DNA of 52,963 nt, the filler included, from Spirochaetales bacterium (lineage in GTDB: Bacteria; Spirochaetota; Spirochaetia; Treponematales; UBA12059), in NCBI GenBank assembly GCA_016928955.1. It is 2 parts of 2 records of this genome, joined end to end, with 100 filler letters (N's around TTAATTAATTAA, not from the genome) between each part and the next. Parts side by side here need not be neighbours in the genome. Positions count along the whole stretch, not along the records: positions 1 to 27,861 come from JAFGJV010000003.1; 1 more part is not named here. One strand, written 5' to 3'. The notes beneath the pieces are model-generated. The model worked only from the letters and a program-made list of their open reading frames with translations, did not search any database and was not told the DNA's origin. Both the position numbers and the translations under genes were made by a program. Below, in pieces: positions 1 through 52,963 of the stretch (within the stretch, counting starts at the first letter, position 1; every line of letters begins with the position of its first letter).

Positions 1-8
1 ACCAGAAG

Positions 9-258
9 CCAAATCCCTCAGCGCCCAAAGAAAAGCTCGCCTTAAAAGGCGAGCTTTTCTATTGGTAGGGCGCTCTAGGGATTTGAAGGGCTTGAGCGCG
101 CGCCGCACAGGCGCGAAGAGGCGCCAAGGATGGCGCCGGCAGCGAAAAGCCCCGGGTCGAAGTCCCGAGGCACGAAGCCGAGGGACGGAGACCAAATCCC
201 TCGGGAATAAACCCGAATGGCCTTTGGCCGTTCGGGTTTTATTTTTGTTCCCGAGGGT
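9..258. repeat. Palindromic REP-like / tRNA-end-like composite repeat
   Basis: Two long hairpins (about 9-86 and 192-258) each start with CCAAATCCCTC. Short GC palindromes such as GGCGCCAAGGATGGCGCC lie between them. Confidence 0.55.
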
Positions 259-320
259 GGCTGCTACGCGCCCAAGGCGCAGGATGCGCCGCTCCAGATT
301 CATGGTATACTGTGCCCGAT

Positions 321-1301
321 ATGAAGCGAGTCACCTGGGTCCTGGCCGTGCTGTTCGGTCTTGCCTTCTTAGGTTCCACACTGCTCCACGCCAGCTTGGT
401 CCTTGCGTCGAGAAAAGCCCTGGCGGACATCGTCCTGAATTCGAGCGAGGACGCTCGAGGCGCCCTGTACCATGTGGCCGTGGTTCTGCCCGATACCGAG
501 GACTCTTTTTTTGACGGCCTCGCGGAGGGCATGATAGAAAGCGCCGCCGCCGCCGGCGCCGCCCTGCATTTCATGCGCTATCCTGAGAGCGATCCCGAAC
601 GGGCGGACAGGCACGTGGAGACGGCCATGCGCGCCGGCCTGGACGGCCTGGTCATATACGCGTCGCCTGGCCGCGACTGGGTTCCCCTTGCCGAACGCGC
701 GTCACGCGAGGGGTTGCCCTTCGTGCCGCTTGGACGGGACCCGCCATCGGGCGGCTTGGACGGTTTCATCGGAGCCAGCACCCTGATGCTCGGCCTGGAG
801 GCCGGCAAGATCATCGGGCAGCGGCTAGGAGCCAGCGCGCGGGTGGGCGTGCTCCTGCCGCCGGACGGGCGCTCCGGTTACGCTGACGAGCCCCTGTACC
901 GGGGCGTGGCCGCGTCGCTATCGGCGTACGGAAGCTCGCTCGTGGTGGCTGCCCAGCGCGCGGGGCGCGGCGTGCTGTCCGGCGAGGAGGCGGCGTCGTC
1001 CATGCTCCGCTCCGATCCGTCCATCAACGCCATCGTGTGCACCAGCTCGGCAGACACGGTCGGCGCCGCCCAGGCTGTCATAGACATGAACCGCGTGGGC
1101 AAAGTGCTGATCGTGGGCGCCGACGAGACGCCGGACATAGCCCGTTACCTGGAGCGAGGCGTCCTGGCCGCCAGCCTGGTTGTGGATTCGCGCTGGATGG
1201 GCGGGCAGGCCATGGCCGCTTTCTCTCGGATCAGGGCAGGCGGCAGGCCGGGCGACGCGGTGGAGGCCGGCTTCTCGGCCAGGCAGGGGGCGCGGCCGTG
1301 A
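321..1301 (+). CDS. Membrane-anchored periplasmic sugar-binding protein (Peripla_BP type 1, XylFII-like sensor)
   Basis: N-terminal hydrophobic anchor and RbsB-like motifs (GAAQAVIDMNRVGKVLIVGAD). Its stop overlaps the kinase start (GTGA). Confidence 0.8.
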   Translation: MKRVTWVLAVLFGLAFLGSTLLHASLVLASRKALADIVLNSSEDARGALYHVAVVLPDTEDSFFDGLAEGMIESAAAAGAALHFMRYPESDPERADRHVETAMRAGLDGLVIYASPGRDWVPLAERASREGLPFVPLGRDPPSGGLDGFIGASTLMLGLEAGKIIGQRLGASARVGVLLPPDGRSGYADEPLYRGVAASLSAYGSSLVVAAQRAGRGVLSGEEAASSMLRSDPSINAIVCTSSADTVGAAQAVIDMNRVGKVLIVGADETPDIARYLERGVLAASLVVDSRWMGGQAMAAFSRIRAGGRPGDAVEAGFSARQGARP

Positions 1302-2779
1302 TCCCGGGGTCGGTCCGTTCCAAAATCATCATCAATTCCACCGTGGTGCTGCTCATCCTGACCCTGGCCACCCTGTACACGGGCCTGGCGTCCGGCACGC
1401 TGACCCGCTCGGTGGAGGTGCTGTTCCGCAACAACCTGCGCATAGAGGGGTTGGTGGACGCGCTGTCGGCCACGGAGGCCAGCCTGGAGCGCTACCTGAC
1501 CAACAAGGGCTCTGACGACCTGCGGGAATACATCCGGGAGTCTACGCTGCTGGCCGACCGGGCGCGCGTATTGGACAGGCGGGTGGTGGACAATCCCACA
1601 GCGCTCCAGCTCAGGCTCCTGGCCGGACTGGTTGACCGTTTTCTGGCCGACGCCGGAGCGGCGGTGGAGGCAAAGCGGGGCCGGGACGTGGCAGCGTACG
1701 CGCTCAGCTTTGACGAGGCGAGCCTGGACGCGGAGCTTGCCCGGGAGGCGGCCGGCGCGCTGGAAGGCTCGTACGTGTCCGACTCACTGAAGGCCTTTGA
1801 CTCGTTCCGCGCGGGGATATCGGCCACGCTGGCGTCCAACGCGGCCCTGGTGCTTGCCGCTACGCTTCTGTCCTTCACCATCCTGGTGCGCTATACCTTC
1901 CGTCTGACCGAACCGCTGACGCGACTGGCTGAAGCCGCCCGGGCCGTGGGCCGCGGCGAATACGACCATGAGCTGCCAGCCATACCCGGCGGCGACGAGA
2001 TAGCAACCACGGCCGCGGCGTTCTCCAGCATGGTGCGGAGCGTGCAGGCGGCCTTCCACGAGCTTCGGTCCAAGGCCCAGATAGAGAAGAGCCTGATGGA
2101 AGAGCGCGTGCGCCTACTGGATCTGGACCACAAGCTCAAGGACGCCGAGCTGTTGGCCCTGCAGACGCAGATCAACCCGCACTTTCTCTTCAACACGCTG
2201 TCTGCCGGCCAGCAGCTGGCCCTAACGGAGGACGCTTCCCGGACGGTGGACTTTCTAGAGAACCTGGCCGCCTTCATCCGCTACACCCTGAAAACGCCGG
2301 CCCGGTCCGTGTTCATACGCGACGAGCTTGAGTGCACGGAGCGCTACATGTGGCTTCTCCGCCTTCGGTTCGGCCAGCGCTTCTCCTTCCGCGTGGATGC
2401 TGACCAGGAGGCGCTCGGCGTGCGGACGCCAGCGCTCATCATCCAGCCGCTGGTGGAGAACGCCGTCACGCACGGCCTGCGGAACAGGGAGGCAGGCGGC
2501 GTGGTTACCGTCAAGGTGACCGGTACCGACACGGAGGCGCGCATAGACGTGAGCGACACCGGAGACGGCATGACGCCAGCCGACCTGGACAGGATACTGT
2601 CTGAAGCCGAGGACCCGTCCCTGGACTCCGGCGCGCTGGAGGGCGGCATAGGCCTGAAAAACGTGATACGCCGCGTCAGCCTTGCTACCGGCGGGGCCGG
2701 CAGGGTGGAAATACGGAGCGAGCCGGGAGCGGGCACTACCGTGTCCGTCTTCCTGCCCGCCTTTGGGGGCGACGCATGA
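1298..2779 (+). CDS. LytS/YesM-family sensor histidine kinase
   Basis: Two TMs, HAMP, LQTQINPHFLFNTL H-box, QPLVENAVTHG, DTGDG, GIGLKNV. GTG start at 1298 inferred from the overlap. Confidence 0.92.
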   Translation: MIPGSVRSKIIINSTVVLLILTLATLYTGLASGTLTRSVEVLFRNNLRIEGLVDALSATEASLERYLTNKGSDDLREYIRESTLLADRARVLDRRVVDNPTALQLRLLAGLVDRFLADAGAAVEAKRGRDVAAYALSFDEASLDAELAREAAGALEGSYVSDSLKAFDSFRAGISATLASNAALVLAATLLSFTILVRYTFRLTEPLTRLAEAARAVGRGEYDHELPAIPGGDEIATTAAAFSSMVRSVQAAFHELRSKAQIEKSLMEERVRLLDLDHKLKDAELLALQTQINPHFLFNTLSAGQQLALTEDASRTVDFLENLAAFIRYTLKTPARSVFIRDELECTERYMWLLRLRFGQRFSFRVDADQEALGVRTPALIIQPLVENAVTHGLRNREAGGVVTVKVTGTDTEARIDVSDTGDGMTPADLDRILSEAEDPSLDSGALEGGIGLKNVIRRVSLATGGAGRVEIRSEPGAGTTVSVFLPAFGGDA

Positions 2780-4326
2780 TGCGCGTGCTTGTGGTGGACG
2801 ACGAGCAGCCGGTGGTGGACGGCCTCTGCCACCTGATAGGCAAGGATGAGTCCGGAGACTTCCAGGTGGTAGGCCAGGCACGCTCGGGCCGCGAGGCGGT
2901 GGACAAGGCCCGCGCCCTGTCGCCTGATATCATGCTGTTGGACGTGAACATGCCGGGCCTGTCCGGCCTGGATGCCGCGCGTGAGATCCGGAAGCGGGGC
3001 GATATGCCCGTGTTCATCCTGGTCACCGCGTACGAGCGCTTCGACATAGCCCTGGAGGCCGTGCAGCTGGGCATCGTCGACTATCTTCTGAAACCGGTGC
3101 AGAAATCCAAGCTTGCCGAGGCGCTGGCCAAGGCGGCAGACCTGGTGCGCAAGCGGGCCGAGAGCGAGCGCGGTGAGCTGGAGCGCCGTGAGGCAGAGGA
3201 CCGCCTCCTGCCCCTGGCACGGCACGGTGTTTTGCGCGCCCTCATGATGGGCGAGGGCACGGGGCCGGCCTTTGCCGACGCGTTGGGACAGGTGGGCTGG
3301 ACGGCGCCCTGGTGCCTGGCCGCAGTGCTGTCCTTCCAGCCGCCCGCGGGTTGCACGGACCGAGACGACTGGGCCAGGAGCGCCTACGGGCAGGCGGCCA
3401 GCCTGATCGAATACAAGGCGGGCGCAATGCTCGGTCCCCTGTCCGGCACCCTGTGCGCGGCCTTGGCTCCCTTGTCCGGGCTTGCCGACGCCGGTCGGGC
3501 GGAGGCCGTGGTATCCGACGCCCTGGCGCCGGTGCTGGACTCGGGGCGCGTGCGTCTGGCCTTTGGGCCGCCGGAGCTGGTAGCCGAGGCGTCCGAGTCG
3601 TACCGTGTGGCCCTGTCCCTGCTGTCGGGGGATGGCGCGTCGGTAAGGCCCGCGGAGGACGGCCCGGAACCGGGTGCCGGGAGCTGGGATTTCGAGGCTG
3701 ATTTTCTGGACGGCCTCAGGGCCGGCAGCGTCGAAAAAGCCAGGCTCGCGCTGGAGAGCGTCCTCCCGCCGGCCGGTGTTCCCGTGGGTTCGGCCCTGCG
3801 CTCCAGGCTGGCGGGGGCCCTGTCCGTGGCCTACGCTGACCTGGCCAGACGGGGGCTCATGGACGACGCCAGCGCCCTGGCTGCCCTGGACCTGGGCGGA
3901 GTGGCGGGAGCCGCGGACACGGCCGCCCTTGCCGCGGCCGTGCGAACCCGCTTTGCAGAGCTGGGCGCGGCGGCCACAAGGGGGCCCAGGCGCTCGCGGG
4001 CGGTGGCCGCAGCCCTGGACTATATAACGGCCAATTTTTCGTCGCCGCTGTCCTTGGAGTCAACGGCCAGCGCGGCGGGAGTGTCGCCCGGGCACCTGTC
4101 CAGGCTGTTCACCGACGAGCTCGGAATGGGCTTCACGGATTACCTGATAGACGCGCGGATACGCCGGGCCCGGGAGCTTTTGTCCGAGCCCGGGGCGTCG
4201 GTCAAGGAGGTCAGCATGGCCTGCGGCTACTCCGACCCGAATTACTTTTCCAGGCTGTTCAAGAAGGTATGCGGACTGTCGCCCACGGCCTACGCGGCGG
4301 GCATACGGGAGGAAACCGATGACTAA
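2776..4326 (+). CDS. YesN-like response regulator (REC + AraC HTH)
   Basis: LVVDDE/LLDVNMP/YLLKP receiver motifs and C-terminal AraC motif GYSDPNYFSRLFKK. Confidence 0.93.
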   Translation: MMRVLVVDDEQPVVDGLCHLIGKDESGDFQVVGQARSGREAVDKARALSPDIMLLDVNMPGLSGLDAAREIRKRGDMPVFILVTAYERFDIALEAVQLGIVDYLLKPVQKSKLAEALAKAADLVRKRAESERGELERREAEDRLLPLARHGVLRALMMGEGTGPAFADALGQVGWTAPWCLAAVLSFQPPAGCTDRDDWARSAYGQAASLIEYKAGAMLGPLSGTLCAALAPLSGLADAGRAEAVVSDALAPVLDSGRVRLAFGPPELVAEASESYRVALSLLSGDGASVRPAEDGPEPGAGSWDFEADFLDGLRAGSVEKARLALESVLPPAGVPVGSALRSRLAGALSVAYADLARRGLMDDASALAALDLGGVAGAADTAALAAAVRTRFAELGAAATRGPRRSRAVAAALDYITANFSSPLSLESTASAAGVSPGHLSRLFTDELGMGFTDYLIDARIRRARELLSEPGASVKEVSMACGYSDPNYFSRLFKKVCGLSPTAYAAGIREETDD

Positions 4327-5359
4327 ATGGACGCGCTGTTCGCGCGGCGCGCTGGTCTTGCTCGCCGCGGCCGTTCTCGCGTCGGCCTGCGACAAGTCGA
4401 GCGAGCGCGACGATTCCGACCGGCGGCCCCTGATCGGCCTGTCCATGGACTCGCTGGTGGTCGAGCGCTGGCGGCGGGACATGGACGCTTTTGTGTCGTC
4501 CGCGCGCGACCTGGGCGCTGAGGTAGAGATCCGGGTGGCGGACCAGGATCCGGCGGTGCAGGAGCGCCAGGTGCGCGAGCTGTCCGAGCTCGGCGTGGAC
4601 GTCCTGGTGATCGTGCCGAACGACGCAGACCTCCTGGCCGCGGCCGTGCGCGAGGTCAGGGCCAAGGGCATACCGGTGCTCAGCTACGACCGCCTGGTGA
4701 GGAACGCGGGGGTCGACCTGTATGTGTCGTTCGACAACCAGCGCGTCGGCTACCTCATAGCGTCGTCCATAGCCAAAACCCGGCCGGACGGCCGCTGGGT
4801 GGTCATCAACGGCCCAAAGGCGGACAACAACGCCCTTCTCCTCAACGCCGGCATGCACGCGGTGATCGATCCCTTGGTAGCGTCCGGATCGGTCGAGCTG
4901 GCGGCCGAGATATGGCTGGACGCCTGGGATTCGGGCCAGGCGCGGGCGGCCTTTGACGCCCTTCTGGCGTCCGGCCAGGGCGTGGACGCGGTGGCCGTGG
5001 GCAACGACATGCTGGCCGAGGCGGCCATCGGGGTGCTGTCCGAGTACCGCCTGGCAGGCAGCGTGCCCGTGGCAGGGCAGGACGCCGACCTGGCAGCCTG
5101 CCAGCGCATAGCCGAGGGGCTCCAGACGGCCACCGTGTACAAGCCCATAGAGCGTTTGGCCCTGACCGCTGCCGGTTTTGCCGTGATGCTGGCCCGGGGC
5201 GAAGAAGTCAGCACGGACTCCTTCATATCAGACGGACAGGACAAGGTTCCCTTCATACGCCTGGAGCCCATCCTGGTCACCCGGGACACGCTCAGGTCAA
5301 CGGTCATAGCTGACGGCTTCCATACGGAGGAGGACGTGTTCAGAAACGCCGCCGACTGA
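4319..5359 (+). CDS. XylF-like sugar-binding lipoprotein
   Basis: Lipobox LASAC; ERWRRD, SYDRL, SFDN, GQDAD, TVYKP motifs. Confidence 0.88.
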   Translation: MTKWTRCSRGALVLLAAAVLASACDKSSERDDSDRRPLIGLSMDSLVVERWRRDMDAFVSSARDLGAEVEIRVADQDPAVQERQVRELSELGVDVLVIVPNDADLLAAAVREVRAKGIPVLSYDRLVRNAGVDLYVSFDNQRVGYLIASSIAKTRPDGRWVVINGPKADNNALLLNAGMHAVIDPLVASGSVELAAEIWLDAWDSGQARAAFDALLASGQGVDAVAVGNDMLAEAAIGVLSEYRLAGSVPVAGQDADLAACQRIAEGLQTATVYKPIERLALTAAGFAVMLARGEEVSTDSFISDGQDKVPFIRLEPILVTRDTLRSTVIADGFHTEEDVFRNAAD

Positions 5360-5546
5360 GGGCTGATCTGGACTATTCTTGCGCTGCCCGCGTTCGAAAA
5401 GTGCTAGTGGCCGGGTCCCGCCCATCCGCCCTCGGCTCAATGCAGACGAAAGCGCTAACATTCCTGATGACCCGCATCCTATAAGCCCCCATACTCTGCT
5501 CAAGGCGGCGTGGCCGCCAATCGCACACCGTATCGGAGGCAACCAG

Positions 5547-6641
5547 ATGAAACGTGGTATCGCGTTGTTCATGGTTCTCGCGCTTTCCGCCATCGCGGCG
5601 GTCAATGCCTTTGCCCAGGGCGCCCTGCCCGTGGGCATCGTGCTCCCCACCAAGGACGAGCCCCGCTGGCTCCAGGACGAGGCCCGCTTCAAGGCAGCCC
5701 TGACGGCCGCCGGCTACAACGTAGAGATCCTGTTCAGCCAGGGCGACTCGGCCAGGGAAAAGGCCAACGTTGAGGCCCTGATCACCAAGGGCATCAAGGT
5801 TCTCATCATCTGCCCGCATGACGGCACCGCCGCCGCCGCGGCCGCCAACGCCGCGCACGCGGCCGGCGTCAAGGTCATATCCTACGACCGCCTGATCCGC
5901 GAAACCGCGTCGGTGGACTACTACGTTACCTTTGACAGCTTTGCCGTGGGCGCCGCCTGGGGCCAGTACCTGGTCGAACAGGCCGGCACCAAGAGGGGCA
6001 ACAACCTCTATCTGTACGCCGGAGCCCTGAGCGACAACAACGCCTTCATCTTCTTCGAAGGCGCCTGGAGCGTGCTCCAGCCCAAGATCGCCGACGGTAC
6101 CTTCATCGTCCGCAACTCCACTGAGGCGCACAACCTCCGCGCCAAGGCCAAGCTGACCCGCGAGGAACTGGCCAAGATCATCGGCCAGGTCACCACCAAC
6201 TGGGACTTCTCCGTGGCCAAGAACAAGGCCATGTCCGACCTGACCAAGGCCAGCACCTCCATGAAGGGCAAGGTGTTCATCGTAGCGCCGAACGACGGCA
6301 CCGCCCGCGCCATCGCGGACGCCTTTGCCGCCGACCGCCGCGTCAGCCAGTACTTCATCACCGGCCAGGACGCCGAGGTCGCGTCCATCCAGTACATCAT
6401 CAACGGCAAGCAGTCCATGACCGTGCTCAAGGACGTCCGCGTCCTGGTGAACGACGCCATAGCCGCGGCCATCGCCTTCCTCAAGGGCGGCACCCCCGAG
6501 AAGACGAACAGCTACAACAACGGCAAGGCGGACGTGCCCGCCAAGCCCTCGGACATCGTCACGGTGACCAGGGACAACGTCAAGGCAGCCATTGTGGACT
6601 CCGGTTACTACCCGATGTCCTACTTCTCCGGCCTGCAGTGA
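5547..6641 (+). CDS. ChvE/XylF-family multiple-sugar ABC substrate-binding protein
   Basis: GGAGG RBS, signal peptide, PTKDEPRW, SYDRLI, APNDGTA, TGQDAE. Confidence 0.92.
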   Translation: MKRGIALFMVLALSAIAAVNAFAQGALPVGIVLPTKDEPRWLQDEARFKAALTAAGYNVEILFSQGDSAREKANVEALITKGIKVLIICPHDGTAAAAAANAAHAAGVKVISYDRLIRETASVDYYVTFDSFAVGAAWGQYLVEQAGTKRGNNLYLYAGALSDNNAFIFFEGAWSVLQPKIADGTFIVRNSTEAHNLRAKAKLTREELAKIIGQVTTNWDFSVAKNKAMSDLTKASTSMKGKVFIVAPNDGTARAIADAFAADRRVSQYFITGQDAEVASIQYIINGKQSMTVLKDVRVLVNDAIAAAIAFLKGGTPEKTNSYNNGKADVPAKPSDIVTVTRDNVKAAIVDSGYYPMSYFSGLQ

Positions 6642-6650
6642 TAGGCTGAT

Positions 6651-6719
6651 CCGGCCGCCGCGCATCAAGGCGGCCGGTTTCATCGTGGCAGGCCGGACCG
6701 GGCGCTACCCGGCCCGGCC
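6651..6719 (+). promoter_or_regulatory. Two intercistronic GC stem-loops after the binding-protein gene (probable mRNA stabiliser or attenuator)
   Basis: CCGGCCGCC...GGCGGCCGG and GGCCGG-CCGGG...CCCGG-CCGGCC inverted repeats. Confidence 0.5.
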
Positions 6720-6773
6720 TGCGCTTGCCCCGCGCACGCGGGACGCAAGACGCTCGCAAAGGCCAGGGACGAC

Positions 6774-8297
6774 ATGAGTCAACAAGCAATTCTGGAAATG
6801 CGTTCCATCACCAAAAACTTCCCGGGCGTAAAGGCCCTTTCGGACGTCAGCTTTTCCGTGGCGCCGGGAGAGATCCACTGCCTGGTGGGGGAGAACGGGG
6901 CCGGCAAGTCCACGCTGATGAAAGTCCTGAGCGGCGTGTACCCCCACGGCACCTTCGAGGGCGACATCGTGTACAACGGCACGCCCCAGCGCTTCCGCGG
7001 CATAGCGGACAGCGAGAAAGCCGGCATCGCCATCATATACCAGGAACTTGCCCTGGTCCCCGAGATGACGGTGTACGAGAATATCCTGCTCGGCAACGAG
7101 ATACGCCGAGGTCTTCGCATAGACTGGAACGAAACCATCAAGCGGGCCAAAGAGGCCCTGGCGCGGGTCAAGCTGGACGTGGACCCCGAGGCCAAGGTCA
7201 AGGACCTGGGCGTGGGCAAGCAACAGCTGGTGGAGATAGCCAAGGCCCTCAGTCGCGACGCCAAGCTCCTCATACTGGACGAGCCCACCGCCGCCCTCAA
7301 CGAGAGCGACTGCGACAACCTGCTGGAGATCATTCAGGGACTCAAGCGCCACGGCGTGACGTCCATCATGATATCGCACAAGCTCAAGGAAGTGATCCGT
7401 ATCGCGGATACCGTAACGGTGCTCCGCGACGGTAAAACCATATGCACCCTGTCGGCTGGGCGCGGCGAGGTGACCGAGCCGGCCCTGATCAATCACATGG
7501 TCGGCCGCGAGATCGATGATGTGTTCCCCAAGCGCGCCCATGTCCGCTCGGACGAGGTCGTGTTCGAGGCCAAGGGCTGGAACGCGTACGATCCCAAGCT
7601 CGGGCGGGCCGTCCTCCGGGACGTGTCGTTCAACGTCAAGCGCGGCGAGATCGTGGGCTTTGCCGGCCTCATGGGCTCCGGCCGCACCGAGCTGGCGCGC
7701 TCGCTGTTCGGCAACCCGGACGGCTACCGCGTGAGCGGCGAGCTGTACCTGGAGGGAAAGAGCGCGCGCTTTGACTCGCCCACTGCCGCCATCCGCTCCG
7801 GCCTGGCGTACGCCACTGAGGACCGCAAGGGCAACGGCCTGGTACTCATACAGGACGTCAGGCAGAACATCACCCTGGCCAATCTCCGGGCCCTGGCCGC
7901 CCGCGGCGTGATTGACGAGAACGCCGAGATCAAGGTGGCCAACCAGTACCGCGAGTCCCTGCACATCAAGACGCCCAGCATAGACCAGAAGGTGGTCAAC
8001 CTGTCAGGCGGCAACCAGCAGAAGGTGTCCGTGGCCAAGTGGCTGTATGCCGGCCCGCGCCTTCTCATACTGGACGAGCCGACCCGCGGCATAGACGTGG
8101 GCGCCAAATACGAAATTTACACCATCATGAACGGCCTCGTGGAACGGGGCATGAGCATCATCATGATCTCTTCCGAACTGCCTGAGGTGCTCGGCATGAG
8201 CGACCGCGTGTACGTTGTCTCCCAGGGACGCGTCACCGGCGAGCTGCCCGTGGCCGAGGCCGACCAGGAAACGATCATGCGCATGGCCACGAGCTAG
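6774..8297 (+). CDS. Monosaccharide ABC transporter ATPase (XylG/GguA type)
   Basis: GENGAGKST, LDEPT twice, LSGGNQQK. Confidence 0.96.
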   Translation: MSQQAILEMRSITKNFPGVKALSDVSFSVAPGEIHCLVGENGAGKSTLMKVLSGVYPHGTFEGDIVYNGTPQRFRGIADSEKAGIAIIYQELALVPEMTVYENILLGNEIRRGLRIDWNETIKRAKEALARVKLDVDPEAKVKDLGVGKQQLVEIAKALSRDAKLLILDEPTAALNESDCDNLLEIIQGLKRHGVTSIMISHKLKEVIRIADTVTVLRDGKTICTLSAGRGEVTEPALINHMVGREIDDVFPKRAHVRSDEVVFEAKGWNAYDPKLGRAVLRDVSFNVKRGEIVGFAGLMGSGRTELARSLFGNPDGYRVSGELYLEGKSARFDSPTAAIRSGLAYATEDRKGNGLVLIQDVRQNITLANLRALAARGVIDENAEIKVANQYRESLHIKTPSIDQKVVNLSGGNQQKVSVAKWLYAGPRLLILDEPTRGIDVGAKYEIYTIMNGLVERGMSIIMISSELPEVLGMSDRVYVVSQGRVTGELPVAEADQETIMRMATS

Positions 8298-8308
8298 GAG
8301 GTCGTCCA

Positions 8309-9493
8309 ATGCTGTTTAAGGATCTTAAGAAGGCGCTCGGCGCGAATGTGCGCGACTACGGCATGTTCATCGCGCTCTTCGTCATCATGGCGTTCTTCAC
8401 CATCACCACCAAGGGCCTGTTCATATCGTCGCAGAACATATCGAACCTCCTGAACCAGACAGGCTACATAGCCGTGCTGGCCGTGGGCATGACCCTGGTC
8501 ATCGTGGTGCGGCACATAGACCTGTCCGTGGGCTTTTTGGCCGGCTTCCTGGGCGCCGTTGGCGCCATAGGCCTGTCTGCCTGGCATCTGCCCGCCTTCG
8601 TGGTCATACCCATGGTGCTGGCCCTGGGCGTGCTGGCGGGGCTCGCAACGGCGTTCCTGGTGGCCAAGCTGGGCATACCGTCCTTTGTTGCGTCCCTGGC
8701 CGGCTGGCTCATCTACCGCGGCGCCCTGCTTCTGGTGACGCGCAAGGCCGGTACCATCATCATTGACAACCCGACCTTCAACGCCATAGGCAACGGGTAC
8801 ATACCCGACATCTTTCCGGAGTTCATGCTGTTTGAGGGCATGCACAAGCTGACCCTGCTCCTCGGCATGGTGGCCGTGGTGTGGTTCGTGCTCAAGTCCC
8901 TGCGGGACCGCAAGAACAAGCAAGCGTACGGCTTTGACGTCTTGCCCACCGGCGTGTTCGTCATCAAGCTCGTGTTCATATCCTTGATACTCCTGGCCAT
9001 CGTGTGGAACCTGGCAGGATACAACGGACTGTCATGGACCATGGTGATCGTGCTGGCGGTGGTGTTCATCTACGACTTTGTGACCAGGCACACGGTGCTG
9101 GGCCGCCATATTTACGCAGTGGGCGGCAACCCCGAGGCGGCCGAGCTGTCCGGCATCAGCGTGAAAAAGATCGTGTTCACCGTGTTCGCCTCCATGGGCA
9201 TGCTGTCCGCCCTTTCGGGCATCCTCTTCTCTTCGTACCTGGCCTCGGCCAGCCCGCAGGCGGGCACCTTGTTCGAGCTGGACGCCATTGCGGCCGCGTA
9301 CATAGGCGGCGTGTCGGCTGCCGGCGGCGTGGGCAAGGTGACCGGGTCCCTGATAGGCGCCATCGTGTACATGACCCTGACCAGCGGCATGAACCTGATG
9401 GGCACGGACATGGCCCTGCAGTACGTGGTGCGCGGCGCCGTGTTGGCCTTGGCCGTGATCTTTGACGTGCAGACCCGCAAGGTCCGCCGTTGA
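8309..9493 (+). CDS. Monosaccharide ABC transporter permease (XylH/GguB type)
   Basis: HIDLSVG, GRHIYAVGGNPEAAELSGI, ELDAIAA; multiple TMs. Confidence 0.95.
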   Translation: MLFKDLKKALGANVRDYGMFIALFVIMAFFTITTKGLFISSQNISNLLNQTGYIAVLAVGMTLVIVVRHIDLSVGFLAGFLGAVGAIGLSAWHLPAFVVIPMVLALGVLAGLATAFLVAKLGIPSFVASLAGWLIYRGALLLVTRKAGTIIIDNPTFNAIGNGYIPDIFPEFMLFEGMHKLTLLLGMVAVVWFVLKSLRDRKNKQAYGFDVLPTGVFVIKLVFISLILLAIVWNLAGYNGLSWTMVIVLAVVFIYDFVTRHTVLGRHIYAVGGNPEAAELSGISVKKIVFTVFASMGMLSALSGILFSSYLASASPQAGTLFELDAIAAAYIGGVSAAGGVGKVTGSLIGAIVYMTLTSGMNLMGTDMALQYVVRGAVLALAVIFDVQTRKVRR

Positions 9494-9607
9494 CGTAATA
9501 CTAAACGGGTGCCGGGGCGGCACGGGATGCCCGCGGTACCCGAGCGTGGGATAGGTACAAAAGTGGCATGGGCCGGCGGCTGTGCGGAGCCGGCGGTTCC
9601 TCTCTCT

Positions 9608-9645
9608 CAGGCGGCGCGCCCCTCCACGCGCCGCCTGTTTTTTTT
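9608..9645 (+). terminator. Intrinsic terminator of the sugar operon
   Basis: Perfect 11-bp stem CAGGCGGCGCG/CGCGCCGCCTG followed by T8. Confidence 0.85.
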
Positions 9646-9719
9646 GGGGCTACCGGACCCTGCGGCGCGTATCTGCCGGGGCCGGCTTGTAGGTAGCCAT
9701 GCATCCCTCCTGTGCGAGC

Positions 9720-10277
9720 TTACACCTTGAGTAGGAAGCGGACGCCGCGCGCCGCGTAATACGATTCCGCCCCGTTGTGGTACACGAACACCCGATCGTA
9801 GCGCCGGTCGCCGAACAGGGCACCGCCCAGGGCGCGCATAGCAGGCGGCGTCCTGAGCCAGGTGGATGTCTTTTGGTCAAAGGCGCCACGCTCCTGGAGT
9901 ATTCGGTACTCGTCCTCCGACAGAAGCTCGGCGCCGATGGACAGGGCCAGGCCAGCGGCGTTGCCTGCGGGCTTATGCTCTTTCCTGGCTGCCAGAGCCG
10001 CGTCGTCATAACAGAGGCTACGCCTGCCCGAGGGGCTTTCAGCTGAGCAGTCGCAGAAGATGATAGCGCCAGAGTCCGCGTCCGTGCCTATCACGTCGGG
10101 CTCGCCCCCGCTGGCCTCCATGGCGGCCAGGGTGCGCAGGGCGTCAGGGCTGTTTTCAAGTCTGGTACGCGCCTCGTCCCAGTCCATGCCCGGGTGCCTG
10201 GCCATGTTGGCCAGGAAGCGCCCCTTGAGGCTGTCCAAAAGACCGCTCGGGGAATCCAACGATGCCGGTTTTTTCAT
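9720..10277 (-). CDS. DUF4256 family protein
   Basis: Recognised motifs MEASGGEPDV, DCSAESPSGRRSLCYD, HNGAESYYAARG; AAGGAGG RBS. Confidence 0.85.
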   Translation of the reverse strand: MKKPASLDSPSGLLDSLKGRFLANMARHPGMDWDEARTRLENSPDALRTLAAMEASGGEPDVIGTDADSGAIIFCDCSAESPSGRRSLCYDDAALAARKEHKPAGNAAGLALSIGAELLSEDEYRILQERGAFDQKTSTWLRTPPAMRALGGALFGDRRYDRVFVYHNGAESYYAARGVRFLLKV

Positions 10278-10352
10278 TGGTCGACCTCCTTCACGCCGCT
10301 CGTCGTAATCTCAAGGTACTGACCCCGCCCGCCGCGCGGCCAGCCTTTTCCC

Positions 10353-10381
10353 TTGACAGGCGCAAAGGAGCGGGCTACGAT
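10353..10381 (+). promoter_or_regulatory. Sigma70-type promoter of the rib operon
   Basis: TTGACA-N17-TACGAT; the predicted start site coincides with riboswitch P1. Confidence 0.8.
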
Positions 10382-10387
10382 GCCCGC

Positions 10388-10528
10388 GATCTTTGGGGCG
10401 GGGTGAGGCCCGGGTCTCTGACCTGGGCGTATTCCCCACCGGCGGTGACAGCCCGCGACTCCGTCCACCAGACGGACTGAACCGGTGTGATTCCGGTGCC
10501 GACGGTACAGTCCGGAAGGGAAAAGATC
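10388..10528 (+). ncRNA. FMN riboswitch (RFN element), variant with an inserted hairpin
   Basis: P1 GATCTTT/AAAGATC; GGGCGGGGTGA...ATTCCCCACCGGCGGT, AGCCCGCGA, CCGGTGTGATTCCGG, CCGACGGTACAGTCCGGAAGGGAA; lies upstream of rib genes. Confidence 0.95.
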
Positions 10529-10611
10529 GAATGCGCTGGTCTCACCCGGCGACGCCGTAGCGTCACGCGGGCGCCTGGGCGCATGCCGACATCCTGGCGC
10601 ATAGTCGCCGT

Positions 10612-10672
10612 AAGCCCCGAATCGTCTTCCGCCGCCCCAGCGCGGCCACAGACGCTTCGGGGCTTTCTTTTT
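10612..10672 (+). terminator. Probable riboswitch expression-platform terminator
   Basis: AAGCCCCGAA...TTCGGGGCTT stem followed by TCTTTTT, between the aptamer and ribD. Confidence 0.6.
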
Positions 10673-10735
10673 CCCCGCCGCCGACCCTGCCCCACAGTCC
10701 GGCTGCCCGCTCTGCGCGGGCGGAAAGGATGAAGC

Positions 10736-11896
10736 ATGGATGATGAAGGAACGCTCGACAGGGCTTGGATGGCCCATGCCCTGGACCTGGCGGTCACGTG
10801 GGCTGGACGCACGGCCCCCAATCCACCGGTGGGCGCCGTATTGGTCAAGCGGGGCGCGGTCATAGGGCGGGGCGTGCACAAGGGGCCAGGAACGGCCCAT
10901 GCTGAAATCGTGGCCATGGACGACGCTCGTGCTTCCGGCCACGATCCGGCAGGGTCCACGCTGTACGTGACGCTCGAGCCCTGCTGCCACGAAGGGGGCG
11001 GCAAGCGGACGCCACCCTGCGTGCCGAGGATCATAGCCGCTGGCATAAGCAGGGTCAGGGCCGGCAGCATAGACCCTCATCCCCGAGTGTCAGGCAAGGG
11101 CATGGCCGCCCTCGCGGCCGCGGGGATTGACGCCGCGCTGGGCCCGCTTGAACGCCGGGCCGCGGAACTGCTTGCCCCGTTCTCGGTGTGGACTCGCCTG
11201 TCGCGGCCGTTTGTCACCCTGAAGTGGGCCCAGACCCTGGACGGCAGGGCTGCAGCGGCCGACGGCCTGTCCCGCTGGATCAGCGGGCCTGAGTCCAGGG
11301 CCATGGCCCACCGCCAGCGCTCGGAGGCCGACGCCGTGGCCGTTGGCGCGGGCACGCTCCTTGCCGACGACCCCGAACTCAGCGCCAGGGACCACGACGG
11401 AGCGCTCTTACCAAAACAGCCGGCGCGCATGGTATTCGTCGGCAAGCGCCCCGTGCCGGACGCGCCCCGCCTGTCATGGTCGCCGGGCGGCCCCGCCTGG
11501 CTGGTCGGCCCACCGGAGTCCGGCATCAAGGACCTGGCCAAGCGCGTGACCGGCGGCCGCTGTATCGAGTGGGACGGCCGGGATTTCGGGGCCTTGGGCC
11601 AGGCCCTGATGGCGCGGGGTTTTTACAGCGTGCTCATTGAAGGCGGGCCGACCCTGTTAGCGTCGTTCCTGAAGGCCGGTATGTGGGACCAGCTGTCCGT
11701 GTTCGTGGCTCCCAGCATACTCGGTTCCGGAACGCCCGTTCCCGGCGACCTGGGCTGCCCGACCCTGGCGGACGCGCTCCGGCTGGACGGCGCCGCCTGG
11801 GAAACGGTGGGGCCGGATATCCACGCCCGCGCGTGGAACACGCGTGCGCATCCCTGGGCGGCCGACGGAGGGAGGGATCCATGTTCACCGGACTGA
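10736..11896 (+). CDS. ribD: Bifunctional riboflavin deaminase/reductase
   Basis: PNPPVG, HAE, TLEPCCH..TPPC, KWAQTLDG, IEGG. Confidence 0.96.
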   Translation: MDDEGTLDRAWMAHALDLAVTWAGRTAPNPPVGAVLVKRGAVIGRGVHKGPGTAHAEIVAMDDARASGHDPAGSTLYVTLEPCCHEGGGKRTPPCVPRIIAAGISRVRAGSIDPHPRVSGKGMAALAAAGIDAALGPLERRAAELLAPFSVWTRLSRPFVTLKWAQTLDGRAAAADGLSRWISGPESRAMAHRQRSEADAVAVGAGTLLADDPELSARDHDGALLPKQPARMVFVGKRPVPDAPRLSWSPGGPAWLVGPPESGIKDLAKRVTGGRCIEWDGRDFGALGQALMARGFYSVLIEGGPTLLASFLKAGMWDQLSVFVAPSILGSGTPVPGDLGCPTLADALRLDGAAWETVGPDIHARAWNTRAHPWAADGGRDPCSPD

Positions 11897-12537
11897 TAGA
11901 AGCGACGGGAAGGGTGAGCTCGGTCGCCGGAATCGGCGCAGGCGTGCGCGTCGCCATAGAAGCAGGGACCCTTGGCGGCAGCCTGAGCCTGGGCGATTCG
12001 GTGGCCGTGAACGGGGTGTGCCAGACCGTGGTGGCAGTGGACGGGCCGCGCTTTTCCGTGGACGCGGTGGGCGACACGCTGACCAAGACGACGCTCGGCA
12101 AGCTGGCGCCCGGCAACCTGGTCAACCTGGAGCGAGCCAGGCGGCTGGATAACAGGCTGGACGGCCACATCGTGCTTGGGCACGTGAACGGCGTGGGGCG
12201 CGTCGTCCGCAAGGCAGCCGCGGGTTCCGGCTACGCGCTGGTGATCGAGTGCCCGCCCGAGCTCTGCCGCTACCTGGTGGCCGAGGGCTCGGTGGCCGTG
12301 GACGGCATCAGCCTGACCATAGCAGAGCGCACGGGCAGGAACATCAGGATCAGCGTCATACCGCACACCGCGAGCGCCACCACGCTGGCCAGGGCGGCCG
12401 CGGGCGACAGGGTCAACCTCGAGGTGGATATCCTGGCCAAGTACGTGGAGAGCATCCTGGCCTGTGGCCACGGCGGACCCGCCGGCGACCTGCCTCCGAT
12501 CACGGAGGAAAATCTACTGTCATGGGGGTACCGATGA
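11881..12537 (+). CDS. ribE: Riboflavin synthase alpha chain
   Basis: MFTGLIE N-terminus, [16 protein letters not shown] repeated. Confidence 0.97.
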
Positions 12538-13787
12538 TGGAACGCGAATCGCGTCTGTCGACGATAGAGCGGGCTCTGGATGCCCTGCGGAACGGCGGCA
12601 TGGTCATTGTGGTGGACGACGAGAACCGCGAGAACGAGGGCGACTTTGTGCTGGCGGCGCGCTTCGCCACGCCGGAGGCCGTGAACTTTCTGGCGGCACA
12701 GGGTAGGGGCCTCATTTGCGTGGCCATGGACGCCGCCTGGGCCGGCCGGCTTGACCTGCGTGTCCGTCCTACGGACGGCCGGAGCGCCCTGCACGACACG
12801 GCCTTTGCCGACAGCGTGGACTACGCCCGGGGCACGACCACGGGCATATCGGCATCCGACCGCTCGGCGACCATACGCGCCCTGGCCGACCCGGCGTCTG
12901 GGGCGGATGATTTTGCGCGGCCGGGCCACTGCTTCCCGCTCGTCGCGCGGGAGGGCGGGGTGCTGGCGCGGCGCGGCCACACGGAGGCCACGGTGGACCT
13001 GTGCGCGGCGGCCGGGCTGGAACCAGTGGGCGCCCTGTGCGAAATACTCAGGCCGGACGGGTCCATGGCCCGACTGCCCGACCTTGTCGCCCTGGCCCGT
13101 GACCTGGACATGCCCATAGTCAGCGTGGCCGACCTCGTGGCCTGGCGCCGCTCCCGCGAGCGTCTCATAACGGCGGAACGCTCGGTATTCCTGCCCACGG
13201 AGCACGGGAACTTCCGGCTGACCTTTTTTGACGGCCCCTTCTCGCGCGGGCCCCTTGCGCTCCGCCCCGCGGCCGCGTGCGCGAACGGTCCGGACGGATC
13301 CCAGGCGGGCGTTAGCCGCCCGGCGAAGGTCCCGCTTGTGCGCGTGCATTCCGAGTGCCTGACCGGCGACGTGTTCGGGAGCAGGCGCTGCGACTGCGGC
13401 CCCCAGCTCGTCGCGGCCATGGACATGGTGGCCCGGGAGGGCGACGGTGCGGTCATCTATCTCAGGCAGGAAGGCCGGGGCATAGGACTCCACGCCAAGA
13501 TCAAGGCCTACGCGCTTCAGGACGACGGCATGGACACCTGGGACGCAAACACGGCCCTGGGCTTTCCTCCGGACGCCCGCGACTACTGGGAGGCGGCGCA
13601 CATCATACGGCATTTTGGCTGGACGGCCGTGCGGCTCCTCACGAATAACCCGGACAAAGCCCGAAGCCTTGCGGCCTACGGCATCACCGTGACCGAACTC
13701 GTTCCCCTGCATGTGGGCGCGTGCGAGCACAACAAACACTACCTGGAAACAAAACGTGTACGCTTTGGCCACCTGGCGGAGCGCTGA
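12534..13787 (+). CDS. ribBA: DHBP synthase / GTP cyclohydrolase II
   Basis: [45 protein letters not shown]. Confidence 0.97.
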
Positions 13788-13842
13788 AACAGAGCGAGCC
13801 GCGCGGGCGGGATCCCGGGCGTGACGACGAGAGGAGACAGGC

Positions 13843-14307
13843 ATGAATAGTATTGAAGGCAGGTTTGACGGAGCCGGAAAGCGCTTTGCGCTGGTGGCGT
13901 CCAGGTTCAACGAGCTGGTGGTCAGTAAGCTGATAGAGGGCGCGGAAGACGCCCTCCTGCGCCACGGCGTGTCCCCGGATGCCCTGACGCTGGTGCGTGT
14001 GCCCGGCGCTTTCGAACTGCCCCTGGTCGCCGGCAAGCTGGCCGCGGGCGGGGCATACGACGCCGTTCTGGCCCTGGGCGCCGTGATCCGGGGATCCACG
14101 CCGCACTTTGATTACGTGGCGTCCGAGGTGTCCAAGGGCGTGGCCCAGGAAAGCCTGCGCTCGGGCGTGCCCATCGTGTTCGGAGTGCTCACCACCGACA
14201 CCATGGAGCAGGCCCTTGAACGGGCTGGCGTCAAGCTCGGCAATAAAGGCTGGGACGCTGCCATGGCGGCGCTCGAGGTAGCTGACCTCATGCGGCGCCT
14301 GGAATGA
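13843..14307 (+). CDS. ribH: 6,7-dimethyl-8-ribityllumazine synthase
   Basis: SRFN, VPGAFELP, VIRGSTPHFDYV, FGVLTTD, GNKG. Confidence 0.97.
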   Translation: MNSIEGRFDGAGKRFALVASRFNELVVSKLIEGAEDALLRHGVSPDALTLVRVPGAFELPLVAGKLAAGGAYDAVLALGAVIRGSTPHFDYVASEVSKGVAQESLRSGVPIVFGVLTTDTMEQALERAGVKLGNKGWDAAMAALEVADLMRRLE

Positions 14308-14324
14308 CAGAAACGCTACCGCGC

Positions 14325-14353
14325 TTGACAGCTCCGCGGCCGGGCGCTAGAGT
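14325..14353 (+). promoter_or_regulatory. Sigma70-type promoter of the CDF gene
   Basis: TTGACA-N17-TAGAGT. Confidence 0.7.
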
Positions 14354-14407
14354 CGCCAGATGATCGGGCGGCCGTGGCTTTCTGGCCCCTGGCGCAGGGC
14401 GGAGGAG

Positions 14408-14443
14408 GACCCCGCGGGACGGATACCCCGCGGGTCTTTTTTT
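14408..14443 (+). terminator. Terminator-like hairpin directly before the CDF ribosome-binding site
   Basis: GACCCCGCGGG...CCCGCGGGTC followed by T7, then AAGGAGG. Confidence 0.65.
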
Positions 14444-14455
14444 AAGGAGGCGCGG

Positions 14456-15403
14456 ATGGACGAACGCGGCACAAAGATCATGCGGGCCTCCCTGGTGGCC
14501 CTGGTCGGGAACGGGGTGCTTGCGGCCGGAAAAATTGCCGCGGGCTTGCTGGCAGGCAGCCTGGCTGTCACCGGCGACGGCATAGACTCGTCCACCGACG
14601 TCATCATATCCCTCATAGCCCTGGTGACGGCGGCCGTGGCGGCAAAGCCGTCGGACCGTGAGCATCCCTACGGGCACGGCAGGGCAGAGACCCTGGCCAC
14701 CACGGTGCTGGCTTTCATTATCATGTTCGCGGCCGTGCAGCTGTTCGTCACGGCGCTCAGGCAGCTGGCGTCCGGCCAGGAGCGGGCCTTGCCGTCGCCG
14801 CTGGCCGTATGGGTTACCCTGGCGTCTATACTCGGCAAACTTTTCCTGGCCAGACACCAGTCCAGGGCCGGCCGGACGCTCGACTCGTCCATGCTACGAG
14901 CCAACGGCCGCAACATGAGGAACGACGTGATCATGTCGGCTGGCGTGCTGGTTGGTCTGTTCGGAACCTTTGTGCTCAAGCTGCCCGTGCTTGACCCCAT
15001 CGTTGCCCTGGCCGTGTGCCTGTGGGTGGCCAAGAGCGCCCTGGGCATATTTCGCGAGGTCAACATGGAGCTCATGGACGGTTCGGACGACGAGGGCGCC
15101 TACCGCGCCGTCTTTGACGCCGTGCGCGCCGTGCCGGGGGCGGGCAATCCCCACCGTACCAGGGTCAGGCGCATGGCCAACCGCCTGGTCGTCGACCTGG
15201 ACATAGAAGTGGATCCCCTCATGACCGTCCTTGACGCCCACGGCATAGCCATGGCCGTGGAGCGCGCCATCAAAGACCGGCTTGCCAACGTGTATGACGT
15301 GATGGTCCACGTGGAACCCGAGGGCGTACACGAGTCCGGAGAAAAATTCGGCCTGTGCGAGCGCGATCTTGGCGGCGGCTCTGACGACGCGCCAACAGCA
15401 TAG
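14456..15403 (+). CDS. Cation diffusion facilitator (FieF/MamM-like) transporter
   Basis: DGIDSSTD, PSDREHPYGHGRAE, C-terminal DVMVHVEP; multiple TMs. Confidence 0.93.
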   Translation: MDERGTKIMRASLVALVGNGVLAAGKIAAGLLAGSLAVTGDGIDSSTDVIISLIALVTAAVAAKPSDREHPYGHGRAETLATTVLAFIIMFAAVQLFVTALRQLASGQERALPSPLAVWVTLASILGKLFLARHQSRAGRTLDSSMLRANGRNMRNDVIMSAGVLVGLFGTFVLKLPVLDPIVALAVCLWVAKSALGIFREVNMELMDGSDDEGAYRAVFDAVRAVPGAGNPHRTRVRRMANRLVVDLDIEVDPLMTVLDAHGIAMAVERAIKDRLANVYDVMVHVEPEGVHESGEKFGLCERDLGGGSDDAPTA

Positions 15404-15445
15404 GGCGGACCAGGAATCTGTCAACGATTCCTCGGTCCGTTCTTT
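15403..15445 (+). terminator. Hairpin after the CDF stop codon
   Basis: GGCGGACC-AGGAATC...GATTCCT-C-GGTCCGTT followed by CTTT. Confidence 0.55.
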
Positions 15446-15520
15446 CGCCTGGCGACTCACTGTGTCTCGGTGCCTCTGTGGCGATCCTTTTTTAGTTGCC
15501 CCTCGGATGGCAGATATGCA

Positions 15521-16978
15521 TCAAAGCTTCGATACACCAGGGTGGGGCAGGTATGCCTGCCCGGCGACTGGCAGGCTGTCCGGCAAATCCCGCTCCTCCA
15601 TGGACGACAGGAGCTCGGCGCTCAGGGTGGGATAGGCGGCAAGCCGGTCGGCCTGGTTTTCCAGGGCTTTCTCGAACAGGTTGCGCGCCAGCCTTGCGTT
15701 TCCAAAGTGGGCGTCCCTTCCGGCCCAGGCCGCCTGGAGGTAGACGCGGAGTTTGCCCAAAGCCCCGTCGGTCAGGTACATGCCCGCCTCTCCAACAAAG
15801 CGCAGGAAGATGGTTTCCAGCTCCACCGGGCTGAAGTCCTCAAAAAAGAAGCGGCGACCAAAGCGGCTTGCCAGGCCCGGGTTGGAATTCAGGAAGCGGT
15901 CCATCTCCGCCGGGTAGCCGGCCACGATGACCACCAGCCGGTCGCGGTGGTCTTCCATGCGCTTGAGCAAGGTGTCCACGGCTTCCTGGCCAAAATCGTT
16001 GCCGCCGCCTTCCGGTATCAGGGTGTACGCTTCGTCGATAAAGAGGACGCCGTCCAGCGCGGCCGACACTGCTTCGTCCACCTTCATGGCTGTCTGTCCC
16101 ACAAAGCCGGCCACCAGGCCAGAGCGGTCGGTTTCCACCAGGTGCCCGGAGCGCAAGAAACCCTGCGCGGCGAAGATGCGGCCAAGGAGGCGGGCAACCG
16201 TGGTCTTGCCGGTACCCGGCCGCCCGGTGAACACCGAATGAAGGCTGATGGGCGGCACCTTCATGCCCAGATCCGCTCGTTTTTGATGGACGCGCATCAG
16301 GTTGGACAGGGTGCGCACCTGCTCCTTGATGGCGTCCATGCCCGTAAGACCCTCAAGCGCGGCCAGCGCGTCCTTGAGCTCGGTCTCAGGATCTGAGGCA
16401 TTCCTGGCTGTCTGCCCGGCGGGCGCCTCTGATGCTCGCGCCTTGCCGCTGCCCGTTTGGCGCGCGGCAGCCCCGGGGTCCATGATCTTGCGGTTCAGGT
16501 CCTTGAGAAAGGCTTCCGCTCCAGGGGGGAGGCCGCCGGCAGTGAGGAAGATGTCGGCCCACTGCATCAAGGCCTCAGCGGCTGCCAGAAAGCGCGTCTG
16601 GCCGGATGCCTGGTCGCGCTCGCGCAACCTTGCCAGGCCGCCGCCCCAGGCAGCGATACGTTGTGCCCGCAGGCGCCTTTCAACGTCGGATCGCCATGCC
16701 AGAAGCTCGTCGCGGTCCTGGGACGACAGGTACTCCACGCGGAAGTAGCGCTTCATGCCGTCCGGCCCCGGGCCGTCCCGGCCCATGAACGGAAGAAAGG
16801 ACAGGGCGGCAAACACGGCCCTGTCGGGTTCTGACAGACCCACCAGGTCGTAGCAGTCGGCGGCCAGGGCCCAGGCGTCGGGCAGAAGGATGTCCAAATC
16901 GGGAACCAGCGCTTCCATGAGGCGTCTGGCTCCCGCCACCAGGGTGGCGCCGGGAAGGCCTGTAGGTGTACCACTCAT
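15521..16978 (-). CDS. CbbX/SpoVK/EccA-family AAA+ ATPase with unknown N-terminal domain
   Basis: [53 protein letters not shown]. Confidence 0.9.
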
Positions 16979-17036
16979 GCCGCGATACTATCCGGTGGCC
17001 ATGGTCGGCGTCCAGCCCGGCCGTGGGCAAGTGTCG

Positions 17037-17915
17037 TCAAATATCTATGCCAAAGACTGCGCGGACCACCAGTCCCACCAGGAAGGAGAAGGCCGACACG
17101 CCCAGGCTGATCCCGGCCATTTCCAGGAAACGGTGCTTGAAATTCAAGTCTTTGGCCACCGCCAGGTAAAAGTTGAATCCCGCGATAATGAGGACGGCCG
17201 AAAAAAGGGTGATGCCGAGCGACACGAATATCCACGACCCGTCTCGCGGCAGGACCAGGTAGGGAAGGACCAGGATGACCACGGTCATCAGGTAGGCCGC
17301 GCCCGTGTAGATGGCCGAGCGCGCCGCCTTGGGATCTCCCTCCGCCCGTCCGGCCAGGAAGTCGGACGCCGCCATGGAAAAAGCCGCCGCTATTCCCGTG
17401 ATGATGCCGGATATGGCCACCAGGGAGCCGTTACGCACCGCAAAGGTCAGGCCGGCGAGCGTGCCGGTCAGTTCCACCAACGCGTCGTTCAGCCCAAGGA
17501 CTATGGAGCCCATGTACTCCAGTCGCTCCTCCTCGATCATGCCGAGCAGGGTTTCCTCATGGCTTTCCTCTTCCCGGCCCATGGCCTCGGCCTCGGGCAC
17601 CAGATGGGCCACAGCCGAATAGCCCTCGGACGCGTCCTCCTCGGCCCGTTCCATTAACTTGAGCGCGAAGGTCAGGCCCAGTATCCGCGCGGCGAGGTAA
17701 AAGAACTGCACGCGGGCCCGGTAGGGGGCCTCGTCCCGGCCGGACAGGCCCCGCCAGAACGCGTAGTGCTCGCGCTCGGCGGCCGCCATGTCGGCAAGCA
17801 CCTTGGCGTTGCCAGCGTCCTTGGTCACCTTGGCCAGCCTGGCGTACAGGATGGCTCCGGTGATTTCCTCGCGCTGGAAGCGCGCCACTTTTCGGGCCAA
17901 TGCTGCGTCCATCAT
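17037..17915 (-). CDS. Ferritin/rubrerythrin-like + VIT1/CCC1 iron transporter fusion
   Basis: ExxH motifs (EREH, EESH) in the N-terminal half; VLGLNDALVE and AFSMAAS in the VIT1 half. Confidence 0.9.
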   Translation of the reverse strand: MMDAALARKVARFQREEITGAILYARLAKVTKDAGNAKVLADMAAAEREHYAFWRGLSGRDEAPYRARVQFFYLAARILGLTFALKLMERAEEDASEGYSAVAHLVPEAEAMGREEESHEETLLGMIEEERLEYMGSIVLGLNDALVELTGTLAGLTFAVRNGSLVAISGIITGIAAAFSMAASDFLAGRAEGDPKAARSAIYTGAAYLMTVVILVLPYLVLPRDGSWIFVSLGITLFSAVLIIAGFNFYLAVAKDLNFKHRFLEMAGISLGVSAFSFLVGLVVRAVFGIDI

Positions 17916-19423
17916 GTGTCGACCTCTTTCCGGCGGGACCCGCCCGATGTTATGCCCAGTTTCTTCATCCTGCTTTGCAGGGTGCTCGGTTTCATGCCCA
18001 GGAGTTCCGCGGCCCCTCCCGTTCCGTACAGCCGCCCATGGGAGCGCACAAGGGCGTTTTCTATGGCCTCCCGCTGGGCGTCCGCCAAGGTGCGGGGATG
18101 GCCGCCGGCCTTTGGCGGGGGGCTGTCGGCGGGTGCCGCCTGAATACCAAGGTGGACAGGGCTGATCATGGTGCCCCTGGCCAAAATGGCCGCCCGCTCT
18201 ATTACGTTCCTGAGCTCGCGGACATTGCCAGGCCAGCTCAGGGTATCCAGGATGGCCGCCGCATTGGCGTCCATGGCCACCGAGCCAAATCCCGGCCGCT
18301 TCTGTATCTCGGACAGGAAGAGCTCGGCCAACAGCAGGGCGTCGCCCGGTCGTTCCCGCAGGGGCGGAAGCCGTACCGGAAAAACGCCCAGGCGGTAATA
18401 CAGGTCTTCCCTGAAGCGCCCGGACCTGACCGCGGCTTCAAGGTCCACGTGCGTGGCCGCCACGATGCGAACGTTGACACGGACCGTGCGTTCGCCCCCG
18501 AGTCGCTCCAGACTGCCTTCCTGGAGTACCCGCAAGAGCTTGGGCTGAAGCTCAAGCGGCAGGTCCCCTATCTCGTCAAGAAAGAGCGTGCCCCCGTCGG
18601 CCAGCTCGAAGCGTCCCCTGCGCTGTCCTGACGCCCCGGTAAAGGAGCCGCGCTCGTGGCCAAAGAGCTCGCTCTCTGCCAGGCTGGGAGCCAAAGCGGA
18701 GCAGTTGAGGGCTACGAACGGGCCGCCTGCCCTGGCGGACAGGCGGTGCACGCTGCGTGCCGCCAGTTCCTTGCCCGTGCCCGTCTCGCCCAGGATGAGT
18801 ACCGGCACGTCGGCGTCGGCAGCCAGCCTGAGGCTTTCAACCGCCCGTATCCATGCCGCCGACGAGCCCACAAGTCCGGCTATCGGCTCATAGCCGGGCG
18901 TAAGCAGGGCGTTCCGTTGGCGTACCAGGTCTGCGTTCGTGATCTGGAGCTTGGCCCGCTCGTCGGACTGGGCAACGCTGAGCGATATGAGTGTGGCCAT
19001 TGAGCCTATGAACCTGACCAGGCCTGGCGTAAAGCGGCCGCAGCTCCGGTGGTCCAGGGTAAGAAGGCCTATGCGCGTGCCTGCCACTGACAGGGGCGCC
19101 ACCAGGCACGAGTGGCCGTGGGGCAGGTCTATAATCCCCTCGTAGGTGTCTACATGGTCCTCGTCCTCGGAAAAGAGGTGCGGTTCGCCGCGTTCGAGGA
19201 TACTGGCCAGGTCGCCGCGGTCGCGGAGGTTGATGGAGTATCTGGAAAGTCGCTCGTTGGCCAGGGGGCCGGCAGCCTTGCGCACGGAAAGTATGTTCCT
19301 GCCGTCCAAGCCCAGCACCACGGCCAGCTCGTATTCGATCAGGTCGCCAAGGGCAGACAGGATCAGTTCGAGGATGCGTTCAGGCTCCAGCGTATCCACC
19401 GGTATTTCGGTGTTCACCGACAT
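17912..19423 (-). CDS. GAF-domain sigma54-dependent activator (NorR/FhlA-like)
   Basis: GETGTGKE, ESELFGHERGSFTGA, LFLDEIG, WPGNVREL, Fis-type HTH; GAF motifs DTYEG..HSC..LTLD. Confidence 0.92.
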   Translation of the reverse strand: MSVNTEIPVDTLEPERILELILSALGDLIEYELAVVLGLDGRNILSVRKAAGPLANERLSRYSINLRDRGDLASILERGEPHLFSEDEDHVDTYEGIIDLPHGHSCLVAPLSVAGTRIGLLTLDHRSCGRFTPGLVRFIGSMATLISLSVAQSDERAKLQITNADLVRQRNALLTPGYEPIAGLVGSSAAWIRAVESLRLAADADVPVLILGETGTGKELAARSVHRLSARAGGPFVALNCSALAPSLAESELFGHERGSFTGASGQRRGRFELADGGTLFLDEIGDLPLELQPKLLRVLQEGSLERLGGERTVRVNVRIVAATHVDLEAAVRSGRFREDLYYRLGVFPVRLPPLRERPGDALLLAELFLSEIQKRPGFGSVAMDANAAAILDTLSWPGNVRELRNVIERAAILARGTMISPVHLGIQAAPADSPPPKAGGHPRTLADAQREAIENALVRSHGRLYGTGGAAELLGMKPSTLQSRMKKLGITSGGSRRKEVDT

Positions 19424-19450
19424 ATCGCTGAGAATACCGAACTATCGGTG
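19397..19450. promoter_or_regulatory. Three tandem palindromic boxes CACCGA-N4-TCGGTG (putative enhancer/operator)
   Basis: CACCGGtattTCGGTG at 19397, CACCGAcataTCGCTG at 19415, TACCGAactaTCGGTG at 19435; one mismatch each. Confidence 0.75.
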
Positions 19451-19459
19451 AGTTGGCAA
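19431..19459 (-). promoter_or_regulatory. Sigma70-type promoter of the activator, probably leaderless
   Basis: Minus strand reads TTGCCA-N17-TATTCT-N7-ATG with no Shine-Dalgarno. Confidence 0.65.
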
Positions 19460-19468
19460 GCACAAACG

Positions 19469-19631
19469 AGTGTAACGAAGCTTTGATGTTCCTGAATTGT
19501 GGATGCGCGCTTGAAGGCTCTGGGATGTTGCGTACCAGGTACCATGGGTTTTCTTCCATATTGTGCTCTGATACGCTCAGTTTCCCGGTCCCTAGCGGCT
19601 CCCTGACCGGACATCAAAGCTTCGTCACACT
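19469..19631. mobile_element. Putative 163-bp MITE-like element
   Basis: 21-bp terminal inverted repeats with one mismatch (AGTGTAACGAAGCTTTGATGT / ACATCAAAGCTTCGTCACACT). Solo copies of the end occur at 15519 and 20546. Confidence 0.6.
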
Positions 19632-19675
19632 ATAAAAATACCATTCCCATCTATTTTTGCACAAATTAACCAGAT

Positions 19676-19691
19676 TGGCACGCTATTTGCT
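19676..19691 (+). promoter_or_regulatory. Sigma54 (-24/-12) promoter of the peroxiredoxin
   Basis: TGGCAC-GCTAT-TTGCT matches the consensus; an AT-rich stretch precedes it. Confidence 0.9.
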
Positions 19692-19742
19692 CTTATATTC
19701 TCGTGCCCAGAGAGGCGCGATCATATATACAAGGAGCATTCC

Positions 19743-20453
19743 ATGGACAACGAAAACCAGGCCGTAACCCTTCCGCGCATCGGCGACAAGGCCCCCGCGT
19801 TCAAAGTCGTGACCACCCAGGGCGAGATCGACTTTCCCAAGCAGTACGAAGGCCACTGGGTCATCCTGTTCAGCCACCCCGCGGACTTCACGCCCGTGTG
19901 CACCTCTGAATTCATGACCTTTGCCCACCTTGAGCCCGAGTTCGAGAAGCTGAACACCAAACTGGTTGGCCTGTCGGTGGACGGGCTGTACAGCCACATA
20001 GCCTGGCTCCGGACCATCAAGGAGAAGATCGAGTACCGTGGGATGAAAAATATCGAGGTGAAGTTCCCCCTGATCGAGGACATCACCATGGAAATTGCCA
20101 AGAAATACGGCATGATCCAGCCCGGCGAGTCCGGCACCAAGGCCGTTCGCGCGGTGTTTGTCATCGACCCCAAGGGCATCGTCCGCACGGTCATCTACTA
20201 CCCGCTGTCCATGGGCCGCAACTTTGACGAAATGCTACGCGTCATCCAGGCCCTGCAGACCGCGGACGCGTTCAATATCGCCACTCCCGCCGACTGGCGC
20301 CCCGGCGACGACGTGATCGTCCCGACGGCCGGCTCATGTGGCGTGGCCAAGGACCGCATGGACGGCAAGCAGGAGGGCGTCACCTGCCATGATTGGTTCT
20401 TCTGCACCAAAAAGATTTCCAAAGACGAGGTTATGAAGAAGATCCTTAAATAA
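19743..20453 (+). CDS. Peroxiredoxin (Prx6/archaeal-type AhpC/TSA)
   Basis: FSHPADFTPVCTSE, VRAVF, GRNFDE, TPADW, C-terminal CHDWFFC. Confidence 0.96.
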   Translation: MDNENQAVTLPRIGDKAPAFKVVTTQGEIDFPKQYEGHWVILFSHPADFTPVCTSEFMTFAHLEPEFEKLNTKLVGLSVDGLYSHIAWLRTIKEKIEYRGMKNIEVKFPLIEDITMEIAKKYGMIQPGESGTKAVRAVFVIDPKGIVRTVIYYPLSMGRNFDEMLRVIQALQTADAFNIATPADWRPGDDVIVPTAGSCGVAKDRMDGKQEGVTCHDWFFCTKKISKDEVMKKILK

Positions 20454-20597
20454 GGGGCCTGTCCGGGACGAAAGGGCGGGGACACCCCTCCCTTCCTTCC
20501 CGGGCCCTTTCATCCTTCCCCGCGCGTCCGCCCCAATCGGGGCGGACATCAAAGCTTCGGCACACCAGAGCGGGCACCTTCCCGCTGCACTTGAGCC

Positions 20598-22061
20598 TCA
20601 GCGCCGATCCGGCCTGGACGAGTATTTCCTGGTTTTTATCCTTGCCCTCATGGCCTTGGCCTTTTTCAGCAGGGAGTCGTCGAACACCACCACGGTGCCG
20701 GCCAGGTTGAGCACGTCCCCCGATTCCAGCCGGCGCCGGGTTACTTCCTTGTTGTTCACGGTGATGGGCGTGTCCGACACCACCGTGTACGCGTCCTTGG
20801 CTTCGTCGAACAGGATGGTGGCGTGGCTGGACTTGAGCGACGGATTGCCGGCTATGCTCACGTCCGCGTCCGGCGCGGCGCCTATCACGGTCTGCGGCCC
20901 GGCTATCTCAAAGAAGCGTGTCTGTTGTCCGTGGGTCCCGAATAGGAGGCGCACGCCGGCCTTGTCGGTCTCGCGCTCCAGGCGCAGGAGAACCAGGGCC
21001 AGCCACAGGAGGAAGGCCGCGGCTATCAGGAACAGGTACCACAGCTCGGGCCGCACCGTGTTCTGGCCCAGGATGGTGCCCGCGTAATAGTGCCGCACGG
21101 CCGTGAGCCGTCGGCCGTCCGCACTCAGGGCTTCCACCTTGACCCAACGCTTTTCCCCGCGCTCCATGCCGGCCTTGTAGTCAAGCGCCAGCTCGGACAA
21201 CACGTCGGCCCGTATGGTCCTGTATATGGACGTCAATTCGTTTTCGTTCATGGCGTCAAAGGCACGGCCTCCGGAGCCTTCAGCCGTGTCTCCGAGCCGG
21301 GGGTCCTTCTGCGCGCCAAAACGTACGGCGTATATGGTGACGCCATCCCGTACGGCCCGCTCTATCACCGCTTCCGGGGTGGTCTGGCGCGTGCCGGTCT
21401 CGGGGTTGGGTTTGCCGCTCATCTGGGCGTAGGGGAAATTCTCGCCGTCAGACAGCACGATCAGGACGCGGCGGCCCGGTTCCAGGGCAAAGCTCTCCAG
21501 GGCGCGTTCCATGGACAGGTACAATTCCGTGTATGCGTCCGCCGGCGCGGGCTTGGACAGTTCGTCCAGGGCTCGTGCCGCCTCGTTGGCCTGGCCGCCC
21601 GGGGGCACGGCGCTCCAGTAGCGGGTATTGAACACGGCCATGCCCACGGTGTCCTTGGCGGACAGCTCGGCCAAGAAGGCGCGGGCGGCTGTTTTTGCGC
21701 GCTCCACGCGGAGGGCCGCCAGGTCATCCGTATCCGCACCGGCCATGTCCGTCCACATGCTCCCTGAATTGTCCACCAGCAGGAAGAATCGTATGCCCTC
21801 GTCGGCGTTCTCCGTGCTGGACAGCCCCGTGATGGGCCGGGGATCGTAGTCCACTCCGTCGCCAGATTCCCACACCTCAAGGCTGGGGGCACCGGTGGCC
21901 GGGTCGGTGGCCAGGGGCGGCGTGGCCAGATACAGCCGGGTTTCCTGGCTGGACAGGAGCCGTTCCGTGCCTATCTGCGTGATGGACAGGCCCTGGGCTC
22001 CGGCAAAGCCTGCGGCAGCCAGGGCCAAGAGCATGGCTAACGTGTATTTGATCGCGCGCAT
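20598..22061 (-). CDS. Exported vWA domain + TM + cytoplasmic FHA-fold protein
   Basis: Signal peptide (MRAIKYTLAML..), MIDAS DNSGS, LSDGEN, one TM, FHA-like tail (VIG..D....HATI...LESGDVL). Confidence 0.85.
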   Translation of the reverse strand: MRAIKYTLAMLLALAAAGFAGAQGLSITQIGTERLLSSQETRLYLATPPLATDPATGAPSLEVWESGDGVDYDPRPITGLSSTENADEGIRFFLLVDNSGSMWTDMAGADTDDLAALRVERAKTAARAFLAELSAKDTVGMAVFNTRYWSAVPPGGQANEAARALDELSKPAPADAYTELYLSMERALESFALEPGRRVLIVLSDGENFPYAQMSGKPNPETGTRQTTPEAVIERAVRDGVTIYAVRFGAQKDPRLGDTAEGSGGRAFDAMNENELTSIYRTIRADVLSELALDYKAGMERGEKRWVKVEALSADGRRLTAVRHYYAGTILGQNTVRPELWYLFLIAAAFLLWLALVLLRLERETDKAGVRLLFGTHGQQTRFFEIAGPQTVIGAAPDADVSIAGNPSLKSSHATILFDEAKDAYTVVSDTPITVNNKEVTRRRLESGDVLNLAGTVVVFDDSLLKKAKAMRARIKTRKYSSRPDRR

Positions 22062-22114
22062 GGTTGCGTACCTCGTTCCTTTCCCCCGTTCGCCCGGGGC
22101 GGCGCTGGGGGCTT

Positions 22115-23008
22115 TCACGCAAAGTATCCGTATATGAATTTGGCCTTGCCGATGGCAAGGACGTCTTCCGCCTTCAGGGACCTCCTTGAGGGCGCTTCGT
22201 CATTCAGGAGCACCCTGGCATCGGCCTTGGCCGCCTCCACGCTCACCTTGCCGCCGTTCAGCCGGACCGTGGCGTGCACGGGCTCCACGCCGGGATAGCC
22301 CTTGAGCACGATGTCGCATTCGGGAGCCGAGCCTATGCGCAGGGCCTTGCTGAGCACCACGTAATGCTTGCCCTTGAGCGGCCCGTTGAGCAGGAGGAGG
22401 GTGCCGGCGGAAAAGCGGTTCTCAAAGACCAGGTAGGCCACCGCCAGGCAGAGCCCGAAAATGGCCAGGCCGGCCAGGAGCGACGCAGGTTCACCTGGAA
22501 AGAAATGCGACAGGGCGGACAGGGCCGTTCCGCCCAAAAGGCCGCCCAAAAGGCCGCCCAAAAGGCCCACAAGGAGCTTGCGCGACGAGCGGGCTCGGAG
22601 ACCTTCTGTCAGGGCAACAAAGAGACCGATCAGGGTCCAGGCCAGGCCAGAGGCCACGGCCAGGCCAACGCTGTTGCGGGCGCTGGCGCTTTTCCACAGG
22701 GCCGAGCCGGCCGCGAACAGGAAAAGCTGCCCGGCCAGCACGCCCACGGCCCCGGCTCCGGCCCCAAAGGCCGCCCCGAACAGGAAGCCCTTGAAGGCTT
22801 TTGGCCTGGACGACACGACCACGCCCTCAAAGGAGCCGAAAAAGGCCCCAAAGACAGCTCCCAAGAGCACGCCCTGGGCCAGCGAGTACAGGAGGTAGCT
22901 CGGGAAGGCGGGCTGCCAGTATTGCAGTGCCAGGAGGATGGGCCACAAGGCCAGGGCTCCCAGGAGGCCGAACACGGCCATGAATACGCGTTTCAGTGTA
23001 AGTGACAT
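22115..23008 (-). CDS. Gly-rich multi-TM protein with C-terminal FHA-fold domain
   Basis: About six hydrophobic helices, then LLNGPLKGKHY..IGSAPECDIVL..HA..LKAEDVLAIG. Confidence 0.8.
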   Translation of the reverse strand: MSLTLKRVFMAVFGLLGALALWPILLALQYWQPAFPSYLLYSLAQGVLLGAVFGAFFGSFEGVVVSSRPKAFKGFLFGAAFGAGAGAVGVLAGQLFLFAAGSALWKSASARNSVGLAVASGLAWTLIGLFVALTEGLRARSSRKLLVGLLGGLLGGLLGGTALSALSHFFPGEPASLLAGLAIFGLCLAVAYLVFENRFSAGTLLLLNGPLKGKHYVVLSKALRIGSAPECDIVLKGYPGVEPVHATVRLNGGKVSVEAAKADARVLLNDEAPSRRSLKAEDVLAIGKAKFIYGYFA

Positions 23009-23062
23009 ACTGTCGCTCCTTGACGTTCAGTTCACGACGGACGCGTCCGTCCCGGCCGCGTG

Positions 23063-24661
23063 TCAGCGGGCCGGGCGGAGGCTGGCCAACAGCGTAAGCC
23101 TGTCCTGGTCCGGGGCTATGCGAAGAGAGAAAGCCTGCGGCGCGTAACCGTCCGCGTACACGCGGAAATGCCGTACGGCGCCGGTGGTAAGCCAGCCCGC
23201 GGGCAGGGCGCCCTGGGCCAGCCATATTCCGTCAACCAGCACGGACAGCTTGACGTGTTCCAGCTGGGCACCGGTCAGCGCGTCCCTGGCCGTGGCCGTT
23301 ACCCTGAGGGGCCGTGGGGCTTCCTCGTCCAGGCGGTAGTGGAGGGTGATGCCCTCCTTGCCCTCGGGTTTGGCCAGCGCGGGCAGCTCGCAGCTCTCCC
23401 AGAGCACGCTGCCGCCCACGGCCAGCTTTATCCTGTAGGCCCCCGGCGGCAGAAAGAGATCCTCCGAGGCGAAGGAATGGTAGGGGTCGGCGTCCTCTGT
23501 TGGGGCGACCTCAAGCTCGACCGGCGACACTTCCAGCTCTGGCAGTTCGTCGCCGTCGTCTATGAATATCCTGGCCCGCAGGAAGATGTCGTCGGCCGGC
23601 CGGCCATCCCTGGGCACGCGCAGCTCCAGCCTGAGGAGGCCGTAGGAACCGGGCAGTATCCAGCGGTGTATGTAGCCCTTGGTCCACGCCGCGTAGGCGC
23701 CGGCGACCAGGGCCAGCGACAGGGCGGCCAGGGCGGGCACCAGGAGGTTGCGCCTGCGGCCCCGGGGATAGTGGGGTTCCTCGGCCAGGGTACCCTTCAT
23801 GAGGCCGGCAAGGGCCTCGCGCACGGGCTCAGGTTTCCAGCGCTTGAGATGGGCTTCCACCCGCCTGATGACGGCGTCCACTTCCTGGGGGCGCTTGGCT
23901 GGGTTCGGCCGCATGAGCTTGCGTATCAGCTTGTCCACGAACGGAGACACCTTGGCGTTGAGCTTGGCCGCGCGCCTGAACTTGCCCTTGCGCACCATGA
24001 TGAGCGTCTCGGCGGAGAAATTGCCCGGGTAGGGCTTTTTGCCGGTGACCATTTCGTAGAGCATGACGCCCAGGGCGTATATGTCCGCTCGCCTGTCCAC
24101 GTTTTTGGAATTCTCTATTTGTTCGGGGGGCATGTAGCAAGGCGTGCCCAGGGTCATGCCTTCCTTTGTCAGCCCCGAGTCGTCGTCCTCCTCGAACGTG
24201 GCTATGCCGAAATCGGCCAGCTTTACGTCGCCCTTCCTGGATATCAGGATGTTGGCCGGTTTTATGTCGCGGTGAATGACGCCCTGGCCATGGGCGTAGC
24301 TCAGGGCCTTGCAGGCGTCCCGCAGTATGGTCAGCGCCAGCTCGCAGGACAGGAAGCGCTGTTTCTTGATCAGCTGGTCCAACGACATGCCGTCCACGTA
24401 TTCCAGGACCATGTAGTTGGAATTGCCTTCCTTGAAGTGGTCAAACACGCGGACGATGTTTTCGTGCTTGAAGTCTATGAGTATGCGGGCCTCGCGCTTG
24501 AAGCGCTCGGCTATGGCGGAGCTGCCGCGTATGGTCAGCTTCTTGAGGACCACGTAGCGGCGCAGGGTGGGGTGGATGGCCTTGAGCACCGCGCCCATGC
24601 CTCCCCGCGCCACCAGGGATTCTATTTTGTACTTGCCGATAAACTCCGGCAATTCAGCCAT
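23063..24661 (-). CDS. Hanks-type Ser/Thr protein kinase with TM and extracytoplasmic C-terminal domain
   Basis: RGGMGAV, VVLKKL, HRDIKPANIL, DFG, GTPCYMPPE, DIYALG; a TM follows the kinase domain. Confidence 0.95.
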   Translation of the reverse strand: MAELPEFIGKYKIESLVARGGMGAVLKAIHPTLRRYVVLKKLTIRGSSAIAERFKREARILIDFKHENIVRVFDHFKEGNSNYMVLEYVDGMSLDQLIKKQRFLSCELALTILRDACKALSYAHGQGVIHRDIKPANILISRKGDVKLADFGIATFEEDDDSGLTKEGMTLGTPCYMPPEQIENSKNVDRRADIYALGVMLYEMVTGKKPYPGNFSAETLIMVRKGKFRRAAKLNAKVSPFVDKLIRKLMRPNPAKRPQEVDAVIRRVEAHLKRWKPEPVREALAGLMKGTLAEEPHYPRGRRRNLLVPALAALSLALVAGAYAAWTKGYIHRWILPGSYGLLRLELRVPRDGRPADDIFLRARIFIDDGDELPELEVSPVELEVAPTEDADPYHSFASEDLFLPPGAYRIKLAVGGSVLWESCELPALAKPEGKEGITLHYRLDEEAPRPLRVTATARDALTGAQLEHVKLSVLVDGIWLAQGALPAGWLTTGAVRHFRVYADGYAPQAFSLRIAPDQDRLTLLASLRPAR

Positions 24662-24678
24662 GATAGATCTCCTTAGGA

Positions 24679-25695
24679 TCAGCGAGGCTCTGACAACTCG
24701 CCGCTCAGATCCCGTAGTTCGCCTATGTCCCGCTCGGGCTTGAAGTCCCGGTCGGGCAGGGCCCAGGCCACCACGAATTTGCCCGGGTTGTGGATTTGCA
24801 GATGATACCCGGATGAGCGCTCCCGGTACAGGCCCGATATGACTCGGTGGCCGGTAAAATAGCGCGGCCGCTTGACGTCGGGCAACATGCGGGACAGGAG
24901 GCTGGTCACGGAGCCGGGCTCCGCCGCCCCGTTGTCCGTCCAGGTAAGGCCCAGGATGACCTCGTTGGACAGGCGGGCGTTGACCAGCTCGGCGTCCGAA
25001 TACGGCCGCTCGGGCTCGGCGTGCGACGCCAAAAAGCGCGCGCCCACCGCGAACAGCGGCAGGGCCTTCTCAAAGGCGGCGTAGCGCTCCAGAAAATCGT
25101 CGCCATAAAAGCGTTCCAGGTACGAACGGACCATCTCGCCCTCGAGCACGAATTTGCGGAAGGGATGGTTGCCGTCGCCCTCCTCGTTGAGCACGTTCTC
25201 GTGGTTGCCCTTGAGAAAGTGGAAATGCCCGGGGTAGGCCAGCTTGGCCAGCATGACCATTTCCATAAGGCCCATGCTCTCGGCCATCTCCTGGTCCATG
25301 GCGTCGCGCTTGCGCCAGCCGCCCAGGAATTCCAGGTATGCTTCCTGCCAGCGGTCCAGGGCCCGGCTTTCGGCGTGAAAACCGTCGCCCAGGCAGAGTA
25401 TCTGGAGGGCTCCCGCGGCAAGGGCGTCCCGCACGGTACCGCCCTCGGGCAGGGGGCTCTCCATAAGGCTGATGAAAAAATCCCTGCGCGCGTGGAGGTC
25501 GGGCACCACGATGGTAGGCAACCCCGTGTCCAGGCGTATGAGCCCGCCCGGCAGGCCCCGGATGTCCTGTGGCCTCAGGTCGGGCGGCTCTGAGGACAGG
25601 ACGTCCACAGCCGCGTCCGCCAGGGACGCGTATTCCCCTTCCGGAGGCGGTTCCGGCCGCCTGAATGCCCTGATGGTCGCGTCGCGAGCGTTCAT
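24679..25695 (-). CDS. Calcineurin-like metallophosphoesterase (putative PPP-type protein phosphatase)
   Basis: PDLHAR, LGDGFH, LKGNHE, SHA, FTGH motifs. Confidence 0.85.
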   Translation of the reverse strand: MNARDATIRAFRRPEPPPEGEYASLADAAVDVLSSEPPDLRPQDIRGLPGGLIRLDTGLPTIVVPDLHARRDFFISLMESPLPEGGTVRDALAAGALQILCLGDGFHAESRALDRWQEAYLEFLGGWRKRDAMDQEMAESMGLMEMVMLAKLAYPGHFHFLKGNHENVLNEEGDGNHPFRKFVLEGEMVRSYLERFYGDDFLERYAAFEKALPLFAVGARFLASHAEPERPYSDAELVNARLSNEVILGLTWTDNGAAEPGSVTSLLSRMLPDVKRPRYFTGHRVISGLYRERSSGYHLQIHNPGKFVVAWALPDRDFKPERDIGELRDLSGELSEPR

Positions 25696-25714
25696 GCCTG
25701 GCTGATCCCCGGCA

Positions 25715-26242
25715 TCAGCCGATGACCGTCTTATTTACCTCGACAAAATCCTCGGCCAGGTCCTGGCTGACCTGGGTGAGCAGGGCTTCCTCTTCCTCCG
25801 GCTGGAGCTCGTCCTGGGCCACCGCGATCTTGTAAATGGGCGAACTGGTCTTGATGGGTCCTTTGGCAAAGGCCGCCGGCTCGTCCACTTCCAGGTCGGC
25901 CGACAGTTCGGACGCGTCGTCGCTTGCAGCCGGGGGAACATCCGCCCTGAGGCCTATGGACGTGTATTCGCAGTGCCGTGCGCCGTCGCTCAAGGGGCCG
26001 ACGTTCAGGATGGAACCCGAGTAGGTCAGGGCAAGCGCGCCCCGTTCCTCTGCCCGGCCAAAGAACGACACCTCCACCAGCTTGTTGTCCTCAACCGCCT
26101 TCTCGAACAGGTTCTTCTTCTCGAGCCAGGCTGCGGCCATGCGCTCGTAGCTGTCGTCGGTCAGCGGAAGGCCAGAGGTCTTGGCTATCTGCTTGAGGTG
26201 GGCCTGGATTTCCGGACTCAGGGTATTGAAAGACTCCATCAT
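25715..26242 (-). CDS. Hypothetical acidic protein, paralogue of the N-terminal domain of 26498-27394
   Basis: AAGGAGG RBS before ATGATG; shares W.EK..LF, RGA..LTYSGS, EY.SI.LRADVP and SS..Y.IAV with its neighbour. Confidence 0.85.
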   Translation of the reverse strand: MMESFNTLSPEIQAHLKQIAKTSGLPLTDDSYERMAAAWLEKKNLFEKAVEDNKLVEVSFFGRAEERGALALTYSGSILNVGPLSDGARHCEYTSIGLRADVPPAASDDASELSADLEVDEPAAFAKGPIKTSSPIYKIAVAQDELQPEEEEALLTQVSQDLAEDFVEVNKTVIG

Positions 26243-26497
26243 ACGCCTCCTTGATGGACGGGCGGCCGGCCGCGCGCCGTGCGCGGATCGTATGACCGAC
26301 CCCTTCATCAGCCTGATTCATTCTCGGCCCGGACGCAAGACCCAGGCCGCCGCGCCCGCTCGTTGTCCCAACAAGGGCCAGCAAGCGCATCATAGAATAT
26401 GCACGAGCCTGAATGAATTATCAACGGAAAAAAACGGAAAAAAAATTATTTTGGTAAAAAAGCTGAAATTCGGGTTATACTAGGGACGGAGGGACTG

Positions 26498-27394
26498 ATG
26501 GAAGCGAGCGCCTACGAGCTTTTACCCCAAGCGATACGTCTGCAACTGGACGCTTTATTGGCCGACGCCGGCAAGGCCGGGGATCAAGCCGCCCGGGACA
26601 ACCTGGCGTCTATTTGGTCAGAAAAATTCAAGCTTTTTACCGCACAGATTTCGGCCCTGGGCATGCGGGAGATAGACCAGCTGGGGCCGGAAGACCCCCG
26701 GGGGGCCATACTCCTCACATATTCCGGATCCCTCATCAGTCTGGGACCCCGGCGCGGCAAGGACCGCTGGCTGGAATACGCGTCCATCAAGCTCAGGGCG
26801 GACGTGCCCGAGCTGGTCCGGGGCGACAAGATCAACCTGTCGGCACCCGCGCTCAGGGACCAGGCGGCCGTTTTTGAAGGATCGCCGCTTAAGCGCTCGT
26901 CAGCCCTGTACCGCATAGCCGTCTGCCCCGAGGGCATCAGCCCGGACGAGCAGGAACGCCGCGTGCGGGAAGCCACGGTGTACCTGACCAACGGCTTCAT
27001 CAAGCTGAACAAGACCCTGTCTCTGTCTGGCGCGGAAGACGTGGACCAGTTCACGTCCAAGGCCATCATCAACTACGTGGCCAAGAAAAACGGAGTGACG
27101 CAGATTCTGGCCCGGGGGCTCATAGACGACTACCTGTCCATGATAGAAACCGGCATACTGCTGGGCGAACGGGTGTCCGTGGGCAAACTGGGCAGCGCCA
27201 GCCTCCGGTTCCAGGCCGCCCGCAAGGCGCGCCTGGTCAAGAACCTCAAGACCGGTGAGGACCTGCTGGTGCCGGCCAAGCCAGCCATGATGGCCCCGCG
27301 CTTCAAGTTTTCCCAGGCCCTGAAGGACAAATGCACCAGCCTAGATCCCACCTATCTGGGTCAGGACGACGAGGGTGACGACGACGACGATTGA
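26498..27394 (+). CDS. Unknown domain fused to a C-terminal HU/IHF-like DNA-binding domain
   Basis: GGAGG RBS; C-terminal [10 protein letters not shown]...[21 protein letters not shown]...[11 protein letters not shown] is HU/IHF-like; acidic tail. Confidence 0.82.
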
Positions 27395-27624
27395 GCCCCG
27401 AGCGGCCCGAAACGGTCCTTGTGCGATGCCTGCTAGCCATTCGCGCGCTTTTCATATATATTCAATCCGACGAGAACAATCGCGAGCGGGCGCGGTCTGC
27501 ATGTGACCGCGCAACCTGCCCGCCACAGCCGCGTCCCGATATCCCGAACGAGGATGCCGGACGGCGCGGGGGCTGGCGTCTGACGCCGGCTCTAGCTCCC
27601 GTTCGTCGTCTTCAAAGGATATCG

Positions 27625-27861
27625 ATGAGTCTTCCCGAATTTGAAGCGCTTGGCCTCGCGCCGGCGTGCGTCAAGGCACTGGCCCACGAGGGCTACGAGT
27701 GCCCCACTCCCATCCAGGCGGCGGCCATACCGCCCCTTCTGGCCGGCAAGGATCTCCTTGGCTGCGCCCAAACAGGCACCGGCAAGACCGCCGCCTTTGC
27801 CCTGCCCACCATACAGCGCCTGTCGCAGTCTCCAAAGCCCAAGGCCAAGCGCTCGGCGCGG
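27625..27861 (+). CDS. DEAD-box RNA helicase (RhlE-like), 5' part only, cut by the contig end
   Basis: Q-motif GYECPTPIQ and motif I AQTGTGKT. Confidence 0.9.
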
Positions 27862-27961
27862 NNNNNNNNNNNNNNNNNNNNNNNNNNNNNNNNNNNNNNN
27901 NNNNNTTAATTAATTAANNNNNNNNNNNNNNNNNNNNNNNNNNNNNNNNNNNNNNNNNNNN
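27862..27961. other. Artificial contig-joining spacer
   Basis: 100-nt N-run with central TTAATTAATTAA, which gives stops in all six frames. Confidence 0.97.
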
Positions 27962-28047
27962 TCCTACCAGAGACGCCCATGGCTTTATGCACCGAAAGCG
28001 GAAAGCCTAGATCGGTGAATTCCGGAAATTTAACATCGGTGATGACA
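27962..28047. mobile_element. Probable IS21-family element terminus
   Basis: Ends in ...TGACA and has two CGGAAA-N6-ATCGGTGA repeats 24 bp apart (27999, 28023); sits at a contig edge. Confidence 0.55.
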
Positions 28048-28051
28048 CATT

Positions 28052-28102
28052 ACTATATAATCCGCAAAAGATAGACTATGTAATCCGTGAAATATAGACT
28101 AT
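28052..28102. repeat. 23-bp tandem repeat (two units plus a partial)
   Basis: ACTATATAATCCGCAAAAGATAG / ACTATGTAATCCGTGAAATATAG / ACTAT. Confidence 0.75.
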
Positions 28103-28222
28103 AAGCCCTCACTTGAGAGGTTATGGTTCGTTTTGTCGTTCATCGCGCGGACACAAGGAATGTCCCAGGATTTCCCCTAAGACTTTCTCTGAGTCTTTGA
28201 GCTGAGCTTTATTGTACTGGTT

Positions 28223-28615
28223 CTAGGCCGCCACGGACAGCAACATACCCGGCGTCGCGCTGGGGCGGCTGTAGGCGCTTGCACCCTCGGCGGGCGCCTG
28301 CAGGGCGGTGTGGAGCTCGCGGCCAAGATGCTGTATAAGGGCGTCCAGTTCGCGCTCCGGGCTCGACCGCGTGGCCAGGCCCTCGTAGGCGCCTCTGTCG
28401 CTTTTGGCCGAGCGCATCCTGGCTATCAGCGTGTCCAGTATCTTGAGCTTGTCCAGACCGTACACCGTGGCCGTGGGGCTGGCCCTGCCGGATACATTGC
28501 GGAAATGCGCGTAGGGCAAGGCCGACGCGGGCACGGGCACGGACACGCGCCCCGAGCTCAGGCTGGCGCCAAACAGGTACGCGTAGGGTATATGGTTCGA
28601 CACGTTCGTTTCCAT
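28223..28615 (-). CDS. Hypothetical protein, resembling a small spirochaete-conserved family
   Basis: GGAG RBS; SVPVP..YAHFRNVSG..KLKILDTLI and a C-terminal GMLLSVAA pattern recalled from Treponema hypotheticals. Confidence 0.65.
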   Translation of the reverse strand: METNVSNHIPYAYLFGASLSSGRVSVPVPASALPYAHFRNVSGRASPTATVYGLDKLKILDTLIARMRSAKSDRGAYEGLATRSSPERELDALIQHLGRELHTALQAPAEGASAYSRPSATPGMLLSVAA

Positions 28616-28641
28616 GGCTACCGCTCCAACATTCTTCTACT

Positions 28642-28738
28642 GGGAGCCTCTAAAAACTGCAGTTTTTAGAGGTCCCCTACACAGAATATCGGCGCGGCGC
28701 GGCTACGCTATAAGGAGATGAGGTTAGTAGAGGTTCCC
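28642..28738. repeat. GGGAGCCTCTAAAAAC-type palindromic repeat, copy 1
   Basis: Hairpin 28642-28677 plus a further TAGAGGTTCCC half-site ending at 28738. Confidence 0.75.
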
Positions 28739-28764
28739 GGATGATTACGGGCCGCCGGGCCCCG

Positions 28765-29745
28765 TTATTTTGCGGATGCCTTGTACAGGCGGTCGTTGAC
28801 GGCCCTGCCCAGGCCAAGCTCCGGAAGGCGCTCGGCCCACAGCTCGTCCCAGTCGCCCAGGTCCAGGCTGTGGAGCGCCTGGAACAGCTCTGCGGCCGCT
28901 TCCACGGCGTCGCCATTGGGCGACAAGTCCACCACGCGGGCAAAGCGGCCAGAGCGTTCGGCCGCCACGGCCGAGTCCCTGCCAAAGCAGATGGCCACCG
29001 CCCTGCCGCGCGGGCGGGCTTCGGGCAGGGCGCCGGAGTCCGTAAGGCGCAGGGGCTTCCGTGGCGCATAATGGCTGGGCAATTGTCCGGGTGCCCGGGG
29101 GCTGGTGGTAGAGCGGTCAAACAGCTCCACCGTTGGAGCCACTTCGCGGATGGCCTCCAGGGACAGGCCGCCCGGCCTGAGCACCAGGGGCGGCTCGGCC
29201 GACAGGTCCAGGACCGTGCTCTCCACGCCCACTGAGCAGGGGCCGCCGTCCACAATATAGTCCACGCGCTCGCCCAGCCAGTCAGCCACGTGCGACGCAC
29301 GCGTGGGGGACAGACGGCCAAAGGGATTGGCACTGGGGGCGGCCACGGGCACGCCTGAAAGGCTGATGATCTTCCTGGCCACGGGATGGGCCGGACAGCG
29401 CACGGCCACCGTGTCCAGGCCGCTGGTGGCCAGATCCGGTACCTCCGGCTTTTTGGGCAGGACCAGGGTGAGGGGACCGGGCCAGAAACGTTCCATAAGC
29501 TCCCTGGCCAGGAAGACCGTGGTGTCGGCCACCTCGCTGGCGCCGGCGGGCTCGGCCACGTGCACGATCAACGGGTCAAAGGCGGGTCGTTCCTTGGCCT
29601 CGAACACGCGGGCCAGGGCGCGGGTATCCCACGCGTTGGCCCCGAGCCCGTACACGGTTTCCGTGGGTATGGCCACCAGGAGGCCGTTTCGTATGGCCCG
29701 GGCCGCCGTTTCCAGGTCGCCCGGGGAGTCGGACAGGAGTATCAT
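28765..29745 (-). CDS. sua5: L-threonylcarbamoyladenylate synthase (Sua5)
   Basis: PTETVYGLGA, KERP..DPLIVH, APSAN, GVESTVLD, APGQLPSHYAP. Confidence 0.96.
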   Translation of the reverse strand: MILLSDSPGDLETAARAIRNGLLVAIPTETVYGLGANAWDTRALARVFEAKERPAFDPLIVHVAEPAGASEVADTTVFLARELMERFWPGPLTLVLPKKPEVPDLATSGLDTVAVRCPAHPVARKIISLSGVPVAAPSANPFGRLSPTRASHVADWLGERVDYIVDGGPCSVGVESTVLDLSAEPPLVLRPGGLSLEAIREVAPTVELFDRSTTSPRAPGQLPSHYAPRKPLRLTDSGALPEARPRGRAVAICFGRDSAVAAERSGRFARVVDLSPNGDAVEAAAELFQALHSLDLGDWDELWAERLPELGLGRAVNDRLYKASAK

Positions 29746-29751
29746 GGCGAT

Positions 29752-30336
29752 CTATGCCTTGGGTTCGGTTGACGACGCGCCCGATATGCCGGCCCAGAGC
29801 GTGCTGGGTTTGGGGGGAGCCGTATACGACGCGGGGCCTGAGCGCTCAAGCTCGGCCGCCTTGGCCAGGACCTCGGCTTCCATGGACGCGCGCAGGCGCT
29901 CCAGGGCTTCTGCCACCGGTCCGCCCGAACAGCCCAGAACGCGCGCCGCCAGGAGGCCCGCGTTGCGCCCGCCGTCCACGGCCACCGTGGCCACGGGCAC
30001 GCCGCCAGGCATCTGCACTATGGACAGGAGTGAATCCAGCCCGTCCAGGGTCTTGGAACGGACGGGCACGCCTATGACCGGCAGGTCGGTCAGGGCGGCC
30101 ACCATGCCCGGCAGGTGGGCGGCGCCACCAGCCCCGGCTATGATCACTCGGAGGCCCCGGGCACGGGCGTTCCTTGAGTACTCGTACATGCGCTCCGGCG
30201 TGCGGTGAGCGGACACGATCGTCATCTCCCAGGCCACGCCCAGCTCGTCCAGGGCGTCGGCCGCTGGCTTGAGGGCGGGCAGGTCCGAGTCGCTGCCCAT
30301 GATGATGCCCACCAGGGGCTGGTTCTGCTTGTCCAT
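29752..30336 (-). CDS. purE: N5-CAIR mutase
   Basis: [45 protein letters not shown]. Confidence 0.97.
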
Positions 30337-30459
30337 GCGCCCTCCAGTATACGGCCTCTGGGCCGGCTTGGGCAATGACGCCCCTTGACCCTGCATGCCG
30401 GCCCGCGCGATACTGGCGCCCAAGCCCGCAGGGCTTCCCGCCGTAGGCGGGAACTCACG

Positions 30460-30597
30460 CGGACGGGTGACCCGGGACGGCCATGATCGGCCGACATGCC
30501 CGGGCAAGAGGGGGAATCCGGTGAAATGCCGGAGCTAGCCCGTAACTGTATGCGAGCGGCGCGTGCCGATCGCGAGCCAGGATACCCTGCCCGTCCG
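30460..30597 (+). ncRNA. Cobalamin riboswitch (short form)
   Basis: P1 CGGACGGG/CCCGTCCG; GGGAATCCGGTGAAATGCCGGAGCTAGCCCGTAACTGTA core; GAGCCAGGA B12 box; upstream of btu/cob genes. Confidence 0.92.
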
Positions 30598-30745
30598 ACC
30601 AACAGCTCCGGAACGCTTCGTGGTACAGGCGTCGGGGGCAAGCCGCGTTTCCGCGCGGCTCGTCATCCGCTTCCCACCAGAATCGTTCCTCCGCGGCCGC
30701 CACGGGCGGCCGGTCCCGCACAGTCGGGACGGAAGGGGAACATCC

Positions 30746-31636
30746 ATGAAAAAGACAATAGCGCTCGTGCTGGCGCTCGCCGCCGGCGTGGCAGCCTTCG
30801 GGCAGGCCGTGTCGTTCACCGACGCGCGCGGCCAGGACATCCAGCTGGCCAGACCGGCTTTGCGGGTGGTGTCGCTGTCGCCCGCGCTGACGGAGATACT
30901 CTACGCCGCCGGGGCGGGACCGGCCATGGTGGCCGTGACCAGCTACTGCAACTATCCGGCCGCCGCGGACAAACTGCCGGAAATAGGCGGCTTCTCGCCC
31001 AACACCGTCAACCTTGAGGCCATCGTTGCCCTCCAGCCGGACCTGGTGGTGGGCGAAGTGGCCGCGCACGGCCGCCTGGCCGAGGGTTTTGCGGCCGCCG
31101 GGCTCCGCTTTGCCGCCTTTGACCTGACCGATTTCCAGGACGTATACGACGCCATAGGCACCCTGGGCCGCGCAGCCGGGAACAAGAAGACCGCCGATGC
31201 CCTGGTCAAGGACATGAAGGCCCGCGTCGCCATTATAGAGAAGAAACTGGCCACCGTGTCCGCCGACAAACGCCCCTCCGTGTTCTACGAGGTGTGGGAC
31301 GAGCCTCTGATGACCGCCGGCCCCAAGACCTTCATAGGCATGGTGCTGGCCGCCGGCGGCGCCCGCAACATCTTTGAGGACGTGGCCGAGGACTGGCCCA
31401 TGATCAGCTTTGAGGCCATCGTCACCCGCCAGCCTGACCTGATAGTGGCGTCCAACACCCACGGCGAGGCCCTGAGCGCCGACAAGCTGGCCGCCCGTCC
31501 CGGCTGGTCCACCCTGGCGGCCGTGCGCGAGCGTCGCATCGTGCTCCTGGACGGCGACATCGTGTCGCGCCCCGGCCCGCGCTTTGTGGACGCCATCGAG
31601 CTGGTGGCCAAGGCTTTGTACCCGGACCTGTTCTGA
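30746..31636 (+). CDS. btuF: Cobalamin ABC transporter substrate-binding protein
   Basis: Signal peptide, RVVSLSPALTEIL, CNYP, SRPGPR; riboswitch context. Confidence 0.88.
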   Translation: MKKTIALVLALAAGVAAFGQAVSFTDARGQDIQLARPALRVVSLSPALTEILYAAGAGPAMVAVTSYCNYPAAADKLPEIGGFSPNTVNLEAIVALQPDLVVGEVAAHGRLAEGFAAAGLRFAAFDLTDFQDVYDAIGTLGRAAGNKKTADALVKDMKARVAIIEKKLATVSADKRPSVFYEVWDEPLMTAGPKTFIGMVLAAGGARNIFEDVAEDWPMISFEAIVTRQPDLIVASNTHGEALSADKLAARPGWSTLAAVRERRIVLLDGDIVSRPGPRFVDAIELVAKALYPDLF

Positions 31637-32667
31637 TGACCTTTGCGTCGGCCAGGTTCCGGAAGGCGCCGGCCATACTGGCCCTGGGCGCGGTCGCCGC
31701 GGTAGCCTTTGTCCTGTCCGTGGGCATGGGCGCGGTGGCCTTGAGCCCTCTTGCCGTCCTCCGCTCCCTGGCCGGCCTGATCCTGGGCCGGGAAGCCGGT
31801 CCCGAGCAGATCATCGTTGGCCTCAGGCTGACGCGCGCCCTCCTGGCGGCGGCCGTGGGCGCGTCCCTGGCAAGCTCGGGCGCCGTGCTCCAGGGTCTGT
31901 TCCGCAATCCTTTGGCCGACCCGTTCGTGATAGGCAGTTCCAGCGGCGCGTCCCTGGGCGCCGTCCTGGCCATGACCCTTGGCCTGGGCTCGGGCGCCTT
32001 TGGCTTTACGGCCATAGGAGGGGCGGCCTTCCTTGGCGGCCTGGGGGCCAGCGTCCTGGTGTACGCCATGGCCGGCTCGTCCCGGATACGCTCGGACGCG
32101 GCCAGCCTCCTGTTGGCCGGCTCGGTGCTGAGCTCGCTCCTGTCCGCCTGCGTGTCCATGCTCCTGGCCATCAAGGACAAGGACCTGCACCAGGTGTGGT
32201 TCTGGCTCCTGGGCGGCTTCTCCGGACGTGGCCTGCCCCAGCTGGCGGCCGCCGCTCCGGCCATGATCGTGGGCTTTCTGGCGGCCGTGGGTTCAGGCAG
32301 GGTCCTGGACGTGCTGTCCGCGGGCGACGACGAGGCCGCAAGCCTGGGCCTGTCGCCCGTCAAGGCCCGGCTGGTTGTCGGGGCCTTTGCCGCCCTGTCC
32401 GTGTCCGCCGCCGTGTCAGTTGCCGGCTCCATAGGCTTTGTGGGCCTGGTGTCGCCCCATATAGCCAGGCGCTTTGTGGGGCCTTCCCACGGCGCACTGA
32501 TACCAGCGTCAGCCCTGGTCGGCGCCGCCATGCTCACGCTGGCGGACACCGCGGCCCGCTCCTTTTTTGCTCCCATAGAAATGCCCGTGGGCGCTCTGAC
32601 CGCCTTCATAGGCGCTCCGTTCTTCCTGTACAAGCTGGCCCGCCGCGGGCTGGAGGCCACCCGATGA
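31636..32667 (+). CDS. btuC: Cobalamin ABC permease (FecCD/BtuC)
   Basis: LFRNPLADP, GSIGFVGLVSPH, IGAPFF. Confidence 0.88.
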   Translation: MTFASARFRKAPAILALGAVAAVAFVLSVGMGAVALSPLAVLRSLAGLILGREAGPEQIIVGLRLTRALLAAAVGASLASSGAVLQGLFRNPLADPFVIGSSSGASLGAVLAMTLGLGSGAFGFTAIGGAAFLGGLGASVLVYAMAGSSRIRSDAASLLLAGSVLSSLLSACVSMLLAIKDKDLHQVWFWLLGGFSGRGLPQLAAAAPAMIVGFLAAVGSGRVLDVLSAGDDEAASLGLSPVKARLVVGAFAALSVSAAVSVAGSIGFVGLVSPHIARRFVGPSHGALIPASALVGAAMLTLADTAARSFFAPIEMPVGALTAFIGAPFFLYKLARRGLEATR

Positions 32668-33512
32668 GCGGAACCGACCCTAGCCCGCCGGGCGTACCCT
32701 TGCTGGAAGCATCCGGTCTCGACGCCGGCTACAAAACGGGCGGCTCGGGCGCCCGCGTGGTGGTGGGCAACGTGAATTTTGCCGTGGGTCAGGGAGACCG
32801 GGTGGCCGTGCTCGGCGCCAACGGCTCGGGCAAAACCACCCTCCTTAAAACCTGCGTGGGCCTCATACCGGCGCTCGGCGGCGTGAGCTTGCTCGGCGGC
32901 CATCCCGTTGGCCGCCTGCATCCCCGCCAGAGGGCGCGCATGGTTGCCTGGGTACCGCAGATATCTGAGTCGGCCTGGCCGTTCACCGTGCGCGAGCTGG
33001 TGGCCCAGGGCCGCTACGCCGCGCGTGGGCCGTTTTCCGCGTACACGGGCGAGGACAAGGACGCGGTCAACGCGGCCATCGAGCGGCTGGAGCTGGAAGA
33101 GTTGGCGGACAGGCCCTTCCGCCAGCTGTCCGGCGGCGAGGCCAGGCGGGTGCTCATTGCCCGGGCCGTGGCCCAGGACACGCCCCTGGTAGCCCTGGAC
33201 GAGCCTGCCGCCCACCTGGACCCCGGCAGGCAGATGGAACTGCTCGAACTGCTGGCGGAGCTGGCGGCCGAGGGCAAGGCCATAGTCGTCAGCCTACATG
33301 ACATCAACGCGGCCAGGCGCTTTGCCGCGTCCGTCCTCCTCATAGACCGGAGCGGCCGCGCGCATTTTGGGCCGCCAGAGGACTCGCTCCGCCCCGAGCG
33401 CCTGGAAGACGCGTACGACACCGAATTCCTCCACGGCCACCACGAGGGCTACGGCCGCTTTGTCCTGCCCCTGGCCCGCAAGCGCAAGGGCGCCCCCGGT
33501 TCCCTGCGCTGA
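32664..33512 (+). CDS. btuD: Cobalamin ABC ATPase
   Basis: GANGSGKT, LSGGE, LDEP, SLHD. Confidence 0.88.
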   Translation: MSGTDPSPPGVPLLEASGLDAGYKTGGSGARVVVGNVNFAVGQGDRVAVLGANGSGKTTLLKTCVGLIPALGGVSLLGGHPVGRLHPRQRARMVAWVPQISESAWPFTVRELVAQGRYAARGPFSAYTGEDKDAVNAAIERLELEELADRPFRQLSGGEARRVLIARAVAQDTPLVALDEPAAHLDPGRQMELLELLAELAAEGKAIVVSLHDINAARRFAASVLLIDRSGRAHFGPPEDSLRPERLEDAYDTEFLHGHHEGYGRFVLPLARKRKGAPGSLR

Positions 33513-33548
33513 AGGCCGCGCGCACGCCTACCTGAAAGGATCACCCGC

Positions 33549-34637
33549 ATGAGCGACACGATACTGGCGGACATGACCGCCCTTCTGGACGACCTGACCA
33601 AACCCAAGGGAAGCCTGGGCAAGCTGGAAGACTATGCCCTGCGCATGGCGGGCATACAGGGCCGCGTCCCTCCCCGCGCCGACCGCAGGGCCGTGTTCGT
33701 CCTGGCCGGCGACCATGGCGTGACCGACGAGGGCGTGTCGCTATATCCGCGCGACGTGACAGCCCAGATGATGGCCAATTTCATGGCCGGCGGGGCGGCC
33801 GTCAACGTGTTCGCGCGGGCCTGCGGCTTTGACGTATACGCCGTGGACGCAGGCGTGGCCACCGACCTGCCCGCCTGGCCGGCCCTGGACCCTGAGCGCT
33901 CCGCGCCCCAGGAGTCCGGCGGAAGCCCCGGCTTTTTCGGCCTGAAGGCCATGCGCGGCTCGGCCAACTTTGCCAGGGGGCCGGCCATGACTGACCGGCA
34001 GTTTGCCACCTGCCTGGAGAACGGCCGCCGGCTTGCCCTCTTTGCCTCCCGCTCGGGCTACGAGCTGGTGGCCGTGGGCGACATGGGCATAGGCAACACC
34101 ACCAGCGCCGCGGCCCTGCTCTCCGCCCTGGGCTTTTGCCCGGACGACATGGTGGACCGGGGCACGGGCATAGACGACGCGACGCTCGAGCGCAAGCGCC
34201 TGGTCATTGCCGGCGCCCTTGACGCCCTGGGACCCTTCCCCGCGGGCCCCGGCGGAGCGGCCAGGGCCGGAGCGGCGTTCTGCGGGCCGGAACTGGCAAC
34301 GGCAGCCGGGCTCATGCTCGGCCTGGCCGACGCCCGCGTTGCCTGCGTGCTTGACGGCTTTCCCATAACGGCCGCGGCCGCGCTGGCCTGCCGGCTGAAC
34401 CCTGACGCGGCGGCCTGCATGTTCGCCGGCCACCAGTCTAGGGTGCGCGGCCACAGGCCGGTGCTGGACGCCTTGGGCCTGGATCCCATCGTGTCCCTGG
34501 ACATGCGCCTGGGCGAGGGCACGGGCGCCGTGCTTGGCGGCTTTGTGGTCGGCCTGGCCTGCCGCGTGCCCGCAGAGATGGCCCGCTTTTCCCAGCTGAC
34601 CGTGTCCAAGGCCCCTTCCGACGAGGTGGATTACTGA
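33549..34637 (+). CDS. cobT: Nicotinate-nucleotide-dimethylbenzimidazole phosphoribosyltransferase
   Basis: LTKPKGSLGKLE, GDHGV, MGIGNTT, MRLGEGTGA. Confidence 0.95.
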   Translation: MSDTILADMTALLDDLTKPKGSLGKLEDYALRMAGIQGRVPPRADRRAVFVLAGDHGVTDEGVSLYPRDVTAQMMANFMAGGAAVNVFARACGFDVYAVDAGVATDLPAWPALDPERSAPQESGGSPGFFGLKAMRGSANFARGPAMTDRQFATCLENGRRLALFASRSGYELVAVGDMGIGNTTSAAALLSALGFCPDDMVDRGTGIDDATLERKRLVIAGALDALGPFPAGPGGAARAGAAFCGPELATAAGLMLGLADARVACVLDGFPITAAAALACRLNPDAAACMFAGHQSRVRGHRPVLDALGLDPIVSLDMRLGEGTGAVLGGFVVGLACRVPAEMARFSQLTVSKAPSDEVDY

Positions 34638-34638
34638 C

Positions 34639-37227
34639 ATGCCGCGAACGCACGGCGGCAACCTGCGCGCCCTGTCACAGGCCAGCGGGCTTCCGGAAAG
34701 CCGCCTGATAGACGCCAGCGCCAACCTCAATCCCCTGGGGCCGCCGCCCTGGCTGGACGCGGCCTTTCTCAAGGGCCGGCTGGCGTCCGGAGCCTATCCC
34801 TCGCCCGGCGGCCTGTCCGCGCGGCAAGCGGCAGCCACCGCCCTTGGGCTCCCGCCGGAACGCGTCGTGTTCGGCAACGGGGCTGACGACCTGGCCTTTG
34901 CCCTGGCCCGCGTCCTTGGCGGCCGCGAGCACATCGTGGCCGAGCCGGCGTATTCGAGCTACCGCGACGCGGTAGGCGCCGCCGGCGGACGGGCCGTGGG
35001 CGCGCGGGGCTTTGACGGGGCCAAGGCCGCGCTGGCGGACAGAGCGGACGCCGTGGTATGGCTGGGCGCCCCGAACAACCCTGACGGCACCCTGCCGGAG
35101 GGCTACCCGGACAGCGTGGCCGATCTTGCGGCCGCGTACCCAGCCGCGGCCTTTGTGGTGGACGAGTCGTTCATAGATTTTGCAGACGGCGTTGACCCCG
35201 CCCACAGTCTGTCGGCGCTGTCCGCCCTGGACAACGTGACCGTGCTCAGGTCCATGACCAAATTCTGGTGCGTGCCCGGCCTGCGCGTGGGCTACGCCGT
35301 ATGCTCGGATAAGCTCGCGCGCGCGCTATCGGACACCATGCCCAACTGGCCGCTCAACTCAGTGGCCCAGGCCTTTGCCGAGCTTGCCTTTGCCGACAAG
35401 GACGCGGGCGGGCGCCGTGACCGCACCCGCGCCCTGGTATCCTCCGAGCGGCGCGCAATGGCGGAAACTCTGTCGCGCGTGCCGGGGCTGCGGGTTTTCC
35501 CGTCACGCGCCAATTTTTACCTGGTACGCGTGGACCCCGGGGCTGCCGGTTTGCGGGCGCCCCCCCTGATTGAGCGGGCGGCCTCCCTTGGCCTTGGGCT
35601 CCGCCCCTGCGCCGACTTCCCCGGCCTGGGCGGCGACTATATCCGGGTGGCGGTACGCCCGCCGGAAGAGAACAAGCGCATAGCCGATATTCTGGCCGCC
35701 GTGTGTTCGGACGCCCGGGCAGGGCGCGCGGCGCCCGCGCTGGCCAAACCCAAACGCGCCAAGGCACTCATGGTGGCCGGCACATCCTCAGGGGCGGGCA
35801 AAAGCCTGATCGCGGCCGCCCTGTGCAGGATATTCTCGGACGACGGTCTGGATGTGGCCCCGTACAAGGCCCAGAATATGGCGCTGAACTCGGCGGTAAC
35901 CCGCGACGGGCTGGAAATGGGCCGGGCCCAGGCCGTCCAGGCGGCGGCCTCCCGGCTGGAACCCGACGTGCGCATGAATCCCGTCCTCCTCAAGCCGGAG
36001 AGCGAACGCGGTTCCCAGGTGGTGGTGATGGGCCGCTCCCTGGGCAGCATGGACGCCCGCTCGTATTACGCCCGGCGGCAGCGCAGCCTGGAGGCTGCGC
36101 GCTCAGCGTACGACTCCTTGGCGGCCGAGCACCAGCTCGTGGTCATGGAAGGAGCCGGCAGTCCCGCCGAGATCAACCTGCGCGACCTGGATATCGTCAA
36201 CATGTCGGCCGCGCTCCACGCGGGCGCCCGCGTCCTCATCGTGGGCGACATAGACCAAGGCGGGGTGTTCGCGTCGTTCATAGGCCACGCCTTCTGCCTG
36301 AGGTCTGACGAACTGGCCCTGGTGTCCGGCTTTGTGGTCAACAAATTCCGGGGCGACCCTGCCCTGCTTGGCGACGCGTTTGCCATGACCGAGGAACGGA
36401 CGGGCATCCCCGTGCTCGGCTGCGTGCCCATGCTCCGCGGCCTGGACATACCGGAGGAGGACGAGCCCTGGTTCCGGGCCGCCGGCCGCCCGGCCGCTCC
36501 CCTCAAGATAGCGGTGGTCGCCCTGCCCCACGGATCCAACCTCACCGACCTGGACCCCTTTGGGGCGGACCACGACGTGGAACTGGTGCCCGTTCACGGG
36601 GGCGCGGACCTGGAGTCCAGGGCCTGGGACGCGATCATCCTTCCCGGCAGCAAGTCCACCGTGGCCGACCTGGCCTGGCTCAGGGAACGGGGCCTGGCGG
36701 ACGCCATAGTCGCGTACGGCGGCCGGGGCGGGAGCGTGGTGGGTATCTGCGGAGGCTTCCAGATGCTCGGCGCCCGCCTTGACGACCCCGACGGTGTGGA
36801 TTCCAAGCCCCAGAGCGTGGACGGACTCGGCCTCTTGCCCGTGGCCACAGAGTTTGCCAAGGACAAAATACTCAGGCAGGGCCAGGCCCTGTGGCTGGCG
36901 GATGGCGACGCCCTCCCCCTGGCCGGCTATGAAATACACCACGGCCGCACCCGCGCCCTGGACTCAAGCGCCGCGCCCGTCATGGCATCGGCGGACGGAA
37001 CCACCCTGGGCTACCGGACCGGGCGCGTGTGGGGCTCCTATCTCCACGGCCTGTTCGACCATGACCTCTTCCGCGCCCGTTTCCTGAACGGCCTGCGCGC
37101 GGCCCGCGGCCTGCCTGAGCGGCCCGCTTCCGTATACAAAAGCCTGGACGAGCGCATACAGGCCCTGGCTGACGCCGTCAGGCCTCACCTTGACCTGGGC
37201 GCCATCCGCAAGGACCTTGGCCTGTGA
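34639..37227 (+). CDS. cobQ: Fused threonine-phosphate decarboxylase (CobD) and cobyric acid synthase (CobQ/CbiP)
   Basis: HGGN, SANLNPLG, PNNP, RSMTK then GTSSGAGKS, KAQNM, EGAGSPAE, GICGGFQML, YLHG, all in one ORF. Confidence 0.93.
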   Translation: MPRTHGGNLRALSQASGLPESRLIDASANLNPLGPPPWLDAAFLKGRLASGAYPSPGGLSARQAAATALGLPPERVVFGNGADDLAFALARVLGGREHIVAEPAYSSYRDAVGAAGGRAVGARGFDGAKAALADRADAVVWLGAPNNPDGTLPEGYPDSVADLAAAYPAAAFVVDESFIDFADGVDPAHSLSALSALDNVTVLRSMTKFWCVPGLRVGYAVCSDKLARALSDTMPNWPLNSVAQAFAELAFADKDAGGRRDRTRALVSSERRAMAETLSRVPGLRVFPSRANFYLVRVDPGAAGLRAPPLIERAASLGLGLRPCADFPGLGGDYIRVAVRPPEENKRIADILAAVCSDARAGRAAPALAKPKRAKALMVAGTSSGAGKSLIAAALCRIFSDDGLDVAPYKAQNMALNSAVTRDGLEMGRAQAVQAAASRLEPDVRMNPVLLKPESERGSQVVVMGRSLGSMDARSYYARRQRSLEAARSAYDSLAAEHQLVVMEGAGSPAEINLRDLDIVNMSAALHAGARVLIVGDIDQGGVFASFIGHAFCLRSDELALVSGFVVNKFRGDPALLGDAFAMTEERTGIPVLGCVPMLRGLDIPEEDEPWFRAAGRPAAPLKIAVVALPHGSNLTDLDPFGADHDVELVPVHGGADLESRAWDAIILPGSKSTVADLAWLRERGLADAIVAYGGRGGSVVGICGGFQMLGARLDDPDGVDSKPQSVDGLGLLPVATEFAKDKILRQGQALWLADGDALPLAGYEIHHGRTRALDSSAAPVMASADGTTLGYRTGRVWGSYLHGLFDHDLFRARFLNGLRAARGLPERPASVYKSLDERIQALADAVRPHLDLGAIRKDLGL

Positions 37228-38222
37228 ACGGCCTTGCCGCCGGATCGGCGCCCGCGTTTGTCCTGAGCCTGGCGGCCGGCCTGGTTTTGGACCTGGCCCT
37301 TGGCGACCCGCCGGTCCGCTGGCACCCGGTCAGGCTGGTCGGGGCGCTGGCAGCTCGGACGGAAACGGCCGCGCGTGGCCTGAGTAAGGGGCGGGCAGAG
37401 CGGACGGCCGGGGCCCTGGCCTGGGCGGCCGTCATGGCGGTCTGCGTGGGGCTGGCGCTAGCTGCGTCTTGCCTGGCCTGGGCCGCCCACCCGTGGGCGG
37501 GCGTGGCCGCGGACGCCCTGCTGTTGTGGGCGTCCATGGCGCCCACCGACCTGTCCAGGCACGCTTCCCGCGTACAGAGAGCCCTGCTGTCGGCCGGTCC
37601 CCTCGACGAGCCGGCGGCCGCGCGGGAAGCAGTTTCCATGATGGTTGGTCGCGACGTGTCCCGGGCCAGCCGGGTGGACATAAGCCGCGCGTGCGTGGAA
37701 AGCGTGGCTGAAAGCTCGGTTGACGGGGTATGCGCGCCCGTTTTCTGGGGCGCCCTGCTCGGGCCCTGGGCCGCCTGTGCCTACCGCGCCGTCAACACCA
37801 TGGACAGCATGTTCGGCCACAAGGACCAGCGCTACCTGAGATTCGGCACGGTGGCCGCACGGGCGGACGACGCGGCCAATTTCCTGCCCGCCCGCCTGTC
37901 CGGGCCGCTGATAGCCTTGTGCGCGCCCGTTGCGGGCGGGTCTGTCACGGCTTCCCTGAACAGCCTCCGTCGCCACCGGCTTGAACACGCCAGTCCCAAC
38001 GCCGGCCATCCTGAGTCCGCGTACGCCGGCGCCCTGGGCGTGCGCCTTGGCGGGCCGGTAACGTACGCGGAAGGCAGGGCCGAGCGCCCGTGGATATATC
38101 CCGGCGGACGCGAACCCGGGGCCGTGGATATCGCTCGGGCCCGGCGGCTCCTGTGGGCCCAGACCCTTGCCTGGTGCTGCCTGTGCGCCGCCGCGAGGTG
38201 TATGGTGTCCGTTCTTGCGTGA
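37224..38222 (+). CDS. cbiB: Adenosylcobinamide-phosphate synthase
   Basis: GDP..WHPV, VGRD, ESVAE..DG, YRAVNTMDSMFG, SPNAG. Confidence 0.93.
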   Translation: MNGLAAGSAPAFVLSLAAGLVLDLALGDPPVRWHPVRLVGALAARTETAARGLSKGRAERTAGALAWAAVMAVCVGLALAASCLAWAAHPWAGVAADALLLWASMAPTDLSRHASRVQRALLSAGPLDEPAAAREAVSMMVGRDVSRASRVDISRACVESVAESSVDGVCAPVFWGALLGPWAACAYRAVNTMDSMFGHKDQRYLRFGTVAARADDAANFLPARLSGPLIALCAPVAGGSVTASLNSLRRHRLEHASPNAGHPESAYAGALGVRLGGPVTYAEGRAERPWIYPGGREPGAVDIARARRLLWAQTLAWCCLCAAARCMVSVLA

Positions 38223-38247
38223 TTCGTAGGAGTAAGGCCGCGGCCGC

Positions 38248-40380
38248 TCAGGCGGGAAAGCTGAACAGCACGGCGCCCGGCTGGGTGTGCAGGTAATCCG
38301 AGCTGGCGCCAAGCTGGGCGGCGGCCGCCATGATAGCCGGATCGTCGGCAAGTTCGTCCGCCGTGATCTTGGAAAAACCGCGCATGCTGTAGCGCACCTG
38401 CCCGCCGGAGCAGTGAAGCTCTATCTTGAGGGGCTCGGACAGGCCGTCGCGTCCCGCAAGGGCCGTTTTGGCGCTCAGGGCAACCAGGGTCATGGCGGGC
38501 ACGGCTTTCTCCGCGCTCAGGATACCGGTACCGGACGCGGACACGTCCAAGCTCCCTGTGCCCCGCAGCAAACGGGGCAGGTCGCGCTCGAGCATGAGCG
38601 CTATGTCCTGGTCCAGGGCGCTCTCCGAGTACTGGTCGTGCAGTTCCGACAGCATGTCCACGGCCCACAGGAACTCGTCCAGTTTGCCTTGGCCATCCGC
38701 GGCCGGCCGCTGGGCCATGCGGCCAAGGATTTCCAGGTCGTCGCGCAGTCTGGTACGCAGCTGGATGAGGAGCGTCGACTTCCTGGACAAGGCGCTGCCC
38801 AGTTCCGCGCGCATGATGCCCGCCATGACCAGGAACATGCCCAGCATGACGCCGTGGTTCAACCCCAGAGACGGGGCCGGCGGACCGCCGGGCACCGCGA
38901 ACAGCCACAGAAGGTACACGGCCCCCAGCCACGCCGCTGACAGGGGCAGGTAGGTCCTGCCTCCAAGATGCATCAAAGCCATGGCCAGACCCGGTATGGC
39001 CAGGAGCTGGGTGCCCACCAGGGCGTCGCTTCCCATCAGCACGGACAGGGCGCCGGACACGCACACGCCAAGGGAGAACACCCACACCGCGGGCATAATG
39101 AGGCCGACGCGGGTCAGGCCGTAGGTCACAGCCAGCACCACGAGGCCGAGCATGGTGGATGTCTGGATGCCGTTGTTGGCGGACCACTTGATGGCGGCGA
39201 TCACGATCAGGTTCAAGAAGCCCAACAGCGAGTACAGCACCAGGGACCTGGCCAAAAGGTAGTCGCCCATGGAGCGCTTGGCGTTCCTCACGCCGATCAG
39301 GAACCTGGTCACGGCGCCCGGCACGACCACGGGGGCCAGGCGGGCCTTCTCCAGGTACGACAGCTCCGCCGCGTGGCCAAACCGTATGCCCCAGCAGGAT
39401 GCGTGCTCGTCCCTCTCTGCTCCCAGCTGGGCCATCAGAGCCTCGGCCAGCTGGCGTTCATCGTCTATGCACACGGCGGCGTCCGGGTTGCCCGAATCCA
39501 GGCGCATGACCACAAACGACCCGTCCGAGCGGCAGCTGAGTACGGAACGCGTGTGCGGTGGCAGGGCGTACATGGCCCTGGACGCAAGGAGCAGGGCGGG
39601 CATGGCCCTGTCCATGGGCAGGCTGAGATCGCGCTCACCCTGTATGGTGACGTCAAGCTCGTCGCCTTCCGCCGCTATCTCGGTCAGGGCGCTGGAAAGG
39701 TTGACGCTGGTCACGTCGGCGGCCCTGGAGAGGACGTCCTGGACCGAGCGCATGGCCTTCAGATCGCGCCTGAGCTTGTCGCCCGAATCGCGGGTGTCCG
39801 CCGCCTCGGACGCCAGCCCGTGGACTATCTGCAGGGTATTGCGGACGCGGTGGTGGAGCTCGGACAAGAGGCGGTCGGCGTCCAGGCCGGTCAGGCGGAA
39901 ATTGGATGAGAACACGGCGGCCGACGCTATGGTCAGGCCCACGGCCGACAGGGTGTTCATGGCCATGGACTGGCTCAAAGCCTGCCGGTCATGCAGGAAG
40001 AACCACGCCAGCGAGCCAACGGCGGAAAACGCCATGGACCAGCGCGCCTCGCGGAGGCCGTCAAAATACATGCACAGGGCCATCAAGGCCGCGTAGAACC
40101 CCAGCGACACGCCCTGCTCGCCGGCCTGGCCCCTGAAGGTGCCGAACAGGATGATGGGCCCCAGGCTGAGTTCGGCCAGGCGCACGGCCAGCTTGTAGCG
40201 TCCCGTGGCGGTCAGCACTATGGCCACGCTTGCCATCAGCACGCCGAGCGCGTGGAATATCCTGAACCGCTCGCCCTCGATCACGGACAAGATGGTCATG
40301 GTGCCTGAAAAGGCCACCACCGCCGACATGAAGATAATGAAGTTGCGCTTGCGTGCCCGATCGGGAACCCGTGCGTCCAC
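38248..40380 (-). CDS. Membrane protein with two tandem multi-TM + degenerate HisKA_2 kinase-like modules
   Basis: GGAGG then GTG at 40380; LLSELHHRVRNTLQI in module 1; homologous but His-less LLIQLRTRLRDDLEI in module 2. Confidence 0.7.
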   Translation of the reverse strand: MDARVPDRARKRNFIIFMSAVVAFSGTMTILSVIEGERFRIFHALGVLMASVAIVLTATGRYKLAVRLAELSLGPIILFGTFRGQAGEQGVSLGFYAALMALCMYFDGLREARWSMAFSAVGSLAWFFLHDRQALSQSMAMNTLSAVGLTIASAAVFSSNFRLTGLDADRLLSELHHRVRNTLQIVHGLASEAADTRDSGDKLRRDLKAMRSVQDVLSRAADVTSVNLSSALTEIAAEGDELDVTIQGERDLSLPMDRAMPALLLASRAMYALPPHTRSVLSCRSDGSFVVMRLDSGNPDAAVCIDDERQLAEALMAQLGAERDEHASCWGIRFGHAAELSYLEKARLAPVVVPGAVTRFLIGVRNAKRSMGDYLLARSLVLYSLLGFLNLIVIAAIKWSANNGIQTSTMLGLVVLAVTYGLTRVGLIMPAVWVFSLGVCVSGALSVLMGSDALVGTQLLAIPGLAMALMHLGGRTYLPLSAAWLGAVYLLWLFAVPGGPPAPSLGLNHGVMLGMFLVMAGIMRAELGSALSRKSTLLIQLRTRLRDDLEILGRMAQRPAADGQGKLDEFLWAVDMLSELHDQYSESALDQDIALMLERDLPRLLRGTGSLDVSASGTGILSAEKAVPAMTLVALSAKTALAGRDGLSEPLKIELHCSGGQVRYSMRGFSKITADELADDPAIMAAAAQLGASSDYLHTQPGAVLFSFPA

Positions 40381-40448
40381 CGCGCCCCTCCCCCGTCTAG
40401 CATAGACCAAACGGAAGAAAAGGCAAGTTTGCGCGTCCGGCCTGGACG

Positions 40449-41684
40449 CTAGGCGCGGCCCATGATGCGGAGGGCCTTCCGCGCGCGCTCGGCCCGCTCC
40501 ATGGCCTCCTCGGCGCTGGGGGCTATGGCCGTCAGGTGGCCCATCTTGCGGAAGGGCCTGACCTCCCGTTTGTCGTACAGGTGGACGCTGACGCCGGGAA
40601 CGGAAAGCGCGTCGGCAAGACCCAGGTAGTCTGGCTCGCCGGTGGCTCCCGGCTCGCCCAGCAGGTTGACCATCATGCCGGGCATGATCAGGGCGGTGGA
40701 GCCCAGGGGATAGCCGGCCAGGATCCGGTAATACTGCTCGAACTGGCTGGTAACGCACGCTTCCATGCTAACGTGACCGGAGTTGTGGGGCCGGGGCGCT
40801 GCCTCGTTGACCAGGATGGAGCCGTCCGCGGTCAGGAACAGCTCCACGCCGAACACGCCGGCGGCTCCGGCGCTCGGGTGGCCCTCTGCCGCGGCCTCGG
40901 CTTTGGCGGCCGAATCCAGGGCGTCCACCACGCTCCTGGCCACGGCCTCGGCGCTGGCCAGCGTTTCGGGCGGCACGCGGGCCGGCATCAGCACGGAGTC
41001 GCACAGGTTGGCCCGCTCGTCGAACACCATTTCCACGCAGGGATAGGACGCTTCCCGCCCGGCCTGGTCGCGCGCCACCACCACGGCCAGCTCCTTGTCG
41101 AACGCCACCTTGCGCTCCACAAAACTCGGCACGGCCAGGAGCCTGCCGCCGTCCCCGGCGCTCCGGGCGTCGGCCTCGTTCCGGATCACGGCCACGCCCC
41201 TGCCGTCGTAGCCTCCGCGCCTGGCCTTCTGCACCACGGGATAGCCGCCCAGGCTGAGGGCCGCTTGGTGGAGGCCGTCCGGCGTGGCCGGGCTTTGGCC
41301 GCCGTCCACCCAGGCCCAGGCCGCCGTGGGTATGCCGTTGGCGTCCATAAGCTCTTTCTGCCTGCCCTTGTCCTGGATCAGGGCCAGCACGGCGGCCGCG
41401 GGGATGACGGGCATGCCCCCGCGCTCAAGCTCCCACAGCGCGTCCACGTTGACGTGCTCGATTTCGTAGGACAGCACGTCCACCTCGCGCGCCACTTCCA
41501 TCACGGCCTCGTAGTCCATGAGGTCGCCCAGGTGCGTGGCGTCCGCCAGGTCGGCGGCCGGGGACGGGTAGTCGGGGGACAGCACCTCGATATACGAAAG
41601 CAGTTTGCGGGATTCCTCTATGGTCATGCGGCCGAGCTGGCCGCCGCCCAATATGCCTATGCGTTTCATGCTCTGTCCATCCAT
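40449..41684 (-). CDS. purK: N5-CAIR synthase
   Basis: GILGGGQLGRM, YEIEHV, GYDGRG, NEAAPRPHNSGH, RKMGH. Confidence 0.97.
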   Translation of the reverse strand: MDGQSMKRIGILGGGQLGRMTIEESRKLLSYIEVLSPDYPSPAADLADATHLGDLMDYEAVMEVAREVDVLSYEIEHVNVDALWELERGGMPVIPAAAVLALIQDKGRQKELMDANGIPTAAWAWVDGGQSPATPDGLHQAALSLGGYPVVQKARRGGYDGRGVAVIRNEADARSAGDGGRLLAVPSFVERKVAFDKELAVVVARDQAGREASYPCVEMVFDERANLCDSVLMPARVPPETLASAEAVARSVVDALDSAAKAEAAAEGHPSAGAAGVFGVELFLTADGSILVNEAAPRPHNSGHVSMEACVTSQFEQYYRILAGYPLGSTALIMPGMMVNLLGEPGATGEPDYLGLADALSVPGVSVHLYDKREVRPFRKMGHLTAIAPSAEEAMERAERARKALRIMGRA

Positions 41685-41697
41685 GCGCCTTTGTTTT

Positions 41698-41733
41698 GGG
41701 AGCCTCTACAAACTGCGGTTTTTTGAGCTTCCC
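41698..41733. repeat. GGGAGCCTCTA-type palindromic repeat, copy 2
   Basis: GGGAGCCTCTACAAACTGCGGTTTTTTGAGCTTCCC, closely similar to 28642-28677. Confidence 0.75.
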
Positions 41734-41734
41734 T

Positions 41735-44509
41735 TTAGTCGGCGTCGTCGTCAGCCGGGTCCGGGTCGGGCACGTAGCGGGCGGCCGGATTGGGCGCGCG
41801 CATGGAACCCAGCTCGGGATTCCGCACCACGTCCCGGGGCTTGGGCCCCTGGGCCTTGCCCACAATGCCCTTCTCTTCCATCAGCTCGACGATGCGCGCG
41901 GCTCGGTTGTAGCCTATCTTGAGCTTGCGCTGGAGATAGGACGCGCTTGCCTTGCCCTGGGCCAGCACGATCTCCAGGGCCTTCTCGAACAGCGGGTCCT
42001 CGTCGTCCTCGTCAAAGAGGCTCGGGCCATCGTCCTCTTCCTCGTCTATGAAGATTTCCTCGTCGATATAGTCGGGCTCGCCCAGGGTCTTGACGTGGGC
42101 CACCACGCGCTCGACCTCCTCTTCCGACACGTAGGCGCCCTGCATGCGCATCGGGAAGGCGTCCGTGGCGCTGGAATACAGCATGTCGCCCCGGCCCAGG
42201 AGCTTCTCCGCGCCGACCATGTCTATGATGATGCGCGAGTCGAACTTGCTGGCCACCATGAAGGCTATGCGGCTGGGGATGTTGGCCTTGATGAGGCCCG
42301 TGATCACGTCTATGCTCGGCCGCTGGGTGGCCAGGACCAGGTGGATGCCCACGGCGCGGCTCATGGCCGCCAGGCGGGCCAGCGTGGACTCCAGCTCCTT
42401 GCCCGTGGTGGCCATCAGGTCGGCAAACTCGTCTATGATGACCACGATGTACGGCAGCTTGTCCGTGGCCATCTTCTTTTCCGTGATCTTGCGGTTGTAG
42501 CTCCGTATGTCTCGCACTCCCATGGCGTCCAGGAGGCTGTAGCGCCGTTCCATCTCGCATATGCAGTACTGCAGGGCCTGGAAGGCGCGCTTGGGCTCGG
42601 TGATCACCGGCGTGAGCAGGTGGGGTATGCCGTTGTACAGCTTGAGCTCCACGATCTTGGGGTCGATGAGGAGAAGCTTCACCTCGTTGAACGAGCGCCG
42701 GTACAGGATGGACAGGATGATGGAGTTGACGCACACGGACTTGCCCGCGCCCGTGGCGCCCGCTATGAGCAGGTGGGGCGTCTGGGTCAGTTCCACCACC
42801 TGCACGTCGCCGGTGATGTCCTTGCCCAACACCACGGGCACTTCCATCTTGGCCGCCTTGAAGGCGTCGCTCTCCACGATTTCCCGGAACGACACGATGG
42901 CCCGCTTCTCGTTGGGCACCTCTATGCCCACGGCGTGCTTGCCGGGTATGGGCGCCACGATGCGCACGCTGGACGCCGCCAGCCTGAGGGCTATGTTGTC
43001 TGACAGGTTGGCTATCTTGGCCAGGCGTACGCCGGGCGCGGGCAGGATCTCGAACATGGTGATGACCGGGCCCTTGCGTATGCCGGTGACCTCGGCCTCT
43101 ATGTTGAATTCCTTGAGCGTGTCCCGCAGCGTGTCCGCGGCCTTGCGGGTCTTGTCGTCTATGATCCAGTACTGGCCGTCCGGGTACTGCATGAGGATGC
43201 CGTCCGTGGGCACGGTGTAGGCCACGGCCGGCTTCCTGCGCGACACTTCCCGCACAACGGCGGCGCCGGTTGCGGCCGCGGCCTTGCGCGCTTCCGCCGA
43301 CGGCTTTTTCTCGCCGCCCGAGCGCAGGGCGTCCTTGTGCTCGCCGTCCTGGAACACTTCCACTGACGGCAGGAGGGGAGCGCGCGCCGGGGAAGCAGCG
43401 CCGTCGTCGTCCCAGAATTCTGCGGACAGGGCCGGGTCCTCAGGCAGGCCGTCCTGGGTCCGGCCGAACATTACGGGTATGGGCTCGTCGTCAGCGCTCC
43501 GGCCGTCCGGCTCTTCGTCCGGCGGGCCGGCTATCAGGCTGTCGGACACGCCGGCGGTCAGGTCGGGCTCCGGCGGGCCGTCAGCGTCGTCCACTTCCGT
43601 GGGCGCGTCGGCCTCGCTGTAGTCTATGTCCGCGTCGGCCCGGCCCGGCAGATAATCGGCTTCTTCAATAACGGGGATCAGCTCGGGGAGCTCGGGCACA
43701 GGGTCCCGCTCTACCGCCCTTTCCGTTCCGTCCAGAGGCTTGCCCGTGTTCAGCGACACAAAGGCCGGCCGCCTCCTGGCTTCTTCAGTGCCGGCCGGCG
43801 GCAAGGTGCCCTCTAGGGCTGGCTCATGCTCAACGCTGTCCGGAGCGTCCGCTGCCGGACCCCCGGAAACCGGGCCGCCCCACAGCGGCTTGAAACGCTT
43901 GTCCCGGCCGGCGGGCTGTTCAACGCCGCTCTCAGCGTCCGGGCCGGCGGTCGGCGCGTCGTTGGCCGCGCCCTCAGCGCTTTGGATGGGGCCGCTCGTG
44001 CCCGCGCCGGTTTCCGGCTGAGCGGCATATACCGGCCGGACGGTCCGGCGCGCGCCGAACACCCGGCGCCGTATCACCAGCACGCCGAGCATCAGCGCCA
44101 GCGCCAGGGCGGCAAAAGAGGCGGCCGTCCAGCCGCGGCCCAGGCCCTGGAGCGCGGGCCAGGCGTTTTCCCAGGCGTCTGGACGGTCAAGGTAGCGCGC
44201 CAGGGCGCTGAGTACGGCAAAGGGAGCCAGGCTTCCGACCAGGGTGAACAGGATGTCCGCGCGGAAACCGGGCATGAACAGCACGATGGCGGCCGTCCAG
44301 AAATAGGCGGGCAGGAAAAAGGCGGCCCAGGATAGGCCACCCAGCAGGAAACCCGATACGCCGTCAGGATCAAAGCCGGCCGACAGGGCCAGGGCGCCCC
44401 GCATCAGCTCGTAAAACAGCACGGCGCCCGCCGCGGCCAGCACGGCGCCCGTCACAAGGGGCAGGGGCGAGGTTCTGGCTACACGCGGCGACTCGAGAGG
44501 TTCCATCAT
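41735..44509 (-). CDS. ftsK: DNA translocase FtsK
   Basis: N-terminal TMs, acidic/Pro-rich linker, PHLLIAGATGAGKS, IIDEFAD, LATQRPS, gamma domain LQRKLKIGYNRA. Confidence 0.97.
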   Translation of the reverse strand: MMEPLESPRVARTSPLPLVTGAVLAAAGAVLFYELMRGALALSAGFDPDGVSGFLLGGLSWAAFFLPAYFWTAAIVLFMPGFRADILFTLVGSLAPFAVLSALARYLDRPDAWENAWPALQGLGRGWTAASFAALALALMLGVLVIRRRVFGARRTVRPVYAAQPETGAGTSGPIQSAEGAANDAPTAGPDAESGVEQPAGRDKRFKPLWGGPVSGGPAADAPDSVEHEPALEGTLPPAGTEEARRRPAFVSLNTGKPLDGTERAVERDPVPELPELIPVIEEADYLPGRADADIDYSEADAPTEVDDADGPPEPDLTAGVSDSLIAGPPDEEPDGRSADDEPIPVMFGRTQDGLPEDPALSAEFWDDDGAASPARAPLLPSVEVFQDGEHKDALRSGGEKKPSAEARKAAAATGAAVVREVSRRKPAVAYTVPTDGILMQYPDGQYWIIDDKTRKAADTLRDTLKEFNIEAEVTGIRKGPVITMFEILPAPGVRLAKIANLSDNIALRLAASSVRIVAPIPGKHAVGIEVPNEKRAIVSFREIVESDAFKAAKMEVPVVLGKDITGDVQVVELTQTPHLLIAGATGAGKSVCVNSIILSILYRRSFNEVKLLLIDPKIVELKLYNGIPHLLTPVITEPKRAFQALQYCICEMERRYSLLDAMGVRDIRSYNRKITEKKMATDKLPYIVVIIDEFADLMATTGKELESTLARLAAMSRAVGIHLVLATQRPSIDVITGLIKANIPSRIAFMVASKFDSRIIIDMVGAEKLLGRGDMLYSSATDAFPMRMQGAYVSEEEVERVVAHVKTLGEPDYIDEEIFIDEEEDDGPSLFDEDDEDPLFEKALEIVLAQGKASASYLQRKLKIGYNRAARIVELMEEKGIVGKAQGPKPRDVVRNPELGSMRAPNPAARYVPDPDPADDDAD

Positions 44510-44524
44510 CTAACTATCGGCAGT

Positions 44525-45322
44525 CTAGCGGAGGAACAGAAGGCCAAGGATGCCCGCCGGCACCAGGTACGCGGCAAACCATGCCAGGCGACCCCTGCGC
44601 ACCAGGGGCATGAGCGCCAGCAGGGCCAGCACCCCAAAGCCAAAGGCTGCCATGGCTCCCACGGCCAGGCTGAGCGGCGGAACAGCCGAGCCCAGTTCGC
44701 CCAGTTCCGGCAGTTTGAGCACCAGGGCGCCCAGTATGGTCGGTATGGCCAACAAGAAGGCGAATTCGCCGGCCGTGTTCCGTTCCATGCCGGAAGCCAG
44801 GCCCGCCCCAATGGTTATGCCCGAGCGGCTGATACCGGGGAACACGCCAAGGCCCTGGGCAACGCCCACTATGACGCCGTGCCTGAGCGTGAGCGAGCGG
44901 AACTGGTCCGAACCCTTGAAGCGGGACGACACCACCAGTATGGCCGCCGTCACCAAAAACATGCCCGCCACAATTGCGGGGCGGGCGGACAGGTCCACGC
45001 GCTCCACGGCCAGGCCAACCACGGCGGTCAGCACGGTGGCCACCGCGCCAACCCGCACGATGGCCAGATTGTCGGCGTCGCCCTGGTCGTGTTTCCTCCG
45101 GAGCCAGCGCCATACGGACGCAAAAATGCCTCCCACGCGTTTCCTGAACACCAGCACGATGGACAGGAGGGTGGCCACGTGCAGGATCACGTCGAACAGC
45201 ACGGGCACCTCGGACAGGCCCAGAAGGTCCTTGAATATCAACAGGTGGCCGCTGGATGAAATCGGCAGAAACTCGGCTATGCCCTGGAAAACGCCCAGCA
45301 GAAGGGCCTGTAACGCGTTCAT
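44525..45322 (-). CDS. uppP: Undecaprenyl-diphosphate phosphatase
   Basis: QGIAEFLPISSSGH and PGISRSG. Confidence 0.96.
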   Translation of the reverse strand: MNALQALLLGVFQGIAEFLPISSSGHLLIFKDLLGLSEVPVLFDVILHVATLLSIVLVFRKRVGGIFASVWRWLRRKHDQGDADNLAIVRVGAVATVLTAVVGLAVERVDLSARPAIVAGMFLVTAAILVVSSRFKGSDQFRSLTLRHGVIVGVAQGLGVFPGISRSGITIGAGLASGMERNTAGEFAFLLAIPTILGALVLKLPELGELGSAVPPLSLAVGAMAAFGFGVLALLALMPLVRRGRLAWFAAYLVPAGILGLLFLR

Positions 45323-45614
45323 GACTACTCCTCTTTGGCGACTATACCACGCTGCCGGCCCGCTTATCCACGCGGTGGCGGATTTTCCACGGACCCGGCG
45401 GCCGTATCGGGCCCTTGAACAGGCGCCTGTTTCTGATTATCTTAGCTGAACATGTCCGGACGGACGGAGCCTTGCTCCCCGCCCGGCAGCCTAGTGGACG
45501 ATACGGCCCACCACGGAAGCTACCGCGGCATCGCCCGCCTCCCCTTCGTCGCATCCTGTTCAGTCCGGCGCCCGTCCCCATACAGTCCAAGTTTCTTAAG
45601 GAAGGAAGCACCGC

Positions 45615-46166
45615 ATGACCATTCAGAAGGACCGCGTCGTAGCCATCGAATACGAGCTCAAGGGCTCGGACGGCCAGCTGATAGACAGCTCAGAAGGCCA
45701 GGCCCTGGAATACATCCACGGCAACGGCAACCTCATACCCGGCCTGGAGCGCCAGCTCGAGGGCAAGCAGGAAGGCGACAGCCTGTCCTGCGTGGTAGCC
45801 CCCGCGGAGGGGTACGGCGAGCGCGACGACGAGCTCATCTTCCAGGTGGGCATGGACAACTTTGCCGAGCCCGACAAGGTACAGGTGGGCACGCAGTTCC
45901 ACGCCCCCACCGAGCAGGGCCTCCAGGTGGTCACCGTCACCGCCGTGGAAGGCGACACGGTCACCGTGGACGCCAACCACCCCCTGGCGGGCAAGGACCT
46001 GCACTTCAGCGTGACCGTCAAAAGCGTCCGCGACTCCACCGACGAGGAACGCGCCCACGGCCACGTGCATGGCGCCGGCCACGACCACGATGAGTGCGGG
46101 GAAGACGGTTGCGGCTGCTTCGGCGACTGTTCGGAGGAAGGCTGCGGCTGTTCGGGCTGCCATTGA
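45615..46166 (+). CDS. slyD: FKBP-type peptidyl-prolyl isomerase with His/Cys-rich tail
   Basis: LIPGLE, EGYGE, DANHPLAG, HGHVHG...CGC tail. Confidence 0.95.
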   Translation: MTIQKDRVVAIEYELKGSDGQLIDSSEGQALEYIHGNGNLIPGLERQLEGKQEGDSLSCVVAPAEGYGERDDELIFQVGMDNFAEPDKVQVGTQFHAPTEQGLQVVTVTAVEGDTVTVDANHPLAGKDLHFSVTVKSVRDSTDEERAHGHVHGAGHDHDECGEDGCGCFGDCSEEGCGCSGCH

Positions 46167-46171
46167 CAGGC

Positions 46172-46567
46172 ATGGACAACGAAGGCGCGGCCAGGCGGCC
46201 GCGCTTTAGGCCCAAGCTCCTGGACCTGGCCATTGTGGCCGTGGCTGCGGCGGGCTTTGCCTTCAGCGCCGTAACGGTATACGGCGGATCCCAGCCGTCC
46301 ACCCTGGTGGTGAGTTCGGGGTCCGTACAGTGGCTCTATCCCCTGTCCGAGGACCGGACCATTCAGGTGGAAGGCGCCCTGGGCGTGTCCACCATCGTCA
46401 TAGAAGACGGCACGGCACGATTCCTGGACTCACCCTGCCGCAACAAGACCTGCGTTGCGGCCCACCCCGTCCACGCGGCCGGGGACTGGTCAGCCTGCCT
46501 GCCCAACGGCGTGTTCATCCGCGCCGAAGGAGAAAGCCACACCGATGTCGATGCCATTGTCCGCTGA
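46172..46567 (+). CDS. NusG domain II (DUF1312)-type membrane-anchored protein
   Basis: N-terminal TM; DSPCRNKTCV and ACLPN motifs. Confidence 0.85.
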   Translation: MDNEGAARRPRFRPKLLDLAIVAVAAAGFAFSAVTVYGGSQPSTLVVSSGSVQWLYPLSEDRTIQVEGALGVSTIVIEDGTARFLDSPCRNKTCVAAHPVHAAGDWSACLPNGVFIRAEGESHTDVDAIVR

Positions 46568-47078
46568 GCGCAGGCGTCGCCTGGGCGCCTTTCTGGCAGC
46601 CCTGGCTTTCTTCCTGTCCACCGTGGAGTACATGCTCCCCCGCCCCGTGCCCTTCATGCGGCTCGGGCTGGCCAACCTGCCCCTCTTGTTTGCCGTGGAC
46701 CTTCTGCCCTTTGGCGCCTACCTGGGCCTGGCCCTGGTCAAGGTGCTGGGCATGAGCGTGCTGTCAGGCTCCCTCTTCTCGTATGTGGCGGTTTTCTCCC
46801 TGGCGGGCACCCTGGCCAGCGCCCTGGCCATGCGGGGACTGCGGGCCCTTGCCGGCCCCGAGCGCCTGTCCTATCTGGGTCTGTGCGTGGCCGGCGCCCT
46901 GGCGTCCAACCTGGCCCAGGTCGGCCTGGCCAGGATCTTTGTGTTCGGTTCGAGCGCCCGCTACATGCTGCCGGCATTCTTGGGCCTTGGACTGGTTTCG
47001 GGCTCGGTATTGGGGGTGTTTGCCCAGCTGTTCGCCTCCAGGTCAAGCTGGCTGGCCAGGGTCAGGGGGCAGGCATGA
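46545..47078 (+). CDS. Gx transporter family protein (heptaprenyl-PP synthase component I-like)
   Basis: EYMLPRPVPFMRLGLAN, SLAG, SNLAQ. Confidence 0.87.
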   Translation: MSMPLSAERRRRLGAFLAALAFFLSTVEYMLPRPVPFMRLGLANLPLLFAVDLLPFGAYLGLALVKVLGMSVLSGSLFSYVAVFSLAGTLASALAMRGLRALAGPERLSYLGLCVAGALASNLAQVGLARIFVFGSSARYMLPAFLGLGLVSGSVLGVFAQLFASRSSWLARVRGQA

Positions 47079-47692
47079 CGCGTCCGGAGCGCAGGGAGCG
47101 CTGGGAAGCCACCTTTACCCCTGAAAAGCTGGCCCTGGCCGGGGCGACGCTGTCCGGCCTGCTGCTGTTCCAGCCGGGTCTGGCGGGCAGGCTTGTCATC
47201 CTGGTCGCCGCGGCCGGCGCCGCCTGGCTGTCGGGCAGGCGCCTGTCCCCCTTGACCACGCTCATGGTGACCGCCGGCATAGTGGCGGCCAACCTGCTGG
47301 TGCCCCTGGGAAGGAAACTGGCCGCCTTTGGCCCCATCCTGATCACCGAACAGGCTTTAATGGAAGGCATAGAGAAAGCCGTGACCTTTGAGGCCTTGGT
47401 GTTCATATCCAAAGCCAGCCTGGTGCAGGGCCTGCGCCTGCCCGGGCGCCTGGGAGCCATGTTCGGACAGGCCCTGGGCGTGTACAACCGCATCCTGGCC
47501 TACCGCGGCCGCATACGGCCGAAAAGTTTTATGGCCGATATAGACGCCGCCCTCGTTGCGGTGTATGCGGAAACGAACGATACTGTTAGTATAAGGGTAG
47601 ACGAATCAGGCCACTCCGGCGCCGCACGCCCGGGGGACCGCATGCTGATTCCAATAATCGGAGCCCTGGCCCTGACCTTGTTCATACCCTGA
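47075..47692 (+). CDS. Hypothetical membrane protein, possibly a short EcfT-like component
   Basis: ATGA overlap with the upstream gene; TMs and an NLL.P.G....FGP..IT...L.EG pattern. Confidence 0.55.
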   Translation: MTRPERRERWEATFTPEKLALAGATLSGLLLFQPGLAGRLVILVAAAGAAWLSGRRLSPLTTLMVTAGIVAANLLVPLGRKLAAFGPILITEQALMEGIEKAVTFEALVFISKASLVQGLRLPGRLGAMFGQALGVYNRILAYRGRIRPKSFMADIDAALVAVYAETNDTVSIRVDESGHSGAARPGDRMLIPIIGALALTLFIP

Positions 47693-47782
47693 CAGGCCAC
47701 CGACAAAGGCAAACGCTCCTTTGCCAATAGCCTGCTAATCAGCGGAGCGGCCTTTGGCCCGCCGCATCTTGAAGGACGACGT

Positions 47783-49912
47783 ATGGCTCTGTCTTTGCGT
47801 TTCAAACTTTTGGTGCTCACCATCGTGCCCATTGTGCTCCTTGCGGGCTTTGGGGGCTTTTTGGTGTATCAAAACTGGCAGGACGGCATCAAGATCATAG
47901 ACGCCCAGAAACGCATGACCCTGATATCCAGCCTGTCCCGCCTCACGTCAGCCGTACAGACGGAACGTGGCGTCAGCACCCTCTACCTGAGCGGGGCCGC
48001 GGCCGCCGACCAGCTCCTGCCGGCCCGCACGGCCACGGACGGAGCCTGGGAAGAGGCCCGCGTCGCCCTTGAGGAATCCACCGTGGTATCCTGGGTACTG
48101 AGCGACCTGTCTACCGCCTTTGGGTCCATATCCGAGTCGCGCAGGGAGGTGACCGAGCGCTCGGTCCTTCAGACCTCGTCCTTTGCCTCCTATACCACGC
48201 TGGTAAATTTAACCCTGGACGCCATAGCAGAGTCGGCCCGCGTGGACGCGGCCAAGGCGTCGGAAGCCCTTACCGCCATGCTGATAACGGAAGCCGCCCA
48301 GGAATACGCCGAGCAGACGCGCGCGTACGCGTCCAATATCTTTGCCCTGGACCTGCCTATATTGGAATCCAGCCTGCAGCAGCTGTTTGGCTCCTACGCC
48401 GCCATCACGGTCAACCTTGAGAGCCGGAGCTTTACCATGTCCGGCGAGGCCGAGATCGCGCTGTCCGAACTGTACGCCAGCCAGGCCTGGGCGGACCTGG
48501 AGGCCGCCGTGCTGGATATATCCAGCATGTCGTACGTGGGCGGTTACGGAAAGGACAGCCTGGAGTTCTACAAGGCCACGGCCGGCGTGATAGACGGCAT
48601 CAAGGCCGTCAGGAAGCTGACCGCCCAGGACGCAGAGCGCAGCCTGAGCATGCGCAAGGCCCAACTGAGCAAGACCACCCTGGTCATAGCCGCGGTGGTT
48701 GGCGGCGCCGTCCTCATCCTGGCCATACTGTCCTTCCTGATAGAGTCGAACATCATAAGCAGGATCAAGCACGTGTCAGGCGGCATGGCCGAGATAGCAT
48801 CCGGCGACGCGGACCTCACGCGCTCGGTGGCCGTGGGCACGACGGACGAGCTGGGAGCCCTGGCCGGCCACTTCAACGACTTTACCGGCATGCTCAGGGG
48901 CCTCCTAGACCGCGTAAAAACCGAGATACACTCCCTGGACGACGGCATGCAGCGCCTGTCGGCCAACACCGAGGAAACTGCCGGCGCCATCCGCCAGATC
49001 AGCGCCAACATAGAAAGCCTCAAGCACCAAACCCTGAACCAGAGCGCGTCCGTGACCGAGTCCAGCGCAACCGTGGAGCAGATAGCCAAGAACATAGCCC
49101 TCCTGTACAAGCAGATCGAGCGGCAGGCGGACGGCGTGTCCACGTCGTCGTCGTCCATAGAGGAGATGGTGGCCAATATCCAGTCCGTCACGGCCACCAT
49201 AGAGCGCATGGGCTCATACTACCAGCAGCTCCTGGGCAAGTCCGACACCGGACGCTCGGCCATCGAGACCGTGGCGCGCCAGGTCAAGGACATAGACTCG
49301 CAGTCGGAAACCCTGCAGGAAGCCAACAGCCTGATAGCCAGCATAGCCGCCCAGACCAACCTTCTGGCCATGAACGCCGCCATAGAGGCGGCCCACGCCG
49401 GGGAGGCCGGACAGGGCTTTGCGGTGGTGGCCGACGAGATACGCAAGCTGGCGGAGAACGCCGCCGCCCAGTCCAAGACCATTACCCAGAACATCAAGGG
49501 CATCAGGAACGTGATAGAGGCCGTGGTGAACAGCTCCGCGGACAGCGCCCGGACCTTTGAGGACATCCTGGAACAGATACGCATGCTGTCGCGCCTGGAA
49601 GAGGAAGTCCGCTACGCCATGCAGGAGCAGAGCTCGGGCTCGGCCCAGATCCTGGACTCCCTGTCCAACATCAACATGGTGACCACGGAGGTCAGGCAGT
49701 CGGCCCAGGAAATGCAGGAAGGCTCGAACACGGTCCTGACCGAGATGCGCAGGCTCCTGCAGTTGTCCGGCGAGCTGGAGAACGGCATGCTGGAAATGGC
49801 CGCGGGCGCCGAGGAAATCCGCCGCGCCGCCCAGGACACCAACGATTTGTCCGTGGAAGCCACGCACTCCATGAAAGCCCTGCGCTCGGAAACAGACAAG
49901 TTTACAACCTGA
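47783..49912 (+). CDS. Methyl-accepting chemotaxis protein with NIT-like sensor domain
   Basis: Two TMs, VQTERGVS (NIT-like), HAMP, QTNLLAMNAAIEAAHAGEAGQGFAVVADEIRKLAE. Confidence 0.93.
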   Translation: MALSLRFKLLVLTIVPIVLLAGFGGFLVYQNWQDGIKIIDAQKRMTLISSLSRLTSAVQTERGVSTLYLSGAAAADQLLPARTATDGAWEEARVALEESTVVSWVLSDLSTAFGSISESRREVTERSVLQTSSFASYTTLVNLTLDAIAESARVDAAKASEALTAMLITEAAQEYAEQTRAYASNIFALDLPILESSLQQLFGSYAAITVNLESRSFTMSGEAEIALSELYASQAWADLEAAVLDISSMSYVGGYGKDSLEFYKATAGVIDGIKAVRKLTAQDAERSLSMRKAQLSKTTLVIAAVVGGAVLILAILSFLIESNIISRIKHVSGGMAEIASGDADLTRSVAVGTTDELGALAGHFNDFTGMLRGLLDRVKTEIHSLDDGMQRLSANTEETAGAIRQISANIESLKHQTLNQSASVTESSATVEQIAKNIALLYKQIERQADGVSTSSSSIEEMVANIQSVTATIERMGSYYQQLLGKSDTGRSAIETVARQVKDIDSQSETLQEANSLIASIAAQTNLLAMNAAIEAAHAGEAGQGFAVVADEIRKLAENAAAQSKTITQNIKGIRNVIEAVVNSSADSARTFEDILEQIRMLSRLEEEVRYAMQEQSSGSAQILDSLSNINMVTTEVRQSAQEMQEGSNTVLTEMRRLLQLSGELENGMLEMAAGAEEIRRAAQDTNDLSVEATHSMKALRSETDKFTT

Positions 49913-49949
49913 CGCCAGCCTGTTTCCGGCGGCACAGGCATCCGTACAT

Positions 49950-49986
49950 AAAAAACGCGGCCCCCTTTACAGGGAGCCGCGTTTTT
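49950..49986. terminator. Bidirectional intrinsic terminator between the MCP and leuS
   Basis: A6-CGCGGC..GCCGCG-T5 hairpin between convergent genes. Confidence 0.88.
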
Positions 49987-50003
49987 GTTGCGGTAACGCC
50001 GCC

Positions 50004-52439
50004 TCAGCCTTTGACCACGAAGTTGACCAGCTTGCCCGGCACCACGATGACCTTGGCCACGTCCTTGCCGGCCAGGTGCTCGGCTACCTTGGGCACGGCC
50101 CGGGCCAGGCGCTCAAGCTCGTCCTTGCCCGCGTCCTTGCCGGCCTTGAAGTCGCCGCGGAGCTTGCCGTTGACCTGCACCACCACGGTAAGCTCGTCGT
50201 CCTCGCACAGGGCCGGATCCCAGCGCGGCCAGGCCGCCTCGACGATGCTGTCCGCGTGGCCGAGCTTCTCCCACAGCTCCTCGGCCAGATGCGGCGCGTA
50301 GGGCGCCAGCATCAGCACCAGGGGATCGTACAGCTCGCGCGGCAGGGCGTCCAGCTTGGCCAGCTCAGCCGAATAGACCATCATCTGCGATATGGCCGTG
50401 TTGTAGTTCATGCTCCCCGTGTCCTCTGACACCTTGCGCACGGTTTTGTGGCAGAGGCGCAACAGGCCCTGGTCGGGAGCCGCGTCCGTAACGGGCTTGT
50501 CGCCCAAGGCCCAGCAGCGTTCCAGGAAGCGGGACACGCCGGTTAGCCCGGCCGTGGACCAGGGCTTTTCCGCCTCTATGGGCCCCATGAACATGATGAA
50601 CACGCGGAGGGCGTCCGCGCCCACCTCGGCCACGTAATCGTCCGGGTTGACCGTATTGCCGCGCGACTTGGACATGCGCTGGCCGTCCGTGCCCAGGATC
50701 TGTCCCTGGTTTACGAGGCGCAGGAAGGGTTCGTCCGTGTTCACAAGGCCAAGGTCAAAGAGCACCTTATGCCAGAAGCGCGCGTACAAGAGGTGGAGCA
50801 CGGCGTGCTCAACGCCGCCCACATACAGGTCCACGGGCATCCAGTAGTCCACGGCCGCCTTGCCGGCAAAGGCCGTTTTGTTCCTCGGGTCCAGGAAGCG
50901 GAGGTAGTACCAGCACGAGCCGGCCCACTGAGGCATGGTGTTGGTCTCCCTGCGCGCCGGCCCCCCGCAGACCGGGCAGGTGGTGTTCACCCACGACTCG
51001 ATGGTGGCCAGGGGGCTTTCGCCCGTGCCGGACGGCTCGTAGCTGTCCACCTCAGGCAAGCGCAGGGGCAACTCGGATTCAGGCAGGGGCACCACGCCGC
51101 AGCGCTCGCAGTGCACCAAAGGCATGGGCTCGCCCCAGTAGCGCTGTCGGCTGAACAGCCAGTCGCGGAGCTTGTAGTTGACGGCCAGCTTGCCAAGGCC
51201 CTTGCCCTCAAGCCAGGCCGTGATGGCCTTCTTGAACTCTGCCGTGGGCATGCCGTCCCAGTCGCCAGAGTTCACCGCCACGCCTTCCTCGCTGTGGCAC
51301 TCCACAGGCTCGCCGCGCAGGCTGTCCGCATCGGCGCCCGAGGGCGCGACCACCCGCACGATGGGCAGGCCGAATTTCTTGGCAAAGGCCCAGTCGCGCT
51401 CGTCGTGGGCGGGCACGGCCATGATGGCCCCCGTGCCGTAGCTGGCCAGCACGTAGTCGGATATCCAGATGGGAATCTTGCGCCCGTTGACCGGGTTGAC
51501 GGCGTAGGAACCCGTGAACACGCCGGTCTTGTCCTTGGACAGCTCGGTGCGCTCCAGGTCGCTCTTCATGGCCGCCGCCGCCACGTACTGGTCCACCGCC
51601 GCTTTCTGGGCGGGCGTGGCCAGGCGGGACACCAGGGCGTGCTCGGGCGCCAGCACCATGTACGTGGCGCCAAAGAGCGTGTCCGGGCGCGTGGTGAACA
51701 CCTCCAGGCGCTCGCTCATGCCGTCCACGGCGAACACCACCTGGGCGCCCTCGGAGCGGCCTATCCAGTTGCGCTGCATGGCCTTGACCGGCTCCGGCCA
51801 GTTCACCTTGTCCAGGTCCGAAAGGAGCCGGTCGGCGTAGGCCGTGATCCTCAGTACCCACTGACGTATGCGCTTGCGCGTGACCGGCGTGTGGCAGCGG
51901 TCGCATTCCCCGTTTACCACTTCCTCGTTGGCCAGGCCCGTCTTGCACGACGGGCACCAGTTGATGGGCATGTCCGACTCGTAGGCAAGGCCCCGCTTGT
52001 ACAGCTGGAGGAATATCCACTGCGTCCAGGCGTAGTACTCGTCGTCGGTTGTGGAGAATTCGCGGTCCCAGTCGTAGAGAAAGCCCATGGACTTTATCTG
52101 CTCCCGGAAGTGGTCCACGTTGACCTTGGTGGTCACGGCCGGGTGGGTGCCCGTCTTGATGGCGTAGTTCTCCGCCGGCAGGCCAAAGGCGTCAAAGCCC
52201 ATGGGATGCAGGACGTTGTAGCCGTTCATCCTGAGGTAGCGGCAGTACATGTCCGTGATGGTGTAGTTCTCCACGTGCCCGGCGTGGAGGCCGGCTCCCG
52301 AGGGATAGGGGAACATGTCCAACACGTAGGCCCGCTTGTCCTTGGGATAGGCCGGGTCCTCGGTGACGCGCCACGCCCTGTCGGCGTCCCAGCGCGCCTG
52401 CCACTTCTTCTCGATGTCCGTGAACGGGTACTTAGCCAT
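50004..52439 (-). CDS. leuS: Leucine-tRNA ligase
   Basis: [43 protein letters not shown]. Confidence 0.98.
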
Positions 52440-52549
52440 TGGAACAACTCCGTTGTGCGAATGGGCGACCCTGACAAAGGGCCCGGGGCGCCGTTCGGAC
52501 GATACTACAACAGAGCGGGCCGAGCGGCAAGGCCGGCGGACCAGAGCGC

Positions 52550-52963
52550 CTAGTCCACGGAACCGTCGGCCCGCACGGCGGCGATATTCGACCGGCCCAC
52601 GGCACCCACCGAGCCGTCCTTCATGCCAAGAACCAGCGCGAAATGCGTTTCCGGACGGTCGTAATGGACGATGATGGGGGCAAAACCTTTCTCCAAGGCT
52701 TTTTCTAGAGCGCTCACGTCCATTTTATACGCCCGACACGCCAACCCGTATCCGGTCAGGGCCTGGGCCATATCCGCAAGGCTGACGGTATAGTCGCCCC
52801 GCTCCAGTTTTTCCTTGAGCACAAGCTCAATCAGCTCGTACTCGCTCGAGCCGATGTCATAGTACACGTCCAGGAGGGTAGCCGCCACCGTTAACCCGCA
52901 GGACGTGTCATAGCCCTGCTCATGGCAGAACTCGAAACGCAGTTCTTCTTTTGAAAGTACCAA
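52550..52963 (-). CDS. Peptidase C39-like protein (5' end outside the window, possibly 3'-truncated)
   Basis: [19 protein letters not shown]....HFALV. Confidence 0.75.

Follow-up and report, generated by a model that had tools for sequence, protein, structure and literature searches.

A conserved, apparently undescribed Ser/Thr signalling gene cluster of spirochaetes that may link the cell envelope with DNA

FHA domains bind phospho-Thr through the motifs GR, SxxH and S/TxNG, and the actinobacterial pknAB-pstP-fhaAB locus is a kinase/phosphatase/FHA set comparable to the one described here. The actinobacterial GlnH-GlnX-PknG-OdhI/GarA cascade, as outlined in PMC9769921, resembles the spirochaete system in its outside binder, TM transducer, Hanks kinase and small FHA protein, the latter carrying a Thr tail at its N-terminus. 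The archaellum regulatory network of Sulfolobus, with ArnA (FHA), ArnB (vWA), the ArnC kinase and PP2A, combines the four domain types found here, its phosphatase also being of the PPP family; there, the vWA protein is bound at its phosphorylated C-terminus by a canonical FHA domain (PMC7472852 and PMC6509490). TerY-P, in the outline given by PMC10542128, is an operon of vWA, phosphatase and Ser/Thr kinase genes, as is found here, and some of the GAP1-N2 and MoxR-vWA ternary conflict systems, as summarised in PMC7159879, carry membrane vWA, kinase, phosphatase or FHA effectors.

The present cluster belongs to a Spirochaetales bacterium (assembly GCA_016928955.1) and lies in a window, i.e., the whole stretch of DNA analysed, of 52,963 nucleotides. 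A sequence-only reading had proposed five co-oriented genes and a divergent HU-fused paralogue at 20598..27394, and an ORF check of the stretch found all six ORFs there, with these orientations and short gaps. The gene order is kept across GTDB loci, and the cluster is therefore not a product of chance; its G+C content equals that of the genome, and one of only two Pkinase genes of this genome sits in it. A co-occurrence check with a profile of the 174-residue domain, shared by the first gene and the HU fusion, showed that the kinase, phosphoesterase, FHA and vWA genes travel together: among the 53 related loci whose downstream DNA is long enough, the kinase gene is linked in all 53, the multi-TM and vWA genes in 52 each and the phosphatase gene in 46. 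The HU fusion is present in 57 of the 68 loci with enough upstream DNA and is divergent and adjacent in 52 of them, a conservation that upholds its inclusion in the system. In a scan of 401 Spirochaetota genomes, the multi-TM protein was found in 49 of 50 genomes with a close pair of the 174-residue domains and the phosphatase in 47 of 50 with close copies, no phosphatase match being obtained in three module-bearing genomes (G029, G139 and G186).

The six proteins diverge in concert (r 0.92–0.98, 44 loci); there is usually one locus per genome, its distribution is patchy, and the flanking genes are variable housekeeping genes. The multi-TM and vWA proteins are joined as one in-frame ORF in 9 of 80 loci, and protein P0159 represents a vWA-TM part fused directly to the 174-residue domain; no metagenome contig with the P0159 fusion was found, and a weak search for longer fusions, covering only sequences of 745–2125 residues, revealed none. 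In several genomes the HU fusion lies away from the cluster (e.g., L136, L138 and L144), and distant copies of the 174-residue domain occur with no kinase nearby (L112–L121 and L193). The cultured strain Alkalispirochaeta alkalica DSM 8900 (L078) has the entire locus. Linkage and genome co-occurrence agree on a conserved, co-inherited Ser/Thr signalling module, as the earlier reading suspected, and the combination is apparently undescribed; no description of a kinase/FHA operon was found in the literature on spirochaetes, where subscription papers and supplementary tables could still list such neighbourhoods.

The kinase gene (23063..24661, minus strand) encodes what is, on sequence grounds, a Hanks-type Ser/Thr kinase. 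The Pfam search matched Pkinase (PF00069, E 1.5e-55, 188.9 bits against a cut-off of 31.7), and HRDxKPxN and DFG are present in 107 of 107 homologues, with the activation-loop pattern in 89 of 107. Hydropathy indicates one TM segment (residues ~304–326), followed by a domain predicted to lie outside, for which no significant Pfam or PDB match was obtained. Membership in the PknB/Stk1 PASTA kinases was rejected (NCBIfam NF033483 score 259.5 against 450, covering the kinase domain only), and no PASTA repeats were found in sets of 20 and 31 ectodomains.

The metallophosphoesterase gene (24679..25695, minus strand) gave a Pfam match under the cut-off (Metallophos, E 0.0023). Its predicted structure (pLDDT 93) matched PP1 in the Foldseek search of the PDB (E 3.6e-12) and, in VIA comparisons, the PP5, PP1 and calcineurin group (Z 22.6–25.2, with 25.2 for PP5), against Z 15.7 for lambda phosphatase and up to 17.8 for bacterial relatives; in structure, the enzyme adjoining its kinase is thus closer to PP1/PP5 of eukaryotes than to the PPP-like enzymes solved from bacteria. 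The likeness to PP1, PP5 and calcineurin extends over 256–270 aligned residues, including the N-terminal helices, although the identity is only 13–19%. The motifs are PDxHxR, GDxxH, GNHE and GHR, and six Asp/His/Asn residues, which we take to be the metal-ligand positions, are invariant in the family. GNHE is found in 113 of 113 homologues, as required by the PPP motif list (GDXHG, GDXXDRG, GNHE) of PMC2887360; instead of GDXHG and GDXXDRG, however, all 113 have PDxHxR and GDxxH, and GDxxD occurs anywhere in just two. Since the motifs depart from GDXHG/GDXXDRG, the substrate could differ too. Judging by the model, the protein is PPP by fold, here not filed as a canonical PPP member, and is plausibly a protein phosphatase. 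A phosphoesterase in the place of PP2C in the phospho-circuit would agree with this PPP fold and with the lack of a PP2C match (PF13672) in the genome GCA_016928955.1, which is 99.5% complete; in a relative (L188), a PP2C-like gene adjoins the vWA gene.

The two membrane proteins share an altered FHA domain. The vWA gene occupies 20598..22061 on the minus strand (the open frame spans 20598–22118, and the ATG at 22061 is the likeliest start); its product matched vWA (PF13519, E 7e-9) and FHA (E 8.8e-6) in Pfam and, by hydropathy, begins with a hydrophobic stretch and contains a single TM, corresponding to a layout of signal peptide, beta-rich segment, vWA domain predicted outside, TM and cytoplasmic degenerate FHA. 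The MIDAS ligands (DxSxS, Thr, Asp) are intact in 60 of 60 vWA homologues, and each of the three FHA motifs is found in 0 of 58. The multi-TM protein (22115..23008, minus strand) matched the FHA/YscD-like family (PF16697, E 2.7e-13) and contains six to seven hydrophobic stretches, giving about six glycine-rich TM helices before a C-terminal FHA domain, in which GR is kept in 1, SxxH in 5 and S/TxNG in 0 of 60 homologues. The earlier assignment of two membrane FHA proteins therefore stands as regards the fold signature, seen in both, but not as regards phospho-Thr binding, the Arg, Ser and Asn being missing; these FHA domains are degenerate and lack the binding residues.

A canonical soluble FHA protein is encoded by two copies on another contig (C7) of this genome (PF00498, 81.5 and 74.9 bits) and beside the kinase in relatives. 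It comprises ~114 aa, has the binding residues Arg, Ser, His and Asn in all 32 sequences and the Thr of the N-terminal tail in 31 of 32, and thus shares with GarA and OdhI the layout of a small stand-alone FHA domain preceded by a Thr tail. It matches GarA/OdhI structures with E 6e-14 to 7e-13, values that other FHA proteins reach equally, and OdhI orthology was rejected (NF041660, 38–50 bits against a cut-off of 200). All 12 loci fetched for family f2 carry a reduced triad of soluble FHA, phosphatase and kinase. No canonical FHA was found in the module-bearing genomes G210, G139 and G186, and ten module-bearing genomes gave no soluble-FHA match in a 371-genome sample (taken as handles up to G370). 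The core of the system is the FHA-phosphatase-kinase triad; the genes for the vWA protein, the multi-TM protein and the 174-residue domain form an add-on. The locus is not self-contained, contrary to the earlier reading, because the canonical FHA reader is encoded elsewhere and the membrane FHA domains are degenerate.

The stand-alone domain gene (25715..26239, minus strand) lies in an open frame of 25715–26308, and its start was moved to the ATG at 26239 because the product of 174 aa then equals the homologue length. Its paralogy to the HU-fused gene, proposed earlier, is clear (34% identity over 170 aa, E 3e-30). The predicted structure is alpha/beta (pLDDT 91), with the beta core at residues ~52–146. 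The domain showed no consistent Pfam family (40 members searched), no NCBIfam or PADLOC match, no usable match in the ESM Atlas and no profile similarity to FHA; the best E against PDB sequences was 0.1, the Foldseek search of PDB and viral sets revealed nothing at E 0.001, and the best VIA match had Z 4.5 and rmsd 4.0 over 88 aligned residues. The domain is thus left with no clear family or fold match, blanks that do not prove a new fold. A match of 28 residues to a viral contig (L001) was rejected, the profile giving no confirmation. The C-terminus of the stand-alone domain carries a conserved N[KRQ]T-hydrophobic-hydrophobic tail, in which the Thr (T171) ends a predicted helix; this Thr is present in 119 of 120 stand-alone homologues and is followed by two hydrophobic residues in 112, and conservation at the same position of the HU fusion is weaker (Thr in 23 of 36, Ser in 7 of 36). 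S76, R88, Y92, R98 and S133 are conserved family-wide. A complex prediction that combined the stand-alone domain and residues 1–180 of the HU fusion (score 0.00, mark 0.32) speaks neither for nor against binding.

The divergent gene (26498..27394, plus strand) encodes the paralogous N-terminal domain, an HU/IHF domain (PF00216, residues 186–279, E 2.5e-12, 47.3 bits against a cut-off of 22.4) and an acidic tail. The C-terminal 90-residue domain is shared with HU/IHF nucleoid proteins, but the fusion differs from them by its N-terminal domain and scores under the NCBIfam HU and IHF cut-offs. In the family, the HU arm residues are kept as Arg in 34 of 36 and Pro in 30 of 36; the copy in this cluster has Leu for the arm Pro. 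In the intergenic region 26240–26497, an AT-rich element with a sigma-70-like promoter was located at 26396..26450 (minus strand) by motif and promoter scans; its 37-bp part (26414–26450) recurs in 19 of 69 intergenic regions and overlaps a predicted promoter (TTGATA, 17 nt, CATATT) directed into the operon. The best site in the genome scores 40.4 bits against 20.3 for the next unrelated one, and no second strong site, hence no regulon, was found in the genome; the element can be explained as a promoter. As a separate lead only, the motif YGGAAW was counted in 38 of 63 intergenic regions against 20.2 +/- 3.0 in shuffled ones, the motif having been chosen after looking and the sequences being related. 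In four metatranscriptome runs of one study, contigs cover genes, flanks and intergenic DNA equally, at low depth, a pattern that does not speak for transcription.

Somewhat better than even chances can be given to the reading of the cluster as an envelope-to-DNA protein-phosphorylation relay with core and add-on layers. This Ser/Thr relay, which we would call spirochaete-specific on co-occurrence counted within Spirochaetota, would have the membrane Hanks kinase as writer, the PPP-type phosphatase as eraser and the soluble FHA protein as reader in its core, and the add-on layer would unite the vWA-TM-pseudoFHA and multi-TM-pseudoFHA proteins, as a membrane complex, with the 174-residue domain, alone and HU-fused. 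The kinase and phosphatase very probably share protein substrates. It is fairly probable that the vWA and multi-TM proteins form one complex, which senses a periplasmic or envelope ligand via MIDAS and modulates the kinase, its pseudo-FHA domains being phosphate-independent scaffolds. The kinase ectodomain may be a sensor too, and the HU fusion may be the output, as the sequence-only reading proposed. The chances are about equal that the kinase phosphorylates the Thr-hydrophobic-hydrophobic sites at the N-terminus of the soluble FHA protein and the C-terminus of the stand-alone domain. With rather less assurance, the stand-alone domain may pair or compete with its HU-fused paralogue, phosphorylation altering DNA binding, including that at the shared divergent promoter; the phosphorylated stand-alone domain would then gate the HU fusion. 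A doubtful extension would make the domain a new fold and a new phospho-Ser/Thr switch or reader, with S76, R88, Y92, R98 and S133 as a phosphate pocket replacing the disabled FHA domains, the kinase and PPP phosphatase coupled directly to a nucleoid protein and the whole serving free-living spirochaetes as their main Ser/Thr route from envelope to chromosome.

The persistence of the triad without the other genes also fits a metabolic switch of the PknG-GarA/OdhI kind, where the soluble FHA protein would act on an enzyme and the 174-residue domain and HU fusion would only regulate the operon or be loosely attached. The tail-Thr layout and the structural matches agree with it, and a Corynebacterium kinase of such kind works under a periplasmic binder and a TM protein, as outlined in PMC9769921; however, the OdhI family score (41–50 bits) is far under the cut-off of 200, other FHA proteins score equally, three genomes have the module and no canonical FHA match, and no metabolic gene is found among conserved neighbours, so this switch seems improbable. 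It is quite improbable that the vWA and multi-TM proteins are the components of a membrane structure (for adhesion, a channel or cell shape/periplasmic flagellum) with pseudo-FHA rings like those of secretion systems and with assembly controlled by the kinase and phosphatase: the HU fusion points to DNA, and the conserved neighbours include no ATPase, secretin, pilin or flagellar gene, even though the multi-TM FHA domain best matches the YscD cytoplasmic domain family PF16697, the helices are weakly glycine-zipper-like, and Sulfolobus motility is governed by vWA, FHA, kinase and PP2A proteins (in the outlines of PMC7472852 and PMC6509490).

A system for phage defence or conflict, comparable to TerY-P or PD-T4-6 and with kinase activation leading to nucleoid shutdown via the HU fusion, has the slightest chance. 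TerY-P unites a vWA protein with a phosphatase and a kinase, and some of its variants are anti-phage (as outlined in PMC10542128), the distribution is patchy, and the kinase domain matches the PADLOC PD-T4-6 and mad6 models with E about 1e-80, but these matches are limited to the generic kinase domain and the other genes are unmatched. Among 72,556 plasmid and 50,697 phage records, none matched the proteins tried, and the variable housekeeping flanks, concordant divergence and genome-like G+C also oppose this idea. The conflict module of the sequence-only reading is less likely, because there is mostly a single locus per genome, no effector and no plasmid or phage match; signalling is likelier than defence.

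The favoured relay may connect a receptor kinase directly with an HU protein, and E. coli can serve as the host for producing all its soluble parts. Like the sequence-only reading, the comparison with known systems recognised no named one in the cluster, and membership in TerY-P, PknB/PASTA, OdhI and MoxR/GAP1 systems was rejected. The GAP1-N2 and MoxR-vWA systems are defined by a GTPase or a MoxR ATPase (as summarised in PMC7159879), and this membership was rejected, as no MoxR ATPase or double GTPase was found among the neighbour clusters common to the loci. In TerY-P, the phosphatase is a PP2C and the kinase carries a zinc ribbon or OB fold at its C-terminus, whereas the present locus has a PPP-type phosphatase, a receptor-type kinase, a membrane-anchored vWA protein and no Ter or restriction neighbours (TerY-P as outlined in PMC10542128); TerY-P membership was rejected on the PPP fold of the operon phosphatase and on a kinase with a TM and outside domain and no zinc ribbon or OB matches. 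In comparison with the GlnH-GlnX-PknG-OdhI/GarA cascade of PMC9769921, the kinase here sits in the membrane itself, its ectodomain is novel and gives no PASTA match, and nothing in the cascade as outlined there corresponds to the pseudo-FHA domains, the 174-residue domain or the HU fusion; unlike in that cascade and in pknAB-pstP-fhaAB, the phosphatase is PPP-type, not PP2C, and the sensor is a vWA protein. The Sulfolobus Arn proteins, as presented in PMC7472852 and PMC6509490, differ in that the spirochaete vWA domain is predicted outside, is joined through a TM segment to a degenerate FHA domain and is encoded in one operon with an HU fusion.

The cluster (20598..27394) comprises five minus-strand genes, spaced between -4 and about 55 bases apart, and a single gene on the plus strand that diverges from them. 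Pfam searches assigned to them, gene by gene, vWA and FHA domains, an FHA/YscD-like domain, Pkinase, Metallophos (a weak match, E 0.0023, under the cut-off), no domain and HU. The vWA gene likely starts at 22061 and the gene lacking a Pfam match (25715..26239) likely starts at 26239; its 174-aa product is a paralogue of the N-terminal region of the HU fusion (26498..27394), with 34% identity across 170 aa (E 3e-30), so the co-oriented five-gene run with a divergent HU fusion paralogous to its first gene, described in the sequence-only reading, is indeed seen. Positions 1-27861 of the window correspond to contig C58; the source genome has 2.87 Mb and is 99.5% complete. The end of this contig truncates a DEAD-box helicase gene (27625-27961); a run of N and a short linker follow, so the bases beyond about 27960 belong to another contig, of unproven adjacency. 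Pfam searches also revealed oxidative or metal stress genes beside the operon (17037-20453), encoding a 1-Cys peroxiredoxin, a GAF sigma-54 activator and a rubrerythrin-VIT1 protein; the peroxiredoxin gene adjoins the operon in few loci only. In contigs from three RNA runs, 20568 leads back, through 10 additional letters, to 19606; the peroxiredoxin gene lies between the two joined positions, and the junction possibly represents a tandem copy, a circle or a strain variant.

AlphaFold2 modelling of the 174-aa domain predicted, with confidence, an alpha/beta structure (pLDDT 91, pTM 0.86) that has two helices at the N-terminus, about eight strands and a long helix at the C-terminus; neither a family nor a clear fold match was found in sequence-family and structure searches. 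Among 1.84 billion representatives, 141 relatives of the domain were found, in four layouts: alone, joined to HU, joined to a helical domain that has no name, and as distant stand-alone forms; the residues kept in distant members are mostly polar (S76, R88, Y92, R98 and S133 in the window protein). The helical domain, about 120 aa long, is found either joined to the 174-aa domain or on its own (fetched loci L122:9442-10464, L125:9130-10095, L129:8152-9102, L190:3885-4280 and L191:4020-4418); it had no NCBIfam match in the tested fusion proteins and was not found in the source genome. The distant stand-alone copies (L112-L121, L193:987-1766) have no kinase nearby and, in some cases, folP- and ClpB-like neighbours; since the gene content of the metagenome contig L193 is quite different, the domain may extend beyond Spirochaetota.

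The sequence-only reading had proposed a profile search for co-occurrence, and such a search, with a profile built from 40 sequences of the domain, yielded 134 GTDB stretches, the best 80 of which were analysed. The stand-alone gene was present in 79 of these 80; among loci with at least 6.5 kb downstream, the kinase was found in 53/53, the multi-TM and vWA proteins each in 52/53 and the phosphatase in 46/53, and, among those with at least 1.5 kb upstream, the HU fusion was adjacent and divergent in 52/68, present anywhere in the locus in 57/68, and a small soluble FHA protein was encoded in 13/68, these counts indicating conservation, not independent origins, since the loci were picked by similarity of the stand-alone gene and are mutually related. 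Of 401 Spirochaetota genomes sampled, 57 contained the domain; excluding seven with distant or differently fused copies only, the multi-TM protein was present in 49 of the 50 left (50/401 across the sample) and the phosphatase in 47 (87/401), and several large families searched gave no match to the domain (0/75, 0/38). The multi-TM and vWA proteins form a single ORF in 9 of the best 80 loci, and in protein P0159 a vWA-TM part is fused directly to the 174-aa domain, followed by a further helical domain, which ties the membrane part to this domain. Named homologues belong to Spirochaetota, except for one Magnetospirillaceae MAG, one entry from a sediment metagenome and a few sequences with the label 'bacterium'; the locus is carried by the cultured Alkalispirochaeta alkalica DSM 8900 (L078), and a named phosphatase orthologue is Spith_1457 of Spirochaeta thermophila.

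The kinase has one TM and catalytic motifs intact in 107/107 homologues; its outside domain has no significant match in Pfam or PDB. The genome has just one other Pkinase gene (contig C36, 22123-23544), which encodes a divergent kinase with membrane segments and is unlinked to the cluster. The vWA MIDAS is intact in 60/60. PP2C was not found in the source genome; one other genome has a PP2C-like gene directly after the vWA gene (L188:6819-7604). A second, divergent cluster of kinase, multi-TM-FHA and vWA-FHA genes occurs in genome G175 (L185:1-3964), and the glycine-rich multi-TM domain also occurs with an N-terminal zinc-ribbon-like CxxC pair, without FHA and unlinked to a kinase, at L183:9438-10283 and L184:2056-2877.

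The phosphoesterase profile gave weak matches to PP1, BSU1 and PP5 sequences (best E 0.0018), and its model (pLDDT 93) matched PP1 in a Foldseek search (E 3.6e-12). Among 48,161 chains, the closest fold was PP5 (Z 25.2, rmsd 3.1, 263 aligned), with RdgC, calcineurin and PP1 at Z 22.6-24.3 and bacterial enzymes far lower (Shewanella phosphatase 17.8, lambda phosphatase 15.7, ApaH 14.3). Residues D66, H68, D104, N164, H165, H225 and H283 are invariant, and we take them to be the PP1 metal ligand and general acid positions. Only one-third of the PPP signature, GDXHG/GDXXDRG/GNHE in the available text of PMC2887360, is present, with PDxHxR and GDxxH in place of the first two motifs in 113/113 homologues; given this and the fold match, the enzyme is predicted to be PPP-like in its working, but a variant.

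A match to the 174-aa domain is absent from 35 of the 87 phosphatase genomes. Twenty phosphatase loci were fetched, all from genomes in which close copies of the domain are absent; the order soluble FHA, phosphatase, kinase was found in 12/12 loci of genome family f2, and phosphatase then kinase in 6/8 outside it. The soluble FHA is present in 76/371 genomes, including 67 of the 81 phosphatase genomes of that sample. Against a strict triad, three genomes with the module (G210, G139, G186) gave no canonical FHA match, and G029, G139 and G186 no phosphatase match. In the source genome, a tandem pair of small canonical FHA genes, adjoining an aminoacyl-tRNA synthetase-like gene on contig C7 (L181:5724-6513), likely encodes the readers of the system. 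In soluble FHAs, the Arg, Ser, His and Asn that bind phospho-Thr are retained (32/32), and an N-terminal Thr (31/32) is mostly followed by hydrophobic residues. This layout is that of GarA/OdhI (the OdhI phosphorylation site is Thr14, PMC2784874), although orthology was not obtained. Stand-alone copies of the 174-aa domain have the same tail pattern, a C-terminal N[KRQ]T and two hydrophobic residues (Thr 119/120, both hydrophobic 112/120), which suggests a shared kinase site. The two membrane FHA proteins claimed earlier do match FHA in Pfam, but both lack the phospho-Thr-binding residues, making phospho-Thr reading unlikely.

An AT-rich 37-bp element, located here at 26414-26450 as the sole strong site in the genome, occurs in 19/69 intergenic regions, all from closest relatives. 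The HU fusion may bind it; a promoter scan placed the -35 hexamer of a sigma-70-like promoter within the element, which may therefore be a mere promoter with an upstream A-tract. Most members of the HU fusion family retain the arm Arg and Pro. The leader from the predicted promoter to the stand-alone gene (26240-26395) is G+C-rich and exceeds that of close relatives by about 135 bases. A second HU-like protein of the source genome (contig C37, L182:4169-4633) has a Lys/Ala-rich N-terminal tail and shares 34% identity with the fusion's HU part.

Co-inheritance and the condition of the motifs are observed; with putative interactions and substrates, a relay is the slightly favoured reading. Outside, the kinase ectodomain and the MIDAS of the vWA protein would meet a ligand or envelope component. 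The vWA protein and the multi-TM protein would assemble into a membrane complex, their degenerate FHAs holding the kinase or the 174-aa domain. Once activated, the kinase would phosphorylate the soluble FHA and the stand-alone domain at their Thr tails; this would alter the DNA-associated state of the HU fusion, and the PPP-type enzyme would reset the relay.

A GarA-like metabolic switch, with the remaining genes accessory, is an unlikely reading. An envelope or motility machine appears improbable, and anti-phage defence slightly more so: PADLOC matches are limited to the generic kinase domain, searches of plasmid and phage records gave no match, the flanks carry variable housekeeping genes and divergence is concordant among the six proteins, all of which disfavours defence.

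The cluster is a real, conserved and apparently undescribed variant of kinase/phosphatase/FHA signalling, in which the phosphatase is unusual and one domain has no clear fold match. Literature searches, with supplements outside their scope, found no published description of it, and the available text of PMC8787120 does not mention Treponema. The other vWA or FHA systems described in the accessible parts of PMC7159879 and bioRxiv 10.64898/2026.10.19.760177 are centred on GTPases, MoxR or ParA, and the spirochaete cluster is not among them; the closest in logic, judging by the portions available, are GlnH-GlnX-PknG-OdhI (PMC9769921), the Sulfolobus ArnA/ArnB/ArnC/PP2A network (PMC7472852, PMC6509490) and TerY-P (PMC10542128).
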